Positions 1 to 64,000 of a DNA stretch of 64,000 bases are shown piece after piece. The notes beneath the pieces are model-generated. The model saw nothing but the letters and a program-made list of their open reading frames with translations, did no database searches and was not told where the DNA came from. Within the stretch, counting starts at the first letter, position 1; each line of letters starts with the position of its first letter. The translations under genes were made by a program, and so were the position numbers. This stretch comes from a virus. The stretch spans positions 1 to 64,000 of IMG/VR virus record IMGVR_UViG_3300031772_002739. One strand, given 5' to 3'.

Positions 1-1
1 T

Positions 2-2539
2 CGAACTACTCAAGGTATATTTGAAACGGGCTATTACAACAGTTCCTCTTATGGTAAAGTCGCCTGCACAGAAAATTCCTGGTCGGTTAACTATGTTTAT
101 CGGTTGATTGGCACAGAAGACGAATCGGCCATTGTGATGAGCAACGCTCAATTTGCCACAGAACTTGACGCATCAAATAATGCAACACCACCACCAAACC
201 TTCCATCCACTATTGTAGATATTGGATTGTTAGTTGGTAGATTTATTATTCAAAGCGGTTCCTATACTCCAACCATTGAGTCGGCGTTCAGCAACGTCTT
301 TATTCCTTCGGTAGTGACCGATCACGAAAGTTTGACGGGAATACAAGGTGGGCAAGGTGGAGAACATTATCATCTGACTTTAACAGATAGAGATGGCACT
401 GGAACAGGTGTGATGGTTCGTCAAAGCAATGCAACGATGTCCAATCCTCAATTTGCTGGAGCAACACAATATCATATACCATATTGGAATGCCAGTAAAC
501 AATTAACTTTGACTGGAAGCGTTCAGGTGTTTCAAGATCAATATGTTTTAATCAACTCAAGTTCATTCCCAGATATAACAAATCAGGAAGCGTTGCTTAT
601 AAGACAACTCAATACTTCTTCTGTCAACTCGGTTGGCGCCTATGCAACTGTAGACAATTTTTCTCAAATCTACAACCAAAATTTAAGTAATGGAACTAGC
701 GCTTCAACTGATATTGCCGCTACTGCCGATGTCGGTGGTCAATATACAAATTACATAGATATGGGGGTCGCTAGTTCCAAATACACCGGCTCAACATGGC
801 CTTGGACTAAAGCTCTTGACGGATATGTTCAAGTAGATGGTGGAGATTTCTGGTTGGCTACCATTACTGATAACAAATTATTGTTTGCCTTTAACAACAC
901 GTCTAGCACCAACTACGCCGATAAAACCGGATTTTATCTGAGTGGATCATGGTTTGGAACATCTAGTTTTGCAAACAACTCTACATCTGCATCATATTCT
1001 GTATCTGCATCAAACGCTATTACGGCATCCTATTCAATATCATCGTCAAGATCGGAGATGGGTTTATCATCGTCCAACGCTTTGACTGCATCATATTCTA
1101 TAACGTCTTCTTTTGCAGAATCAGGATCAAACACCATATCATCATCTCATACATTATTTGCAGATTCAAGTTCGTATTCACTAACAGCATCATATGCAAT
1201 ATCAGCGTCAAATACAGAAACATCGTCACATTCCATCTCATCATCTTATTCTAACTCAGGAAGTTATAGTATTACATCGAGTTATGCCGATAACGTATCC
1301 ATCGCGTTGGAATCACAGGTTTTTACTTTGGAGTTTACTTACAAAACAGGAACGGATTTTGACGATCCTGGAAATGGAAACTACAAACTTGATAATGTAG
1401 CTTCCGCTTCTATCAACAACATTTATATCGATTCTTTAACGAAGAATGGATTGGATGTAAGCGTTTTTATTAGAAACCTTCGTGGTAATCAAAAAATATA
1501 TGTTCAAGACAAAGCCGATTCTACAAAATCGTTTCTATTTTCTTTGAGTGGTTCATCTGTTGATAATACAGGATGGTTCACTATTCCAGTGACTTTTGTG
1601 GGATCTCCGGGCGGAGGTTTTCCAACAAACAACAAACCAAGTGTGTTTGTTTTTATTAACGAAACGTCGATAGTATCAGGATCAACATATCCAGTTACCG
1701 CAAGTTGGGCAATAAACTCCACATCGGCGTCTTATTCTAATTCATCTAGTTATTCAATAACATCATCGTTATCACATACATCATCATATTCCAATTCGGG
1801 AAGTTACTCCATAACTGCTTCATATGCCGTTGATGCTATATCATCATCACATTCTATAACGTCGTCATTCGCTCTGAATTCTGGAGGAACATCCATAACT
1901 ACTGGATCTACATATCCAATTACATCTAGTTGGTCAACTACTTCATCTTATGCTCTGTCGTCATCACAAGCTGAACTTGCAACAAGTGCATCATATGCTG
2001 GTACATCATCGTTTTTGACAAGAAACGGAACCTACGAGGTTACGGCAAGTTGGGCAAACTCATCGAGTGTTGCAACGAGTGCGTCATACGCTGGAACGTC
2101 ATCATTTTTAACAAGAAACAGAACATATGAAGTAACATCGAGTTGGGCAGTAACATCGTCGTTTTCTATATCATCGTCGTGGTCGCCTACTGCTTCTGTG
2201 GTATTCTCAAGAGGAGGAGTGTTTTATGACGCTACTGGAATAGCCGGAGTTATGGCTCAAAATCAAAATCTAATGGTTTGGAGAGCACCGTTCGCCTGTA
2301 CCGTCCAGTCCGTTCATGGATATAGAGTAGGTGGAGATGGAGCCTGGTTAAACGCTAGAAAAAATGGTATAGGAACTATATTGACATCGAGTTTAACATC
2401 CTCAGCGGATACTTGGGCATCTATAACTACCGTTCAAAGTTCATCATTTGTAACAGGAGATAAACTTGAGATTATGTTGGTGACCAGTTCCAACTATCCA
2501 ACTCAATCAGCTGTTCAAGTTGATTTTCTAAGGTCATAA
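2..2539 (+). CDS. Ser/Thr-rich virion structural protein (tail fibre-like), 5'-truncated by the window
   Basis: Frame is open from position 2, upstream of the called TTG at 104. Many SASYA/TASWA/SSSYS repeats; lies upstream of the tail sheath. Confidence 0.65.
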   Translation, partial: RTTQGIFETGYYNSSSYGKVACTENSWSVNYVYRLIGTEDESAIVMSNAQFATELDASNNATPPPNLPSTIVDIGLLVGRFIIQSGSYTPTIESAFSNVFIPSVVTDHESLTGIQGGQGGEHYHLTLTDRDGTGTGVMVRQSNATMSNPQFAGATQYHIPYWNASKQLTLTGSVQVFQDQYVLINSSSFPDITNQEALLIRQLNTSSVNSVGAYATVDNFSQIYNQNLSNGTSASTDIAATADVGGQYTNYIDMGVASSKYTGSTWPWTKALDGYVQVDGGDFWLATITDNKLLFAFNNTSSTNYADKTGFYLSGSWFGTSSFANNSTSASYSVSASNAITASYSISSSRSEMGLSSSNALTASYSITSSFAESGSNTISSSHTLFADSSSYSLTASYAISASNTETSSHSISSSYSNSGSYSITSSYADNVSIALESQVFTLEFTYKTGTDFDDPGNGNYKLDNVASASINNIYIDSLTKNGLDVSVFIRNLRGNQKIYVQDKADSTKSFLFSLSGSSVDNTGWFTIPVTFVGSPGGGFPTNNKPSVFVFINETSIVSGSTYPVTASWAINSTSASYSNSSSYSITSSLSHTSSYSNSGSYSITASYAVDAISSSHSITSSFALNSGGTSITTGSTYPITSSWSTTSSYALSSSQAELATSASYAGTSSFLTRNGTYEVTASWANSSSVATSASYAGTSSFLTRNRTYEVTSSWAVTSSFSISSSWSPTASVVFSRGGVFYDATGIAGVMAQNQNLMVWRAPFACTVQSVHGYRVGGDGAWLNARKNGIGTILTSSLTSSADTWASITTVQSSSFVTGDKLEIMLVTSSNYPTQSAVQVDFLRS
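1978..2148 (+). repeat. Internal 26-aa duplication in the fibre-like protein
   Basis: ATSASYAGTSSFLTRNGTYEVTASWA and ATSASYAGTSSFLTRNRTYEVTSSWA, 32 codons apart. Confidence 0.85.
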
Positions 2540-2542
2540 TTT

Positions 2543-3205
2543 ATGTCATTGCCTGTTACTTATAGTTTATATATGTTGACTACAACATTTCCTGGAACTA
2601 ACCATGTAGCCTTGTCATCATCTGCTCCTGCAGACGCAAATACTACTTGGGGTTGGAATATGGGACAGTTGACTCCTCCTAGATTTTGTCAGATGGATCA
2701 AGGTGTTGAAGTACCTAGAACAAGTCTGCAGTGGACTACCACTCCATCTGGTTCAGTCCCAAACAATACTATTGGAGATTGTATGGTGGCCGGCCCATAT
2801 TCTGGAATATTCAACAATGGAAGGTGGGAAATAACAATGTCTGTCAGAGCGGTAACACAAGTACAGGGTCAAGATGGGGGATTTATTTATCGTTTGTGGA
2901 AAAGTTCTACACCAACAGGAGTAGGAGCGACGTTAATAACATCTTCTTACGAATCCTCATCCGTGGTGACTAACTTAACTACTACTGTTACTCCTTTATA
3001 TGCAACAGTCACATATCCTACTTTTATAATGAGAAATGAATATATTTTACTTCAAACTTGGTGGTCTATTATAGGAGCATCGACTAATAACACATCCGAT
3101 GCAGACTTTTCAGTCGGTGCAACAAGAGGGTGTATACGAACTTCATATTTCAATACTTATAAAAAAACTAATGTAAATTTGATTCAGGACGATCTTCCAA
3201 TATAA
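2543..3205 (+). CDS. Hypothetical virion-associated protein (beta-rich)
   Basis: 220-aa Thr/Ser/Gly-rich ORF starting 3 nt after the fibre-like gene. Confidence 0.5.
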   Translation: MSLPVTYSLYMLTTTFPGTNHVALSSSAPADANTTWGWNMGQLTPPRFCQMDQGVEVPRTSLQWTTTPSGSVPNNTIGDCMVAGPYSGIFNNGRWEITMSVRAVTQVQGQDGGFIYRLWKSSTPTGVGATLITSSYESSSVVTNLTTTVTPLYATVTYPTFIMRNEYILLQTWWSIIGASTNNTSDADFSVGATRGCIRTSYFNTYKKTNVNLIQDDLPI

Positions 3206-3274
3206 TGGTGTTGTATATTAATTTATAATTTATCAAACTCCATATTTATTTGTAAGGATACAATATTATAAAAT

Positions 3275-3793
3275 ATGGCAATAGGCGACATCAATCCCAG
3301 TAAAAGAGAAATCGTATTTTTTCAAAGATCAGACGATAACTTGAAATATCATGAGGTTCATGTTTCCGGATCTGGAATAATATTTTTTACTGATGGAAAC
3401 GGTTATTTGGATGCTGATACTATCACGAGTTTCTTTTCTACCTATGGTGGAGTAACCTCTACTACATCATCATTTTATTCCTCTGGCTCGGGGGTAGCGT
3501 CATCATCATATATTGCAACACAGTCATTTTGTTCTACCAGTTCATTTTTTGCGTCAGGATCAAATATAGCTTCGTCATCTTATATAGCTACACAATCGTT
3601 CGTATCAACATCATCTCTTTACGCTTCGTCGTCATTTTCTTCGAGCTATGCTTCGGCTAGTTTAACCGCGTCATATATGACAGGATCAAATTTTCGTATT
3701 ATAAACAATCAATTACAAATTTATGGTATTGATGATGATGGATGGTATGCTTTGACCGCCTTTGGAGGAATTATATCCCAAAGTAAAGTATAA
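3275..3793 (+). CDS. Ser-rich virion protein
   Basis: Duplicated ASSSYIATQSF and SASLTASY motifs like the upstream fibre; TATTTAT motif at 3243. Confidence 0.55.
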   Translation: MAIGDINPSKREIVFFQRSDDNLKYHEVHVSGSGIIFFTDGNGYLDADTITSFFSTYGGVTSTTSSFYSSGSGVASSSYIATQSFCSTSSFFASGSNIASSSYIATQSFVSTSSLYASSSFSSSYASASLTASYMTGSNFRIINNQLQIYGIDDDGWYALTAFGGIISQSKV

Positions 3794-3906
3794 TATAAAA
3801 ACATTTTCTTTTATAATTTTAATTAATTTTCACTTTTTTGATGTTTTGAAAATATCACTTATATGTATTACTGATTTAAACAATATTTTATAAAAAGGTT
3901 TACGTT

Positions 3907-4182
3907 ATGTCAGAACCAATCAAATTATCGGATGAGGAAATTTCAAAAATAAAAAAACTACAAGAACAATATCAAGAAAAAACATTTTCGTTCGGTCAAT
4001 TATACCTTGAAAAAATGGCTGTAGAAAAGATAATTCAAAGTATTACAGACAGGGAATCAACTTTAAAAGAAGAGTGGTCGGCCCTTCAAAACACCGAAAA
4101 ATCTTTAATTGATGAAATTATTAAAAAATATGGAGAAGGAACACTAAACCTTACTCATGGCACTCTGACACCTGATAAATAA
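3907..4182 (+). CDS. Small coiled-coil hypothetical protein
   Basis: 91 aa, helical heptad character, ends KYGEGTLNLTHGTLTP; AAGG RBS. Confidence 0.6.
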   Translation: MSEPIKLSDEEISKIKKLQEQYQEKTFSFGQLYLEKMAVEKIIQSITDRESTLKEEWSALQNTEKSLIDEIIKKYGEGTLNLTHGTLTPDK

Positions 4183-4375
4183 AAATTTAATCCTTAAATA
4201 TCAAAAGATAGTATCTTTGAAAAAAACAAAGATATTTATATTTGGTTAATATTTTAGACGGATATGTATAAAAATGTTGTAAAACTTGCGTTAATCAACA
4301 AATATGTGAAAGAAACCAAAGATGGATATCTTTTACTAATAATACCAATCAAGAAATAAGAAAAGGAGAATTAGC

Positions 4376-7300
4376 ATGAGTATTCAAGAAGGTGGAAGAT
4401 TCAGTCCAGTTGATCGTATAGTAAGCCCTGGCGTATTTACCCGTGAAAATGATTTATCAGGTATTGCACAAGGTGTGGCTGATATTGGCGGTGCAATTGT
4501 AGCCCCATTCCAAAAGGGACCGGGCTTTTCTCCAACACTACTTCGTAATGTAGCTGATCTGGAAGCCAAATTTGGTATCGCAGATGGCGTTTATTACGGA
4601 CCATACACGGCAAAGGAATATCTCAAAGAGCGTGGATTAGTGACCGTATGCCGCGTTGGCGGTTTGACCGGATACAGACAACAATATCCATTTGTCATTT
4701 GGGCAACCAAGGGAACTTGGTTGAGAAACCTATCAGCAGGTACCGTTAACTCTGGAAGTTCTTATATTATGCCGTCCGGTTCAGCAACTGCATTATACAG
4801 CCAAAGCGTTTCCGTATCTGGCGCAAATTTGATATTCAACTCTGCTTCAATAGTAGTGACTTTTACTGACACCCCGTTGGATGCCGATGCAGCAACCGGT
4901 GAGGTTGGGTCGAGTGGTAGTATATTATATTCTAGTCAAACAGTAACTCTTGGAACATCCACATTAACCGTGGCAACTCAATCTACTAATATTTATAGTG
5001 GAACGGGAAGCGTTCCTAACTATAGCGTATACGATCTTGTATTAAGTGGATCTCTATCTGGAACATTTACAAATCCAACTACGTTGACGTTAGTTGATGA
5101 TTCTTCTCCGTTCGATTCTGGTATTAAACTCTATAGAGGTGCCTTTTATGTAGAAACAGGATCTTGTCCTGGAAATTATGTTTTCCATTTGAAAGGTATG
5201 GTATCAGGAACGTTTGGAAGATACAACGGTTCATTCACTCATGGTGCTTCAACATTTAATGTTTGTGAAAATTCGTGGTCGTCAGCTACACCAGATCAAA
5301 GAGTATTAGCCGTATTAGCTGATACCCAGTATGGTGGGATTAATAGCAGTTTAGTGGCTCCTGGATTTTCAGGATCATTATTGGATTATAGTGGTAGTGC
5401 TGTCACGGGAGTTCAAGGTGTTCTTAATGGATACCGATTAGAGAACAATGGTAATTCCATTTCCAATAATTTCGTAATGAGAGTAAAATCGACGGATAGT
5501 GTGGTCTCTTATGGTGATTATGTATTTTCAATGGATGCCTCGAGCACTAAGTATATCACCAGCGTATTCGGCAATAATCCTCAAGCTGGCGACCCTGATA
5601 AACAGGTATCCGGACAAAAGATTGAAGCTGGTTATCTGTATAAGGTATTTGAAAACGCCATCGCTGAAGTCATAGCTAGTAACGACGAATGGTTCATAAG
5701 TGGAAGTTGGTTGCCAAATGCAAGAAATTTCTTGGGTGAACCAATGAAGTTTACTGATGATTATTCCTTAAACCTTGCGGCAGGCGACTCGGTATATGCC
5801 TTAAGGCAGGCTGAAACTCCTTGGATCGTTTCTCAACAGATCGCTTCTTGGGATGGAACAACCACCCCAACAAGATTCCGTATGTTTAAAGTTCATACGT
5901 TATCTGACGGAACTTATACCAATAAAGAATATAAGATTGAAGTCAGCAGAGTAAAACTCGCTGGAACCGTTGCTGGCAGTGATTGGGGATCTTTCACTTT
6001 GACGCTTCGTAAATTTAGTGATACAGATCGTCGTCCAGAAATTATGGAACAATTCAATAACTTGAATCTTGATCCAGATTCTTCGAACTATATCGCTCGT
6101 AGAATTGGTGACCGATACAATTATATTAACTTCAATGGTAAAATTCTTGAATACGGCACGTTCTCCAATAATAGTAAGCACATTCGTATTGAGATGAATG
6201 ACGCTACTCTTCCTGTCGCCGCAGTTCCTGCTGGGTTTGAAGCATACGTTACTCCAATCAATAGTAGTATTGGTCGTTGGACTCCTGTGATGAAATACAC
6301 TAAGGCTTCTGTCTATGGATTGAATCCTGGTAAATATCCGTCGGGTATTACGTTTGATGACGCTCCAACAGGCGCAGACGCAGAACTGTTATCTCTATAT
6401 CCAACCAGTTCAACTGGAGTTGGCGCTGCAGAGGATAATAAACAATATATGGCTCCTCTACCTGAGTTTGGAGCATATACAAGTGTCGGAGGGAACGTAG
6501 TGTTCGCTCTGGATTCTGATTATCGTTCTTACGGAGTTGGAATTGGTTCTTACTTAAGCGCCAGTAACGCAGTATCGTATGAATATGATGCTGCCAAGGA
6601 AGTTACCTACGCTAAGATGCGTAAGTTCGTTCTCGGATTTCAAGAGGGATTTGATGGTCAATCGCCAGCTATCGATGTTAAAGTCGGTGGGGATATTATC
6701 CCAGGTAACACACAAGGCATGGATTGTACCAACAGTACTGCTGCCGGTTCAATCGCTTACAAACAAGCCGTCGCATGTCTCGGAAATGCTGATGAGTTTG
6801 ATATCAACTTGATCGTCGCTCCTGGTATTTTACATCAACATCACCCATACGTAACAACGTTGATTGTTGATATGTGTGAGGCAAGAGGAGATTGTTTCTA
6901 TATTTTGGATCTATATTCTGACGATGGTAACCCAGGTGCTGGTCAGGTCGATGAAGTAATATCTTACGCATCGTCTTATGACACAAACTATGCTGCTACC
7001 TATTATCCTTGGATTAAGATTCTTGATACCAATCTCAACAAAATTGTAACCGTTCCCCCATCGGTTGTTATCCCATCGGTTTATGCTGCTAACGATAAAG
7101 TAGCTGCTGAATGGTTTGCACCTGCTGGTCTAAACCGCGGCGGCATTTCAATTGCCACTCAGGTTACTGACAGAACAACTCATACGGAACGGGATGATCT
7201 CTATGAAGGTAAAGTCAACCCAATTGCAGCGTTCCCAGGAGCTGGTATCGTTGTTTGGGGTCAGAAAACTCTACAAGATAAAGCATCAGCACTTGATCGT

Positions 7301-7615
7301 GTTAGTGTTCGTCGTCTGCTCATTAACCTTAAGAAGTTCATCGCTTCTACATCGAAATACTTGGTGTTTGAACAGAATACAGCATCGACAAGGAATAAGT
7401 TCCTTAGTATCGTCAATCCATATCTGGAATCTGTTCAACAACGTTCTGGTTTATATGCTTTCTTCGTTAAGATGGATGAAGAGAATAACACTCCTGACAT
7501 TATTGATCAAAATACCCTATACGGACAAATCTATTTGAAACCAACTAAGACAGCAGAGTTTATTGTCTTAGACTTTAATATTCTCGCAACTGGGGCCGCG
7601 TTCCCCAACGCATAA
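4376..7615 (+). CDS. Contractile tail sheath protein (T4 gp18-like)
   Basis: N-terminal SPGVFTREND; C-terminal WFAPAGLNRG, WGQKTLQ, LDRVSVRRLL, FEQN, PTKTAEFIVLDF; AGGAG RBS. Confidence 0.95.
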   Translation: MSIQEGGRFSPVDRIVSPGVFTRENDLSGIAQGVADIGGAIVAPFQKGPGFSPTLLRNVADLEAKFGIADGVYYGPYTAKEYLKERGLVTVCRVGGLTGYRQQYPFVIWATKGTWLRNLSAGTVNSGSSYIMPSGSATALYSQSVSVSGANLIFNSASIVVTFTDTPLDADAATGEVGSSGSILYSSQTVTLGTSTLTVATQSTNIYSGTGSVPNYSVYDLVLSGSLSGTFTNPTTLTLVDDSSPFDSGIKLYRGAFYVETGSCPGNYVFHLKGMVSGTFGRYNGSFTHGASTFNVCENSWSSATPDQRVLAVLADTQYGGINSSLVAPGFSGSLLDYSGSAVTGVQGVLNGYRLENNGNSISNNFVMRVKSTDSVVSYGDYVFSMDASSTKYITSVFGNNPQAGDPDKQVSGQKIEAGYLYKVFENAIAEVIASNDEWFISGSWLPNARNFLGEPMKFTDDYSLNLAAGDSVYALRQAETPWIVSQQIASWDGTTTPTRFRMFKVHTLSDGTYTNKEYKIEVSRVKLAGTVAGSDWGSFTLTLRKFSDTDRRPEIMEQFNNLNLDPDSSNYIARRIGDRYNYINFNGKILEYGTFSNNSKHIRIEMNDATLPVAAVPAGFEAYVTPINSSIGRWTPVMKYTKASVYGLNPGKYPSGITFDDAPTGADAELLSLYPTSSTGVGAAEDNKQYMAPLPEFGAYTSVGGNVVFALDSDYRSYGVGIGSYLSASNAVSYEYDAAKEVTYAKMRKFVLGFQEGFDGQSPAIDVKVGGDIIPGNTQGMDCTNSTAAGSIAYKQAVACLGNADEFDINLIVAPGILHQHHPYVTTLIVDMCEARGDCFYILDLYSDDGNPGAGQVDEVISYASSYDTNYAATYYPWIKILDTNLNKIVTVPPSVVIPSVYAANDKVAAEWFAPAGLNRGGISIATQVTDRTTHTERDDLYEGKVNPIAAFPGAGIVVWGQKTLQDKASALDRVSVRRLLINLKKFIASTSKYLVFEQNTASTRNKFLSIVNPYLESVQQRSGLYAFFVKMDEENNTPDIIDQNTLYGQIYLKPTKTAEFIVLDFNILATGAAFPNA

Positions 7616-7642
7616 ATAATATATAATCAATAACTTACACAC

Positions 7643-7680
7643 AAAACTCAACTTAATAAAATAAGTTGAGTTTTTCTTTT
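7643..7680 (+). terminator. Rho-independent terminator after sheath
   Basis: AAAACTCAACTTA-ataaaa-TAAGTTGAGTTTT followed by a T-tract. Confidence 0.8.
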
Positions 7681-7721
7681 GGCCGTGTTATAATTATCTT
7701 CAATAAGATTAGGAGTATTAT

Positions 7722-9236
7722 ATGACAGAAAGAGGAAAAAAATTACGCGAAACGTTTCTTAAAAAATATGGAGTAGAACACCCATCTCAACTTCTTTCGG
7801 TAAAGGAAAAAATAAAAAAGAAAAGGGAAGATGGTGCATATAACGATATGATTGTTAATATGAAAAAAACCTTATTGGAAAAATATGGAGATGAAAATTA
7901 TAATAATTTAGAGGAAGGCAAAAAAACAAAATTAAAAAAATATGGAGATGAAAATTATAATAATAGAGAAAAAATGGTAAAAACAAATCAAGAAAGATAC
8001 GGAATGAATGTTTCTCCAAATGTAATAAAAAGTACAACAGAAAGGTCAAAATCAGGTGAAATAGGATTTAATTCCGAAAAATATATATCGTTTCTTAAAA
8101 ATAATAATGTTAAAAATATATCTCAATTAACATCTGTAAAAAATAAGAAAAAAGAAAATCAAATAAAATTATACCTTAAAAAATTATTTTCCGGTAACAG
8201 ATTAAAGGGTATGGTGAAACCAACATTTTCTGAAAATGAATATAAAGGCGCCAAATATGATACTCTTTATAAATTTGAATGTTGTAAGTGTGGAAATATA
8301 TTTGAAGATACCTTATATTCAGGTAATATACCAAGATGTTTGATTTGTTATCCATACGACCAATTTAAATCTAAAATAGAGTTAGATATTATTGATTTTC
8401 TAAAATCGGCCGGTTTACAATATAAACAACATGATAGGTCTATTTTGAACGGAGAAGAAATAGACATATTGATAAATGATAAAAATATAGGGATTGAATG
8501 TGATGGTGTAATATGGCATAGCGAATTATTTGGAAAAAAAGACAAACAATATCATTTAAACAAATCAAAATTGGCTGAAAATAAAGGCATATCACTTATG
8601 CATATATGGGATTGGGAATGGTTGAATAAAAAAGATTTGATAAAAAGTATAATATTGAATAAAGTAAATAAATCTGAAAAAATACACGCAAGAAAATGTG
8701 AAATAAAAGAAATAACAAATACACAAAAAATCAAGTTTGTAGAGTTAAATCATATACAGGGAGATGATACATCATCTATACGCATCGGCTTGTTTTTTAA
8801 TAATGTATTGGTGTCTGTTATGACCTTCGTAAAATCACGATATGATAAGAATTATGAATATGAGATGTCAAGATATTGTAATAAAATCAATACAAGTGTT
8901 GTTGGTGGCGCATCAAAATTATTAAATTATTTCATAACTGTATATAATCCAAAATCAATTGTGTCATATTGTGATAAAAGATTTTTTAATGGTAAAGTTT
9001 ATGTTAATATAGGAATGAAATTCATTGGTGATACACCACCAAATTATTATTATTTTAATAAGAATAATTGTGTACCTATAAGTAGAATCAAGTTTCAGAA
9101 ACATAAACTTAACAACATTTTGAAATCGTTCGACCCATCACTAACGGAGTGGGAAAATATGCAACTTAATGGATATGATAGGATTTGGGATTGTGGAAAT
9201 TTAAAATATATTTGGGAAAACACTATATTACCATAA
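7722..9236 (+). CDS. Hef-like/PD-(D/E)xK homing endonuclease with C-terminal Mom-like GNAT domain
   Basis: KYGxEN repeats, CxxC..CxxC zinc ribbon, EIDI..IGIECDGVIWHS nuclease motif, C-terminal EMSRY..GGASKLL..IVSYCDKRFFNGKVY..RIWDCG; very AT-rich; own TTGAGT-N17-TATAAT promoter at 7666-7694. Confidence 0.75.
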   Translation: MTERGKKLRETFLKKYGVEHPSQLLSVKEKIKKKREDGAYNDMIVNMKKTLLEKYGDENYNNLEEGKKTKLKKYGDENYNNREKMVKTNQERYGMNVSPNVIKSTTERSKSGEIGFNSEKYISFLKNNNVKNISQLTSVKNKKKENQIKLYLKKLFSGNRLKGMVKPTFSENEYKGAKYDTLYKFECCKCGNIFEDTLYSGNIPRCLICYPYDQFKSKIELDIIDFLKSAGLQYKQHDRSILNGEEIDILINDKNIGIECDGVIWHSELFGKKDKQYHLNKSKLAENKGISLMHIWDWEWLNKKDLIKSIILNKVNKSEKIHARKCEIKEITNTQKIKFVELNHIQGDDTSSIRIGLFFNNVLVSVMTFVKSRYDKNYEYEMSRYCNKINTSVVGGASKLLNYFITVYNPKSIVSYCDKRFFNGKVYVNIGMKFIGDTPPNYYYFNKNNCVPISRIKFQKHKLNNILKSFDPSLTEWENMQLNGYDRIWDCGNLKYIWENTILP

Positions 9237-9302
9237 ACAAATTTACATATTGACCGCCAAAAAATCACATCCTTGTACTGGAAAAATCTATTTATATCCA
9301 GT

Positions 9303-9509
9303 ATGAAAACAAAGTCGAAAAAATGTGAATCACCTTTCATTCCTTATGATGATAATAGTTTAGAGCATAATAAAAATTGTCCGGATTACGGACAAACTTG
9401 GAGGATAACACAATCTGCTTGGTTAGAATCTGATTCTATTGAATATTCAGAATTTGTTGAGGATATAAAGAATAAAATATTGGGGAATAATATAAAATTA
9501 CCTAGATAA
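9303..9509 (+). CDS. Hypothetical protein
   Basis: ATG at 9303 lies 6 nt after TATTTATA (9289-9296); 68 aa. Confidence 0.45.
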   Translation: MKTKSKKCESPFIPYDDNSLEHNKNCPDYGQTWRITQSAWLESDSIEYSEFVEDIKNKILGNNIKLPR

Positions 9510-9516
9510 TCTGTAC

Positions 9517-9572
9517 AGTACTGCTTAGTACTGCTTAGTACTGCTTAGTACTGCTTAGTACTGCTTAGTACT
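9517..9572. repeat. Perfect 10-bp tandem repeat (AGTACTGCTT)x5 + AGTACT
   Basis: Six AGTACT palindromes separated by GCTT; intergenic. Confidence 0.95.
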
Positions 9573-9721
9573 TTAAATATTTATTTATAAAGAGCTAATC
9601 GCTTCAAAATCGCTACGGTAAGATAACCTACGCTCCTTTTTCGCTCCCGCTCAAAAGTACAACAATAAAATAATTTGTCAAGATATTTTAAAATATCAAC
9701 GATATTTATATTAGGAAACTT

Positions 9722-10228
9722 ATGCAATCTGATCATAATAGGACAGTGTACGTTGATATGGATGGAGTCGTTTCTGATTTTAGTTCACATTTTCAACATA
9801 TCACAGGAACGACCACAGGTCAACAATGGGATGACAACGAACTGTGGGCGAGGATCAACGCACACGGAAAAGAAAAGTTTTTTGCGGAAATGCCTTGGGT
9901 TCCTGGGTCAAAAGAAATGTGGAACTTCATAACTGACAACTTTTTGAATGTAAAAATATTGAGTGCTCTTGGAAGGAGCGATAAAGTTGATGGTGGTAAA
10001 ACTGCAAAAGGAAAGTTGGCTTGGTTGAGAAAAACCATACCATCATTGAAAGAAACGGATATTTTACTCGTTCCTAACAAACATGCTAAAAAACATTATG
10101 CTAAACCTAGTGATATATTAATCGATGACACCGAAGGTAATATTAAAGACTGGGAAAGTAAAGGCGGTATAGGAATACTTTTTAAAACTCCAAAAGATAC
10201 AATAATAAAATTGAGAGAATATGTATGA
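9722..10228 (+). CDS. HAD-family 5'(3')-deoxyribonucleotidase (NT5C-like)
   Basis: VYVDMDGV motif I, ILSA motif II, K, ILIDD motif IV, WESKGGIGI. Confidence 0.85.
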   Translation: MQSDHNRTVYVDMDGVVSDFSSHFQHITGTTTGQQWDDNELWARINAHGKEKFFAEMPWVPGSKEMWNFITDNFLNVKILSALGRSDKVDGGKTAKGKLAWLRKTIPSLKETDILLVPNKHAKKHYAKPSDILIDDTEGNIKDWESKGGIGILFKTPKDTIIKLREYV

Positions 10229-10689
10229 ATAAAAAAACAGAATTAAAAAACACAATTAAACAACTTATTAAAGAGATTCTAAGTGAACAATCATATAAAG
10301 TTGGCGGAAGATCTTACCGAACATTTCAAGATTCTCCACAAGTGACACAAAATCACGATCCGGAAGTTACTGAAAACGGAAACTACGAAGAAGCAGATGA
10401 ACTTCAAATTATCAAAAATATGGCTAGTATAGTTGAAAAGGTCAAAACGAAAACCGATAATCATTTTGAGTTGGTAAAAGCTATTAAACAGATTGAAGAA
10501 CTTGTTGATTCTCTTTTGGATTTACATAAATCTCTTCCAATGTTCAAATCAGGAGAAGTAGCAGAAGTGGCTCCTCCTGGATGGGAAAAGACGGTTAAGG
10601 GTATGAAGAAACATAAAGGTGATATAGAAAATCCCTGGGCATTAGCATGGTCTATGAAAAATAAAGGAGACAAACCAAGTAAATCATAA
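10225..10689 (+). CDS. Hypothetical protein, possible head-internal protein
   Basis: ATGA overlap with upstream gene; leader LKNTIKQLIKEILSE; C-terminal APPGWEKTVKGMKKH..NPWALAWSMK. Confidence 0.55.
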   Translation: MNKKTELKNTIKQLIKEILSEQSYKVGGRSYRTFQDSPQVTQNHDPEVTENGNYEEADELQIIKNMASIVEKVKTKTDNHFELVKAIKQIEELVDSLLDLHKSLPMFKSGEVAEVAPPGWEKTVKGMKKHKGDIENPWALAWSMKNKGDKPSKS

Positions 10690-11385
10690 ATGAAACTTCG
10701 GGTCTACAATGATACGTTAAATCCAGACCTTTGGGATGAGAATAAAAAACTTAAACCTGAGATTGGTAGTGTATTGTCAAAAGTATCTACGGACTTCTAT
10801 AAATCAACCGAATTGAGGGGAGAAATTATAGACATTTTATTTTTAGGATCGTCAGCTAATTATAATTGGAACCCCAATAGTGATATAGACCTTCATATAC
10901 TTATTGATGTCACTCAGGAAAAGATGCATCCAACTCATACTCGAAAGTTTTTAGATGTGTTGGCGTTCAAGTGGAATACTCAACATGATATACGGATTCG
11001 GGGAAATAAAGTTGAGGTATACATACAAGATATAGGAGAAACCAACAATTCTATCGGAATATATTCATTAATGAACAATGCTTGGTTAAGAGAACCATCA
11101 AAAGAACACGTTGAGTTGGATAAAGAACAGATTAAACGAAAATTTAAAATTCTCAAACATAAAATCAATCAGATAATAGAAACCGAAGATCCTGAAAAAT
11201 TGAAGGGTGTAATGAAAGATATACGGAATTTTAGACAATCAGGATTGGATAAAACTGGAGAATTTAGTACGGAAAATGTGGTATTCAAAGCTTTAAGACA
11301 CTCGGGATTGTTGACAAAGTTGAAGGATTCCATCAACAATTTTTATGATAAACAGGTTTCTATTAAAGATGATATATCCGTGTGA
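10690..11385 (+). CDS. Pol-beta-superfamily nucleotidyltransferase
   Basis: LGSSANYNW..SDIDLHI (GS + DxD) and VEVYIQD third acidic strand. Confidence 0.8.
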   Translation: MKLRVYNDTLNPDLWDENKKLKPEIGSVLSKVSTDFYKSTELRGEIIDILFLGSSANYNWNPNSDIDLHILIDVTQEKMHPTHTRKFLDVLAFKWNTQHDIRIRGNKVEVYIQDIGETNNSIGIYSLMNNAWLREPSKEHVELDKEQIKRKFKILKHKINQIIETEDPEKLKGVMKDIRNFRQSGLDKTGEFSTENVVFKALRHSGLLTKLKDSINNFYDKQVSIKDDISV

Positions 11386-12854
11386 TTATTACTCCAAATC
11401 CATTTGGTGTGACCACAATCCCAAATTCTATCAAACCCGTTGTTTTTCATATTTTCCCATTCTGATAATGAATCGTCATATTTCGGTAATATGAATTTTA
11501 GTTTGTGTTTTTGAAATGACATTCGATTTTTAACACCTTTATATTTATCAGTAATATAATAATAATTTGGTACTGTGTTTCTATCAAATTTCATCCCCAT
11601 ATTAATATAGACATTTCCGTTAAAATATCTACGATCACTATAACTAACAATAGATTTTGGATTGTGAGTTTTTACAAAATGTTGAAATAATTTGCTTGCA
11701 CCTCCAATGGTGGTATAATTAAGTTTATTACAAAAACGTGAAATTTCCCACTCTACGGTTTTGTCAAATCTTGATGTTTTTCTAAATGTCATTACGGATA
11801 CTAATTCATTGTCATGGTATAATCCCAATTTTATTGTTGATTTATCTTCACCTTGAATATGAGATTTATTTAAAAATGTATTTTTGTCTTTAGTGGATAT
11901 TGTTCTTATTTCACATGTTCTAGCAAAAATTTTGTTTGGTCGATATCCAAGTATAGAATTTATGATCGATTTTACAATTTCTGTTTTTTCAATCCATTCG
12001 TTTTCTAAAATATGAATTAATCTTACTCCATGAAACAAACAATTATTGGTTTTATTAAGATGATAATTTTTTTGAATTCCTCCACCTACGTTGCTGTGCC
12101 AATAAAGACCATTTATTTCAAATGCAATTTTTTTGAATGGTATATAAAAATCTAATTCTTTTCCATTTAAAATAACACGATCACGTCTTTTAATTTCTAT
12201 ATTTTTTGGAACTATAGACGACAAGAATTCAAAGAAAGAACGTTCTAATTCAAGTCTACGATCAGGATGACATTTATTACAGTAAATGTTAGAAAGATGA
12301 TATACTGAATGTTCAAATTCATTACCACATATATCGCATTTAAACTTATACAAATTTTTAAAATGATATCCTATATATTCGTTTCTTTCAGATAAAAAAG
12401 TAATATTCCATTCTTTACATAGATTTTTAATATATTTATAATGTCGATCCATTATTTGTTCGTTTACTTTTTGTATAACATCTGTAGTATTACGAATATT
12501 ATTTACTCCATATCGGTTTAAACATGTTTGTTTTATTTGTTCATAGTTGTTATAATTTTCGTTTCCATAACGTTTCTTTTTAGTATTTTTACTTTTTTCT
12601 ATGAATTTTTTTGATTGTAAAGCATGTTCGACACCATGTTTATTCATCATTGATTTTTTAAAATTTTCTACAACATTCTGTGTTTTCATGGGATGATCAG
12701 TTCCATAATTTTTTTGATAAGTAGATTTTTGACTTTTTTTCATTTTATCAATGACTTCTGGATTGTGTTGAGCACATGTTTTAGAACATGAAACTTGATT
12801 GTTTCGTTTGGTTCTAAATTCATTTTTACAAGTTGGACAAATTTTTAATATCAT
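11343..12854 (-). CDS. Hef-like homing endonuclease with Mom-like GNAT domain (paralog of 7722-9236)
   Basis: CPTC..CSKTC, YGxxN repeats, ELDFYIP..AFEINGLYWHS, WEISRF..GGASKLF..IVSYSDRRYFNGNVY..RIWDCG; ATG at 12854 preferred over TTG 12869. Confidence 0.75.
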   Translation of the reverse strand: MILKICPTCKNEFRTKRNNQVSCSKTCAQHNPEVIDKMKKSQKSTYQKNYGTDHPMKTQNVVENFKKSMMNKHGVEHALQSKKFIEKSKNTKKKRYGNENYNNYEQIKQTCLNRYGVNNIRNTTDVIQKVNEQIMDRHYKYIKNLCKEWNITFLSERNEYIGYHFKNLYKFKCDICGNEFEHSVYHLSNIYCNKCHPDRRLELERSFFEFLSSIVPKNIEIKRRDRVILNGKELDFYIPFKKIAFEINGLYWHSNVGGGIQKNYHLNKTNNCLFHGVRLIHILENEWIEKTEIVKSIINSILGYRPNKIFARTCEIRTISTKDKNTFLNKSHIQGEDKSTIKLGLYHDNELVSVMTFRKTSRFDKTVEWEISRFCNKLNYTTIGGASKLFQHFVKTHNPKSIVSYSDRRYFNGNVYINMGMKFDRNTVPNYYYITDKYKGVKNRMSFQKHKLKFILPKYDDSLSEWENMKNNGFDRIWDCGHTKWIWSNNHTDISSLIETCLS

Positions 12855-12881
12855 ATGTTTATAGTTCAAATGTCGTTAATA

Positions 12882-12910
12882 ATTATAGAACGTCACGATA
12901 TAAATGTCAA
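12882..12910 (-). promoter_or_regulatory. Consensus sigma70-type promoter for the minus-strand endonuclease
   Basis: TTGACA-N17-TATAAT on the minus strand. Confidence 0.85.
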
Positions 12911-12926
12911 ATTTTTATTTTTCAAA

Positions 12927-12934
12927 TATTTATA
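12927..12934 (+). promoter_or_regulatory. Putative late promoter TATTTATA (tail tube); representative of a recurrent motif
   Basis: The same oriented octamer precedes genes at 4233, 9289, 9703, 13624, 17843, 19939, 39521, 41071, 51465 and, on the minus strand, 47428-47435. Confidence 0.7.
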
Positions 12935-12978
12935 CATGTGAAGATATTATTTTCTATATTAACAAAACAGGAGTATTT

Positions 12979-13470
12979 ATGGCAGATTTATTAAATTCAA
13001 ACGAGATATTCTATACATCATTTGAACCAAAGGTTCAACATCGTTTTCAGATGTATGTTGATGGTATTCCAGCTTTTACAATCAAAAAAACCGATAGACC
13101 AAAGTTGACTCAAGAAAGAAAAGCTCTTGATCACATTAACTTACAGCGTTACTACAAAGGTAAATCTATCTGGCAAGAAATTACGATGGAACTTTATGAT
13201 CCAATCGTTCCGTCAGCAGCTCAGGCTGTTATGGAGTGGGTTCGTCTATCACACGAATCGGTAACTGGCCGCGATGGATATATGGATTTCTACAAGAAAG
13301 ATATAACGATCAATGTTATCGGTCCTGTCGGTGATAAAGTTGAAGAGTGGACACTTAAAGGTGCTTTCGTTACCAACGCTGATTTTCAAAACTTGGATTG
13401 GACAAACACGGGCGACCCATTAGGTGTGACTATAGTTGTATCATATGATTATGCCATTTTACAGTATTGA
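12979..13470 (+). CDS. Tail tube protein (T4 gp19-like)
   Basis: FEPK..RF, W..ITMELYDPI, YKKDI, GPVGDKVEEWTLKGAF, YDYAILQY; start moved to ATG 12979 behind AGGAG. Confidence 0.92.
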   Translation: MADLLNSNEIFYTSFEPKVQHRFQMYVDGIPAFTIKKTDRPKLTQERKALDHINLQRYYKGKSIWQEITMELYDPIVPSAAQAVMEWVRLSHESVTGRDGYMDFYKKDITINVIGPVGDKVEEWTLKGAFVTNADFQNLDWTNTGDPLGVTIVVSYDYAILQY

Positions 13471-13538
13471 TGTATCTCATTATCAACTACTTATAATTAT
13501 CTCCTATATCATAGCGTAATCAAAAATAAAAGTTTGAC

Positions 13539-13576
13539 ATCTCTCCTCCTTATGTATAAGGGGGAGATTTATTTTT
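13539..13576 (+). terminator. Hairpin/terminator after tail tube
   Basis: ATCTCTCCTCCTTAT-gt-ATAAGGGGGAGAT followed by a T-rich tract. Confidence 0.5.
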
Positions 13577-13660
13577 AAAGTGACTGATATGAAAAATATT
13601 AATTCATCGTTAATTTTGGTTGATATTTATAAATGGTAAATCCTATATTTATTTGAGTGT

Positions 13661-14467
13661 ATGATAAAATTAAAAGACATATTACAAGAAGCCTGTGAAA
13701 AAGCTCTTGCAAGAACGGTGCCTATAACTAAAGAAAATTTTGATCGTATGTTGCCGTCGTGTAGTGATGCGGTGGATGCAAATAAACAAGGATACGTAAT
13801 TTATAGAGGATTAGAAAAAATCATACCATCCTTATACGCATCGGTGAACCCAAGTGAATATTATAGGTATTCAATGAATACAACAAATTTTTATACCGCA
13901 CTCATAGACGTATTACCTTCTTGGGTTGATTATCCAAAACGAAGTCGTAGTATTATATGTTCTACATCGATGGGATCTGCTGGATGCTTCGGTAACACTA
14001 TATATCAAGTATTCCCCCAAAATGGAGCGTCAATAGGTATATGTCCGAAATCAGATTTTTGGGGTTCTTTTAAAATAGTTAAAAATAGATTAAAATATGC
14101 TAAGGATATGGATTTATTCAATTACTGTATGGAAAGTTTTATTAGACATGTTTTAAACATAAAATTTTCTTCATCCGATCTTACGCCGTCGGGCATCATT
14201 AACATACTTAAACAAATGGATGACGTTATGAATAATAAAAAAGATGAAATATACACAGCAGATGAATACGATGAGAATATATGGAATGACGTTAAACAAA
14301 GGTGGAAAGTTTCCTGGATGCATTATTTTGATGAATTATTGGATCCAGAAAATAATGAATTTATGGTGATGCCAATTAAAAATTTTAATGTTACAGAAAA
14401 AAATGTATCAGGAAGAGAAGTGTGGACAGATGCTTATTCGTTGTTGAAAGTTGATGAAAGTCGATGA
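13661..14467 (+). CDS. Putative ADP-ribosyltransferase-fold protein, paralog 1, MIKLKDILQE leader
   Basis: IYRG, YPKRSRSIICSTS..A..FG..YQVF, GREVW. Confidence 0.6.
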   Translation: MIKLKDILQEACEKALARTVPITKENFDRMLPSCSDAVDANKQGYVIYRGLEKIIPSLYASVNPSEYYRYSMNTTNFYTALIDVLPSWVDYPKRSRSIICSTSMGSAGCFGNTIYQVFPQNGASIGICPKSDFWGSFKIVKNRLKYAKDMDLFNYCMESFIRHVLNIKFSSSDLTPSGIINILKQMDDVMNNKKDEIYTADEYDENIWNDVKQRWKVSWMHYFDELLDPENNEFMVMPIKNFNVTEKNVSGREVWTDAYSLLKVDESR

Positions 14468-14519
14468 ATCAACGTTGATGTAAATTCGGTTGAACCACCA
14501 TATCGTTAATAAAAATAGT

Positions 14520-15413
14520 ATGATCAAGTTGAAAAATATATTAGAAACATCTCAACCTTATAGTAAGAACATATCCGAATTAAGTGTTGGAATGGCTTCC
14601 TTACATGCGAATACAACTTTTAAAAACTCTTTTGATTTATATAAACAAGATTCAAGAGTTTTGTATAGAGGAATAAGTGATAAATATCGTGGAAATTATT
14701 ATTATGTGAATCCTCGGACCGCGGCTAGAATATCAAAAGACAGTAATAATCTTTATGTAGCTTTGATGGATGCGTTACCTTCATGGAACGGATATCCGAA
14801 ACGAAGTAGAAGTATTATTGTGGGAACGTCGGAATCTGTGGCTGAAGATTACGGAGATATATTTTTAGTATTTTTAAAATATAACGCTAACGTGGCTGTT
14901 TGTTCAGAAGACGATTTATGGAAAGGCATGCCTTATTTAATGAGAAAAACTAACGTCAACGGGTTAGATACTTATATGATGGGTTTAAATGAGTTGTTGA
15001 TGAGTGTTAGTAGATATGATGATAAAATACCTGATATAGAAACTAAAACTTATTCGGAAAACAACATAGAAGAATTTTTTCAAGGTATGATATATCTTAC
15101 AAAGGAAGTGTTAGAAAAGTCTATTAGTGATAGACTGGTTTGGAGCGCCGCCGCAAGGATATCGAAAAATATGCTTTTAAGTTCTTCCGATGCAAAAAAT
15201 GGTTGGAGGAATTATTTTAATGATCTTTTTGATCCTGTTAATAATGGAATATCGTTATCATCTGTATCAGAACTTCCATATGATGAAAAACATGAATGTT
15301 GGTCAGATAGTGATGCATTGTTGGTAAAGGATGAAGATCAAGCGGTAAGAATTTTATACAAATACAAACCGCCCGATCCTAATCAACAGACTTTAGATTT
15401 TGGAAATGTATGA
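14520..15413 (+). CDS. Putative ADP-ribosyltransferase-fold protein, paralog 2, MIKLKNILE leader
   Basis: LYRG, YPKRSRSIIVGTS..AEDYG.IFLVF, KHECW; start moved to ATG 14520 to match the paralogs. Confidence 0.6.
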   Translation: MIKLKNILETSQPYSKNISELSVGMASLHANTTFKNSFDLYKQDSRVLYRGISDKYRGNYYYVNPRTAARISKDSNNLYVALMDALPSWNGYPKRSRSIIVGTSESVAEDYGDIFLVFLKYNANVAVCSEDDLWKGMPYLMRKTNVNGLDTYMMGLNELLMSVSRYDDKIPDIETKTYSENNIEEFFQGMIYLTKEVLEKSISDRLVWSAAARISKNMLLSSSDAKNGWRNYFNDLFDPVNNGISLSSVSELPYDEKHECWSDSDALLVKDEDQAVRILYKYKPPDPNQQTLDFGNV

Positions 15414-16264
15414 TCAAGTTAAAAAACATAGTCGAAGAATTTTTGAGATCGTCACCGGAGGGAGAAAGACGTAGGACGATTGATTTAGATCAAGCTGTTT
15501 CTTTGGCAAAAGATTATAGTGAATCGATAGAGATAGGCGGTAAAGGCCGGTTGTATAGGGGGGTAAGAGGCGCCGATCAACGTTATTATTATATAGATCC
15601 GTCCAGTTCACCAATGAGATATTCAAGAGATGTAAACAACATTTACATGGCTCTTATGGATACTTTACCGGCGTGGAGTGGATTTCCAAAAAGAAGTCAT
15701 AGTATTATAGTTTCTACAGATTATACAGATGCTAATAGCTATGGTGCTTTGTATGTAGTGTTTTTGAAAAATGAATCGAAAATAGCTTCTGCTAGTTCCA
15801 AAGATATTATTTCGTATGCGGGAATGCCATATCTTTATGATAGACTGAACGTGGATTTAGAAGGTTATATGTATAGATTGGAAAAACTGTTTAACACTGG
15901 AAAAGAGTTAGGATGGTATATGCCTACGACAGGAAAACATGATTATACCTACAAAAATATAGAAGATTTTTACAACGAAATGAGCGATTTAACTGTGGAA
16001 CGGTTGAAAATTCTTCAAACTAAGTTTCAGAACTACGTTAAGATAACTAATGTGATAGATGATATGTTGAAACATCCTGATCCAGAAAACGGATGGAAAA
16101 ATTATTTTAATGAATTATTAAGTCCAACAAAAAATGGTATAACTTTAGAAACGATATCATCTATAAAATACAATGATGGTAGAGAATGTTGGACAGAATT
16201 TCCTGCTATACTTGTCAGACAAACTTTTTTGGGTGGATTTATTGATGCTTATAATAATGTATGA
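15410..16264 (+). CDS. Putative ADP-ribosyltransferase-fold protein, paralog 3, MIKLKNIVEE leader
   Basis: LYRG, FPKRSHSIIVSTD..ANSYG.LYVVF, GRECW; ATGA overlap. Confidence 0.6.
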   Translation: MIKLKNIVEEFLRSSPEGERRRTIDLDQAVSLAKDYSESIEIGGKGRLYRGVRGADQRYYYIDPSSSPMRYSRDVNNIYMALMDTLPAWSGFPKRSHSIIVSTDYTDANSYGALYVVFLKNESKIASASSKDIISYAGMPYLYDRLNVDLEGYMYRLEKLFNTGKELGWYMPTTGKHDYTYKNIEDFYNEMSDLTVERLKILQTKFQNYVKITNVIDDMLKHPDPENGWKNYFNELLSPTKNGITLETISSIKYNDGRECWTEFPAILVRQTFLGGFIDAYNNV

Positions 16265-17097
16265 TCAAGTTAAAAAATATATTGAATGAAATCAGAAGGG
16301 TGCCTGTTAATATAAACAGCTCTTTAGCTTTTATGAGATCCAAATGTTCTTTAGCCGTTGGTCACGCTAGAGAGGGAAGAGTTGTTTATCGTGGTGTTGA
16401 GACTGCCACAAAACCAGCATATTATCTAGATCCTTCAAAAGAGTCGAGGACATCGAAAGATACTAACAATCTTTATCAGGCTATAATGGCTACGTCTCCA
16501 AATTGGGATGGGTATCCAAATAGAGAACAGAGTGTTATGTTTTCACCGATGAAAAGCACAGCAGATGAATACGGAGAAGCATATTTTGTGTTTGTTCCAG
16601 ATGATGCTAATATAGTTATGACAACATTAAGCCATGGAGATTTTTGGCACTCTATGGATAATATTGAAAAACGAATCACGGCAGACATTCCATCGTTGAT
16701 GAATATTATTAAAGGAATAAGTAACTATTCAAATATAAATCCCGATTTAAATTTTGAATTCCCCAATGTAGTAGAACATGTTTTTACATCATCTGATGTT
16801 AATAAGTTCTACGAGGAAATGAAAAAGTTTACTAAAGAAAAAATTGAATATTTAATTCAAGTTAAAAAACCTTGGCCACATGCTAAACCGTTTTACTTGG
16901 ATATGTTGAAACATTATGATGCCGAAAACGGATGGAGAAACTATTTCAATGATTTGTTTGATCCTCAAAAGAATAAAATAAAGTTGGGTGGAGTTAACGA
17001 CATCCCATATAGAAAAGATGAAGAATGTTGGACGGATTCTCCTGTATTGTTGTTGTCTTGTGGTTTGAATGTAAATAAAATTTTGAACGATTTATAA
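16261..17097 (+). CDS. Putative ADP-ribosyltransferase-fold protein, paralog 4, MIKLKNILNE leader
   Basis: VYRG, YPNREQSVMFSP..ADEYGEAYFVF, DEECW; ATGA overlap. Confidence 0.6.
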   Translation: MIKLKNILNEIRRVPVNINSSLAFMRSKCSLAVGHAREGRVVYRGVETATKPAYYLDPSKESRTSKDTNNLYQAIMATSPNWDGYPNREQSVMFSPMKSTADEYGEAYFVFVPDDANIVMTTLSHGDFWHSMDNIEKRITADIPSLMNIIKGISNYSNINPDLNFEFPNVVEHVFTSSDVNKFYEEMKKFTKEKIEYLIQVKKPWPHAKPFYLDMLKHYDAENGWRNYFNDLFDPQKNKIKLGGVNDIPYRKDEECWTDSPVLLLSCGLNVNKILNDL

Positions 17098-17101
17098 ATG
17101 T

Positions 17102-17842
17102 ATGATTAAATTAAAGAATATATTAGAATCTTTATCAGAACACCCCCTTACCGAAAGTGTGTTTGATAAAGGGTTATTTAAGGCTGTATTTTTTTCAGGC
17201 ATCCCAGGTGCTGGTAAAAGTTATGTCATTAACTCTATTACTGATGGTCAAATCCAACCCCGCATTGTAAACTTTGATAAATATTCAGAGTTTTTGGCTA
17301 AAAAATATAATTTGCCAGACGCTGGCGATCAAGATTTTCCTTTTGTTGATCAGGCAAAAACAATGACGATATCCCAACTTTCTGGATATGTTAATGGGTT
17401 ACTTCCACTTTTTATTGACACCACCAGTAATAAAGCCAATAGAACGATGTTAAGAGATGGAGTATTAAAATCATTTGGGTATGATACGGGAATGGTGTGG
17501 ATTAATACTCCATTGGATGTGGCGTTAGACAGAATCAAACAAAGAGATAGATCGGTCTCAGATGATTTCGTGGTATCTGTTCATCGTTCATTGGAAGAAA
17601 ATATAAAATATTATAAAACTCAGTTTTCATTTTTTATTGAAGTAAAAAACGGCGCAGGAGAATTGACTGATGAAGTTATTAGAGACGCCTATAAAACTGC
17701 TTCATCATTCTTTAGAGAAGACATACAAAATCCAATAGGTAAGAGAAATTATAAAAAGGCTTTTGACACTACAGGATATTTGGTTCCTCACGTTTACAAA
17801 TCGATAAGTGATATAAAAGTGAAATTAAGTAATTGGTATTGA
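17102..17842 (+). CDS. P-loop kinase (zeta-toxin/AAA_33-like) with MIKLKNILE leader
   Basis: AVFFSGIPGAGKS Walker A, IVNFD, LFIDTT, GYDTGMVWINTPLDVALDRIKQRDR lid. Confidence 0.75.
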   Translation: MIKLKNILESLSEHPLTESVFDKGLFKAVFFSGIPGAGKSYVINSITDGQIQPRIVNFDKYSEFLAKKYNLPDAGDQDFPFVDQAKTMTISQLSGYVNGLLPLFIDTTSNKANRTMLRDGVLKSFGYDTGMVWINTPLDVALDRIKQRDRSVSDDFVVSVHRSLEENIKYYKTQFSFFIEVKNGAGELTDEVIRDAYKTASSFFREDIQNPIGKRNYKKAFDTTGYLVPHVYKSISDIKVKLSNWY

Positions 17843-17855
17843 TATTTATAAACAT

Positions 17856-18788
17856 ATGAAAGTCGTGGGAATTTACAGCGGGAGATTCCAGCCCGCACAT
17901 AGAGGACATTTGGGAGTTTACAACCAACTGAAACAGATTTCAGCTGATGATACTTTTGTGGTGACTTCTGATAAGGTAGAAATTCCTAAATCCCCCCTCA
18001 ACTTTGCCGAAAAACAACAAATATGGGCAAGACATGGTGTTCCATCCTCTCATGTGGTCAAAGTTAAAAATCCATATAATCCTTTAGAATTAGTTCAGGG
18101 GTTTTCCAAAGAAACCGCGGCGCTGGTATATGCCTTGGGGGATCGGGATGCTGAAAGATTTTCTGCTAATAAAAAAGTTGAAAATAATAAAGTAATATGG
18201 ACTAAAAAAGCTGGAGAACCATCATATTTTCAACCATATTTAGGAAATGAGAATAATCTTCAACCACTTGATAAACATGGTTATATCATGATTGTTGGCG
18301 ATGTAAAGATCGATGGGAAACCCATCTCCGGAACAAAAGTAAGAGAAATGTTGGGGTCTAACAAATATAATGATGAACAAAAGAAAACATTTTTTCAATG
18401 GGTTTTTGGGTGGTTTGATATCAGTTTGTTTGATTTATTAAAAGAAAAATTTACCCCGTTTCAAGATGATCAAGTAGAAAAACTCAAAGAAGTTATTGTA
18501 AAAATAGTTAATGAATTAGACGGATCTATAGGAACAATACCCGTTTCTTCTATACCAAGTGGGTTGCCAGCCGGAGATTCGATAGATCCAACTCAAGACG
18601 TGGTTGAAAAAACACCAGAAGAAGAACGTAAGGAACGGGAGTTAGCTCGTAAAAAATATGATGCTGCTGCTAAGAATTTGGAGTTCTTAAGAACCAAAGC
18701 TAAATATATATCCAAGGATAAAGATCAAAATATCAGAGATAGAAAAGATAAAGAAAAAGAAATAAATCTTCTAAAAAAGAGCATATAA
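17856..18788 (+). CDS. HxGH nucleotidyltransferase (cytidylyltransferase/NMNAT-like)
   Basis: YSGRFQPAHRGH, GDRD, ISGTKVRE; coiled-coil C-terminus. Confidence 0.8.
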   Translation: MKVVGIYSGRFQPAHRGHLGVYNQLKQISADDTFVVTSDKVEIPKSPLNFAEKQQIWARHGVPSSHVVKVKNPYNPLELVQGFSKETAALVYALGDRDAERFSANKKVENNKVIWTKKAGEPSYFQPYLGNENNLQPLDKHGYIMIVGDVKIDGKPISGTKVREMLGSNKYNDEQKKTFFQWVFGWFDISLFDLLKEKFTPFQDDQVEKLKEVIVKIVNELDGSIGTIPVSSIPSGLPAGDSIDPTQDVVEKTPEEERKERELARKKYDAAAKNLEFLRTKAKYISKDKDQNIRDRKDKEKEINLLKKSI

Positions 18789-18851
18789 AAAACAAAAAGT
18801 TGTTACGTTCCCTATATATTAGTTGAAAAGCTAACACGTTTATAATACAAT

Positions 18852-19700
18852 ATGTCTGATAATACAGTTAAAATCCGGCGCTCTCCAACTGCTGAAGAAG
18901 TTGTAGTTCAACTACAACCAGTTAAACAAGAAGAGAAGTATCCCACTGAACATGTTCCCCTTCCTACCAAGGGTCATTTTTATCCCCTCGACCATCTATT
19001 GTCAATAGGAACGATAGAGATCAAACAAATGACAGCCAGAGAAGAAGATGTTCTCGCTAATCAGGAACTTCTTCGTAAGGGAACAGTGTTAGATGTTCTT
19101 TTATCGTCTCTTATTGTTGATAAATCCATCAACGTTAAAGACATTTTGATTGTGGATAAAAATGCCATAATGATCGCTATTCGTCGTTTAGCTTATGGAG
19201 ACGATTATCCAATTTCCGTGTCATGTCCTCAATGTGATGTTAAAAATCAAGTGGTTATAAATCTTGGAAATATTGAAAATAAACCTTTTGATCTTGAAGG
19301 TGTTCAGAAAGGTGAAAATTCGTTCGCATTCAAGTTACCAAATTCCAAAAAAACTATCACCTATAAACTTCTCAATCAACACGACGATGATTCTATTACA
19401 ACCGAGCTAAACAATCAAAAAAAGATTTCAAAAGATGCTCCGTCAAGAGAACTCACCACGAGGTTGAAATATCTTATCACATCAGTTGATGGTACCACCG
19501 ACAAGGCTTATATTCGTAAGTTTGTTGATGAAGAATTGATGGCTAACGATTCTCTGGCGCTACGAACACATTTTAGAGATCACAATCCTGATATTGATAT
19601 GTCGTTTGATTTTACGTGCCATCAATGTAGTTATGAGAGGAGGTTAGGAATCCCTCTGGGAATGTCCTTTCTATGGCCTGGCGTTGACGATGGAAGATAA
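18852..19700 (+). CDS. Baseplate hub / tail assembly chaperone (T4 gp26-like)
   Basis: LPTKG.FY, MTAREEDVL, DKNAIMIAIRRLAYG, two CxxC motifs, terminal FLWP; lies between tube and tape measure. Confidence 0.8.
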   Translation: MSDNTVKIRRSPTAEEVVVQLQPVKQEEKYPTEHVPLPTKGHFYPLDHLLSIGTIEIKQMTAREEDVLANQELLRKGTVLDVLLSSLIVDKSINVKDILIVDKNAIMIAIRRLAYGDDYPISVSCPQCDVKNQVVINLGNIENKPFDLEGVQKGENSFAFKLPNSKKTITYKLLNQHDDDSITTELNNQKKISKDAPSRELTTRLKYLITSVDGTTDKAYIRKFVDEELMANDSLALRTHFRDHNPDIDMSFDFTCHQCSYERRLGIPLGMSFLWPGVDDGR

Positions 19701-19908
19701 GATACGAATTCATAAAGAAATTTTTACGTTAGTATACAACTCCAACGGTGGTTTTACGCATGATGAGGTATATTTCATGCCCATCTATCTTCGATATTTT
19801 TATATTAAAATGTTGGTAGAACAAAAGAAAACAGAAGAACAACAATATAAAAACGCTGAAACTCCTGCAAGTTCCGGTCCTATTAAAAAACCTGTATTTA
19901 AGAAGTAA
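19684..19908 (+). CDS. Small tail assembly protein (gp51-like / chaperone extension), start uncertain
   Basis: IHKEIF.L..GGFT..EVY.MPIYLR.FY; overlaps the upstream gene in the +1 frame. Confidence 0.65.
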   Translation: MTMEDKIRIHKEIFTLVYNSNGGFTHDEVYFMPIYLRYFYIKMLVEQKKTEEQQYKNAETPASSGPIKKPVFKK

Positions 19909-19980
19909 ATATCATTTCTGATTTTATAGTGTATTAACTATTTATATTTACAGAAGAATTATAACCATTTTTAAGAATAT

Positions 19981-22365
19981 ATGGCCGATCCAAATCTAGC
20001 CCGACAATTAGAAACCGCTAAAGATGTAACTGCGGAATTGAACAATCAAGCCCGGCTGATGGAGTCTCAACTTAGAATGGCTGGAAATTTAAATGTTATA
20101 CATGAGATTCGGAAAAAAATAGAAGAAAAATATCTTACTACAGAACAAATAGTTCAAAGTGTTCAAAATAGCATCACCAACAAGTTAATTAAAGTAGAAA
20201 AAATACAAAATGATATAAATAAAAGGTTATTGTCAGGAAGATCCACATCTGCTCAACAACTATTAATAAATAAACGTATTGGAGAATTATTAAGTGATCA
20301 AAATAAACTTATAGAAGAACAAGCCAAGTTGAACGCCAAAATATCCCAACATAGAACCGCGGAAATTTTGGGTCTTACCAAGTTTAAAGAAAAAGCCGAA
20401 CAACTTAAAGCTGATTTCGGCGTAGGTGGCTGGTATTTAATGGGGTTGATGGCATCCGTAACTATATGGAAAAAGATATTTACGGTGTTTATGGCGATGG
20501 ATGAATCGGCTGCTAAATTCCGTATGTCTATGGGATTTACCAGAGACGTTAGTTCTGCGTTTGAAAAAAATGTTAAAGAATCTGCTTTTCGCCTCGCTGC
20601 CGTAGGTGTGACCGCTGAAAAATTATATGATAGTATAAAGGCTATTGCAGATACAATGGGGTCTGCTCAATATTCTACTGCTGGTATAACGGAAGATATG
20701 GCATTGTTAAATTCTCAACTAGGAATATCTCAAGGTGTATCAGCTACTTTTAATAAATCGATGGCAATGGCCAGTCAAAGTACTATACAGGCTCAAAGTC
20801 ATATGGCTCTTTTTGCAGTAGAGTTATCAAAAGCTGGAGGAACAAATCTAGGGGAAATAATGAAAGATGTGTCGGATGCATCTAAATCTTCATATTCTTA
20901 TATATCTCGATCTCCTATCGCGTTAGTGAGAGCTGCTATAGAAGCTAGAAGGATGGGAACTAGTTTGGATTCAATAGTTAAATCTTCTCAATCGGTTTTG
21001 AATTTTACAGATTCTATTAACAAAGAAATGGAAGCTAGTGTTTTGTTGGGTAGATCTATTAACCTTCAAAGAATGCGAGAATATGCATTCGTCAAAGATG
21101 CTGAAGGAGTTAATAGAGAAATATTAAAAATAGCTAAAGAAACCAATTTTGAAAGATTGGACCCGTTTACTGCTGAAGCTGTGGCTTCTGCATTAGGGAA
21201 ACAAGCAGGAGAAGTATCCGCAATACTTCAAACCGACAAACAAAGAATGGATTTAATAAGACGGGCAAGAGAAGACGAAAAGCTAGCTAAACAACTCAAG
21301 TTATACGAAAATATAAAAGAAGTTAATGAAGATATAGTAAAAAAAAGAGCGGAAGATGTAAGATATCAGTTGATGACTCAAAATAATCAATCGAGAATAC
21401 AGAGTATCAGCTTGGCATGGCAGGGTATACTTCAAAAAGTTGGCGAAGTTTATTTGCCTATTATCGATACTATACTTGGAAAAGTTTCTGGATGGTTATC
21501 TAAAATAAGTTTTGAAGGTCACGAATGGTTGAAATGGGTGTTAGGTGTTGGATCGGCTCTAGTTGTTGTTGGGACAATTATTACAGCTGTTTTAACCAAA
21601 ATGTTGATTGGTCAACTCATTGGAAAGGCTGTAGGAAACGTCGCTAACGCAACGTTGACAGGAGTTTCTAAAGGCATATCATCAATGGCAGATCCAAAAG
21701 TTTTTGTTGGAATTGCGGCTATAGCATTACTTGGTTTTGCAATCAGACCGTTTGTCACATCAATGAAGATGCTGACCGGTCTTGATTGGAACAGTCTTGG
21801 TGTGGCTACCGCTGGGTTGATTATATTTACGGCCGCTGCTTTCGGTCTTGGTGCTCTATTAACAACTGGAGCTGGAGCATTATTATTTGGCGCAGGATTA
21901 TTGGGGATAGCCGGGCTTGGATTTTCTCTTCAACCTCTTGGAAAATCAGCGATGATGGCTGGTCAGGGTTTACAGATGTTAGGCGTAGGATTTACTGCAG
22001 TCGTAGATGGTTTTGATAGATTAAGTAAAATGTCTTTCGTTGGAGTGACCCTTGATATTATCAATATGACGGCAGCTATGGTTGATTTAGCTAAAGCCCT
22101 TAACCAAATACCAACTATGAATCTTGGTAAATTAGAAAATATAAACCTTAATATGGGAACGCCTGCTGGTGGTGTTGCGGCAGCAGAATTTAAAACTGCT
22201 CTGATTGACACGAATGCCAAATTGGATATACTAGCCAATAAACTAGATATTATAAGTAATAAAGATACAAATTTGTATATGGATGGAGATAAAATGAATC
22301 AGGTTATGGATAGAAGTAATAGATTTTCAGCAGGCAGAGGAACCAACGACACACGAAAGAGATAA
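19981..22365 (+). CDS. Tail tape measure protein
   Basis: 794 aa, helical, Ala/Leu-rich with hydrophobic Gly/Ala stretches; C-terminal LYMDGDKM; follows the chaperones. Confidence 0.8.
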   Translation: MADPNLARQLETAKDVTAELNNQARLMESQLRMAGNLNVIHEIRKKIEEKYLTTEQIVQSVQNSITNKLIKVEKIQNDINKRLLSGRSTSAQQLLINKRIGELLSDQNKLIEEQAKLNAKISQHRTAEILGLTKFKEKAEQLKADFGVGGWYLMGLMASVTIWKKIFTVFMAMDESAAKFRMSMGFTRDVSSAFEKNVKESAFRLAAVGVTAEKLYDSIKAIADTMGSAQYSTAGITEDMALLNSQLGISQGVSATFNKSMAMASQSTIQAQSHMALFAVELSKAGGTNLGEIMKDVSDASKSSYSYISRSPIALVRAAIEARRMGTSLDSIVKSSQSVLNFTDSINKEMEASVLLGRSINLQRMREYAFVKDAEGVNREILKIAKETNFERLDPFTAEAVASALGKQAGEVSAILQTDKQRMDLIRRAREDEKLAKQLKLYENIKEVNEDIVKKRAEDVRYQLMTQNNQSRIQSISLAWQGILQKVGEVYLPIIDTILGKVSGWLSKISFEGHEWLKWVLGVGSALVVVGTIITAVLTKMLIGQLIGKAVGNVANATLTGVSKGISSMADPKVFVGIAAIALLGFAIRPFVTSMKMLTGLDWNSLGVATAGLIIFTAAAFGLGALLTTGAGALLFGAGLLGIAGLGFSLQPLGKSAMMAGQGLQMLGVGFTAVVDGFDRLSKMSFVGVTLDIINMTAAMVDLAKALNQIPTMNLGKLENINLNMGTPAGGVAAAEFKTALIDTNAKLDILANKLDIISNKDTNLYMDGDKMNQVMDRSNRFSAGRGTNDTRKR

Positions 22366-22368
22366 CGT

Positions 22369-24840
22369 ATGGGAAATGATAATAGAATAGATCAAATTGT
22401 TCCACTGCCTGGATTTCCTCCGTTGGTTAAGAATGTGCCGGCCAATTATCCAATGACTCCACAACCAGGAAAAATTAGCCTTTTGTTTGAATATAACAAA
22501 CAAAACATTTGGAGAAAATTTTCTCCGTATACGGAGGGTGACAATATTTTTGGTATATTCCCTAATAAACAACCTTTTGTATGGAGATATATCGATGAAA
22601 AGAATAAATCTTTATTTGGTAACCTGCCCAACAGATTTAAGTCTTTCGAGTCTAGAGCTTTACCAATTCGATCAACTACGGATGATCTAGTTCGAGTGGC
22701 CAAATTCTCCGTTTCTCCTCAAGGAATAATATTTTACGCTAAACAATTTGGTCTTCAATTATTACAACCTTTTGACGAAACTCGGTTGTATAATCCTCTA
22801 TCTCCGATTTTGGCAACGCTGAATCCGTTAACTTTAGGTCTCATTGGAAAACCCACCAGACATATTGAATTAAGTCTTGGCGGCCTGCTAAACGCTGTAG
22901 GTTTGAGTGGTCTTAGCGCTGCTCTTTCAACTAGTATCATTGGGTCTAGTAAACTTTCTCAGGAAGCTCAAGGACAACATAAAGGAATACTTCGTGGTCA
23001 TACAGCCGGACTGGCCTATTCATCGCTTCAAACAAAGTGGGCAACATCAACAGGCATAGGCGGATTTTCAATGATGTCAATGATGAAAAATGCTGCCAAA
23101 TCTTTGTTTTTCAGTATTGTTGGAATAGCATCGCCATCAAACAAGTATAGAGCCGATGAAAATACAATGGAGTTAATGTATAACAATATAAGAGAAGTGT
23201 CCGTCAGAGGCGGCAGCTCTGTATTGTTTAGTTTTTTCCACCCTTGGTTCCCTGGTCGCCATAATAACACAAATATGCCGAAGATGTCTCCATATCCTCA
23301 ATCTACATGGTTGGGGGCGGTGGTTCCACTTTTTAGATTTGATACTCAGAATGAAAGAAATCAAGGAAAAATAAATGGAAAATCTGTGGGATACACAACA
23401 AGCGGTAACGGTGATAAATACGGAAATTATGTAGGTATGGCGCCGGACGGTGAATATACCGATTCGGATATGTTAGTTAATTATTCTAGATATTTAGATG
23501 AGAGAAATAACTATCTTAGTAAAATGACTCTTCCTCAAGATTCGGCGGTCAAAAGAGTCGATCAAAGTTTACAAAAATTATTAGATGGAATAAGAGACGC
23601 TGGGTATCAAGTTCAATTAGATGCAAATTCTCGTATATTATCTAATCCAGTTTCTAATGTAAAAGGATACGATAAAATAATCACCGCTACAAATTCCAAT
23701 GGAGGTGTTCGTGGATCGTTAAGTGAATATAAATTTACAACAAAAACGTTGGATGTTAATGGAAATAGGCACCCATTTACGTTTAAGTTTGCCTCTACTA
23801 ATAAAACGGATGGTATAAATAGGCTGCCAGTATTAGATCAGGGAAGGTCAGTTCCTAAAGATGTTCAGTCGGAAATTCCTGGATGGGAAGTATGGAAACC
23901 GTATGAAGACGATTTGATTGCCTTTTTCTTTTATGATGTAGTTAATGAAAGATATATTCCATTCAGAGCCACAGTAAAAGGATTATCTGAAACGGTTACA
24001 GGCAATTGGGATGAGTTAAGGTTTATAGGTAGAGCGGATCAAATCTATACTTATAATGGATTTGTGAGAACGCTTTCATTTAGTTTCAACATAGTTATCG
24101 GTAGTATAAAAGAAATGTTCCCTACTTGGAATAAAATTAATTATATGTTAGGCTGTTTGTCTCCATCGAGTTATACCACAGCTCAGGGAGCAGTATTTAA
24201 CAGATTTATAGTGCCTCCAATGTTTATGCTCACTATAGGAGATTTGTATAAATATCAACCCATTATTATGAAGTCTCTTATGCTTAATATTCCTGATGAT
24301 GCTGCTTGGGAAACTTTGAATGAGAAAAATTCCGACGATTGGCATTATCTGAATAGAACTATTCAAGATGCTTCTTCAAGATATAAATATGCTCAATTGC
24401 CAAGAGAAGTTGAAATACAAATATCCTGCGATTTGTTGGAAAAAGAACGTCCTGTTGTTGGTGCTGCTCACTTTGGTCATGCTATATATGAAGATATTTA
24501 TGGGAATCAAAATGAAAGAAGCGCTGAATCAGAACACAATCCAAGAGAAACGGAATTTGATAAAAGTTTAATTAAATATAATGATACTATGGAGCCGCCA
24601 CGAGAAGCCAGTACTATTGGAAATAGGTCGAGGGCTAATAGATTGCCGGCTGGCACTGATAAAGTTGTAGAAGCTAAGAATTCAGTTCCTCCGGTAACAT
24701 CTTTACCTACATCAGCTGGTGATATAGCTTCAAAATCTAGGGCAGTAAATTCTTTATCTGCTGGACCAAACCAGTTAGGAACACAGGGTCAAGCCAAAGC
24801 AAATTTAGGTGCTAAAGGAGTGGCTGCTCTTGGGCAATAA
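22369..24840 (+). CDS. Baseplate/tail-tube initiator-like structural protein
   Basis: IPFRATVKGLSE..W....IGRAD.IY.YNGF.RTLSFSF..PPMFMLTIGDLY tube-like domain; synteny. Confidence 0.65.
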   Translation: MGNDNRIDQIVPLPGFPPLVKNVPANYPMTPQPGKISLLFEYNKQNIWRKFSPYTEGDNIFGIFPNKQPFVWRYIDEKNKSLFGNLPNRFKSFESRALPIRSTTDDLVRVAKFSVSPQGIIFYAKQFGLQLLQPFDETRLYNPLSPILATLNPLTLGLIGKPTRHIELSLGGLLNAVGLSGLSAALSTSIIGSSKLSQEAQGQHKGILRGHTAGLAYSSLQTKWATSTGIGGFSMMSMMKNAAKSLFFSIVGIASPSNKYRADENTMELMYNNIREVSVRGGSSVLFSFFHPWFPGRHNNTNMPKMSPYPQSTWLGAVVPLFRFDTQNERNQGKINGKSVGYTTSGNGDKYGNYVGMAPDGEYTDSDMLVNYSRYLDERNNYLSKMTLPQDSAVKRVDQSLQKLLDGIRDAGYQVQLDANSRILSNPVSNVKGYDKIITATNSNGGVRGSLSEYKFTTKTLDVNGNRHPFTFKFASTNKTDGINRLPVLDQGRSVPKDVQSEIPGWEVWKPYEDDLIAFFFYDVVNERYIPFRATVKGLSETVTGNWDELRFIGRADQIYTYNGFVRTLSFSFNIVIGSIKEMFPTWNKINYMLGCLSPSSYTTAQGAVFNRFIVPPMFMLTIGDLYKYQPIIMKSLMLNIPDDAAWETLNEKNSDDWHYLNRTIQDASSRYKYAQLPREVEIQISCDLLEKERPVVGAAHFGHAIYEDIYGNQNERSAESEHNPRETEFDKSLIKYNDTMEPPREASTIGNRSRANRLPAGTDKVVEAKNSVPPVTSLPTSAGDIASKSRAVNSLSAGPNQLGTQGQAKANLGAKGVAALGQ

Positions 24841-24843
24841 TTT

Positions 24844-25143
24844 ATGAAACGATACGAAAATATATTAAAAGAAAAAAGATTTGATGGACAAAGAGTATAT
24901 AAAACTACAAGATACCCAAATATATTGCCAAGGACCGAAGATATTATTTATATCTCTAACGACGGAGATTATTTAGATAGTTTATCGTATAAGTTTTACG
25001 GAGACCCAACTTTGTGGTGGATTGTCGCTTTAGCAAATAATTTGGGGCAGGGAAAAATGTCTGTAGAACCAGGTCTTCAATTAAGAATACCTGTTAATAT
25101 AAACGAAATATTAAGCGATTATAGTGCGTTAAACACAGAATAA
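24844..25143 (+). CDS. LysM-domain baseplate wedge protein (gp53/gpX-like)
   Basis: GDYLDSLSYKFYGDPTLWWIVALANNL..GLQLRIP. Confidence 0.85.
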   Translation: MKRYENILKEKRFDGQRVYKTTRYPNILPRTEDIIYISNDGDYLDSLSYKFYGDPTLWWIVALANNLGQGKMSVEPGLQLRIPVNINEILSDYSALNTE

Positions 25144-25161
25144 ACATTATAAAGAAAAATT

Positions 25162-27765
25162 ATGCCCGCACCAATTGTACCATGGCAACCCGGAAATATT
25201 CCTTCGGAAATACAATCTGAGTTGAATCGTAGAAAGAAAAATAGGAGTTTCAATTATATTAATAATGCTCAAGCGGGTTGGGATAAAGAATCTGGGGATT
25301 GGTTAAAATATAAAGGTCCAATAACTTCGTGGATACGAGTGTGTTCAAACAGTGCTGGGGATTTAACAAAAGATGCTGCTGATCGAATTCCTAGATTTGT
25401 ATTGCATGGCGGAAAAGGATTTTATCAAACATATGGATTTGAACAAAAATCAAACGGAATAGGATATCAACAAACCATTGGATATTCTCCTGATGGAAAA
25501 ACTCCTCATATTATAGAAAATAATATTAAAACGAGTGATTATCCCATTCATGTTCCTTGTCCTGAAATTTCAAATCTTTCTGTTAAAGTTCAAAAAGAAC
25601 GGTTTAGACGAGCCACTGTGGAGTGGGTCTGTTTTTCGTGGAAACAGTTGGAATATTTGACTCCATATTTTTTGATTCCAGGACTCACAATATTAATTGA
25701 GTGGGGGTGGAATCATTTTAATCCTGAATCATTGGTGAAAATAAGTGATGTGGGTATATTAACTTCATATTGGGAAGATCCGTATCCATTGTATACAAAT
25801 CATATTCTTAAATCAAAAGGAAATTATGATGTAATTTTTGGACTTGTTAGTAATTTTAATTGGTCGGTCGAGCGTGGTAACCGAATTATTTGTACAACAG
25901 AAATTACATCCAAAGACAGATTGTATGCCGGAATTATTAAAGATTCTACGTTAACAGTAAGAAACCGATCACCAAAGGTGGATAAAGTTGGAAATATAAC
26001 CGATTCATCTGAACCGGGGCTAGTAACATCTGTTCAAAGATTTTTCAAATCGTCGGATTCAGGACAAAATTTTCTAGCATTAGCAAGAGAAGGTTCTTCA
26101 TATCTCCCAGTAGAAAACAGAGGAAATAAGGATGTAGTAGTCCTTAGAGATATAGCTCAAAATGTTAAAGAAAAATTTAGATCGAAGAATGCTCTCACCA
26201 AAGATGAAATTCAATGGTTTTATTTAAAGGATTCATATTTAAGAGGCATTTTTGCTGGAAGAACTTGGCCTGGAAAACGAGGCTCCAAAGATTTTGATTT
26301 TGGGTTAAAATCGGATATAAAGAGGTTTTGGATTAACATGGGTTTGGTAGTAGAATTACTTAACTATTTTTCTCAAAGAGAAAATACAAAAGACAAAGTA
26401 ATGTTTGAAGTGGATATAACCAAAACTGTTATTTCTGCTCATCCAAATTTAATTTCGTGTAATCCAAACGTGCTAATCCCCAACGCACATGCTCCAAAAT
26501 ATCATTATGGAAGTGTGGGAATACAATCTACGGAAGGTACAATTGAAGAAAAAAATGATTATTTGAATCAATTGCCAGGAGAAAAAACCGATGGAACAAG
26601 ATTAGCAGACGTTAAAGTAAGAAATGTATTTTATCATGGAGAAAATAAAAATGGAGGATGTTTTAGAAATAATCTGTCAACACCAATTAATTGGTATAGA
26701 ATTAAAGATTTTGTTAAGTCAGATAAAACCCCCCCATTTACCACTGGAATTTTTTCGTTCCCATCTACATCAGACGAAACAATATTGGGGTCTGTCTTGG
26801 AAAAAGATTATTCCGGGTTACTTTCCAACATTTATATAAGTTATGAATCTTTAAAATCTATAGTCTTAAATTCGTCTATAGAAACTTATACGGAAATTTA
26901 TCAAAAGATATTTGAAGTTGTAAATGGCGCTAGTGATAATTTCTGGGATTTAGCATTAGTAGAAAGCGATCAAGGAAAAATCGCCATCGCTGATAGAAAT
27001 TATAATTCAAAGAGTAATCTCAATAGTGGAGAAACTGTATATTCTTTTGATTATTATGACGCAGATAGCTTGATAAAAACTATAAAATTCACCCCCCAAT
27101 TGTCAGATGCTCAGGCAACCAGAGCGATTTATGGAAGTGTGAATAATAAAGATGGAAAATATTCAAACCCAGACAGAAACGATTTGATAAATTTTCACTC
27201 AGAAGATGTTATATTATCAAAAAAGGCAATCGACGATACAAAAACTATAGAAGAAAATAATACAAAGTTAGATGAAAAAATAGATCAAGCGAGACAACAG
27301 CATAGAGAAATTATAAGAGGATTACAAACTGTAAATGAAGGAACATCAAAAGAAGAATCCCTTCAAATGACAATATATGGAGATAGCCCATTAATGTCCG
27401 TTCAACTCCCCAATATTAAACAAAATCCTAATTCGTTTGAAATTATGAAATTTGTTTTGCCTGATTCTGAAATGTTAAGATTGATGTTGGATGATGGAGA
27501 TGAAGAACGAAATCCGAGGTATTGTGCTATTCAACCAAATATTAATTTGGAATTGACGTTGCAGGGTATTGGCGGACTCAGAACATTTCAATATTTCTTT
27601 GTTCGTAATCTTCCATCTCCATATTCTTCAAACGATGTAATATTTAGAATTACCGACGTTCAACATAGCGTTCAACAGGGAAGTTGGGAAACGGTTATTA
27701 CAGCGGGGCTGCTTCCATCAAAAGCTTACATTAAGAAACGTTTGGGTATCAATAATATAAATTGA
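25162..27765 (+). CDS. Baseplate hub-like tail protein
   Basis: PG.TILIEWGW and C-terminal LELTLQGIGG..F.ITDVQHSVQQGSWETVITA; synteny. Confidence 0.65.
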   Translation: MPAPIVPWQPGNIPSEIQSELNRRKKNRSFNYINNAQAGWDKESGDWLKYKGPITSWIRVCSNSAGDLTKDAADRIPRFVLHGGKGFYQTYGFEQKSNGIGYQQTIGYSPDGKTPHIIENNIKTSDYPIHVPCPEISNLSVKVQKERFRRATVEWVCFSWKQLEYLTPYFLIPGLTILIEWGWNHFNPESLVKISDVGILTSYWEDPYPLYTNHILKSKGNYDVIFGLVSNFNWSVERGNRIICTTEITSKDRLYAGIIKDSTLTVRNRSPKVDKVGNITDSSEPGLVTSVQRFFKSSDSGQNFLALAREGSSYLPVENRGNKDVVVLRDIAQNVKEKFRSKNALTKDEIQWFYLKDSYLRGIFAGRTWPGKRGSKDFDFGLKSDIKRFWINMGLVVELLNYFSQRENTKDKVMFEVDITKTVISAHPNLISCNPNVLIPNAHAPKYHYGSVGIQSTEGTIEEKNDYLNQLPGEKTDGTRLADVKVRNVFYHGENKNGGCFRNNLSTPINWYRIKDFVKSDKTPPFTTGIFSFPSTSDETILGSVLEKDYSGLLSNIYISYESLKSIVLNSSIETYTEIYQKIFEVVNGASDNFWDLALVESDQGKIAIADRNYNSKSNLNSGETVYSFDYYDADSLIKTIKFTPQLSDAQATRAIYGSVNNKDGKYSNPDRNDLINFHSEDVILSKKAIDDTKTIEENNTKLDEKIDQARQQHREIIRGLQTVNEGTSKEESLQMTIYGDSPLMSVQLPNIKQNPNSFEIMKFVLPDSEMLRLMLDDGDEERNPRYCAIQPNINLELTLQGIGGLRTFQYFFVRNLPSPYSSNDVIFRITDVQHSVQQGSWETVITAGLLPSKAYIKKRLGINNIN

Positions 27766-27796
27766 CTTGTTGGGTTTCCGTTGTATCCTACGTTGA

Positions 27797-29143
27797 ATGA
27801 TTGAAACCAAAGAAGACTATACTAGTTTTATAAATTCCACTGTGGATCATAGTTTGATTTTGCATTTGGTTCTAGATTCTTCTTATATCCATCCGACAAT
27901 TGATAATCCGTGTGTTGTGTTAATTAGAGATGTTATTTCTAAAAAAACGTATTGTATTTCTTTTGGTCATGAAGATTTGTTGGTAGTAGTTAACAAAGAA
28001 ATGTTTATAAAATTCCTCAACGATCATAAACCACATAAATGGGCTTTTGATATGAAGTCGTTTATTCAACATTTTTTAATAAATAATATTTATGATGCTA
28101 ATCTGTTGATATTTTTATATAAAAACAAAATGGTTGAATTAGAAAGGTTTGAAACTTCAGTTCACCAGTTTTTTAAACGGCAATACCCACAATCTAAATG
28201 TGTAAATAAATACATACCATTGATGAAACATATTGACACTTTTGATAAAATGTGTGAAGAGTTTTTAAAACACATTTCTGGTTGTGAGTGTGATATGGGG
28301 TTTAAGAAAGAAAATGAAGTAATTGTTAAAACGCTTTCACAAATCGAATCCAACGGAATTTGTGTAGATGAGAATTTGTTCGGTAGATTTTTTGATGCTC
28401 CTGTTTATGACGGCAAAGTGTATAGTAAATATAATATCTACACCCCCACAGGCCGCCCAAGTAATCATTTTGATAAGGTGAACTACGCTGCGTTGAAAAA
28501 GGATGGTGGGAGTAGAAATTGTTTTATTTCAAGATTTGGATTGGATGGTAAAATGGTTTTAGTTGATTATTCTGCTTTTCATCCACGTATTATTTGTTAT
28601 TTGACCGATTTTGATATTGCTCCTGAAATCAATATTTACGAATATTTAGCTCAACTTTATTTTCAAAAAGAAGAAATTAACGATCAAGATTTAGATGATG
28701 CTAAAATTTTGACTTTTAAACAACTTTATGGTTGGGTGGAAGAGAAATATGAACATATTAAATACTTTAAAAACTTAAAAGATTTTATAAATAGATATTG
28801 GCAAGATTTTATAAAAGACGGGTTTATAAAAACTCCATTATTTAAACGAATTATGATTAAAGATCATGTTTCAGGAGCGAATCCAAGTAAGTTATTTAAT
28901 TATGTATTACAGGCGACTGAAACCGAGTTGGGTGTAGGTATTTTACGGGAAATAAATACATATTTAAAGGGAAGACCAACCCTGCCTGTTCTGTATACCT
29001 ACGATTCCATTCTTTTTGACTTTCATGTGTCAGATGGGGAACAAGTATTATCAGACATAATAAAAATAATGACTTTGAATAATAAGTTTCCCGTTAAAGC
29101 TTATTCTGGAAAATCGTATGGTAATATGAATAGAATTTATTGA
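27797..29143 (+). CDS. Compact family A DNA polymerase
   Basis: TPTGRPSN, motif A VDYSAFHPRI, motif B AKILTFKQLYG, NYVLQATE, motif C LYTYDSILFD. Confidence 0.85.
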   Translation: MIETKEDYTSFINSTVDHSLILHLVLDSSYIHPTIDNPCVVLIRDVISKKTYCISFGHEDLLVVVNKEMFIKFLNDHKPHKWAFDMKSFIQHFLINNIYDANLLIFLYKNKMVELERFETSVHQFFKRQYPQSKCVNKYIPLMKHIDTFDKMCEEFLKHISGCECDMGFKKENEVIVKTLSQIESNGICVDENLFGRFFDAPVYDGKVYSKYNIYTPTGRPSNHFDKVNYAALKKDGGSRNCFISRFGLDGKMVLVDYSAFHPRIICYLTDFDIAPEINIYEYLAQLYFQKEEINDQDLDDAKILTFKQLYGWVEEKYEHIKYFKNLKDFINRYWQDFIKDGFIKTPLFKRIMIKDHVSGANPSKLFNYVLQATETELGVGILREINTYLKGRPTLPVLYTYDSILFDFHVSDGEQVLSDIIKIMTLNNKFPVKAYSGKSYGNMNRIY

Positions 29144-29196
29144 AAAAAGGATATTTCATATATTCCAGTTATATTTATGATAAGAGTATAATAAAT

Positions 29197-29829
29197 ATGA
29201 ATTTAATTGAAAAAATATTAAGTGATGTAAGTTTAGATCCAAAAGTTAAAAATGGAATGTTTAGTGTAGAAAATAACGATCATATGGATGTTCTTAGGTC
29301 TTATTTGGTAAAACGGGGTCTAAATGAGTGTGACGTAATAGAATTTTGTAATAGAGTCGTTGAAGGAAAATATCCTGAACGACAAGCGTTTAATACTAAT
29401 GGTATTCTTGTTACGTTTCCTACCCCCGAATATAAACAACGAGCGCTTCAACGTGGGACTCACTTTGAAGAAGATCCATCAAAAAGAGAACCAAATGTGT
29501 TTGGTGCTCAACCAAAGGCTCCAGAGACTGCAGCCCAACAGAAACCTGCAGCGCCCGACGGCACTGTTACATCACCAAAAACAGATTTGCCACTATCTAA
29601 AGCTGAACCAGGCGACAAACCTGATTCACAACAACCGGTAACGACATCTGCTCCTGAAACAGTCCCACCTACAGAACTACCGCCACCAATACCAAAGTCG
29701 GATGCGGAACGAGAAGCGGATAAAAATCTAATCAAAAAAATACTGAGTAGACAAGATTCGGTTTTACAAGAAGCGGTTACTTGGTTTGTAAAAAACGCTC
29801 CCATAGACGTATTAGATAAGTGCCGATGA
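29197..29829 (+). CDS. Hypothetical protein with Pro/Thr-rich linker
   Basis: ATG 29197 after TATTTATG; MNLIEKILSD leader. Confidence 0.6.
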   Translation: MNLIEKILSDVSLDPKVKNGMFSVENNDHMDVLRSYLVKRGLNECDVIEFCNRVVEGKYPERQAFNTNGILVTFPTPEYKQRALQRGTHFEEDPSKREPNVFGAQPKAPETAAQQKPAAPDGTVTSPKTDLPLSKAEPGDKPDSQQPVTTSAPETVPPTELPPPIPKSDAEREADKNLIKKILSRQDSVLQEAVTWFVKNAPIDVLDKCR

Positions 29830-29840
29830 TGGGGATATTT

Positions 29841-30230
29841 ATGAACGACAAAAGACAATTGTTATGTACTTTTTCTACTTGTGATTTATATAAAGATACG
29901 ATAGAGAGATTAAAAGATTTTTACGATGTAATCAACAATAAGTTTTTCGTTTTTGTTAACGGCATCGACCCAAATGTGGTATACATTACCTACAATATAA
30001 TTGCCGGACATTCCTCAAAATATCCTAATACCATTTCAGTTCACAGAAAAAAACAGACAAATACGATATATACATTGAACGCAATGAATCAGATTATCAA
30101 AGATGAAAATGGTGGCAATTTTAATAAAGAGTTTTCTGTAAAGTGGGAATTATATAAGGACTCACTTATTTTAACTGGCGAAGTTTCTCTCCGAATTATT
30201 CCCATAAAAATTCTTGTTATTATAAGTTGA
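29841..30230 (+). CDS. Hypothetical phage protein
   Basis: QLLCTF..TISVHRKKQTNTIYTLNAMN; between polymerase and SSB. Confidence 0.6.
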   Translation: MNDKRQLLCTFSTCDLYKDTIERLKDFYDVINNKFFVFVNGIDPNVVYITYNIIAGHSSKYPNTISVHRKKQTNTIYTLNAMNQIIKDENGGNFNKEFSVKWELYKDSLILTGEVSLRIIPIKILVIIS

Positions 30231-30340
30231 TTTTCATTTGATTTTAGCGTATGGTTAATATGTACTTAGTAAGGCAAGATTTAACCAGTTAGTTAATGAT
30301 TGACTTACTAAATTAACAAATTAAACATTTAAGGACTTAT

Positions 30341-31243
30341 ATGCCTATTAATACAGATGCAATCAAAGCACGTCTCAAATCCCTCGAAAAGAAAGACAAA
30401 AAAACAAAAGACGCTATTTGGCGCCCCACTGAAGGAAAACAAATAATTCGAATCGTTCCCAATCAACATAATCTATCGAATCCATTCATAGAATTGAAGT
30501 TTCATTATAACTTTGTTGGAAAGAATTATCTTAGTCCGGCTAGCTTTGGCAAGCCAGATCCGATAGTTGAATGTGCAGAAAGAATGAAAAGAAGCGGCGA
30601 CAAGAAACAGTGGTTCGCTGGCCGCAATCTCGAACCTAAGATGAGAACGTTCGCTCCTGTTGTAGTTCGTGGTGAAGAGGAAAGGGGCGTTCGACTCTGG
30701 GGTTTTGGTGTCACAATCTACAAACAATTGTTAGATATGATCAGCGATTCTGAATATGGTGATATCACCGACTTGAATGAAGGTATTGATATCGATGTCA
30801 CTTTTGTCAAAGAACCTGTTGGTAAACAATATCCAGAAACAACGATTAAACCAAAACGTAAATCTAGTCCTGTAATCGATCCAAAACATCCGAAGGTTAA
30901 GGAACTGATGACACTCGTTACGGAAAAACAACCAAATATTTTGGAAGTTTATGAACCAGCTACATACGAAGAGTTGGCTACGGCTCTTGAAGAATATCTC
31001 AAAAAGAGTTCTGAGGGCGAAGCTGAGGAACCAGCAGAAACCAATGTTGCCGAACCAAGTGAAGAACAGCTTGATAAGGCTGGTGCGCCAACTGTTAAAC
31101 CAGTAGAACCCGTGGTTAAAGTAGATGTCACCGAAAAAGAATCCGTTACGGAAGAAGTAAAATCTCCTAGCGCCGAAACTGCAAAAGGTAATGTGGATGA
31201 ATATACAAAGGCATTCGCTAATATCTTTGATGATCAAAAGTAA
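30341..31243 (+). CDS. Single-stranded DNA-binding protein (T4 gp32-like)
   Basis: WRP..IRIVP, GVRLWGFG..IYKQL, YGDITD..G.DI; acidic tail ending FANIFDDQK. Confidence 0.88.
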   Translation: MPINTDAIKARLKSLEKKDKKTKDAIWRPTEGKQIIRIVPNQHNLSNPFIELKFHYNFVGKNYLSPASFGKPDPIVECAERMKRSGDKKQWFAGRNLEPKMRTFAPVVVRGEEERGVRLWGFGVTIYKQLLDMISDSEYGDITDLNEGIDIDVTFVKEPVGKQYPETTIKPKRKSSPVIDPKHPKVKELMTLVTEKQPNILEVYEPATYEELATALEEYLKKSSEGEAEEPAETNVAEPSEEQLDKAGAPTVKPVEPVVKVDVTEKESVTEEVKSPSAETAKGNVDEYTKAFANIFDDQK

Positions 31244-31256
31244 AATAACTTGAAAC

Positions 31257-31280
31257 GGTGCCCAAGGATGGGCATCTTTT
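31257..31280 (+). terminator. Rho-independent terminator
   Basis: GGTGCCCA-agga-TGGGCATC-TTTT. Confidence 0.7.
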
Positions 31281-31307
31281 CATGTACATTTTTGAAAGGA
31301 AATTTCT

Positions 31308-32480
31308 ATGAAAAAATCTTCTACGCATGTGGAACATACAGTTGGGTCCACTGATAAAATTGAACGGGATGAACTAGCTCAACTTATAGCTGATTCTTTG
31401 AACAAAGTATCTAAAGAAGGAAAAATAGCCTATTTTTTGGATGAACAGGAAGATCCATCTATGGTTGTAGATTGGATATCCACCGGCTCTACACTTTTGG
31501 ATTTGGCTATTTCAAACAGGCCCCGCGGCGGTCAACCTGTTGGTCGTATGGTAGAGTTGAATGGGTTGGAAGGAACCGGAAAATCTCTTATCGCTGCTCA
31601 TTTATTAGCTAGCACTCAAAAGAAGGGTGGTATCGCTGTTATGATTGATTGTGAAACCTCCGCGGCGCCACAATTTTGGACCGCTGTTGGAGTAAACCTT
31701 AAGAACTTAATATATGCCCCTCTTACGACAGTAGAAGAGATATTCAAGTATATTGAAAATATTGTTGGTATAGTTAGGAAGGCAAATAAAGATAGATTAC
31801 TGACCATCGTAGTAGATTCTGTGGCTGGAGCTTCAACTGAAAAAGAATTGGAATCCGAACACGGAGTAGATGGATACAATACGGCTAAATCGATCATTAT
31901 ATCCAAAGCTATGAGAAAGATTACTAATCTCATAGGTGAACAACGAGTGTTGATTGTATTTACCAACCAGCTTCGTATGAATATGAACGCTATGGCGTTT
32001 GGAGATAAGTATGTTGTTCCCGGCGGCAAGGCTCTCGCGTATCATTGTTCTGTTCGTGTTCGTCTTAATAGTATCGCCAAAATAAAAAAAGATGATGAAA
32101 TTGTTGGTATACACTGTAAAGCTCAAGTGGTGAAGAACCGTCTTGGTCCTCCACATCGAACTGCGGAGTTTGATATTTTCTTTGATTCTGGTATTCAAGA
32201 TCTTAAGAGTTGGTTGGAGTTTTTAAAGAAACAGGGTGTGGCAAAGGCAGCTGGGGCAACTTATAAGATTAAGTTAAATGAGGAAGAGTATTCTTTGTCT
32301 GCTGCTGAATTTGTCGATAAGGTCAATACCGATGAAAAGTTTAAAGAAGAAGTCTACAAATATATTTGTGATACGTATATTATGAAATATCGCGACCCAA
32401 ATTCTAAAATTGATGAAAACACTACTGAATCTTCGGAAGATGATGAAAATTCAGAAGTCAGTTCCCAAGAAGATGAATAA
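31308..32480 (+). CDS. recA: RecA/UvsX recombinase
   Basis: ISTGS..LD.A, GLEGTGKS, IVVDSVA, FTNQLR, PGGKAL, VKNRLGPP. Confidence 0.93.
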   Translation: MKKSSTHVEHTVGSTDKIERDELAQLIADSLNKVSKEGKIAYFLDEQEDPSMVVDWISTGSTLLDLAISNRPRGGQPVGRMVELNGLEGTGKSLIAAHLLASTQKKGGIAVMIDCETSAAPQFWTAVGVNLKNLIYAPLTTVEEIFKYIENIVGIVRKANKDRLLTIVVDSVAGASTEKELESEHGVDGYNTAKSIIISKAMRKITNLIGEQRVLIVFTNQLRMNMNAMAFGDKYVVPGGKALAYHCSVRVRLNSIAKIKKDDEIVGIHCKAQVVKNRLGPPHRTAEFDIFFDSGIQDLKSWLEFLKKQGVAKAAGATYKIKLNEEEYSLSAAEFVDKVNTDEKFKEEVYKYICDTYIMKYRDPNSKIDENTTESSEDDENSEVSSQEDE

Positions 32481-32492
32481 TAAAAACGTTTT

Positions 32493-32624
32493 ATGTTAAC
32501 AAATTCAGAAAAAAATACGATATTTTCCGTTTGGGAAAATATAAAAAAAGAGAAAGAAAATGCCATCGCTAATGGAATAACTTCTATTCAGAGGAATAGT
32601 GTTCTATTAGTCGATGGCTACTGA
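32493..32624 (+). CDS. N-terminal fragment (43 aa) of 5'-3' exonuclease, ending VLLVDGY-stop
   Basis: Not in the ORF track; ATG 32493 reads MLTNSEK...RNSVLLVDGY-TGA, the first catalytic strand of the FEN/PolI 5' nuclease. Confidence 0.75.
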   Translation: MLTNSEKNTIFSVWENIKKEKENAIANGITSIQRNSVLLVDGY

Positions 32625-33570
32625 CAATACTTTTTTGCGGGCATTTTGTTCTTTAGGAACGATGAACGAAGATGGATTACACACCGGTGGCATATCCGGG
32701 TTTTTGAAGAGTGTGGGATATGCCATCAAACTTCTCAAGCCTGAACGTTGCGTCATTGTATTTGATGGTCCTGGAGGATCTTTAAAACGGAGAAAAATTT
32801 ACCCAGAGTATAAAGATCACAAAAAGACAAAAATTCGTTTAAACAGGATTTACGAAGATGATATTGGTTTGGATGGAGAAGAAAAAAATCTCAAGAAACA
32901 ACTACAGAGGTTAGTATCATATCTTTCCATACTTCCTGTTCATATGTTGTCGTTGGATCACGTAGAAGCGGATGATACAATGGCATACTGTGCATTGGAC
33001 TGCTTCAAAAATTGGGGTGTGTATTTAATGTCGTCGGATAAGGATTTTCTACAATTGGTGGATGATAGAGTAAAGGTATGGAGTCCCACTAGAAAGAAAT
33101 TATATTCTCCTCAAGATGTGTTAAATGAATATGGAATACATCCAAAAAACTTTGTTATTTATCGAGCTTTGGATGGTGATACTTCTGATAATATTCCTGG
33201 GGTTAAAGGGTGTGGGTTAAAAACTATTATAAAATATTTTCCATTTTTATCAGAGGATAGAAAAGTGGAAGTGTCAGAAGTTTTAAAACATTGTGAGAAA
33301 AATATAAATAGTGGTAAGAAGATTTATCAAAAAATATTAGATAATAAATCGGATGTAGACAGAAATTTTGAGTTAATGCAGTTGGTAGATACTGCAATTC
33401 AGACACATGCTCAGTTGAAAGTCAATGAAATATTGGATACTCAAAAACCGAAAATGAATAGATATGAATTTATTACGTTAATGTCCGAAGATAAAATGTT
33501 GAATAATATACCAAATTCTAATTTTTGGCTTAATGAGGTATTTACTAAACTTGATTATTTTATAAAATAA
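32614..33570 (+). CDS. 5'-3' exonuclease / T4 RNase H-like flap nuclease, main fragment
   Basis: NTFLRAF, VFDG, R..IYPEYK, EADD, SSDKDFLQL, GDTSDNIPGVKGCGLKT. Confidence 0.9.
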   Translation: MATDNTFLRAFCSLGTMNEDGLHTGGISGFLKSVGYAIKLLKPERCVIVFDGPGGSLKRRKIYPEYKDHKKTKIRLNRIYEDDIGLDGEEKNLKKQLQRLVSYLSILPVHMLSLDHVEADDTMAYCALDCFKNWGVYLMSSDKDFLQLVDDRVKVWSPTRKKLYSPQDVLNEYGIHPKNFVIYRALDGDTSDNIPGVKGCGLKTIIKYFPFLSEDRKVEVSEVLKHCEKNINSGKKIYQKILDNKSDVDRNFELMQLVDTAIQTHAQLKVNEILDTQKPKMNRYEFITLMSEDKMLNNIPNSNFWLNEVFTKLDYFIK

Positions 33571-33665
33571 CTATATGAATAAAAAAATGAATCGTAGTGT
33601 TCGTAGGAAGATTATGCAATATTTACATATAGACGAAGAATTATCAACGTTCAAACAGAATAAAT

Positions 33666-34064
33666 ATGAATTTCTTCAAGTTCAAAACAGCGGAACTAGT
33701 GAATTATGTAGTGGCGATTAGTAAAATTGCAGAAGAAAATGTGGAGGGATATTGTTTGAATCCAGGTTCCACTACTCCTGTTATAAGATTATCAAAAAAT
33801 TTAATTAACCACAATAGAGCCAGAAGGCAACTGGCTATTATTTTGGAGGAAATGCTTCATGCTCACGCATTTCCACTGACTGAAAAAGTAGTAAGAAAAT
33901 ATGCTGCTAATACCTCTAAACTATTATATAAGTTTGGATGGCGTTGGCAAAAAGAAGATGACGTAAAAATGGTTATTTCAAAAAGGAAAAATAATGCGAA
34001 AAAGAAAAACGGAAAAACAGTTAGATCAAGACAAAAAAGGGCGGGAAAGAACTCGCAGATATGA
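33666..34064 (+). CDS. Hypothetical protein (zincin-like EEMLHAH motif)
   Basis: 132 aa; GYC..I.L..LAIILEEMLHA resembles minimal phage metallopeptidase-like proteins. Confidence 0.4.
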   Translation: MNFFKFKTAELVNYVVAISKIAEENVEGYCLNPGSTTPVIRLSKNLINHNRARRQLAIILEEMLHAHAFPLTEKVVRKYAANTSKLLYKFGWRWQKEDDVKMVISKRKNNAKKKNGKTVRSRQKRAGKNSQI

Positions 34065-34239
34065 AGAAAAACAAAAGGTGGAAGAAGTTAGAAAAGAGGA
34101 AACGAAACTCACAAAAGAAAACGACGACGGCATAAGAGCGCAAAAGTTTTATGAAAAGATTGAGAATGGAGAATGGGAGGAAAAATATAAATCTTATAAA
34201 GTGGATGAAAACGGAAAGTTTCTTCGTTGGGTAGATTAA
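33994..34239 (+). CDS. Hypothetical charged protein
   Basis: 81 aa with AAGGA RBS; ends just before a terminator. Confidence 0.5.
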   Translation: MRKRKTEKQLDQDKKGRERTRRYEEKQKVEEVRKEETKLTKENDDGIRAQKFYEKIENGEWEEKYKSYKVDENGKFLRWVD

Positions 34240-34240
34240 G

Positions 34241-34264
34241 AGGGGTTGGTTTTTGCCAACCCCC
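34241..34264. terminator. Hairpin between convergent genes
   Basis: GGGGTTGG-tttttg-CCAACCCC. Confidence 0.65.
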
Positions 34265-34303
34265 ATTCCCCATTTTGTTTTTGCCGATGTGCCTGTATAG
34301 AAA

Positions 34304-35146
34304 TTAACCTGCCCATCCTTTGGGCGGCTTAGCGTACTTTTCAGTAAAACTTTTAGGAAAAGAGACTTTCGTTTCGTTTGTAAGAGGAACTCCCATTTCC
34401 ACTAAAGATTCTCTGCTTGCATAATAAATATCAAGAGATAACAACAATTCTCCCTTTTCAAAATTAACTTCTACTACTTTTTGTTCTTTTTTCTGACCCC
34501 ATCCGGTTTCCATGTTAAACCCAGAGGGTTTTAAGGATGCTCTTAACATAGATATGTCCGATGTGTCACAAGCGTATGTTGGGTCGCCGGAAGATAACTT
34601 CATATATTCGGTATCATTGTCTCTGTAACACCACATATCATCCTGCGGAGTAGTAAGAGAGTCATCATTGTTAAAATCCGGATCACAACAAGTTATATAA
34701 GGATAATTCCAATATGGATCTTTTGGAGATGGTATATGCTCTTCGTTTTTTATAACTATATGAGGATATATTTTTTCATTAAATATTCTTATTCCGATGA
34801 CGCCTCTATTTTTTTCCAATTCATTTCCTTTTTCAGATACATACCCCCCTCCTTTTGATGTGAATTTGAATGCTCCTACGTGATCATCAGAATATCTGAA
34901 TCCTTTAACTTTTAATGGATGATACGAGTCTATTACATATCCAGTACCATCTTCACTGGCTGGATTTCCATCCATAACGGATAACCCATCTACGGAACCA
35001 ACAACTAAAACTCTGTTATAGGTGTTGTTTTTTATTTCTATTTCATATTCGGAACCTTCCTTGGCTTCTACGTATATTTTTCCTTCGTGATGATACTGTT
35101 TGCAACGATTGCCGTTGACTAGAATGTTGATGTCGAAATTTGGCAT
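34304..35146 (-). CDS. Hypothetical protein (beta-sandwich N-terminus)
   Basis: 280 aa; EY.IEIKNN..RVLVV.SVDGLSVMDG, GVIGIRIF.E, METGWG; AAGGT RBS. Confidence 0.7.
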   Translation of the reverse strand: MPNFDINILVNGNRCKQYHHEGKIYVEAKEGSEYEIEIKNNTYNRVLVVGSVDGLSVMDGNPASEDGTGYVIDSYHPLKVKGFRYSDDHVGAFKFTSKGGGYVSEKGNELEKNRGVIGIRIFNEKIYPHIVIKNEEHIPSPKDPYWNYPYITCCDPDFNNDDSLTTPQDDMWCYRDNDTEYMKLSSGDPTYACDTSDISMLRASLKPSGFNMETGWGQKKEQKVVEVNFEKGELLLSLDIYYASRESLVEMGVPLTNETKVSFPKSFTEKYAKPPKGWAG

Positions 35147-35396
35147 AATCTTACCTTTCTATTTTTATTTTAATTTATAGTAAAGCGGTCCATACAACCG
35201 ATTTCGATTAATACATATCTACGGGAATATGTTTTCTCTCAAAAATATTTTACGATAAATAATCCCCGACGATATTTTTCATTAACGAGTTTATATTTGT
35301 ACTTTACACCGAGACATAAAAACTTCACCTCGGTATAATATGTTTACATTCGTCGGATGGTGAAGTATTGTTACCGACAACTGTAAAGGAGAATTT

Positions 35397-36806
35397 ATGG
35401 CAGATCAAGATGTTGATAATCTTAAAAAATACGGGCCCGAATTTCAGACAAAATGTATTTCAAGTATCTTATCGGACAAAGCTTTCATAGAGAGAATTTT
35501 TGATATACTTCATACCGATTATTTTGAGTCGGATTCAAATAAATGGATAGTAGAACAGATAATGAGTTATTTCATTCAGTATAAAGAATTGCCTACACTA
35601 AACGTTTTTAAAGTAAAAATAGATGGTATTGACAATGAAGTGTTAAAGAAATCCACCATCGAACAATTGCGTTCAGTATATGCTAAACTTACCGATTCGG
35701 ATATCAAGTTTGTCAAAGAACAATTTTTGGAATTTTGTAGAAATCAGAAACTAAAATGTGCTATTATACAATCGGTGGATTATTTGAAACTTGGTCAATA
35801 TGATAGTATCAAGTGTGTAGTGGATGATGCTCTTAAAGCGGGAATGGAAAGAAATTTGGGACATAATTATAAAGAGGATATTGATGTTCGCATGAGTTCT
35901 ACAGCTAGAGATTGCGTTCTAACTAACTGGCCTATTATTGATACACTAATGGACGGTGGGTTGGCCAGAGGAGAACTTGGGTTTATTGTGGGCCCTACCG
36001 GTTCAGGAAAATCGTGGCTATTGGCTCGCCTTGGAGCTGAAGCTATGAAACAAGGAAAAAATGTTATTCATTTTACATTAGAGTTAAATGAAAATTATGT
36101 TGGACTTCGTTACGATTGTTGTTTCACTGGTATCGATTTTCAGGATATAAGAAACCACATCGATACGGTCAGACAGAAGATTGATAAGAAGTTTGTGCCT
36201 GGCCAATTGTTTATCAAAAATTATCCAAGTAAATCCGTCTCTCCTCATATATTGAAGCTTTATGTTGAAAGATTGCAGATGATTTCTAGCGTTAAGATAG
36301 ATTTAATTGTGGTTGATTATGCTGACTTGTTAAAGCCGTTAAATGCGGAGAGGAACTCCAATTCTTATAGTGAAGCTGGTAGTGTATATGAAGAATTAAG
36401 AACGGTCGCCGGGGAATTACAGGTTCCCATTTGGTCTGCCTCCCAAGCTCATCGGGCTGCGCACGAAGAAGACGTTATTCAAGCTCATAACGTGGCCGAT
36501 TCTTATAGAAAAATTATGGTGGGTGATTTCGTGTTGTCTTTATCACGAAAGATGGAAGATAAGGCTGCTCAAACCGCTCGTATTCATGTCATCAAAAATA
36601 GATTTGGTCAAGATGGATTAACATTTCCAACGCTTTTCAACTCTTCGAATGGTGATGTTCGAGTTCATGATCCGAGTTCAAAAGAAGGGATGGAACTTCA
36701 AAGAAAGATGGGAGATTCAGGCGATGCCGTAAAAGATATTATTGGCGGTCATTGGAAAAAGATTAAGCAACGTAATAATAATGGAACCGATAACGATTCG
36801 GATTGA
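35397..36806 (+). CDS. Replicative DnaB/T4 gp41-like helicase
   Basis: GGL.RGEL..GPTGSGKS, HFTLEL, IVVDYADLL, PIWSASQ, ADSY, KNRFG. Confidence 0.92.
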   Translation: MADQDVDNLKKYGPEFQTKCISSILSDKAFIERIFDILHTDYFESDSNKWIVEQIMSYFIQYKELPTLNVFKVKIDGIDNEVLKKSTIEQLRSVYAKLTDSDIKFVKEQFLEFCRNQKLKCAIIQSVDYLKLGQYDSIKCVVDDALKAGMERNLGHNYKEDIDVRMSSTARDCVLTNWPIIDTLMDGGLARGELGFIVGPTGSGKSWLLARLGAEAMKQGKNVIHFTLELNENYVGLRYDCCFTGIDFQDIRNHIDTVRQKIDKKFVPGQLFIKNYPSKSVSPHILKLYVERLQMISSVKIDLIVVDYADLLKPLNAERNSNSYSEAGSVYEELRTVAGELQVPIWSASQAHRAAHEEDVIQAHNVADSYRKIMVGDFVLSLSRKMEDKAAQTARIHVIKNRFGQDGLTFPTLFNSSNGDVRVHDPSSKEGMELQRKMGDSGDAVKDIIGGHWKKIKQRNNNGTDNDSD

Positions 36807-36851
36807 TTTATTTTAAGGTTATTTTAACAATGGAATTTTTAAGGACTGGAT

Positions 36852-39485
36852 ATGAATAAAATTAGTGTGAGGTTTGATGATGTAAAAGATCAGACAACAG
36901 AAGAGTATTTTAAAGGAAATAAGTTTTCAATAGACGCGTTTCGTAAAAAGTATTCCATAAACGATTCAGAGACTTATGTTCAGGCTTTGAAACGGGTGTG
37001 TGATTATATTGCATCAGTTGAAAAAACCGACGAATTGCGAAAATGTTGGAGCGAACGTTGGTTTGATGAAATAGCCCAAGGTTGGTGGCATCCAGCCGGT
37101 TCCATCATGCAAGGTGCCGGATCTAATAGAAAAATTAGCCTGGCAAATTGCACGACTATATCTCTTGGTGCTCTACGTGATGATGAAGAATGGGATAATC
37201 TTGAATCCATCGTTAGAAATACAGCATATACAGTAGCTAAATGTGCCGCTTATAGGCAGGGACTTGGTGTAGATTTTTCCCGCCTACGCCCCAGTGGAAC
37301 CAAACTTTTGAATTCAGCTAATATTTCCACCGGCCCTATTCATTGGATGAAGTTTATAGACGATATAGCATATTACGTAGGTCAAAAAGGAAGAATTCCC
37401 GCGTTTTTGTTTTCGTTAAATATCAACCACCCAAGCGTGGAAGAATTTATCACGTCTAAGAGCGATTATACCAAAATACAAAATGCCAACATATCTGTTC
37501 AACTTACAGAGGTGTTTTATAAAGCTGTTGAAGACGATAAGGATTGGGAAATGTCCTTTGTTACTCCGGAGGTCAAAAGAGGAGATAAAGTTTATATTGA
37601 TGAACACAGCGTAGATAAAGATAGCCACAGAGAAAAGGAAACGGGCAAGTGGTATAAACTCGCTACTCACACCAAGGAAGAAGAAAAAACCTCCAAAGTG
37701 GTAAAGGCCAGAAAGTTGATGGAACTAATTGCTAAAAGTATGTGCAGTCACGCCGAGCCAGGAATACAAAATATTGATATCGCTCGAAAGTATTCCAATT
37801 CGGATTACATGTATGATCCTAATGATGAATATGATAGTAGAATTATTGGTACAAATGCGTGCAGCGAACAATACCTCTCTAGAGAAAGCTTATGCGTACT
37901 AGCTTCTCTTAATGTAGGAAGATTTTCAGGTATAAAAGAAATTTATATGACGCAGCTGGAAAGGATCGCTCCGTCAATGAATAGATTTTTGGATAACGTC
38001 AATGAGTGTGAGTTGGTGTATCAAACTTACGCCACTCCACATCAGAAAATGGCGATTGAAAAACTTCGCAGAATAGGTGCTGGAATAACCAATCTTGTTG
38101 AATGGTTATTTAGAAAAAAACTTATCTATGGAACTACAGAAGCTAATAACGAGACAGAAGAGTTTGTTAAATACTTCAATTATTGGCTTTATGTTGGTTC
38201 TGAACAACTTGGTCGTGAAAAAGGAAATTTTGGATTATTTAAAAAAGATAAGTGGAATGTTTCTCCGTTTGTAGTTAGAACTATTGAAGAGTCGAAAAGG
38301 ATTGCCGAGCAGTTTAAAACGCCTATATTAAAAGGAACCCACGCTAGAAATGTTACTTGTTCGTCTATTGCTCCAACGGGAACGCTTTCACTTATGTTCC
38401 GTGATATGGTTATGAGTTATGGTATTGAACCTGCTTTTTTCTTGTATTTTTGGAAACGAACAAGAATGTCGGGTAAGTATGAATATTATTTTTGCGTCCC
38501 AAAAGCAGTAAAAGATGCTTTTGGAGAAGCTGGGGTTCCGATACCCATGCAATCGGACACAATCCAAGATGATTGGGATGGAAAACATGGAAAATCTATT
38601 GCAAAGTTTATTGATGAAAACTTGGAAAAAGTTGGTATAAAGAAATTTAAAACTTCCACTGAAATCGATCCTATGGATAAATTGCAGATGATGTCACAAG
38701 TGATGAAATGGGTTGATTCATCTATTTCGACTACCTATCTTTTGCCAGACGGATCAGATTGGAAACTGGTTCAGAAGTTTGTTTTGGAATCCCATAAAAA
38801 AGAAGTTAAATCTATAGCCGCATTTCCTGATAAGAAAATGTATGGAATCGTCACTTCTATCTCTTTCAAAGATCTAGCGATCAAGTTGAAAGAAGAAGGT
38901 ATTGTTATACATCCTCAGAATTTTTCGGATGATGAATTAAAAGAATTAAATATTTCAAGGCAAGAAATAAACACCAATTGTAGTGGTGCTCCAAAACGAT
39001 TACATACGTTAGAGGCTGATATTTATACGGTGGTGGTGAAAGGTCAAAAATTCGTAATAGTGATAGGGATGCAAAACGGAAAACCGTATGAAATTTTTGG
39101 CGGCCATCTGGATGGATTGGGATTGAAATGTCCTCACAAAAAAGGAAAAATTACGAGGGTGAAGAAATCTCAATATTCTCTTGAGTTTGATGATATAACA
39201 ATTGAAGATTTTTCTAAACAATTTACACCAACAGAACAGATTCTCTTTCGTTTGGCTTCTACAAGTCTTAGACACGGTGTTCCTATAATATTTGTAGTTG
39301 ACCAACTTCAAAAAGCTACGGAGGATATAACTTCTATGGCATCTGCTGCAGCTAGAGTGTTAAAAAAATACATAATTGATGGTGAAACTGCTCATGGTCA
39401 GAACTGCCCATCGTGCGGTCACATTCTGGTGTATATTGATGGTTGTGTGTCTTGCGGAAATTGTGGATACTCCAGATGTAATTAA
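36852..39485 (+). CDS. nrdJ: Class II (adenosylcobalamin-dependent) ribonucleotide reductase
   Basis: SLANC, G.GVDFS.LRP.G, NANISV, AEPG, TNACSEQ, CVLASLN, SIAPTGTLS; C-terminal TSCPD-like domain and CPSC..C..CGYSRC ribbon; no nrdB nearby. Confidence 0.88.
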   Translation: MNKISVRFDDVKDQTTEEYFKGNKFSIDAFRKKYSINDSETYVQALKRVCDYIASVEKTDELRKCWSERWFDEIAQGWWHPAGSIMQGAGSNRKISLANCTTISLGALRDDEEWDNLESIVRNTAYTVAKCAAYRQGLGVDFSRLRPSGTKLLNSANISTGPIHWMKFIDDIAYYVGQKGRIPAFLFSLNINHPSVEEFITSKSDYTKIQNANISVQLTEVFYKAVEDDKDWEMSFVTPEVKRGDKVYIDEHSVDKDSHREKETGKWYKLATHTKEEEKTSKVVKARKLMELIAKSMCSHAEPGIQNIDIARKYSNSDYMYDPNDEYDSRIIGTNACSEQYLSRESLCVLASLNVGRFSGIKEIYMTQLERIAPSMNRFLDNVNECELVYQTYATPHQKMAIEKLRRIGAGITNLVEWLFRKKLIYGTTEANNETEEFVKYFNYWLYVGSEQLGREKGNFGLFKKDKWNVSPFVVRTIEESKRIAEQFKTPILKGTHARNVTCSSIAPTGTLSLMFRDMVMSYGIEPAFFLYFWKRTRMSGKYEYYFCVPKAVKDAFGEAGVPIPMQSDTIQDDWDGKHGKSIAKFIDENLEKVGIKKFKTSTEIDPMDKLQMMSQVMKWVDSSISTTYLLPDGSDWKLVQKFVLESHKKEVKSIAAFPDKKMYGIVTSISFKDLAIKLKEEGIVIHPQNFSDDELKELNISRQEINTNCSGAPKRLHTLEADIYTVVVKGQKFVIVIGMQNGKPYEIFGGHLDGLGLKCPHKKGKITRVKKSQYSLEFDDITIEDFSKQFTPTEQILFRLASTSLRHGVPIIFVVDQLQKATEDITSMASAAARVLKKYIIDGETAHGQNCPSCGHILVYIDGCVSCGNCGYSRCN

Positions 39486-39537
39486 AATCAAAGAACTTCC
39501 ATTTATTCTAAAGTTTTATATATTTATATGTTGATAT

Positions 39538-39915
39538 ATGGTAATCGAACTCACAACAGTATTAGAAATAATCCCTCCTATAATCGCTGCGGTAGTAACT
39601 TACATTATCGCCAGTAAAAAAGCCAAGATTCAATATGCTAAAATGATGACGGATATTCAAAGTAAAGCTATTCAAACTGTCGTGAGTGAAGAAGAAAAAA
39701 TGCGTAAAGAAATTTGGGAAGAACTGAAAATCGTTAGAAAAGAAAACGAATTTCTTAGACTGGAAATCTCTGAAATTAACAAAAAATTGTATAATTCTGG
39801 AGAATTGGTAGAAACATTGAGAGAAGAAATCGCCGTGCTTAAATCTTCTATTGCAGTTTATAAAGAAGAATTGAATCGTAAAGATAAACGAATAACGGAA
39901 TTAGAAACGATATAA
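39538..39915 (+). CDS. Membrane-anchored coiled-coil protein (holin/spanin-like candidate)
   Basis: N-terminal hydrophobic IIPPIIAAVVTYIIA followed by a long coiled coil; TATTTATA upstream. Confidence 0.45.
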   Translation: MVIELTTVLEIIPPIIAAVVTYIIASKKAKIQYAKMMTDIQSKAIQTVVSEEEKMRKEIWEELKIVRKENEFLRLEISEINKKLYNSGELVETLREEIAVLKSSIAVYKEELNRKDKRITELETI

Positions 39916-39928
39916 GGAGAGTAATGAT

Positions 39929-40243
39929 ATGAATTCAAAACGTCAACAAAAGGTGTTCATTGTTAATGAAGTAGAGACTGATATTCCGCAAGCTGAAAAA
40001 GAAGTTTTGATTCACCACTCCGACGCCTCAATAGATACCTACACAGATTATAAAAAATTATTGTATAAATTACACAAAAGTTTCAAATTTCAATACGCAA
40101 TTGGTATTATTCATGAAAATGGTTCCAAGGCTAAACCATCAGTCATATCAAGTTTTGTAAGACAATTGAGCCCAGAAATACGGATTATCATCTATAATTC
40201 AATTGACGGTTTGAAACAACAACTTCAAGAAATAAAAATTTGA
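39929..40243 (+). CDS. Hypothetical protein, degenerate receiver-domain-like
   Basis: KVFIVNE..IDTY..FQYAIGII..VRQLSPEIRIIIY pattern; AGGAG RBS. Confidence 0.4.
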   Translation: MNSKRQQKVFIVNEVETDIPQAEKEVLIHHSDASIDTYTDYKKLLYKLHKSFKFQYAIGIIHENGSKAKPSVISSFVRQLSPEIRIIIYNSIDGLKQQLQEIKI

Positions 40244-40268
40244 CATTAGTAGTTGAATCGGTTATGTT
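40240..40268 (+). promoter_or_regulatory. sigma70-type promoter
   Basis: TTGACA-N17-TATGTT, 6 nt before ATG 40275. Confidence 0.7.
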
Positions 40269-40274
40269 ATCAAC

Positions 40275-41063
40275 ATGTCTATCGAAGGTTATTTCGATCC
40301 AACTAAATTTATTATAAAAGAAATAGATAAATCTTCTGCTGAAGATATGATCGTAAGGCATCATTACACACATAAATGGTCATTATGTCAAGTGGCTTAT
40401 GGTATTTTTTATATTTCAGAAGAAGAATCGGATTTTTTTGATGCTAAAGAAGAAATCCTTATAGGATGCATGGTTTTTGGTCATCCTGTCGGTAGAAGTG
40501 CTGCTGAATCGGTTTCTGATATCATCAAAATTGATGAAGTTTTTGAGTTGACTAGATTGGTTTGTTTGGATGGTGAAGAATATGGAAAGAACTTAGAAAG
40601 TTATTGTTTGACTTATGCTTTAAAGTTGTTGAAAAAATCCTTTCCGAATATCAAGGCTCTCATTACTTATGCGGATGGAGAACAAGGTCATAAAGGAACG
40701 ATATATCAAGCCTGTGGGTTTTACTATCAGGGGAACTCTTCTCTAGCTTTAATGCCTAATTATTCTATTTCTTTGATTGGACCTCCAAATTATAACTGGA
40801 TGCATTCAAGAACGGTATCTGCCACATATGGTTCTCATAATGTTGAATATTTAAAAAAACGAATAGGCCATACATTTTGGAGGAAACGAGAGTCTACTAA
40901 ACATCGATATGTGTGTTTTTTATGTAATAAAATAGAAAAAAAGAAAATTCTATCTAATATCAAACATCTCTTCTACGATTATCCCAAAGAAACCCATCAT
41001 ATAGATGAAATTCAAGAGATTGTTGTAAATGAAAATGATAAAGAAAATCTCTTTTTTGGATGA
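40275..41063 (+). CDS. Mom-like GNAT-fold DNA base modification protein
   Basis: HHY.H, IGCMVFG.P, FELTRL, LITYADGEQGHKGTIYQACGFYYQG, KHRY. Confidence 0.8.
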   Translation: MSIEGYFDPTKFIIKEIDKSSAEDMIVRHHYTHKWSLCQVAYGIFYISEEESDFFDAKEEILIGCMVFGHPVGRSAAESVSDIIKIDEVFELTRLVCLDGEEYGKNLESYCLTYALKLLKKSFPNIKALITYADGEQGHKGTIYQACGFYYQGNSSLALMPNYSISLIGPPNYNWMHSRTVSATYGSHNVEYLKKRIGHTFWRKRESTKHRYVCFLCNKIEKKKILSNIKHLFYDYPKETHHIDEIQEIVVNENDKENLFFG

Positions 41064-41120
41064 TTAACCATATTTATATTTGGTAAATTATATCGATATC
41101 GATTTATCACGGAGATTAAT

Positions 41121-41948
41121 ATGAATAAAGATTTTTTGAAAAATTTAGTAAAAGAAACACTAACGGAGATGAAAGCTGAGAAGACTGCTGATCGTCCTGC
41201 CAAGAAACAACGAATTAGAGAATCTCTAAAAAGTGTGATCGGTCAAATATTGAAAGAATACATCGCTAGTGTCAATAAACCTAAAAAATCAAAAGACGAC
41301 ATAGAGAAGGAACGAAAGGGATATGCTAAGGATGGTAATGTTCATTTAGATAAAACAAACGAACAGCTCAAGGATGAAATGGAAAAAATATCAAACGATA
41401 TCGATAAGAGCATTGAAGTTAAGTGGGATGACCACGGAGATTTGGTTGTTGATGCTAAAGAATTATTCAAGGTTCGTATTCATCCAATGTGGGATAACAA
41501 TTTTTACATTGAATCGTGGCCAAGATTGCAGGATCGTGTAGTTGCCGTTGGATTGGATTGGGAGCAGGTTAAGAATTTTGTTAAAGCCAATTTCAAACAT
41601 GATAGTGAAGATATTGAAAATACTAAAGTGGACCAAGCTAAGAATAAAGCGATGGATCATCTTGAAGACGAATCTGGCAAGGGAGAAGTTCCAAAACAAG
41701 ATTATGAATCCCGAACAACCATAAAGAAGGTTGGTGACACCAAGAAAGACGATAAGGATTATAACAAACCAGATGTCGAAGATGATGACGATCTTCCTGA
41801 TCAACCAATGAAACCGGTTGATGTAGACGATATCAAAAAACAGAGTGATCATAAAGAGCATAAAGAAGAGCCTCAAAAACACAAGGATGATAAACGTCAT
41901 ATAAAGAAAATGAAGATCGGTAGAGGACGAAAACGTGCTTTGAATTAA
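41121..41948 (+). CDS. Hypothetical charged protein, possible head-internal protein
   Basis: Leader FLKNLVKETLTE; D/K-rich tail; TATTTATA upstream. Confidence 0.55.
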   Translation: MNKDFLKNLVKETLTEMKAEKTADRPAKKQRIRESLKSVIGQILKEYIASVNKPKKSKDDIEKERKGYAKDGNVHLDKTNEQLKDEMEKISNDIDKSIEVKWDDHGDLVVDAKELFKVRIHPMWDNNFYIESWPRLQDRVVAVGLDWEQVKNFVKANFKHDSEDIENTKVDQAKNKAMDHLEDESGKGEVPKQDYESRTTIKKVGDTKKDDKDYNKPDVEDDDDLPDQPMKPVDVDDIKKQSDHKEHKEEPQKHKDDKRHIKKMKIGRGRKRALN

Positions 41949-41949
41949 T

Positions 41950-42219
41950 ATGAAAAAATCCGATCTTAAAAAATTGATTGAAGAAGTTAATAAAGAGGTG
42001 GAAAGAAACCCTCTATATGTTAAAGGATTTCGTCAAGGTGAAAAAGATGGATATGTCAAAGAAAAGGTTGACGTAAAAGATCAACCTGATATTTATCAGT
42101 TGGGATACAAGAGAGGTTATCAAGCTGGATTTTGGAGATTATACAGCGAAAAGTTGAACAAAGGATTAGCTGCCGCTGGAGAGTTCATGGGGGGTTTTGT
42201 AAACTTAAATCGTAGGTAA
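41950..42219 (+). CDS. Hypothetical protein
   Basis: Leader MKKSDLKKLIEE; Y..G...G..DG repeats. Confidence 0.55.
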   Translation: MKKSDLKKLIEEVNKEVERNPLYVKGFRQGEKDGYVKEKVDVKDQPDIYQLGYKRGYQAGFWRLYSEKLNKGLAAAGEFMGGFVNLNRR

Positions 42220-42244
42220 ACGTTTTGGTAATAATTCATAAGAA

Positions 42245-42270
42245 GACACACCATTTCGGTGTGTTTTTTT
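42245..42270 (+). terminator. Rho-independent terminator
   Basis: GACACACC-atttc-GGTGTGTT followed by a T-run. Confidence 0.8.
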
Positions 42271-42280
42271 ATTTTCTCAC

Positions 42281-42308
42281 TTGACATCCTATAAAAGAGT
42301 GGTATTGT
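42281..42308 (+). promoter_or_regulatory. sigma70-type promoter with extended -10
   Basis: TTGACA-N16-TATTGT preceded by TGG. Confidence 0.65.
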
Positions 42309-42317
42309 ATCTCAACA

Positions 42318-42632
42318 ATGAAAACCCCGAATCTAATCAACATGGCAAATATAGACGTTACGAAAATGCTAGCGGATTGTTGGAGTCTAAAACCCAACGA
42401 CCTGATTATTGACAAACTTAAATGGAAGTATATGGTATGGTCCGTATTGAGAGGAAAGAACATCCTCTTTGTTGGTCCCACTCGTTGTGGAAAAACTAAA
42501 GCCGCTCAAAGTGTTTCTGAAATATTTTCTGAAATTAAAACTGAAATTGTTGATGAAAACCAATTGGACGTTCTTAAATCCGATAGAAGCATTAAAATAG
42601 AAAAAATAGAGGAAGTTTCAGATGAAAAGTAG
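42318..42632 (+). CDS. MoxR/CbbQ-like AAA+ ATPase, N-terminal fragment (Walker A) plus 34-aa extension
   Basis: RGKNILFVGPTRCGKTKAAQSV. Confidence 0.85.
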   Translation: MKTPNLINMANIDVTKMLADCWSLKPNDLIIDKLKWKYMVWSVLRGKNILFVGPTRCGKTKAAQSVSEIFSEIKTEIVDENQLDVLKSDRSIKIEKIEEVSDEK

Positions 42633-42670
42633 AGTTGGAATATACTTATATCTGTAATAGAAAGTATATT

Positions 42671-43435
42671 ATGATGGTGATTTATAAAACTATAAACCTA
42701 ATAAATGAAAAATATTATGTTGGAAAACAACAAAGATATACAAAGTCATATTTAGGTTCTGGTTCAGCACTAAAATCTGCCATAAAGAAATATGGAAGAA
42801 GAAATTTTAGGAAAGAAATCTTAGAAATTTGTAAATCAGAATCCGATTTGGAAAAAAAAGAATTGGAGTGGTTGGATAAACTAAACGCTATAAAGGATAA
42901 AAACTCGTATAATTTAGTAAGAGAAACATCGCCCAATAAACATAGAAGTTATACAGACCCAAAATATAGAAAACGATTGAGTAATTCTATTAAAAAAATA
43001 TTTAACACTCCAGAATCACATATTCGGTTAAGCAAACAAAATAGAGGAAAAAACAACCCGATGTATGGTAAAAAAAGATCGAAAGAGTTTAAAAAAGTGG
43101 TTAGCAAAATCCATTCGGGAAAAGTAGTATCTGACGAAACCAGAGAAAAAATACGAAATAGTCGAATAGGAAGAAAAGCATCGTCTGAAACAAAAAACCG
43201 GATGAAAGAAAGCCAGCGCCATCGTTGGGATACTATAAAAGTAAAAATGATATTAAACAACAATCACATGTGGAGTTTCGACAATAGATATGATTTTATA
43301 TCTTTTATAAAAGATTATAATAATTCTATACCAAAAGGAAAAGTAAGAGGGTCAGGTCCTAAAAGAATTAATTGGAAACGAGCAATAAAAAATGAATATG
43401 ACTTCATAAAGGTACATAAAAATGAAAAAATATAA
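42671..43435 (+). mobile_element. GIY-YIG (Seg-like) homing endonuclease with NUMOD3 repeats, inserted in the AAA gene
   Basis: VIYKTINLINEKYYVGK, YLGSG..L..AIKKYG..NF.KEIL, SYNL, NPMYGK, SDETREKI; ATG 42671. Confidence 0.9.
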
Positions 43436-44222
43436 AGTTACATATAAAAAATATAATAGACCATTGTTTATTTTCAATTGCGGGTCTTCTCAAGACGCTC
43501 GAGCTACTTTAATAGGTAATACTTACTTTAAAAAAGACACAGGAACAATTCTCTGTAAATCTGAATTTGTTGAAGCAATACAAACACATAACGCAATCAT
43601 CTTATTAGATGAACTAAGTAGAGGGCATCACGATTTTTGGAATATTTTACTTCCCACTATCGATCCGACACAACGGACTCTTAGGTTAGATGAGTCGGAG
43701 AATTCTGCCGTAATTCACGTCCTACCAGACGTAACGTTTATGGCTACGGCTAATGTTGGTAATGAATATACGTCAACAAAAGTTATGGATAAAGCTTTGA
43801 CGGCCAGGTTCCCTACAATTATTGAAATGATTCCTTTGGAATATGAAGGAGAAATGGAGTTGTTGAAAATTAATCATCCAGATGTTCTTCAAGACGTTTT
43901 GGAAGGATTCATTTCTATCTGTCGTATTTCTGATGATACTAAAAAACAATGTAGGTTAGATAATCCAAGAATTACCACTTTCATTCCTACCGGAACTGTA
44001 GTCGAAATGGCCGAAATGCTTATCGACGGGTTTTCGTTAATGGATATCGCCCAATCTGTAATTTATCCGATGTATGACGATTCCGGCGGAGCCGAATCTG
44101 AACGGTTGTATGTTAAACAGATTGTTCAGAAATATCTTGATAACAAGTCAGGGGGCGTAAGTTCTCCAATCAACGATCCGTTAAATAAGGTTGGAACCTC
44201 GGGGAACAAGTTCAGTTTTTAA
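43422..44222 (+). CDS. MoxR/CbbQ-like AAA+ ATPase, C-terminal fragment with 11-aa extension
   Basis: RPLFIFNCGS..LIGN, Walker B IILLDELSR, FMATANVG, MDKALTARF. Confidence 0.88.
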   Translation: MKKYKVTYKKYNRPLFIFNCGSSQDARATLIGNTYFKKDTGTILCKSEFVEAIQTHNAIILLDELSRGHHDFWNILLPTIDPTQRTLRLDESENSAVIHVLPDVTFMATANVGNEYTSTKVMDKALTARFPTIIEMIPLEYEGEMELLKINHPDVLQDVLEGFISICRISDDTKKQCRLDNPRITTFIPTGTVVEMAEMLIDGFSLMDIAQSVIYPMYDDSGGAESERLYVKQIVQKYLDNKSGGVSSPINDPLNKVGTSGNKFSF

Positions 44223-44223
44223 T

Positions 44224-46503
44224 ATGTCAAAAAAGGTTGAAAATTCGGAAACGTATTCCGATTTTTGGTTGGACGATGAGTTAATCAGCCAGTTTATTGG
44301 CGACGAAACTCAAGAATCCGAAGAGGGCGAAACGCCTTCTGCTCCGATGTTTTCGTTAGATTTGATTCAGTTAGCGGCATATCGAAAGGTGATATCCAAT
44401 TTTGTATCCATTCTTACAAATAAAGATGTTCCGGTTAAATTCATTACTACAGGCAATAATTCCAGCGATGGAAATGTGGTATACCTCTCTTCCTCAATTA
44501 AAAAGAAAAAAGATTTTGATTGGAATGTTGGTCTATCTCTCCACGAGGCGGAACACATTGTAAAAAGTGATTGGGATATGGTTAAGAAATTTTATACCAT
44601 CGTTCCACAACATCTTAAAGATAAAGCTAAAAAGAAAAATATCACCAATGAACAATTATGTCAGTTTTGTAAACACGTTTGGAATGTAATTGAGGATCGT
44701 TATATCGATATGTTGGTTTTTACGGATGCTCCTGGATATCGTGGGTATTATGAAGCGATGTATAATAAATTGTGGAATAGTAAATCTATATCGGATGGGT
44801 TAAAATCCAAATTATTTAGAATATCAAATTTGATTGGATATGAATTTCGTATCACAAATCTTACTAATGTTGATACCGAGGTTGATGCTCTTCCTGGGTT
44901 GAGGAAAATCGCCGAAACGATTGATATAACAAATATTTTAAGATTGAAAACTACTCAAGATAGGGTAGACGTTTCTTTTAAGGTTGTAGAAATTGTTTTG
45001 GATAATATTGGAAAACAGCCCGTTCAACCAACTGAAACTGATAAGATTATCAAAAAAATTAAGGATGTGGTGGGATCGCCTTCGCCAAGTGGAGGAACTG
45101 GTTCAGATGGTGATGAAGATGATGACGATAATAATAAAAACGATTCAGATTCAGGAGGAGATTCTACGGATGATGATGATGAAGACGATTCTAAAAATGG
45201 ATCTTCTGGAGATAAAGAGGAAAAAGATGGAGAAGAAGATGGAAAAGGATCTGGAGATGATAAATCGTCAGATTCGGGGTCAGATAAATCAGATAACACA
45301 TCCGATCCAACCAACCCAGGAAAAGACGATGACTTGTCTGACAAAAAAGTTAAAGCCATAAAAAAAGCGTTTGAACAGCAGTTAAATTTTCTTTTAAGAA
45401 ATTACGACAAAGCCAAACAAACCGTATCCAAGGAATCGGCCGATTTGTTAGATATTATCGAAAAGGCTGGAATTACTTTAAGAATGGCTGGACATGGGTA
45501 TTCTCAACCTGGAGAAGAAATTCGTGATGGTATTAATTGTATTGTAGTCAATAAGTTGACCAAAGAATTGATGGAAAGTGGGCATCACATTTTTCCACTG
45601 ACCACTATAACCGTGGCCAACAAAACCCCCAATAAATCTTATGAGGATGCCGTAGTTAAAGGGTTTACAATGGGCAAGATGTTGGGTAAGAAACTACAAA
45701 TTCGAAGTGAAACCAACATCACAAAGTATATTCGAAGAATGGCTGGAAAGATTGATAGACGATTGTTGGCTGGTATTGGCGCCGGGTTGGAAGATATCTT
45801 TTTCAAAATTAAAACGGACAAGTATAACAAGGCTCGTCTTCACATCTCCGTGGACGCTAGTGGATCAATGATGGATGACAACAAGTGGTGTCCAACCATG
45901 TCGTTGTTGGTTTCCATTTGTGTAGCATTTTCTATGGTGGAAAATTTGAAGATATCCGTGTCTTTCCGATCTACTCACAGAATGTCTACTGGAGTAGAAT
46001 TACCTTATATTGTGTTGGCCTATGATTCTGATGTGGATAAAATATCAAAGATACGAAATTTGTTTCCATATCTAAAGGCTTCTGGCTGCACCCCCGAGGG
46101 GTTGGCGTTCGAATCCACGATGGATAGTTTTATCATCGGTAAGAAGTCGGATGGAACGGATGTCTATTTCCTTAACATATCTGATGGTGAACCATATTTT
46201 TTCCTGAATGGAATTATGAATAAAAGTCGAACCAATTTCTCATATCAAGGTCAAGGAGCGTGTCTTCACACCAAAAAGCAGATTGAAAAACTTCGGTCTG
46301 CTGGTATAAAGATATTAAGTTATTTTATAGAAAGTGCTGATAGCGGTATAGGATACAATTTATATGGTGTGTCTGGGATTCCCTATAAGGAAACATTATT
46401 CCAACAGTTTAGATTGATGTATGGAAAGGATGCTCAGTTCATTAACATTACCAACGTCTTCCAAATAGCGAAAACAATTAATGGTCTGTTTCTACAGAAA
46501 TGA
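44224..46503 (+). CDS. VWA-domain partner of the AAA ATPase (HExxH domain, acidic linker, VWA)
   Basis: LHEAEH, WNVIEDRYID, D/S/G-rich linker, GKIDRR, MIDAS VDASGSM, TPEG, ISDGEP. Confidence 0.85.
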   Translation: MSKKVENSETYSDFWLDDELISQFIGDETQESEEGETPSAPMFSLDLIQLAAYRKVISNFVSILTNKDVPVKFITTGNNSSDGNVVYLSSSIKKKKDFDWNVGLSLHEAEHIVKSDWDMVKKFYTIVPQHLKDKAKKKNITNEQLCQFCKHVWNVIEDRYIDMLVFTDAPGYRGYYEAMYNKLWNSKSISDGLKSKLFRISNLIGYEFRITNLTNVDTEVDALPGLRKIAETIDITNILRLKTTQDRVDVSFKVVEIVLDNIGKQPVQPTETDKIIKKIKDVVGSPSPSGGTGSDGDEDDDDNNKNDSDSGGDSTDDDDEDDSKNGSSGDKEEKDGEEDGKGSGDDKSSDSGSDKSDNTSDPTNPGKDDDLSDKKVKAIKKAFEQQLNFLLRNYDKAKQTVSKESADLLDIIEKAGITLRMAGHGYSQPGEEIRDGINCIVVNKLTKELMESGHHIFPLTTITVANKTPNKSYEDAVVKGFTMGKMLGKKLQIRSETNITKYIRRMAGKIDRRLLAGIGAGLEDIFFKIKTDKYNKARLHISVDASGSMMDDNKWCPTMSLLVSICVAFSMVENLKISVSFRSTHRMSTGVELPYIVLAYDSDVDKISKIRNLFPYLKASGCTPEGLAFESTMDSFIIGKKSDGTDVYFLNISDGEPYFFLNGIMNKSRTNFSYQGQGACLHTKKQIEKLRSAGIKILSYFIESADSGIGYNLYGVSGIPYKETLFQQFRLMYGKDAQFINITNVFQIAKTINGLFLQK

Positions 46504-46512
46504 AAAAAAGAT

Positions 46513-46540
46513 TTGACAACTTTATAGTTTGTGGTATAGT
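46513..46540 (+). promoter_or_regulatory. sigma70-type promoter with extended -10
   Basis: TTGACA-N16-TATAGT preceded by TGG. Confidence 0.75.
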
Positions 46541-46589
46541 ATATCACAAGTTCTAAAAAACAAAAAACAAAAGTAGAGGAATAAAAGTT

Positions 46590-46958
46590 ATGAATGATAA
46601 ACCAATAAGAAAAAATAAAACAAATCTAGTAGTTAACTGGCCAGCCACTGACCAATCGTTTACGATTAACGAACTGGCTGCGCTTAATGATAATTTCATC
46701 CAAATCACCCTTCGAGTCCGCGTCCAGAAGGCAATTGAGGAAAATCGGGTCGTTGCCATAGGCACCAAAAATCTCAAGAAGGGGCGCCCACAGTTGGTGT
46801 TTGCGTTGAGGCCGGTTTCTCAGGCCGCTTTGGAACATGCCAAGGCCAGCGGTGCTATTTTAGATGATCAGTCACGTTTGATCACAGTTATGGAAGTTCC
46901 TGCTTCTATGACCACGATTACTGTCAATGAGACAGTCAAGGCTACCGCAGTTGCGTAA
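46590..46958 (+). CDS. Hypothetical protein, winged-helix-like
   Basis: FTINEL..ITLRVRVQKAIE..KGRPQLVF; GAGG RBS. Confidence 0.55.
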   Translation: MNDKPIRKNKTNLVVNWPATDQSFTINELAALNDNFIQITLRVRVQKAIEENRVVAIGTKNLKKGRPQLVFALRPVSQAALEHAKASGAILDDQSRLITVMEVPASMTTITVNETVKATAVA

Positions 46959-46984
46959 CAAGACACAGCATTGATGCCGTATAT

Positions 46985-47149
46985 ATGAGTGAAGAAAATA
47001 AGACAAATTTTGTTCGTATATACGGCATTTTTGACCAAGAAGAGAATACTATTGTGTATGTTAGTTTGAGTTATACGGATGTTGAAATTGAAATGACTTC
47101 TCTGAGTGAGGAACGTTTTGTTCCGTGTGAATTTGATATAGTCTTTTAA
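46985..47149 (+). CDS. Small hypothetical protein (54 aa)
   Basis: Not in the track: MSEENKTNFVRIYGIFDQEENTIVYVSLSYTDVEIEMTSLSEERFVPCEFDIVF; fills the gap, stop overlaps the convergent gene. Confidence 0.55.
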   Translation: MSEENKTNFVRIYGIFDQEENTIVYVSLSYTDVEIEMTSLSEERFVPCEFDIVF

Positions 47150-47412
47150 GGCGCAGGCTGTTTTTGGGACGTTGCCTTTTTGTCTCCGCTGTAAACTGCT
47201 TTTCTTTTAAATGATTGTCGGTCTACTGGATCTCTTTTATAATAAATCACCGTTACATTTTTAGATAATCGCCTCACTATTGATTCTACAAGATTTCGAC
47301 TGCCGTATCCTACAGGAATATCAAACTCATCATCATATAAAGCGAATTCAGACGGCGACCTTTCAAAATGATGATATAACAATATTTCTGGGTTGATTCT
47401 TTTTAATCTCAT
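47146..47412 (-). CDS. Hypothetical protein
   Basis: 88 aa; GGAG RBS and minus-strand TATTTATA upstream. Confidence 0.6.
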   Translation of the reverse strand: MRLKRINPEILLYHHFERSPSEFALYDDEFDIPVGYGSRNLVESIVRRLSKNVTVIYYKRDPVDRQSFKRKAVYSGDKKATSQKQPAP

Positions 47413-47508
47413 GGTATATTACTCCCATATAAATATCTCTGAGATGAGATTTATCGATTTTTCATGATGGTCTGAGTTATGTATCGTAAATCGCTCGGAG
47501 AATAAATT

Positions 47509-48675
47509 ATGAGTGAATATTTTGAAGAATTTTTTGACGGCCATGCTTTTGATTTTCAAGTGGAAAAACAAAAAGTTATAGATAATCTAAATTGGCTTAA
47601 ATCTTTATCTGTTGAGGAATTTACTTTTTATAAGAAATGGGAAGAAATCCAAGAGTATGGTGACTTGATTGGCGATTCCAAACAAGTAAAAGCTCAGTTG
47701 TGGAGTCCATCAAATATAGACGATCCAGTTCAGACAATAAAAGAAATAGAAACACTTTCTCCAAGAGTGGTATACGTCGATACTCCTGAACTGCAAAAAT
47801 CATGGTTAAATCTCCGTGTATTTTGCCATTCTGCTGATTACAATCAAGTTCCAGGAAGATATAGAAAATTTCTAATAATGGATGGAGATAGGTATCTTGG
47901 ATTTCTCGCTGTGGGTAGTGATATTATCGCTACAGATGCTAGAGATAGTTGGATTGGATGGAATAAAGAAACCAGAGAAGGCGGCAAACTTACTTTTTCT
48001 GCTGTAGGTAGTACAATAGCTCCAACACAACCATTAGGATACAATTTTTTGGGTGGCAAACTATGCGCTCTATTGGTCACTTCACAAGTGGTCAGAGATA
48101 ACTGGAAAAAATCATATGGGAATACTTTAACAGGAATGACCACCACTAGCCTATATGGATCTTTATCACAATATAACAATTTAAAATGGTGGCACAAATG
48201 CGGTCATTCAAAAGGCAAGGTTCTTATAAAACCAGATCAAAGATTTTATAAAATATGGCACGATTGGTTGAAGACAAATCGTTCCGAAGAATATATTAAA
48301 GCTATGACTCAGAAAGAAGGAGTTTCTGGCCCTGTTACTGGAGCCAAACTTCGTGTGTTGGATATGATATGTGATGTAGTGGGCATAAAAGTTTCTGATT
48401 ATCAACACGGATATTCAAGAGGAATATTTTATTCTTGTTTTTATAATAATACAAAAGAATTTTTACGTGGAGAAATTAAAGAAAATGATTTAATAATAAA
48501 AGATATAATGAACGAAGAATGTATGTTAAGTTGGTGGAAAAATAAAGCCGTCGAAAGATATAAAAAACTTATTTTGGAAAAAAGAATAAAAATCGAAAAA
48601 TTGTTTTATAATAAAATGTTTGGAATGAAATATACCAAAGCTAAAGAAATTTATTTTTCAGAAGTGGGTAGATAA
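47509..48675 (+). CDS. DUF4338 / Druantia DruA-like GNAT-fold protein
   Basis: VPGR, RDSWIGW, IAPTQPLGYNFLGGKLCALL, TTTSLYG..SQYN, G.SKG. Confidence 0.75.
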   Translation: MSEYFEEFFDGHAFDFQVEKQKVIDNLNWLKSLSVEEFTFYKKWEEIQEYGDLIGDSKQVKAQLWSPSNIDDPVQTIKEIETLSPRVVYVDTPELQKSWLNLRVFCHSADYNQVPGRYRKFLIMDGDRYLGFLAVGSDIIATDARDSWIGWNKETREGGKLTFSAVGSTIAPTQPLGYNFLGGKLCALLVTSQVVRDNWKKSYGNTLTGMTTTSLYGSLSQYNNLKWWHKCGHSKGKVLIKPDQRFYKIWHDWLKTNRSEEYIKAMTQKEGVSGPVTGAKLRVLDMICDVVGIKVSDYQHGYSRGIFYSCFYNNTKEFLRGEIKENDLIIKDIMNEECMLSWWKNKAVERYKKLILEKRIKIEKLFYNKMFGMKYTKAKEIYFSEVGR

Positions 48676-48796
48676 TATTCAACAAGAGTGTTATTTAATT
48701 CATTATTGAATATAATAACTTGATTTATTTTCAAGATGTGATAAGTTAAGTCATAAAGTGTGAAAAACACAAATTTGCAAGAAAGGAAAACTAAAT

Positions 48797-49015
48797 ATGG
48801 TTGCACGTAAAAATCGTAAGAATAGAACGGCGTTTGTCGGTAATGTTACTCCCGCTGGATTGGGTATTTTCTACTCCATCCCTCTTAAGGGAAACACCGA
48901 TGTAGGTCAGAGACTCACTCTTAAGGTGGGTAGGAACAGAATCGATTTGACCGGCAGTCAGGTCCGAGCAGTTCAGCGAGTTATTACTCGCGCTCGTCGC
49001 CTCGCTTCCCGTTAA
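48797..49015 (+). CDS. Small basic protein
   Basis: 72 aa, Arg-rich; AAGGA RBS; own terminator. Confidence 0.65.
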   Translation: MVARKNRKNRTAFVGNVTPAGLGIFYSIPLKGNTDVGQRLTLKVGRNRIDLTGSQVRAVQRVITRARRLASR

Positions 49016-49040
49016 TTCTAATAAAACAAAGGGTTATGAC

Positions 49041-49072
49041 AAAAGGGGGCGGCAAACCGCCCTCTTCTTTTC
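49041..49072 (+). terminator. Rho-independent terminator
   Basis: AAGGGGGCGG-caaa-CCGCCCTCTT-CTTTT. Confidence 0.8.
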
Positions 49073-49076
49073 ATCT

Positions 49077-49367
49077 ATGTTAACATCATATTGTATATTC
49101 ATATTCATAGCAGTTGGAGTGTTAATTTGGTCAGTTATAAGATTAGAAAAACTTATAAACCAAATAAATAAACGGTTATATCGCATTGATAATGATATAA
49201 ATACTTTACATTCTAACCAACGTGTAATAGATTCAAACGTAAGAAACATAAACGGTCAGATAACAAGGTATCTAAAACATGGGCAGAAAAAAGAAAATCG
49301 ATCAGGAAATCTACGGGAAAACGTCCGACGAGAAATTCAAAACCAGAAAAGAAATATCGGAGAATAA
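49077..49367 (+). CDS. Hypothetical membrane protein
   Basis: N-terminal hydrophobic helix plus coiled coil; overlaps the next gene by 89 nt. Confidence 0.4.
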   Translation: MLTSYCIFIFIAVGVLIWSVIRLEKLINQINKRLYRIDNDINTLHSNQRVIDSNVRNINGQITRYLKHGQKKENRSGNLRENVRREIQNQKRNIGE

Positions 49368-49818
49368 GCCTAAATCTTTAGGGTTGTTCGATCATATCAA
49401 ACATATCAGGACTATTCAAGATCCCGATTACTATAACAATCTTAACGACGAAGACAGAAAGTCATTCAACCACTTCATGATATTGAGAGCATTATCAATG
49501 AATCCTGCTCTCACCGATGATATATCGGTTCTTTTTAGATATTTTGATAAAATGCCTTCCAATCGGTTCTATACACTGTTGATTTCGTTAATTCCAGCGG
49601 ATAAACGATTTTATCCGTGGGTCAAATCACAGAAAAAAGTAAATAAAGTCGTTGTAGAATTTATATCACAAAAGTTTGAAGTCTCTCCTCGTGAAGCCGA
49701 AGAATATCTATACATATTGTCCAATACGGAATCAGGACAAAAAGAGTTGTTCAAAATTTGTCAGGGGTTCGGTTTGACAGAAAAAGAAGTCAATAAACTT
49801 TTGTTGGAGAAAGAGTAG
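49279..49818 (+). CDS. Clamp loader small subunit (T4 gp62-like)
   Basis: FNHFMILRALSMN, FY..L...IP..KRFYPWVK, I...FEVS.REAEEYL.IL. Confidence 0.7.
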   Translation: MGRKKKIDQEIYGKTSDEKFKTRKEISENKPKSLGLFDHIKHIRTIQDPDYYNNLNDEDRKSFNHFMILRALSMNPALTDDISVLFRYFDKMPSNRFYTLLISLIPADKRFYPWVKSQKKVNKVVVEFISQKFEVSPREAEEYLYILSNTESGQKELFKICQGFGLTEKEVNKLLLEKE

Positions 49819-49820
49819 TT

Positions 49821-50534
49821 ATGAAAAAAACAAAAATTATAGGAATTGGAGGGCTATCCAGGTCTGGAAAAGATACATTTGTAAAAGTAGCACATAATAT
49901 TTTGAAACAGAATGGGTATGACACCTGCCATCTTGCTTTTGCTACAGCATTAAAGAATGAAATCCAACAGATGTTTAGAAATAACAATTTTAATTTAGAT
50001 ATTTGGACTGATGATACTGAAAGGAAGAAACGGCTCCGTGACCTTCTCGTATGGTGGGGTTGTATGAGAAGAGAGTTAGGTGACGGTAATTATTGGATAG
50101 ATAGAATTCAAGAAAGATTTGAGTTGATACAGAGAACTTACTCTCAAGAAGTATTGGATAAATCTGTATTTTTTGTTTCTGACGTTCGTTTCCCCAATGA
50201 ATCTAAGTGGATTCACGAAAAATGGGGCGGTTGGTTTATTCATGTAAAGAAATATTCTATGCGATATGATAACGTGCAAACGTTTGATGATGGAAATGTA
50301 GAACATTCAGACGCAATGCATCGAATGTATGATTCTGCACCCAACGAAGAAGAGGCTAAACAAGATCCTCTCATACAGGAACACGCTGATGATAAATTAG
50401 AGTTGGAAAATGTCATTGAAAGAGAAACTAGATTAGGTAATAAAATAACTGTCGCTGACTTGCCGAATAATACTTATCTATTGAATGAGGTAAGGTTATG
50501 TCTGGCGAAGGTTCCTCTTTTAAAAATTAAATAA
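49821..50534 (+). CDS. Deoxynucleoside monophosphate kinase (T4 gp1-like)
   Basis: IIGIGGLSRSGKDT, AFATALK, R.LL..WG..RR..YWI, VSDVRFPNE. Confidence 0.8.
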   Translation: MKKTKIIGIGGLSRSGKDTFVKVAHNILKQNGYDTCHLAFATALKNEIQQMFRNNNFNLDIWTDDTERKKRLRDLLVWWGCMRRELGDGNYWIDRIQERFELIQRTYSQEVLDKSVFFVSDVRFPNESKWIHEKWGGWFIHVKKYSMRYDNVQTFDDGNVEHSDAMHRMYDSAPNEEEAKQDPLIQEHADDKLELENVIERETRLGNKITVADLPNNTYLLNEVRLCLAKVPLLKIK

Positions 50535-50734
50535 CGATACATAAAATTAAAAGAAAACAAATATCGGAAAATACTAAAAATTTAATATTGGATCTTTTTT
50601 GTAATAAAAAAATTGGTATAGTGAATATTTCTAAAGAATTATCTAAAATCGGAATAAATTACGGATCAAAAGCAATTAGAAATTTTCTAATAAGAAATAA
50701 TGTGTATATAAAACAACAGAGGACAAAACAATGA
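50531..50734 (+). pseudogene. Start-less remnant resembling the C-terminal helix-turn-helix of a homing endonuclease
   Basis: Open frame ITIHKIKRKQISENTKNLILDLFCNKKIGIVNISKELSKIGINYGSKAIRNFLIRNNVY..KQ-TGA; no ATG; very AT-rich; stop overlaps the next ATG. Confidence 0.4.
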
Positions 50735-51456
50735 AATTTTTTGATATACAAACCGAGGAGGAATATCCGATTTTTTTAGATGAATGTAATAATACTGAAA
50801 AAAATAAAAAATTTGCTTTTATTATTAATAAATATCATAGTTATAAAAAATTTAATCCTGGCCCGACAAGGCGAATACATTGGTTAATATATGAATCGGA
50901 AACGACAAAATTAATAGGAGCAATCGGATTGTCGAGTGCAACAATAGCAATAAAATGTAGAGATGATTATATTGGATGGAACAAAGAACAGAGAATAAAA
51001 AATTTGGGTATGATAGCTAATAATTCCAGGTTTTGTATAATACCAAATAAATCGATTCTAAAAAATATTGGAAGTATGATACTGAAACAATTGTCCATTG
51101 TAGGGTCAAAAAGATGGAAAGAAAAGTATGGCGGTATGTTATCTATGATAGAAACTTACGTACAAATTGAAAGAAATGATGAATATAATGAACATAAAGA
51201 AAGAAACGGATCTGTATACCGAGCATCCAATTGGATCGAAATTGGTCATACATCCGGAAATAGTATCCGAAAAGCCCCATTATCAAGTTGGAAAAAAGAA
51301 TCGGGAATTCGTGGAGAGTTGGCAAGAAACAACCCAAAATTGGCGATGGAACGATATGGGTATGGGGGAAAGGAATATATAGTATCAAAATCACCAATTA
51401 AAATAATGTTCATAAAATCTTTAGTTTGGAATTGGAAAAAAATATTATTATCATAA
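50731..51456 (+). CDS. DUF4338/Mom-like GNAT-fold protein
   Basis: YHSY, IGAIGLSS, RDDYIGW, NNSRFCI, W.EKYG, IETYV, GSVYRASNWIEIG.T.G. Confidence 0.75.
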   Translation: MKFFDIQTEEEYPIFLDECNNTEKNKKFAFIINKYHSYKKFNPGPTRRIHWLIYESETTKLIGAIGLSSATIAIKCRDDYIGWNKEQRIKNLGMIANNSRFCIIPNKSILKNIGSMILKQLSIVGSKRWKEKYGGMLSMIETYVQIERNDEYNEHKERNGSVYRASNWIEIGHTSGNSIRKAPLSSWKKESGIRGELARNNPKLAMERYGYGGKEYIVSKSPIKIMFIKSLVWNWKKILLS

Positions 51457-51475
51457 TTAGTAGATATTTATATTT

Positions 51476-52840
51476 ATGATTCTATTGTCATCCATTATAG
51501 AAAAAGTTGATATCCAAAAGGCCGATGTAGTCAAAACAGGATTAGAAAAGAAATATGGGCCTGATATTGGACCAAACACTTTTGGAGTTGAATTAGAGTA
51601 TGTTCTTCCTCCACAGGAAGAATTTGAAATGGAAGAACATCTTCATGATGTTGTTCGTTCTTTAATGTGGAAAGCTAGGAACGACGTTACTGCAAGAGAT
51701 GATTATATTGATTGGGTTACTGATAAAAGAAGTAATATCAATAGAAGAATAAAATCCAGTGATGAATGGGATGATAGTTATGGTCCGATTGATCTGGATA
51801 CGTGGGAAACTTTTAATCCTGAACCAGAACACGAAGATTATAGTGATGATAAAGAATATGATGACGCACATTCTACTTGGGATGATGCTTCATCCGATGT
51901 AAAAAAACAATATAGGAATTGGGAATTTGGTGAAAGGTATAATTATACGGAAGAATGGGCCGAATATATGATTGAGGCTGATCGGTGGGAAAGTTATATT
52001 GATACATCTGACATTGTAAAATCCACTACAGATATAGAAATTGAAGCGGCTTCCGATTATATACGAAAATATATACGTGATGGAGTAGTAAACGGAAACG
52101 CTACCAATACAGCATGGGGAGTTGGCCTGGATGGTGATCTTATGGAAATTAGAACTCCTCCTCTTTCTGGAAACGAAGATTCATTTAAAAAAGTAAGAAT
52201 CGCTTTGAGTTTTTTGAATGACAAGGATACTCACGGAGGAACGTCTGCTCACGTTCATATAGGGGTTCCGGAAGATTTCGATGTGTTTGATATGATAGCC
52301 ATGTCAGATTTAGTTGACGAAGAAAAAGTAAAACAAGCTGTAGGTGCAGATCGTCAGTTAGCTAAATATGCCGAAACAAATGAGGTTCTTCAAAGAAGTT
52401 TGGAAATAGCAATAAGAAAAATATTAACTCAAAATCAAGAAACAAAGCCTGTCAGTGAAGGTAAGTGGATAATGAGTCATGATACTTTGAAAAAATTTAT
52501 TTTGTCGGTCATGGATAGATACAAGGGAACAAACATTCTTCCTGTAATGAAAGGAACTCATCTGACTATAGAATTTAGATATTTTTCATCCAATGTTAAA
52601 GAACACCCGAGTGTATTTGTTCAGTGGATCAAATACTTTTTACTTTTACCAAAAGTAGCCCAAGGAAGAAATAGGGTAACTTTAAACAAGGACAAAACCA
52701 TTCCTATAGTTCTCACACGATTACCTGATAATAAAGTAAGGGTGGAGTTCGTTGTTCGTGGAACTCAACAAAAACCATCACCAATGCCTGGATTGCCTGC
52801 CAAAGATATACGAACTAAAAAAGATAAGGATGTTGTATGA
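51476..52840 (+). CDS. Putative amidoligase (glutamine-synthetase-like COOH-NH2 ligase fold)
   Basis: TFGVELEY, DG..MEIRTPPL, TSAHVHIG, RY..TN, TIEFRYF; acidic insert; MILLSSIIE leader. Confidence 0.75.
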   Translation: MILLSSIIEKVDIQKADVVKTGLEKKYGPDIGPNTFGVELEYVLPPQEEFEMEEHLHDVVRSLMWKARNDVTARDDYIDWVTDKRSNINRRIKSSDEWDDSYGPIDLDTWETFNPEPEHEDYSDDKEYDDAHSTWDDASSDVKKQYRNWEFGERYNYTEEWAEYMIEADRWESYIDTSDIVKSTTDIEIEAASDYIRKYIRDGVVNGNATNTAWGVGLDGDLMEIRTPPLSGNEDSFKKVRIALSFLNDKDTHGGTSAHVHIGVPEDFDVFDMIAMSDLVDEEKVKQAVGADRQLAKYAETNEVLQRSLEIAIRKILTQNQETKPVSEGKWIMSHDTLKKFILSVMDRYKGTNILPVMKGTHLTIEFRYFSSNVKEHPSVFVQWIKYFLLLPKVAQGRNRVTLNKDKTIPIVLTRLPDNKVRVEFVVRGTQQKPSPMPGLPAKDIRTKKDKDVV

Positions 52841-53094
52841 CATTGGGGGAATTGAAAAAATCGTTGAGTCGTTTCGGTGGGGATATGGATGATTGTGAAG
52901 TTTTGTTTATGTATAAACTTGGCGAAAAAATAGATTATGATTGTTTGGCTTTTGTAGCATATATTGATGAGAAAACTATGGGTGATGTATATATCGTTTT
53001 GGGTTCAATGAATGCAGCATTAGATCAGTTGAAAAAAGGAAACTTGAAAAATCAGAGTGGCATATCGTTGACATCTGAGGGATATAATGTATAA
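52837..53094 (+). CDS. Hypothetical protein
   Basis: MTLGELKKSL..D.EV type small phage protein; ATGA overlap. Confidence 0.55.
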   Translation: MTLGELKKSLSRFGGDMDDCEVLFMYKLGEKIDYDCLAFVAYIDEKTMGDVYIVLGSMNAALDQLKKGNLKNQSGISLTSEGYNV

Positions 53095-53100
53095 AATTTT

Positions 53101-53388
53101 TCACCGGTTTAATGTTTTTAAGTGTTTACCTTCATTGTAAAAAATAATACATCCGTCTACTACTTTTTTGAATATTTCATTTTTTATGGGGGGTAAAGAC
53201 TGAACGGAGTGGACGTATAATGTTTGGCATCTATTTAATTTGCTCTTTTTAAATTCTTCATCATCACAATTACATAATCTTGCGTATTCATCCATACAAG
53301 AACAAAAACTTGAAACGGTAGGAGTAGAGTTAGATAGCCCTGCTGATTTTATCAGTTGATTAAATTGAGTTATTCCGTTAATGACCAT
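53101..53388 (-). CDS. Hypothetical Cys-containing protein
   Basis: 95 aa; last gene of the minus-strand operon. Confidence 0.55.
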   Translation of the reverse strand: MVINGITQFNQLIKSAGLSNSTPTVSSFCSCMDEYARLCNCDDEEFKKSKLNRCQTLYVHSVQSLPPIKNEIFKKVVDGCIIFYNEGKHLKTLNR

Positions 53389-53725
53389 ATAATTGAGTGG
53401 TTATTAAATATATCAATAGTGAGAGTATAAACATTACGGGAATAAATATGATATTACTAAATAATAAACACGTTATAATCGATAACCACACATCTAAACA
53501 AATCGGACACGTCACTAATCTAACAAAAAAATTATCGTGTTTCATCCGAAGAAATTGTTGATAAGATATAGTAATATCTTGTTGTTGTTTATATTCTTTA
53601 TATTCTATAATTTTTAATAATTTACAAAGAGTTCTGTTTAGTTGAGTATATTCTATAAACGCATCCGTTTTGAACCATATAATCATCACCATTGATATTA
53701 AACATGTTAATGTAAAAAAAATCAT
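53378..53725 (-). CDS. Small membrane protein (DUF1360-like)
   Basis: Hydrophobic helices flanking LVTCPICLDVW. Confidence 0.55.
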   Translation of the reverse strand: MIFFTLTCLISMVMIIWFKTDAFIEYTQLNRTLCKLLKIIEYKEYKQQQDITISYQQFLRMKHDNFFVRLVTCPICLDVWLSIITCLLFSNIIFIPVMFILSLLIYLITTQLYGH

Positions 53726-55056
53726 AAACGAATAAGTTCTATATCTAACGGAGGATTTTTAACAACAACGTTTTCTTCTATAACATTTTGAATTCGATTT
53801 ACTTTGATTTTTATTCCTTCACAGTCGAATTCATCTCCAGGAGTCAATTCGTCTTTATAACTGTGAATAATATCATTCATTTGTTGGAGATATTTGTAAA
53901 GTTCCGGTGTCATAGTATTCATATCTATTTCTAAAACAATATCATCTTCTACAGGTGCATCGGAGAAAATATCTTCTACATTCCATACTCTATAGTATTT
54001 TCCAAATTCTGCCCATTGTTTGTCAGATATATTGAGTATTTCATTTGCAGGATTGTGTAGTTTTTGGTAACGGTCTTTAGCCATCTGACGAGTTTGAGGT
54101 TCATCGATAAATATTTTTTCAAATAAATGATACATACTAAAAATGCCCGTAGCCTGAACAGGCATACAATTTTTGAGATTCACAGATATGTTGTATTTGT
54201 AATTTGTCTGTGGGTCATCTACGGCTTCATGTTTGAACCGTTTCCACTTTCTTAGAAACCTCTGCATCTCAACTTGATCAGCCACAGATTGAAGTTGTGT
54301 TCTTCTTTGATTTTCAGGTTTCCACCATTCCTTTCCACGGGAAGATGTGCAAGTAAAATGATAAACAATAGCCGACCAACATTGTTTCATTTTTAATCCT
54401 TGCAGACAGAATCTATATAATAAATCCGAATCCTCCCTCGATCTTCTAAACAGTGTATCATGACCTCCGATACTCACCCAATTCTTTTTATATAAAGTAA
54501 AAGGAGCGAACCAATAATCTGTGATTCTATCGGTTTTTTTAGACTCAGCAAATCGAGTAAAGACATCTAAATCAAACTTTTGGGGATCTAAGCCAAAATC
54601 GTGAGTAATCTTCTCTGGAGAAGGGGGATGCAATGGAGGTTCAATTCGGGTGGATGATATGATATTGTGTTCATTCAGGTGTTTAAGAACTTCCAAATCA
54701 TATTGATGACATATCACTTGATCTGACTGAAGATAGCTTACAATCTCATGAGTAGCCATTTCAAACATGAGATTTATATTTCGGGCATATCCTAATGGTA
54801 TTGGAAGAGGATTGACAACGATTTTAAGGTTTGGGAAGATTTCTTTTTGAGTTTTTAGAAATCCGACAGTATCTTGATTGTCATTTTCTACGTAAACTAG
54901 AATTTCGTGATCTTTTCGACAAAGATTCTGATTTAACGAGCGGAATAAAAGTTCAACGTGAAAACGTTCATTAATTGAGGTATTTATACAGAAACTAATT
55001 TGTGAAATCATTTTCTTTTTTCGTTCTAATAATGTACCAATTTCGTCATTTTTCAT
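53722..55056 (-). CDS. Glycosyltransferase family 2-like
   Basis: ISFCI, HEILVYVE, GYARNIN, YLQSDQVI, IGGHD..F..REDSD, VYHF. Confidence 0.8.
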   Translation of the reverse strand: MKNDEIGTLLERKKKMISQISFCINTSINERFHVELLFRSLNQNLCRKDHEILVYVENDNQDTVGFLKTQKEIFPNLKIVVNPLPIPLGYARNINLMFEMATHEIVSYLQSDQVICHQYDLEVLKHLNEHNIISSTRIEPPLHPPSPEKITHDFGLDPQKFDLDVFTRFAESKKTDRITDYWFAPFTLYKKNWVSIGGHDTLFRRSREDSDLLYRFCLQGLKMKQCWSAIVYHFTCTSSRGKEWWKPENQRRTQLQSVADQVEMQRFLRKWKRFKHEAVDDPQTNYKYNISVNLKNCMPVQATGIFSMYHLFEKIFIDEPQTRQMAKDRYQKLHNPANEILNISDKQWAEFGKYYRVWNVEDIFSDAPVEDDIVLEIDMNTMTPELYKYLQQMNDIIHSYKDELTPGDEFDCEGIKIKVNRIQNVIEENVVVKNPPLDIELIRL

Positions 55057-55910
55057 ATCATCATGCTTTCATACATTTCAAGTATGCCATTTTCTAATCC
55101 TGTTAGTGGTAAATTGAGTGTTGATAACATCGACCCATTCCCTGTATATGGCATCCCCCACCCGCCAGTTTCTATATGTATTTTTAGATTTGGTTTTCCT
55201 ACTATAAAAGCGATGCTTGTAGCTATATCAGATAATCTATATTTACTCATATAAGATAAATTTAAAGATTTATAGTTATAATCTACGACATTAGATACCG
55301 TCGTCATTATGTATTGTATAACTTTATATACGTCATTTATAAAAAAATAATCCATAAATTTATCTTGATGAATAACCATGTATTCTCCATTGATGGCTCG
55401 TTGTACGTTATTTTTTATTAATCTAAAATTTTCTTCGAGAGGACCAAAACAACCGAATAATCTTAAATTTATAACATTATAAGTTTCTTCATATATTCTT
55501 CTACATATAATATTTTTAGCTAATCCATAAGCATCGATGGGATGTTTCTTGAATATATTTTCTTCACAAACTCTGAGTATTGGAAATCTTCTATCAAATT
55601 CTGCCCCCGATCCGAAAGTAAATAATAACCTATATGATTCTTTGTTGTTTAACAAATTTTCAAACATTAATAGATTAGTTTGAAGGTTTTCGTATGATTC
55701 TGAATCGGTTCTGTTTCCTCCTTTAACAGCGGTATGTATGACTATATCTACTGTGTTTTTCTTAAAAAATTCATCTACTTGATATTTATTAGAAACATCT
55801 AATTCTTGATGAGTAGGAGAATACACGTCATATCCTTCCAGCCTAAACATAGGAGTTAAACTTCGGGCGATAAATCCTTTCCCTCCCGTAATTAAAACAT
55901 CGTAGTGCAT
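55053..55910 (-). CDS. NAD-dependent sugar epimerase/reductase
   Basis: VLITGGKGFIA, ELDV, VIHTA, GSGAEF, YGLAK, LRLFGCFGP. Confidence 0.88.
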   Translation of the reverse strand: MHYDVLITGGKGFIARSLTPMFRLEGYDVYSPTHQELDVSNKYQVDEFFKKNTVDIVIHTAVKGGNRTDSESYENLQTNLLMFENLLNNKESYRLLFTFGSGAEFDRRFPILRVCEENIFKKHPIDAYGLAKNIICRRIYEETYNVINLRLFGCFGPLEENFRLIKNNVQRAINGEYMVIHQDKFMDYFFINDVYKVIQYIMTTVSNVVDYNYKSLNLSYMSKYRLSDIATSIAFIVGKPNLKIHIETGGWGMPYTGNGSMLSTLNLPLTGLENGILEMYESMMI

Positions 55911-56386
55911 TATTTTTTAAGATTTAGATATGCTGGTTGTTTATTATACAGAAATGTATCGTAATATGATAATAATGCTCTGTCTGTGTCGGGTTTGTAA
56001 ATTTGTAATCCATTAACACACATACATACATCAACATCCTCCTCCGCCCAGTGTGTGAATCCTAGATATCCATAATCTTTATCCCTACCTCCACCAACAA
56101 GTTTAACCGGAATTTTATCATGACCAAGATAATTTCTGATAAATTCAAATGGACGATAAAGAAGAAATGAGGTGATGGAATAACAGACAACAATTTTACC
56201 TTCCATCGTCATTCCTACAGCCATACCAATCATAAGTTGTTCAGAAGATAAAACATTAAAAAATCTATTAGTATGTGTATTTCGAATTTTATCTAATAAT
56301 CCATATCCTAAATCTCCTGTCAAAACAACTATATTATCATCTTTTTCCATTGTTTTACATAAATAATCAAAAAATAATTTTCTCAT
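55910..56386 (-). CDS. Transketolase-like pyrimidine-binding subunit (no C-terminal domain)
   Basis: LTGDLGYG, RFFNV..SEQLMIGMAVG, RPFEFIR, GFTH, PAYLNL. Confidence 0.85.
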   Translation of the reverse strand: MRKLFFDYLCKTMEKDDNIVVLTGDLGYGLLDKIRNTHTNRFFNVLSSEQLMIGMAVGMTMEGKIVVCYSITSFLLYRPFEFIRNYLGHDKIPVKLVGGGRDKDYGYLGFTHWAEEDVDVCMCVNGLQIYKPDTDRALLSYYDTFLYNKQPAYLNLKK

Positions 56387-57012
56387 ACTAACATCTCCAA
56401 TGCCTGTTTATAATCTTCTTCTGACATTATTTTGTAATGAGCGTTCAACCCTTTAAGAAATGGAAACGTTTCAACGGAAGTCTTACATATGGCTATTTGT
56501 GGTAAAAATGATACTAATCTAACAGTTAGATAATCAGCATCAATTTCATCATAAGCGGCATATCCGTTTATATTAACATACACATGAATATTTTCAATCT
56601 TGTGATCGTGAATAAATCTTAACGCTTCCCATATACATCCTTCTGCACATTCTCCATCACTTATTAATACATAAACATGACCATTTTTATTGGATAGTGC
56701 TCTACCGACTGCTACTGTTATTCCCATGCCTAAACTTCCAGTTGAACAATAAATTTTATCGTTTTCGTTATAATGTGGATGCCCTCCATGACGAAGAAAC
56801 AATTCTTCGGCGTTAATTCCATCATATTTTTCTAATACAACATATTGAGCCAGAGCGGCGTGCCCACTTGATAGAATAAAAATATCTTCTGGCTGTTTTA
56901 CTCTAAAAATACGATCAATAATATCAACCGAAGAAAAAAAACTCCCTAAATGTCCCAATTTGTGTTTGTATGCAATCTCAACGATTCGTTTTTTAAGATC
57001 TTTATTGTTCAT
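56383..57012 (-). CDS. Transketolase-like TPP-binding subunit
   Basis: GHLGS..S..DI, FILSSGHA, STGSLGMG, SDGECAEG.IWEA..N. Confidence 0.88.
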   Translation of the reverse strand: MNNKDLKKRIVEIAYKHKLGHLGSFFSSVDIIDRIFRVKQPEDIFILSSGHAALAQYVVLEKYDGINAEELFLRHGGHPHYNENDKIYCSTGSLGMGITVAVGRALSNKNGHVYVLISDGECAEGCIWEALRFIHDHKIENIHVYVNINGYAAYDEIDADYLTVRLVSFLPQIAICKTSVETFPFLKGLNAHYKIMSEEDYKQALEMLV

Positions 57013-57610
57013 GGTTTACTGTGAGTATACCACTTTTACCGCTAGGTTTCAAGATTTTATATTTTTCTAATGATCTAGCTATCCCAGCATTAACATCACC
57101 GTTCCATAAATCATCAAATATTATTATTCCTTTTTTATTACCTATACATAATACAGATAACTCCACGTCTATATCTATATCTTTTTCATGATGAGATCCA
57201 TCGACATAAACAACAGAGATGTTTAGTTTGTTAAGATCGAATAAATCTTTTTCGAGATCGGTTTTGTTATTACCTGAATCTTTAACTTTTTGTAAAAATA
57301 ATTCGGAAACACAATCAAACAATTTTATGTTTGGGCATATAGATATATTGTGAATACAATTTTCTTTTTGAGTAGGTAACGGAGTACCCCTTTCATGATA
57401 GGTATGTCCATCATCAATAAAAGGATCTATCCCGATTACTGTTACGTTTGGGTTGTTTAACGCTATGCTACACATAGTTACTCCATCATACACGCCTATT
57501 TCAAGATAGTTTCCTGGACAAATTTTTAAATAATTCGTTACATCCAACACAATCCCGTGGTGGCTACAAAGTAAAGAATTCCCCTTCAATAATTCAATTG
57601 GATCAGACAT
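57002..57610 (-). CDS. Class I SAM-dependent methyltransferase (Methyltransf_24-like)
   Basis: YLEIGVYDG, GIDPF, VYVDGSH, GIIIFDD. Confidence 0.82.
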   Translation of the reverse strand: MSDPIELLKGNSLLCSHHGIVLDVTNYLKICPGNYLEIGVYDGVTMCSIALNNPNVTVIGIDPFIDDGHTYHERGTPLPTQKENCIHNISICPNIKLFDCVSELFLQKVKDSGNNKTDLEKDLFDLNKLNISVVYVDGSHHEKDIDIDVELSVLCIGNKKGIIIFDDLWNGDVNAGIARSLEKYKILKPSGKSGILTVNHEQ

Positions 57611-57615
57611 TTTAT

Positions 57616-57831
57616 TTAAATAACTCTCTTTCTGTTTTTACATTCTTCGCTACAATAATCTTCTGTGGATGGAATGGTGGTTCTACACCATATACAATAA
57701 TCTGTATGTTCGTCTACCCAACGATCAATTAATTTTAATGTTCGTTTTAGATCGTCAATATCTTCTTGTGTTTTTGGGGCAAAAATTTTAATCCGAACAT
57801 CGGATACGTTGTTTTCAAATTCATTTTTCAT
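57616..57831 (-). CDS. Small zinc-ribbon protein
   Basis: CIWC..I......YCSEEC. Confidence 0.55.
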   Translation of the reverse strand: MKNEFENNVSDVRIKIFAPKTQEDIDDLKRTLKLIDRWVDEHTDYCIWCRTTIPSTEDYCSEECKNRKRVI

Positions 57832-57835
57832 ACGA

Positions 57836-58933
57836 TTACCAAATAAAATTATCTCTGTAATATTGTATTACACTTGGTAATTCTTTGTCAAATTCACAAG
57901 TTATTTTCCATCCTAATGATTTTAGTTTGTTACTATCTATACTATAACGAACATCTTGCCCACTTCTTGTGTAAGAAAAATCACATATTTCTTCCATATT
58001 GTTATTATTCAAACCATTGTCTTTTGATTGGAATGAAAAAAATCCATTCTCATCTTTGTAATTTATAAGAATACAATTATTGCCATAAATATTTACCCTA
58101 GAATCGGGAATTTGTGAGTCGATTTTTCTTTCAATATTGTGTTTTCCTTTTATACCAAGGATTTTTGCGATTTTTGCTACAACTCTCCAATTTTCTATTT
58201 CATAATCTCCAGCAATATTATAAATTTCATTTAATTTTCCTTTTTCTACAACAGTTAATATGCCATCAACACAATCATTTATGTGAAGCCATGTTCTGAT
58301 AGGCAAACCAAGATTATGAAGTGAAATTTTTTTACCAAGAATTAAATTTCGACATGTTTTAGGAATTAGTTTTTCAGAATTTTGACGCGTTCCCCAAGTA
58401 TTTGTAGCTCTTCCTATTTTATATTTAATATCATATGTTCTAGCGTAAGATTTTACTAATAAATCTGCACTAGCTTTTGAAAAAGAATATGGATTGCTTG
58501 GATTATAATTATCCGTTTCTACATGAGACCCGATTCCGATAGCATCTCCATAAATTTCATCAGTAGACATTTGATAAAAAAGAGGTCGAATTTTTTTGTG
58601 ACGAATAATTTCTAATAAATTATGAACGCCATTTATGTTAGATTTTAAAAATTCATTACTGTTTTCTATACTATTATCAACATGAGATTCTGCACAAATA
58701 TTAAATAATATATCTAAGTCTGGAAGATGTTTTATATCATTAATATCTTTATGTTCGAATTTAAATTGTTTATTATATTTAATTTTAAATTCATCCATTA
58801 ATTTTGGATAAGAACAATAGGATAATTTATCTACACCATATACATACCACCCCATTGCTAAGCATTTTTCTGTCAAATGACTTCCAATAAACCCAGCACA
58901 TCCAGTTATCATGCAAATTTTTATATCATTCAT
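57836..58933 (-). CDS. rfbB: dTDP-glucose 4,6-dehydratase-like
   Basis: ITGCAGFIGS, DKLSY, AESHVDNSI, STDEIYG, PSNPYSFSKA, EKLIP, R.WLHI.D, GQDVRYSID; ATG 58933 preferred. Confidence 0.88.
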   Translation of the reverse strand: MNDIKICMITGCAGFIGSHLTEKCLAMGWYVYGVDKLSYCSYPKLMDEFKIKYNKQFKFEHKDINDIKHLPDLDILFNICAESHVDNSIENSNEFLKSNINGVHNLLEIIRHKKIRPLFYQMSTDEIYGDAIGIGSHVETDNYNPSNPYSFSKASADLLVKSYARTYDIKYKIGRATNTWGTRQNSEKLIPKTCRNLILGKKISLHNLGLPIRTWLHINDCVDGILTVVEKGKLNEIYNIAGDYEIENWRVVAKIAKILGIKGKHNIERKIDSQIPDSRVNIYGNNCILINYKDENGFFSFQSKDNGLNNNNMEEICDFSYTRSGQDVRYSIDSNKLKSLGWKITCEFDKELPSVIQYYRDNFIW

Positions 58934-59711
58934 ACATTTTCCATCCTCCAACCGAATTAAATTTTCTTTTAATTAATTGCCCTAAATTTCCTTGATTTAA
59001 TTTGTATTTTGTTCTTAAATTATATTGAGTAGATTCTTCGATTCCATGTTTAGGGTGAATAAATTTATACACGTTATTGTCATATTGTGAATGTTTTTCT
59101 CCACGTTGTGCATTACTCATTTTTAATCGGGCTTCTATAGAATGAGTTTTTCCTTTTAATTTTTTACTCATTTTTAATTTGGTTTCGTCTGAAAGACGTT
59201 TTCCAAAAAGATGATTCTTTTTACCTTTACATGCATTACTCATTTTTATTAAAGTTTCAGTTGAAAACATTCTTCCTTTAAGTGAATTTCCTATTTTAAT
59301 TTTTGTTTTTTCGGGAAGACGTTTTCGAAAATGAGGATGATTACTTCCTTTTTTTGCTATACTCATTTTCATTCGTGTTTCTGGTGAACGAGTTAATCCT
59401 CTACTTGGGCAAATTGAGTTGTATCCTATATTATAAGATTTGAATGGAAACATTTTACACCAATCCAAATAATATTGCTCTACCTCTTGTAATTGTTTTG
59501 ATGATAATTTCTCTTCTATTTTAAATATAAACCCATCCTCTCCATATTTATTCCAAGCATTTTGAAGATATAAATTTTTATGTTTATTGTTTTTTAATTC
59601 GTTTTTATGATTGATAAATCTACGAGTTATATCGGAAGATGAACCGTAATATACTTTTTCATTATTTATATTTGTTATGCTATAAATTCCTGATGTTTTT
59701 ATTTTTTTCAT
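58926..59711 (-). mobile_element. Free-standing GIY-YIG homing endonuclease with NUMOD3 repeats
   Basis: SGIYSITNINNEKVYYGSS, R...H..L....H.N..LQ.AWNKYG, EQYYLD, repeated SxETxxKMS. Confidence 0.9.
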
Positions 59712-59714
59712 AAC

Positions 59715-60686
59715 TTATAGATAACCTTTCTCTTTCAAATACATATCAACCCGATCCAGGAAAGGTTGAGGTTTTCCTTTTCCTTGTGTATGTCCTATGA
59801 AGTGAGAAATTTTAGATGAAAGACACAAACCCCAACCGCCCATTCCATCTTGTTCGTTTATTTTTCCAAATACTGGGTGTGGCCCCCACGACCAATTTGG
59901 AACTACATAGTATTCTTTTTCATTCAAAATGTGAGGGTGTTTTCTAGATCTAGCTACATTCATTAAACTACAAAACGATTGTTGTTGAGTTTCCAATGCC
60001 GTTCTTTGTTCCCCCCATATTTCATTTCCATCCGACCCGATAATACCAGAATAATCAAATAATGATAATAATGAAACGAATCTGTCTGTAGACAACCAAT
60101 CATCATATATTACCAAATCTATACCTTCAAATCCAGAATTAAACCCTAACAGATTTGGATTTCTATATTTGTAAATATTAACAAATTTTTCTCCATACGA
60201 AGACGATAATCGTTGAAAACATACTTTATCACAATTTTGATTGAATGGTTCATATATTAAAATAGGAACCTCATCTATTAACAATTGTAAAACGTCTTTA
60301 AAGTCGGTGTTAATTAGAATATCGTCGTCATAAATCAAATAATAACTTTTTAACAAAACTCGTCTCAAATAATGAGGAAGTAAAATGTGATAAATATTAT
60401 AGAAATTATCAAATCGTTTAATATCCTTATCACTAACTCCATATGCTATTCTGCAATAATCATTAAGATAACTTCTAGTATACGGAGTAATATCAAATCC
60501 GTAGTTATCTATTAGATCAGACCATTTACTTTTTTCTTCTTTTCCCTCGTTATCCCATAAGATATGAAATTCTGGTTCACAATCCATTTCCGATTCTAAC
60601 ATTTTGGTATGAATCTGATGTAAGGCAAAAAACGCCTGTTTGGTTTTATCCCTCATCAAGTTTGCGACCACAACTTTGTTTTTCAT
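59715..60686 (-). CDS. Putative GT-A fold glycosyltransferase
   Basis: YYLIYDDDILIN (DxD), GFNSG, TQQQ, ISHFIGH..K; sugar operon context. Confidence 0.55.
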   Translation of the reverse strand: MKNKVVVANLMRDKTKQAFFALHQIHTKMLESEMDCEPEFHILWDNEGKEEKSKWSDLIDNYGFDITPYTRSYLNDYCRIAYGVSDKDIKRFDNFYNIYHILLPHYLRRVLLKSYYLIYDDDILINTDFKDVLQLLIDEVPILIYEPFNQNCDKVCFQRLSSSYGEKFVNIYKYRNPNLLGFNSGFEGIDLVIYDDWLSTDRFVSLLSLFDYSGIIGSDGNEIWGEQRTALETQQQSFCSLMNVARSRKHPHILNEKEYYVVPNWSWGPHPVFGKINEQDGMGGWGLCLSSKISHFIGHTQGKGKPQPFLDRVDMYLKEKGYL

Positions 60687-61237
60687 TTTATTACCTTCCA
60701 GTTTGGATCGTTATAAGCGTCTCCCCATTCTACGATGATTGTAGATTTTCCGTCTTCTCTTTCATACGCCCGGCGATATGAGTTAAAAATTTGTTCAGGT
60801 GTATCTAACCTAACAACAATAATGTTTCTACACATTAGTTCAAATACATCTGTAAAATCTCCTGTATGTTGATGGAGTGGAAAAAGTGGTTTTTCAGCTC
60901 CTATCGACGTTCTTATAATTATTTTTGTTTTATAGGGTTCAGCACCCATCAGATGTAATTTATCAATATGATTTACTATATGATTTGTTGCCAATAACAG
61001 AAAGTTCCATCGTGGATATATACTTATAGGAACCGTACCGCCCAAAGCCAGACCAATGCTCATGCCCATTTGTAAATCTTCCGCAACAGGCATTTCCAAT
61101 TTCTTTTCAATAGGAACATCTTTCAATGTATTTGTCATAGCAGTTCCTTTATACTCAACTGCTTGACCTAAAAATAATGTATCCGGCTTTTCTCCCAACC
61201 ACGTCATTGTCCTTGTTAGTTCTTCGGCATATTTCAT
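60683..61237 (-). CDS. Pyruvate dehydrogenase E1-beta-like TPP enzyme subunit (no C-terminal domain)
   Basis: LGQAV, EMPVAE..MGMSIGLALGG..P, F.LLA.N.IVN, IIIRT, QHT, IIVE. Confidence 0.82.
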   Translation of the reverse strand: MKYAEELTRTMTWLGEKPDTLFLGQAVEYKGTAMTNTLKDVPIEKKLEMPVAEDLQMGMSIGLALGGTVPISIYPRWNFLLLATNHIVNHIDKLHLMGAEPYKTKIIIRTSIGAEKPLFPLHQHTGDFTDVFELMCRNIIVVRLDTPEQIFNSYRRAYEREDGKSTIIVEWGDAYNDPNWKVIK

Positions 61238-61239
61238 AA

Positions 61240-61878
61240 TTAAAATTGTATTCGTTTTCCCGTCCCGGCATGAGAATATTTATCTAAATTATACCAATAA
61301 TACCACAAATTTGACGACACTTTTATTATTTTATCGTTAATTTTTTCTGGTTCGTATGATAATTTGTTTGTGTTCCATGCCGCGTATGTATCAGTACAAA
61401 CACTCTTTCCATTATTTTCAATTACATATGTAATAGGTAAACCGAAATTAGTAGCATATTTATAATTTTCATGAAAACACCCACTTTCAGAAGTCATGTC
61501 CCCGATAAAACACCAAACGTGGTTAGACATTTTTTTTCTCTTAATATCTAATGCTGTTCCGTTAGAAATAGGAATAATACCCCCAACAATAGAAGAAGAA
61601 AATATTTTATATTGAGGATAACAGAGTGCCATAGATCTTCCATCAATAATATCTTTTTTAAGAACATCCCAGGGAACACCCTTTAATAATACGTGATAGT
61701 GTGATCTCCACGAACAAAATATATAATCATCGTCATTTATATGAGAAAAAATTTCTATTAATTGGTTTTCATTATTACATGATAAATGGATAACGGAACG
61801 AATCGTTTTATTTTCGAAACAATAGGCAATTTCATCCTCAAATTTAATTAAGTCTTCTTTTGTATATTTTCGTATCAT
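61240..61878 (-). CDS. Pyruvate dehydrogenase E1-alpha-like TPP enzyme subunit (short)
   Basis: IHLS..NE, WRSHYH.LLKG, GRSM, SIVGG, FIGD...E.G.FHE, YVIENNG.SV.T. Confidence 0.85.
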   Translation of the reverse strand: MIRKYTKEDLIKFEDEIAYCFENKTIRSVIHLSCNNENQLIEIFSHINDDDYIFCSWRSHYHVLLKGVPWDVLKKDIIDGRSMALCYPQYKIFSSSIVGGIIPISNGTALDIKRKKMSNHVWCFIGDMTSESGCFHENYKYATNFGLPITYVIENNGKSVCTDTYAAWNTNKLSYEPEKINDKIIKVSSNLWYYWYNLDKYSHAGTGKRIQF

Positions 61879-61887
61879 ATAATAGTG

Positions 61888-63258
61888 TTAAAGTTCATAT
61901 ACATATGTGTTTGGTTTTTCATAATCGTCTAAATTCTTTTTTGGGTTTATTTCATATGCTAATTTTTGTAATTTTCTAAGTTCATCTATGGACAATTTAT
62001 CACTATCCATCACTCCTGGATGTTGTTTTCCATAATCATCCCAGTTGTTCGTCAGAATTTTAAGTCCGTATTCGTGATTTTCTGCTTGTTTCCTTAATAA
62101 TGTTCCAGGATAAGGACAAGCAATAGGAAATGATGTCGAATATATATCCAAACTTTTTGCATAATAGATATTTCTCATTGCAGAATCGTATGTTTCTCCT
62201 GGTAATCCTAAAATGAAACATCCTACAGAAATTATGTCTGCATCTTTTGCCCACTTAACTGCTTGTTTGGCCTCTTCTGCAACAACTCGTTTTCCCATTA
62301 TTTTTAACATTTCGTCATCGCCATGTTCAAATCCGAAGAAAATATAATAACACCCAGATTTTCTCATAAGTTTAAATAATTCTGGAGTTACAGTATCAAC
62401 TCTTGTTGAACATGACCATTTTAGTTTCTTGTTTATACCTTTATCTATCATGGTTGTAAACAATTTTTCGTTCCATGTAGGATTGACCGTGAATGTTTCA
62501 TCTAATACAGTCAATGCTTCGCATCCAAAATCCACTATATTTCTTTCCATTTCAGCTATAACAGATTCTACCGATCTTGAAATTCTCCTTTTACCGAACA
62601 TTCTTGAACAAAAATTGCAGGTAAAAGGACACCCTCTGCTCGTCACGATAGGTAATTCCAACTTTGTTCTGTGTGGATCTGAACCAGGATATTTTGATAA
62701 ATCAAATTCTTCCCAAGCTGGAAATGGTATTGAATCCAAATCGAGAAGTTTGTTATTGACGGTTTTACTTAACTTTCTGGTTATAATTCCTGGTATTACA
62801 CTTAAATCGTTTAAGTTATTTAAAATTTTTGGGAACAAGTTTTCAGATTCTCCACATACAACAAAATCGAATGTGGAAAATTCAGAAAGAGTTTCAAATG
62901 GTATAGCGGTAGTATGCGGCCCGCCGACACCTATCACAATATCTGGAAAATTTTCTTTTATTTTTTCTGCTACATACGCGGCAGATTTTATTTGAACTGT
63001 GAAAGCTGTAAAACCAACAACGGTTGGATGTGTATCCTTGATAATTTTTAATATGCCATCAACATCTATTTCGTAAGCGGCCATGTCAACATATTTAGTG
63101 TTGATGTTTTCTTTTTTTGATATAGCTAACAAATATCCCATGCCCATATGTGGTGGTTGTTGTCGTTGAATTTTTTCATCGACTTTCATTTTGTCTTTAC
63201 GAAGTCGTTCTGAATTTAAGTTTGCACAAGGATTAATTAATAAAAAATCTAGTTTCAT
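61888..63258 (-). CDS. Cobalamin-binding radical SAM enzyme (class B methyltransferase-like)
   Basis: PHMGMGYL, VGGPH.T, GESE, TSRGCPFTCNFC, FILGLPGET, PYPGT. Confidence 0.9.
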   Translation of the reverse strand: MKLDFLLINPCANLNSERLRKDKMKVDEKIQRQQPPHMGMGYLLAISKKENINTKYVDMAAYEIDVDGILKIIKDTHPTVVGFTAFTVQIKSAAYVAEKIKENFPDIVIGVGGPHTTAIPFETLSEFSTFDFVVCGESENLFPKILNNLNDLSVIPGIITRKLSKTVNNKLLDLDSIPFPAWEEFDLSKYPGSDPHRTKLELPIVTSRGCPFTCNFCSRMFGKRRISRSVESVIAEMERNIVDFGCEALTVLDETFTVNPTWNEKLFTTMIDKGINKKLKWSCSTRVDTVTPELFKLMRKSGCYYIFFGFEHGDDEMLKIMGKRVVAEEAKQAVKWAKDADIISVGCFILGLPGETYDSAMRNIYYAKSLDIYSTSFPIACPYPGTLLRKQAENHEYGLKILTNNWDDYGKQHPGVMDSDKLSIDELRKLQKLAYEINPKKNLDDYEKPNTYVYEL

Positions 63259-64000
63259 ACTATTTTTCTGTAATAATCTAATAGAAACTGAACGCTATCA
63301 GACAATTTATATTTTGGTTTCCACGATGTTTTATTTACAAATTTATCTATGTTTGGAATTTGCATGGTCACGTCCACGGGCCTTAATAACTTTGGATCTT
63401 GTTCGTGAGGAACGTCAGGCAATATAGAATAAGATAATAATTCTTTAAGAAAATCTCCAACGGTCAACACGTCGGTGCCTCCTATATTGTATTCTTCTCC
63501 ATAATTACACATATTGGCCGAAACCCAATATGCGTCGGCAGTATCTCTGACATCCATTAGTGTTCTTGTTGAATCCAAATTTCCGTATGTAATTTTATCG
63601 CGTTTTCCCTTCTCAACTTCGACTAATTGTCTGGCAAATGCACTCGAAAAAATATCCGGTCTTCTGGGGTTGATATATGTAAATGCTCTTGTAATTACAC
63701 ATTTTATTCCATACGAACAATAGTAAGATTTGACCAACTTCTCTTGAGTCAGTTTACTAATAGCATATACATTGACGGGATCTAATCTGTGGGTTTCTAC
63801 AATGGGTGTATCCTCTTTTCTTACTTGTCCGTAAACCTCCGAAGTTCCGGCATAGTGAACAATCGTCGGTAATTTCAATATTCTAATGGCTTCTAATAAG
63901 TTGATGGTGGAATCCACGTTGTTTTTCAATACGGCAATGGGATTGACGAAACACAATCTTACATTGGCGTGAGAAGCCATATGAAAAATATAATCGGGCC
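63255..64000 (-). CDS. gmd: GDP-mannose 4,6-dehydratase-like, 5'-truncated by the window
   Basis: IFHMASHANV..F..P, TSEVYG, P.NVYAISK, YGNLDSTR..MDVRD, DPKLLRPVDV. Confidence 0.8.
   Translation of the reverse strand, partial: PDYIFHMASHANVRLCFVNPIAVLKNNVDSTINLLEAIRILKLPTIVHYAGTSEVYGQVRKEDTPIVETHRLDPVNVYAISKLTQEKLVKSYYCSYGIKCVITRAFTYINPRRPDIFSSAFARQLVEVEKGKRDKITYGNLDSTRTLMDVRDTADAYWVSANMCNYGEEYNIGGTDVLTVGDFLKELLSYSILPDVPHEQDPKLLRPVDVTMQIPNIDKFVNKTSWKPKYKLSDSVQFLLDYYRKIV

Follow-up and report, generated by a model that had tools for sequence, protein, structure and literature searches.

Enzyme genes interrupted by a homing endonuclease, with added assembly tails on the resulting halves, are known from Aeh1 and from the MobA element of T4, the latter reportedly also treated by Bonocora et al. 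in 2011. [quoted passage not shown] 2010, PMC3045599). The MobA element in the T4 topoisomerase gene 39/60 follows, in the available portion of the preprint, the same life cycle as the cassette described below (Manning & Atkins 2022, bioRxiv 10.1101/2022.08.31.505936), and the topoisomerase insertion (TOPRIM) has been termed an 'assembly bracket' (PMC11461880, in part).

Here, we describe a cassette that is an instance of this 'endonuclease plus assembly tails' solution, in an AAA+ ATPase gene of a very large uncultured phage. The window that we analyzed comprises 64,000 nucleotides, positions 1 to 64,000 of the IMG/VR record IMGVR_UViG_3300031772_002739. Taken as a whole, the locus is best explained, and we consider it likely, as a GIY-YIG homing cassette with assembly peptides in the Walker A helix–β2 loop of a NorQ/CbbQ-type ATPase. 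A preliminary description of the same DNA had advanced a third strategy beside RNA and protein splicing; that interpretation is partly supported as a whole, and the strategy it offered as new was already in print for Aeh1 NrdA/MobE and the T4 MobA element. A limited literature search, judged by titles and the openings of abstracts, found no published description of this ATPase cassette; additional split genes could be listed in the supplementary files of Manning & Atkins and of Crona et al.

An ATPase gene divided by a GIY-YIG endonuclease

The two ATPase halves are separated by 927 nt, made up of the tail-coding DNA, the endonuclease gene and the head-coding DNA (Table 1). The break falls between the Walker A helix and strand β2, and joining the ...SEIF that precedes the tail to the NRPLF... 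that follows the head gives the sequence of unsplit relatives with zero residues lost. The head ATG lies 14 nt inside the 3′ end of the endonuclease gene. By our own count, the net charge is −5 for the tail and +5 for the head. Alignment with relatives makes ATG 42342, which gives a 96-aa N-half, a likelier start than the upstream ATG 42318. The promoter-like site agrees with the consensus at 10 of 12 positions; sites of this kind were not above shuffles in the region (10 versus a mean of 9.5), so it is to be read as a sequence feature only.

Table 1 Features of the split ATPase locus (coordinates within the window)
Feature	Coordinates	Strand	Description
Hairpin plus T-run	42246..42275		just before the promoter-like site
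Promoter-like site	42281..42308	+	TTGACA, 16 nt, TG-TATTGT; upstream of the N-half
N-half, longest ORF	42318..42632	+	104 aa, from the upstream in-frame ATG 42318
N-half, NorQ/CbbQ-type AAA+ ATPase	42342..42632	+	N-terminal helices, β1, Walker A (GPTRCGKT), its helix, then the tail
Cassette-borne C-terminal tail	42528..42632	+	34 aa (coding 42528..42629) plus stop; SEIKTEIV...EEVSDEK
Endonuclease-gene leader, non-coding	42633..42670	+	38 nt
GIY-YIG/NUMOD3 homing endonuclease	42671..43435	+	254 aa, free-standing
Cassette-borne N-terminal head	43422..43454	+	11 aa, MKKYKVTYKKY
ATPase C-half	43422..44222	+	266 aa; β2, Walker B, rest of the core strands, C-terminal lid
Partner protein	44224..46503	+	759 aa; C-terminal VWA/MIDAS domain

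The preliminary description had reported a split, a 927-nt insert with a 34-aa tail, an 11-aa head and about 38 nt of non-coding DNA, a head start codon overlapping the endonuclease gene, and an acidic tail set against a basic head, all of which agree with our coordinates and counts; its assignment of the middle ORF to the GIY-YIG class, its view that the catalytic residues are intact and its VWA partner are borne out by the searches and models that follow.

The middle ORF matched the Pfam families GIY-YIG (PF01541, 22.8 bits against a cut-off of 22.6), SegE_GIY-YIG (PF19835, 25.6 against 25) and NUMOD3 (PF07460, 43.7), and the PHROG family phrog_314, 'homing endonuclease' (E 5.5e-29). The gene is free-standing, with its own start codon and with the host frame closed by stop codons, and the N-terminus MMVIYKT of its product is the same in five homologues. 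Homologues of 57–75% identity occupy the same ATPase site in five other loci, and all four endonuclease-family loci in viral contigs lie at the ATPase break site, as does one further locus, L085. A nucleotide search of GenBank phage records returned a single match, of 175 nt, in the 5′ part of the endonuclease gene. Together with the tail stop codon, the leader forms the motif GTAGAGTTGGAATATAYTTAT..., largely conserved in six loci. A regulatory hairpin, as reportedly present at the start of the mobE endonuclease gene, was not found at the endonuclease start, and the leader showed no other conserved RNA structure (consensus energy −0.06 kcal/mol, zero compensatory pairs).

The ATPase has the marks of the MoxR class, NorQ/CbbQ type: an AAA_5 core, detected by Pfam in the C-half; a CbbQ_C lid, detected in the fused relative P0114 (24.3 bits against a cut-off of 20.6) and scoring just below that cut-off in the fused relative P0124 (19.2 bits); and an adjoining VWA partner. 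By fold, NorQ (E 1.2e-15, TM 0.83 on target) and CbbQ were the top matches, and the sequence profile matched the midasin AAA domain (E 2.8e-29), CobS and NorQ. Residues D63/E64, N111 and R129, which we take to be Walker B, sensor 1 and the arginine finger, are invariant in 27 split C-halves. Among 76 related loci, 74 are unsplit and free of the peptides, one is split (L012) and one carries the peptides fused (L019), and split C-halves with a head make up 28 of the best 120 clusters. GenBank phage records contained four relatives; both of the two examined are unsplit.

The partner gene adjoins the ATPase gene in relatives as well. By sequence, the partner protein had no match in Pfam, PHROG or PDB sequences; an AF2 model of its last 367 residues (pLDDT 83.6) matched the VWA domain of NorD from its complex with NorQ (E 1.4e-9) and the Rea1 MIDAS (E 2.7e-7). 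The partner sequence contains 'DASGS', presumably the DxSxS motif of VWA/MIDAS domains.

Tail and head as a predicted split mini-domain

In the AF2 model of the fused relative P0114 (pLDDT 90.4 overall, 95–97 over the insertion), the insertion runs as strand 73–80, helix 82–90, strand 94–102, turn 103–104 and strand 105–113, followed by β2. The order is that which the preliminary description had assigned to the tail (strand-helix-strand) and the head (strand), and the break position in split alleles corresponds to the turn of this strand-helix-strand-turn-strand mini-domain. The model accordingly predicts that tail and head together build a single small sheet-helix unit, divided at the turn of a hairpin, with the head strand pairing with the last strand of the tail; the hairpin itself is drawn from the fused model. 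The idea of a donated split mini-domain stands to this extent, and its novelty as a strategy does not.

Modeling the two halves of the window as a complex, a check that the preliminary description had proposed, gave an ipSAE of 0.76 against 0.00 for the best control, on a roughly calibrated scale (own alignments) in which 58 of 80 solved complexes, but only 2 of 110 mismatched pairs, score as high. Separate runs shared at least 94% of contacts, with a partner pLDDT of at least 83, and the confident interface comprised tail residues 62–72 and 82–92 (96-aa numbering) and head residues 1–15. The check thus places both peptides in the interface, with the sheet pairing taken from the fused model. 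The two halves come from a single domain whose family has solved structures, and the score may reflect that likeness rather than binding of this particular copy. The peptides probably clip the ATPase halves together.

Mobility of the cassette among ATPase alleles

Split alleles appear scattered over the ATPase tree, implying at least 14 gains or losses. On a quick IQ-TREE tree of the region starting at Walker B (115 rows, short alignment), the split label changed 18 times, at least 14 of the changes being forced by well-supported branches. FastTree trees from short alignments gave 20 changes for the distal 150 residues (at least 15 forced) and 9 for the 70 residues right after the break (at least 2 forced).

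We compared 14 hand-picked pairs of a split allele and its unsplit tree neighbor, the latter being without the insertion in 13. In 10 of the pairs, identity was about 0.5–0.9 for the first 60–90 residues past the break and mostly 0.9–1.0 thereafter. The remaining four pairs showed no such gradient; their unsplit partners (P0122, P0066, P0094 and P0085) carry the cassette-type FNCG segment and no insertion. On the upstream side, four split N-halves match unsplit, insertion-less alleles at 84–92% up to 'KAAxSVA'. The sole close DNA pair, L083/L084 from a metagenome scan, is about 90% identical to codon 61; tail, spacer and head then have no counterpart in the unsplit allele, and past the insertion identity is 63–77% over about 300 nt before returning to about 90%. 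Split and unsplit loci in IMG/VR are only about 65–80% identical at the DNA level, and a close unsplit partner of the window's own allele was not found.

Presence and absence at one site together with co-converted flanks, as seen here, mark a mobile homing endonuclease. Comparison of the alleles shows that tail, endonuclease and head move as one homing cassette among the ATPase alleles of related phages, that the cassette drags along about 300 nt (60–90 codons) of the downstream gene and almost nothing upstream, and that many gains or losses have occurred. The earlier proposal that the peptides belong to the mobile element fits the insertion-less sister alleles, in which they have no counterpart.

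Contigs assembled from metagenome reads (X4–X7), which are short and in no case span the locus, contained no joint that would remove the cassette. We draw nothing from a joint from 41975 to 43916, present in one contig with a 30-letter side, or from the tendency of contigs to end near 42577–42606 and 43420–43455. All 16 sequencing runs listed contain DNA and bear the label sediment metagenome; three of them could be the source.

Conservation of the peptides with and without the endonuclease

Nine other short N-halves bear the conserved tail, among them P0003 (the N-half of L012), P0004, P0005 (the N-half of L083), P0006, L079, L080, L082 and L085. In the head, Y8 is found in every one of the 27 split C-halves, and Y4, K5 and V6 are each found in 90% or more of them; directly following the head there is N, D, S, L, T or K, in no case Cys. 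Tail and head are conserved like the enzyme core over backgrounds that have diverged by 53–70%. Estimates of dN/dS, rough as dS was saturated, were about 0.22 for the tail, 0.12 for the head and 0.16 for the endonuclease, next to 0.15 for the N core, 0.10 for the proximal and 0.20 for the distal C-half. Tail and head thus appear to be under purifying selection.

Two kinds of allele depart from the three-part cassette. In L083, the endonuclease has been lost, the gene is still split and both peptides are kept; the spacer of 34 nt corresponds to the last 14 endonuclease codons, and the halves stand in different frames. In five alleles (L019, P0114, P0120, P0124 and P0126), tail and head are fused in one protein with loops of 2–12 residues at the break point, which may be either secondary fusions or the lineage from which the peptides came. 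The preliminary description had listed unsplit homologues with these peptides among the findings that would refute it, and these five are such homologues. By comparison of alleles, then, the endonuclease can evidently be deleted later with the gene staying split, and tail and head also occur in one polypeptide. In sum, each half has an in-frame extension that uninterrupted alleles lack and that moves together with the endonuclease, and the extensions are conserved and retained after its loss.

Proposed mechanism and alternatives

The cassette consists of tail-coding DNA, a GIY-YIG/NUMOD3 gene and head-coding DNA placed in the Walker A helix–β2 loop. We propose that the two halves are translated separately; the tail stop lies in the largely conserved leader and the head ATG inside or against the endonuclease 3′ end. 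They may then reassemble without covalent joining, through an interface made up of the AAA+ core and a 45-residue mini-domain, to which the tail would contribute strand-helix-strand and the head the last strand, with the break at the hairpin turn. The reassembled ATPase would work with its VWA partner, like NorQ with NorD, and the cassette would spread in mixed infections, where its endonuclease would cut alleles that lack it. A bolder version, which we regard as doubtful, holds that the 45-residue unit is a portable split 'clip' shaped by selection on the element, needed and largely sufficient to hold the ATPase pieces, with a remote origin that could be a decayed atypical split intein. If that were true, a portable clip would make invasion of a conserved enzyme core cost-free for the endonuclease, and a natural complementation pair of 34 + 11 residues could work on unrelated proteins.

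The mini-domain could instead be a native, lineage-specific insertion of the ATPase into whose hairpin the endonuclease landed, the peptides having spread as co-converted host flank and the fused forms being ancestral. The five unsplit proteins with contiguous peptides and short loops at the break speak for this account, as do the deep clade, with support of 100, that P0114, P0124 and P0126 form on their own, the confident AF2 folding of the unit on the AAA+ core, and the consideration that a well-packed strand-helix-strand-strand unit is more easily inherited than invented. However, L019 is nearly identical to the split allele P0067 (proximal 70 columns identical; sisters with support 97), P0120 is nested among split forms, and a Met stands at the head's initiator position in three of the five fused forms, L019 reading MNYKV as split heads do, which suggests fusion after the split. 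Secondary fusion is also reported for the MobA element in the accessible part of the preprint (Manning & Atkins, bioRxiv 10.1101/2022.08.31.505936). With the insertion missing from the unsplit neighbor in 13 of the 14 pairs, we judge a native origin rather unlikely. That tail and head are functionless by-products, of read-on to the first stop and of the first usable start, with the AAA+ core alone reassembling, strikes us as improbable. In favor of this reading, split proteins often reassemble without tags. In the available text, the Aeh1 tails are likewise dispensable for heterodimer formation (PMC3045599). Conservation like that of the enzyme core over 53–70% diverged backgrounds, dN/dS values of 0.12–0.22, retention after endonuclease loss in L083 and in the fused forms, and a confident fold with both peptides in the modeled interface all count against by-products.

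Endonuclease genes often lie within introns and inteins, and one polypeptide might still be made if a group I or group II intron, an intein (split or not) or ribosomal bypassing healed the break. The N- and C-halves share one frame in the window, the tail start (S or C, then xxx-TEI-V/L) may loosely resemble intein block A, and the strand-helix-strand-strand order may likewise resemble the first 45 residues of the Hint fold; neither likeness drew support from the searches below. Yet the L083 halves, 34 nt apart, are in different frames, the fused forms retain the peptides in one frame, and there is no G among the ambiguous bases of the 3′ junction; a group I intron has a G at its 3′ end and a group II intron runs GUGYG...AY, both with a ribozyme core. 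In inteins, Cys, Ser or Thr follows the C-terminal Asn, and the residue following the head here ranges over N, D, S, L, T and K, never Cys; 45 residues are too few for a Hint domain, a fold of about 130 aa or more. An Rfam scan of 42000..44500 at E up to 10 returned six matches at chance level, none to an intron family; Pfam at E up to 10, with six N-halves and three fused forms, gave only P-loop families and no Hint; PDB sequences searched with a profile built from the five fused mini-domains yielded no intein and just two irrelevant matches (E 0.14 and 0.6); and no matching in-frame take-off and landing codons for a bypass or frameshift were seen in L083. The preliminary description, which had seen neither intron nor intein, was right on both counts, and a spliced or recoded product is very improbable. 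Equally hard to credit is a dead gene: the gene is interrupted and one relative, the unsplit P0085, has no Walker A lysine, but the catalytic columns are all invariant in the 27 split C-halves, dN/dS is 0.10–0.20, and the split form occurs on many backgrounds, in 28 of the best 120 clusters.

Relation to known systems

The homing cassette with assembly peptides, which we prefer, carries the endonuclease-plus-assembly-tails solution beyond ribonucleotide reductase and topoisomerase to an AAA+ ATPase, here combined with an endonuclease of the GIY-YIG class. It comes as an unusually complete natural series of empty site, occupied site, nuclease-free split and re-fused gene, and it has a simple structural reading, a β-hairpin cut at its turn. 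The small system makes a question posed by Aeh1 and T4 testable, namely whether the tails are needed and at which assembly step, and the 34 + 11 residue pair may serve as a split-protein tag. For annotation, the ~95-aa and ~260-aa 'MoxR-like' fragments common in metagenomes would be the two parts of a functional gene rather than pseudogenes.

In NorQ–NorD, CbbQ–CbbO and CobS–CobT, a MoxR-class AAA+ gene likewise stands beside the gene of a VWA partner. The members of those pairs are single polypeptides, whereas the window's ATPase is split, and the phage partner, at 759 aa, differs from NorD, CbbO and CobT in its long acidic middle part. Fractured genes with split inteins resemble the window in that a phage enzyme gene is broken, with an endonuclease between the parts and peptides added to them; the fractured-gene peptides are split inteins that ligate the halves, whereas the window has neither a Hint domain nor a nucleophile after the head, so that no splicing is expected (Dassa et al. 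2009, PMC2677866, as far as the accessible text goes).

Aeh1 nrdA-a/mobE/nrdA-b and the window have in common an enzyme gene broken between two strands by the gene of a free-standing homing endonuclease, an overlap of that gene with the beginning of the downstream half, and oppositely charged element-derived tails on both halves. The Aeh1 endonuclease is of the HNH class in a ribonucleotide reductase gene and its upstream tail is basic, whereas the window has a GIY-YIG enzyme, an AAA+ ATPase and an acidic upstream tail. The need for the Aeh1 tails is proven by experiment and the window's peptides are known from sequence and models; the present comparison adds numerous independent transfers, a split allele that has lost its nuclease, and fused forms, relative to the accessible part of the Aeh1 report (PMC3045599).

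The T4 MobA element is set apart by its HNH endonuclease (some metagenomic versions are GIY-YIG, as in the window), by its topoisomerase host enzyme, by tails of about 44 + 45 aa against 34 + 11 aa, and by a 50-nt translational bypass that the present cassette does not have (bioRxiv 10.1101/2022.08.31.505936; PMC11461880; both in part). In the available portions of the same sources, the two elements agree in a cassette made of C-terminal extension, endonuclease and N-terminal extension; in being always in one gene, at one site; in repeated independent insertions with tight with/without allele pairs; in a clean 5′ break with a replaced, divergent stretch downstream; and in endonuclease loss with split and tails kept, along with secondary fusion, here a probable reading of the fused forms (bioRxiv 10.1101/2022.08.31.505936). 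In both, the two tails build a small extra domain, the 'assembly bracket' of T4 (PMC11461880) and, as predicted, the split sheet-helix unit of the phage ATPase.

An ATPase gene divided by an endonuclease cassette

The ATPase locus comprises four ORFs lying head to tail on one strand, and the ORF calls bear out the coordinates and peptide lengths in the preliminary description, its 38 non-coding bases and its placement of a start codon inside the 3′ end of the endonuclease gene (overlap, 14 nt). That start codon opens the head (MKKYKVTYKKY), an 11-residue N-terminal extension of the C-half; the N-half ends in a 34-residue extension, the tail. Among 76 related loci on 75 contigs, drawn from GenBank phages and IMG/VR, 74 possess a single uninterrupted ATPase in which ...KAAxSVAxxx is directly continuous with xRPxFxFN[LC]G (68 called by motif spacing, 6 by contiguous tblastn matches alone). 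Joining the window's ...SEIF to NRPLF... restores the sequence of the unsplit relatives with nothing lost or gained, confirming that the endonuclease splits an ATPase that reads continuously once joined. The break lies in the loop linking the Walker A helix and strand β2.

Features of the window discussed in the text
Feature	Position	Strand	Length	Remarks
ATPase locus	42318–46503	+		four ORFs
N-terminal ATPase ORF		+	96 or 104 aa	Walker A GPTRCGKT
Endonuclease ORF		+	254 aa	GIY-YIG/NUMOD3 by Pfam; PHROG 'homing endonuclease'
C-terminal ATPase ORF		+	266 aa	remainder of AAA_5 domain
Partner ORF		+	759 aa	
Edges of endonuclease region	42577–42606, 43420–43455			
Stop-codon/leader motif	42621–42670			~30 nt, largely conserved
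Acidic stretch of partner gene	45150–45420			Asp/Ser/Gly-rich, low complexity
Second endonuclease gene	58926–59711	-	260 aa	GIY-YIG/NUMOD3; NUMOD3 77.9 bits, three stretches

By fold, the model built for P0114, a relative in which tail and head occur within one polypeptide, resembles NorQ (E 1.2e-15) and CbbQ; profile searching links the ATPase to the midasin AAA domain, CobS and NorQ, and P0114 also has a CbbQ_C lid. The C-terminal 367 residues of the downstream partner are predicted to adopt a VWA/MIDAS fold, nearest to NorD bound to NorQ. The long acidic stretch in the middle of the partner is missing or far shorter in some relatives (632 aa for the L002 partner versus 759 aa in the window). 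The homologous ATPase of Microcystis phage Mel-JY01 (PP395634.1, 3041–4723), annotated as 560 aa, has an N-terminal extension of ~235 aa without equivalent in the window's protein; extensions of 60–90 aa are also found in five IMG/VR relatives (L004, L006–L009). The parent virus record spans 73,465 bases and is rated 17% complete by CheckV, which suggests a phage genome of several hundred kb; related loci were found on contigs up to 365 kb and on one 484-kb record.

No splicing signature accompanies the split. Rfam identified no intron family and Pfam no Hint or intein family, each at E up to 10; the G at the 3′ end of the junction is absent, and Cys never directly follows the head. In L083, a split allele that has lost its nuclease gene, 34 nt separate the halves, which lie in different frames. 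Database searches, junction residues and this spacer thus uphold the earlier claim of neither intron nor intein.

Conservation and predicted structure of the tail and head

Searching with the N-half retrieved four further short N-halves at 62–69% identity, with tails alignable over their full length (xEIKTEIV..L..LKS..IKI..IEE.S). The C-half search returned 3351 proteins at E up to 1e-30; the best 120 clusters include 28 split C-halves, counting the window's own (220–270 aa, starting M-x(1-2)-YKV-x-YKKY), and four unsplit proteins with tail and head fused, the remainder being unsplit and devoid of both peptides. Across 27 split C-halves, Y4, K5 and V6 are conserved at 90% or more and Y8 is invariant, with overall identity to the window of just 53–68%. 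Rough NG86 dN/dS values for seven split loci with DNA, dS being saturated in many pairs, were 0.22 for the tail, 0.12 for the head, 0.15 for the N core, 0.10 and 0.20 for the proximal and distal C-half, and 0.16 for the endonuclease.

When fused P0114 was modelled with AlphaFold2 (50-row alignment, pLDDT 90.4), the Walker A helix was followed by a strand (73–80), a helix (82–90), a strand (94–102), a two-residue turn and a strand (105–113) before β2, with pLDDT 95–97 across the strand-helix-strand-turn-strand part; in this model, the cassette break point coincides with the turn. A complex model of the window's halves scored ipSAE 0.76 versus 0.00 for the best of three controls. In calibration, 58 of 80 solved complexes attained this mark, as did 2 of 110 mismatched pairs; the counts apply only approximately, since custom alignments were supplied. 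Contact agreement between runs was at least 94% and the partner's pLDDT at least 83; the confident interface involves tail residues 62–72, 75, 78 and 82–92, head residues 1–15 and core strands. Because the halves form one domain of a family with solved structures, this pass indicates likeness rather than proof of binding by the window's copy.

Probable homing and the natural series of states

Split alleles are dispersed on a 115-row tree built from the sequence starting at Walker B: the split label must change 18 times, and well-supported branches force 14 or more of these changes. Many split alleles pair tightly with an insertion-less unsplit allele. In 10 of 14 split/unsplit pairs picked by eye from the tree, identity is ~0.5–0.9 in the first 60–90 residues past the break and mostly 0.9–1.0 beyond (P0011/P0029: 0.63, 0.60, 0.83, then 1.00 in four successive segments); the partners in the other four (P0122, P0066, P0094, P0085) already possess the cassette-type FNCG segment. 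On the N side, 84–92% identity extends to 'KAAxSVA' and ends there. DNA of L083 and its unsplit partner L084 behaves alike: ~90% identity through codon 61, a tail, spacer and head without counterpart in L084, and 63–77% identity over ~300 nt past the break before a return to ~90%. Near-identical proximal segments are common to split alleles with different distal backbones, P0008, P0010 and P0012 forming one proximal cluster (support 97, branch lengths up to 0.016); placing the split label takes 9 changes on a tree of the proximal part and 20 on the distal one. Homing with one-sided co-conversion leaves just such a pattern, and the tail and head are part of the transferred unit, since recipient alleles hold nothing homologous to either peptide.

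The endonuclease family was seen solely at the ATPase site (4 of 4 IMG/VR loci, and L085). Together, the stop codon of the tail and the leader of the endonuclease gene make up a largely conserved motif (GTAGAGTTGGAATATAYTTAT..CTG), shared with five other loci, which may be a cassette promoter or protein-binding site; alignment of the window and these loci revealed no conserved RNA structure. The second GIY-YIG gene shares 34% identity with the ATPase-splitting one over 86 residues only, and appears to lie between genes rather than within one: on one side is an ORF of unassigned family, on the other a GDP-mannose 4,6-dehydratase-like gene, with 26 nt of overlap at the start of the latter. Split relative L012 carries an additional 74-aa ORF between endonuclease and C-half (6076–6300, +; sole match a below-threshold Pfam DUF6558, E 0.0056), so the cassette can carry further cargo. 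In assemblies from four other sediment-metagenome runs, contig ends tend to fall at the two edges of the endonuclease region, perhaps because the cassette varies in those populations, or perhaps through nothing more than assembly noise.

Later states also occur. The nuclease-free allele L083 runs from the end of its tail into what is left of the endonuclease gene, its final 14 codons (ALKGEYEFIKVIPK-stop), and then into the ATG of the head; the ATPase remains in two pieces, with neither peptide damaged. In five forms (L019, P0114, P0120, P0124, P0126), a single polypeptide contains both tail and head, connected by a 2–12-residue loop at the break. These could descend from an ancestral native insertion, but secondary fusion is somewhat the better-favored origin, because L019 is near-identical to split P0067, its junction (...IKIDD-MNYKV...) contains the MNYKV head common among split forms, and three of the five have Met there. 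Unsplit P0085 (307 aa) has the FNCG segment and no insertion; its Walker A motif has another residue at the lysine position (GHTRCGTT in place of GKT), and it may be a decaying copy.

Comparison with known systems

Earlier reports describe close parallels. The split NrdA of phage Aeh1 depends on tails that originated when mobE inserted, as shown by Crona et al. (2010, PMC3045599). The T4 MobA element has inserted repeatedly and independently; each half of the interrupted gene bears a conserved extension, the 5′ boundary is clean, and downstream the sequence has been replaced by a divergent stretch. Its tails are retained after endonuclease loss, and secondary fusion occurs (Manning & Atkins 2022, bioRxiv). 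The T4 extensions form a pendant domain, named assembly bracket by its authors (PMC11461880). Given these reports, the ATPase cassette belongs to a kind already described: the preliminary interpretation holds in that no intron or intein is involved and the peptides travel with the element, and fails in presenting a novel third strategy. The ATPase cassette is new in having an AAA+ ATPase gene as its host, a nuclease of the GIY-YIG type and a very short head, and in lacking a bypass; it also offers a clear structural reading together with a full natural series of states.
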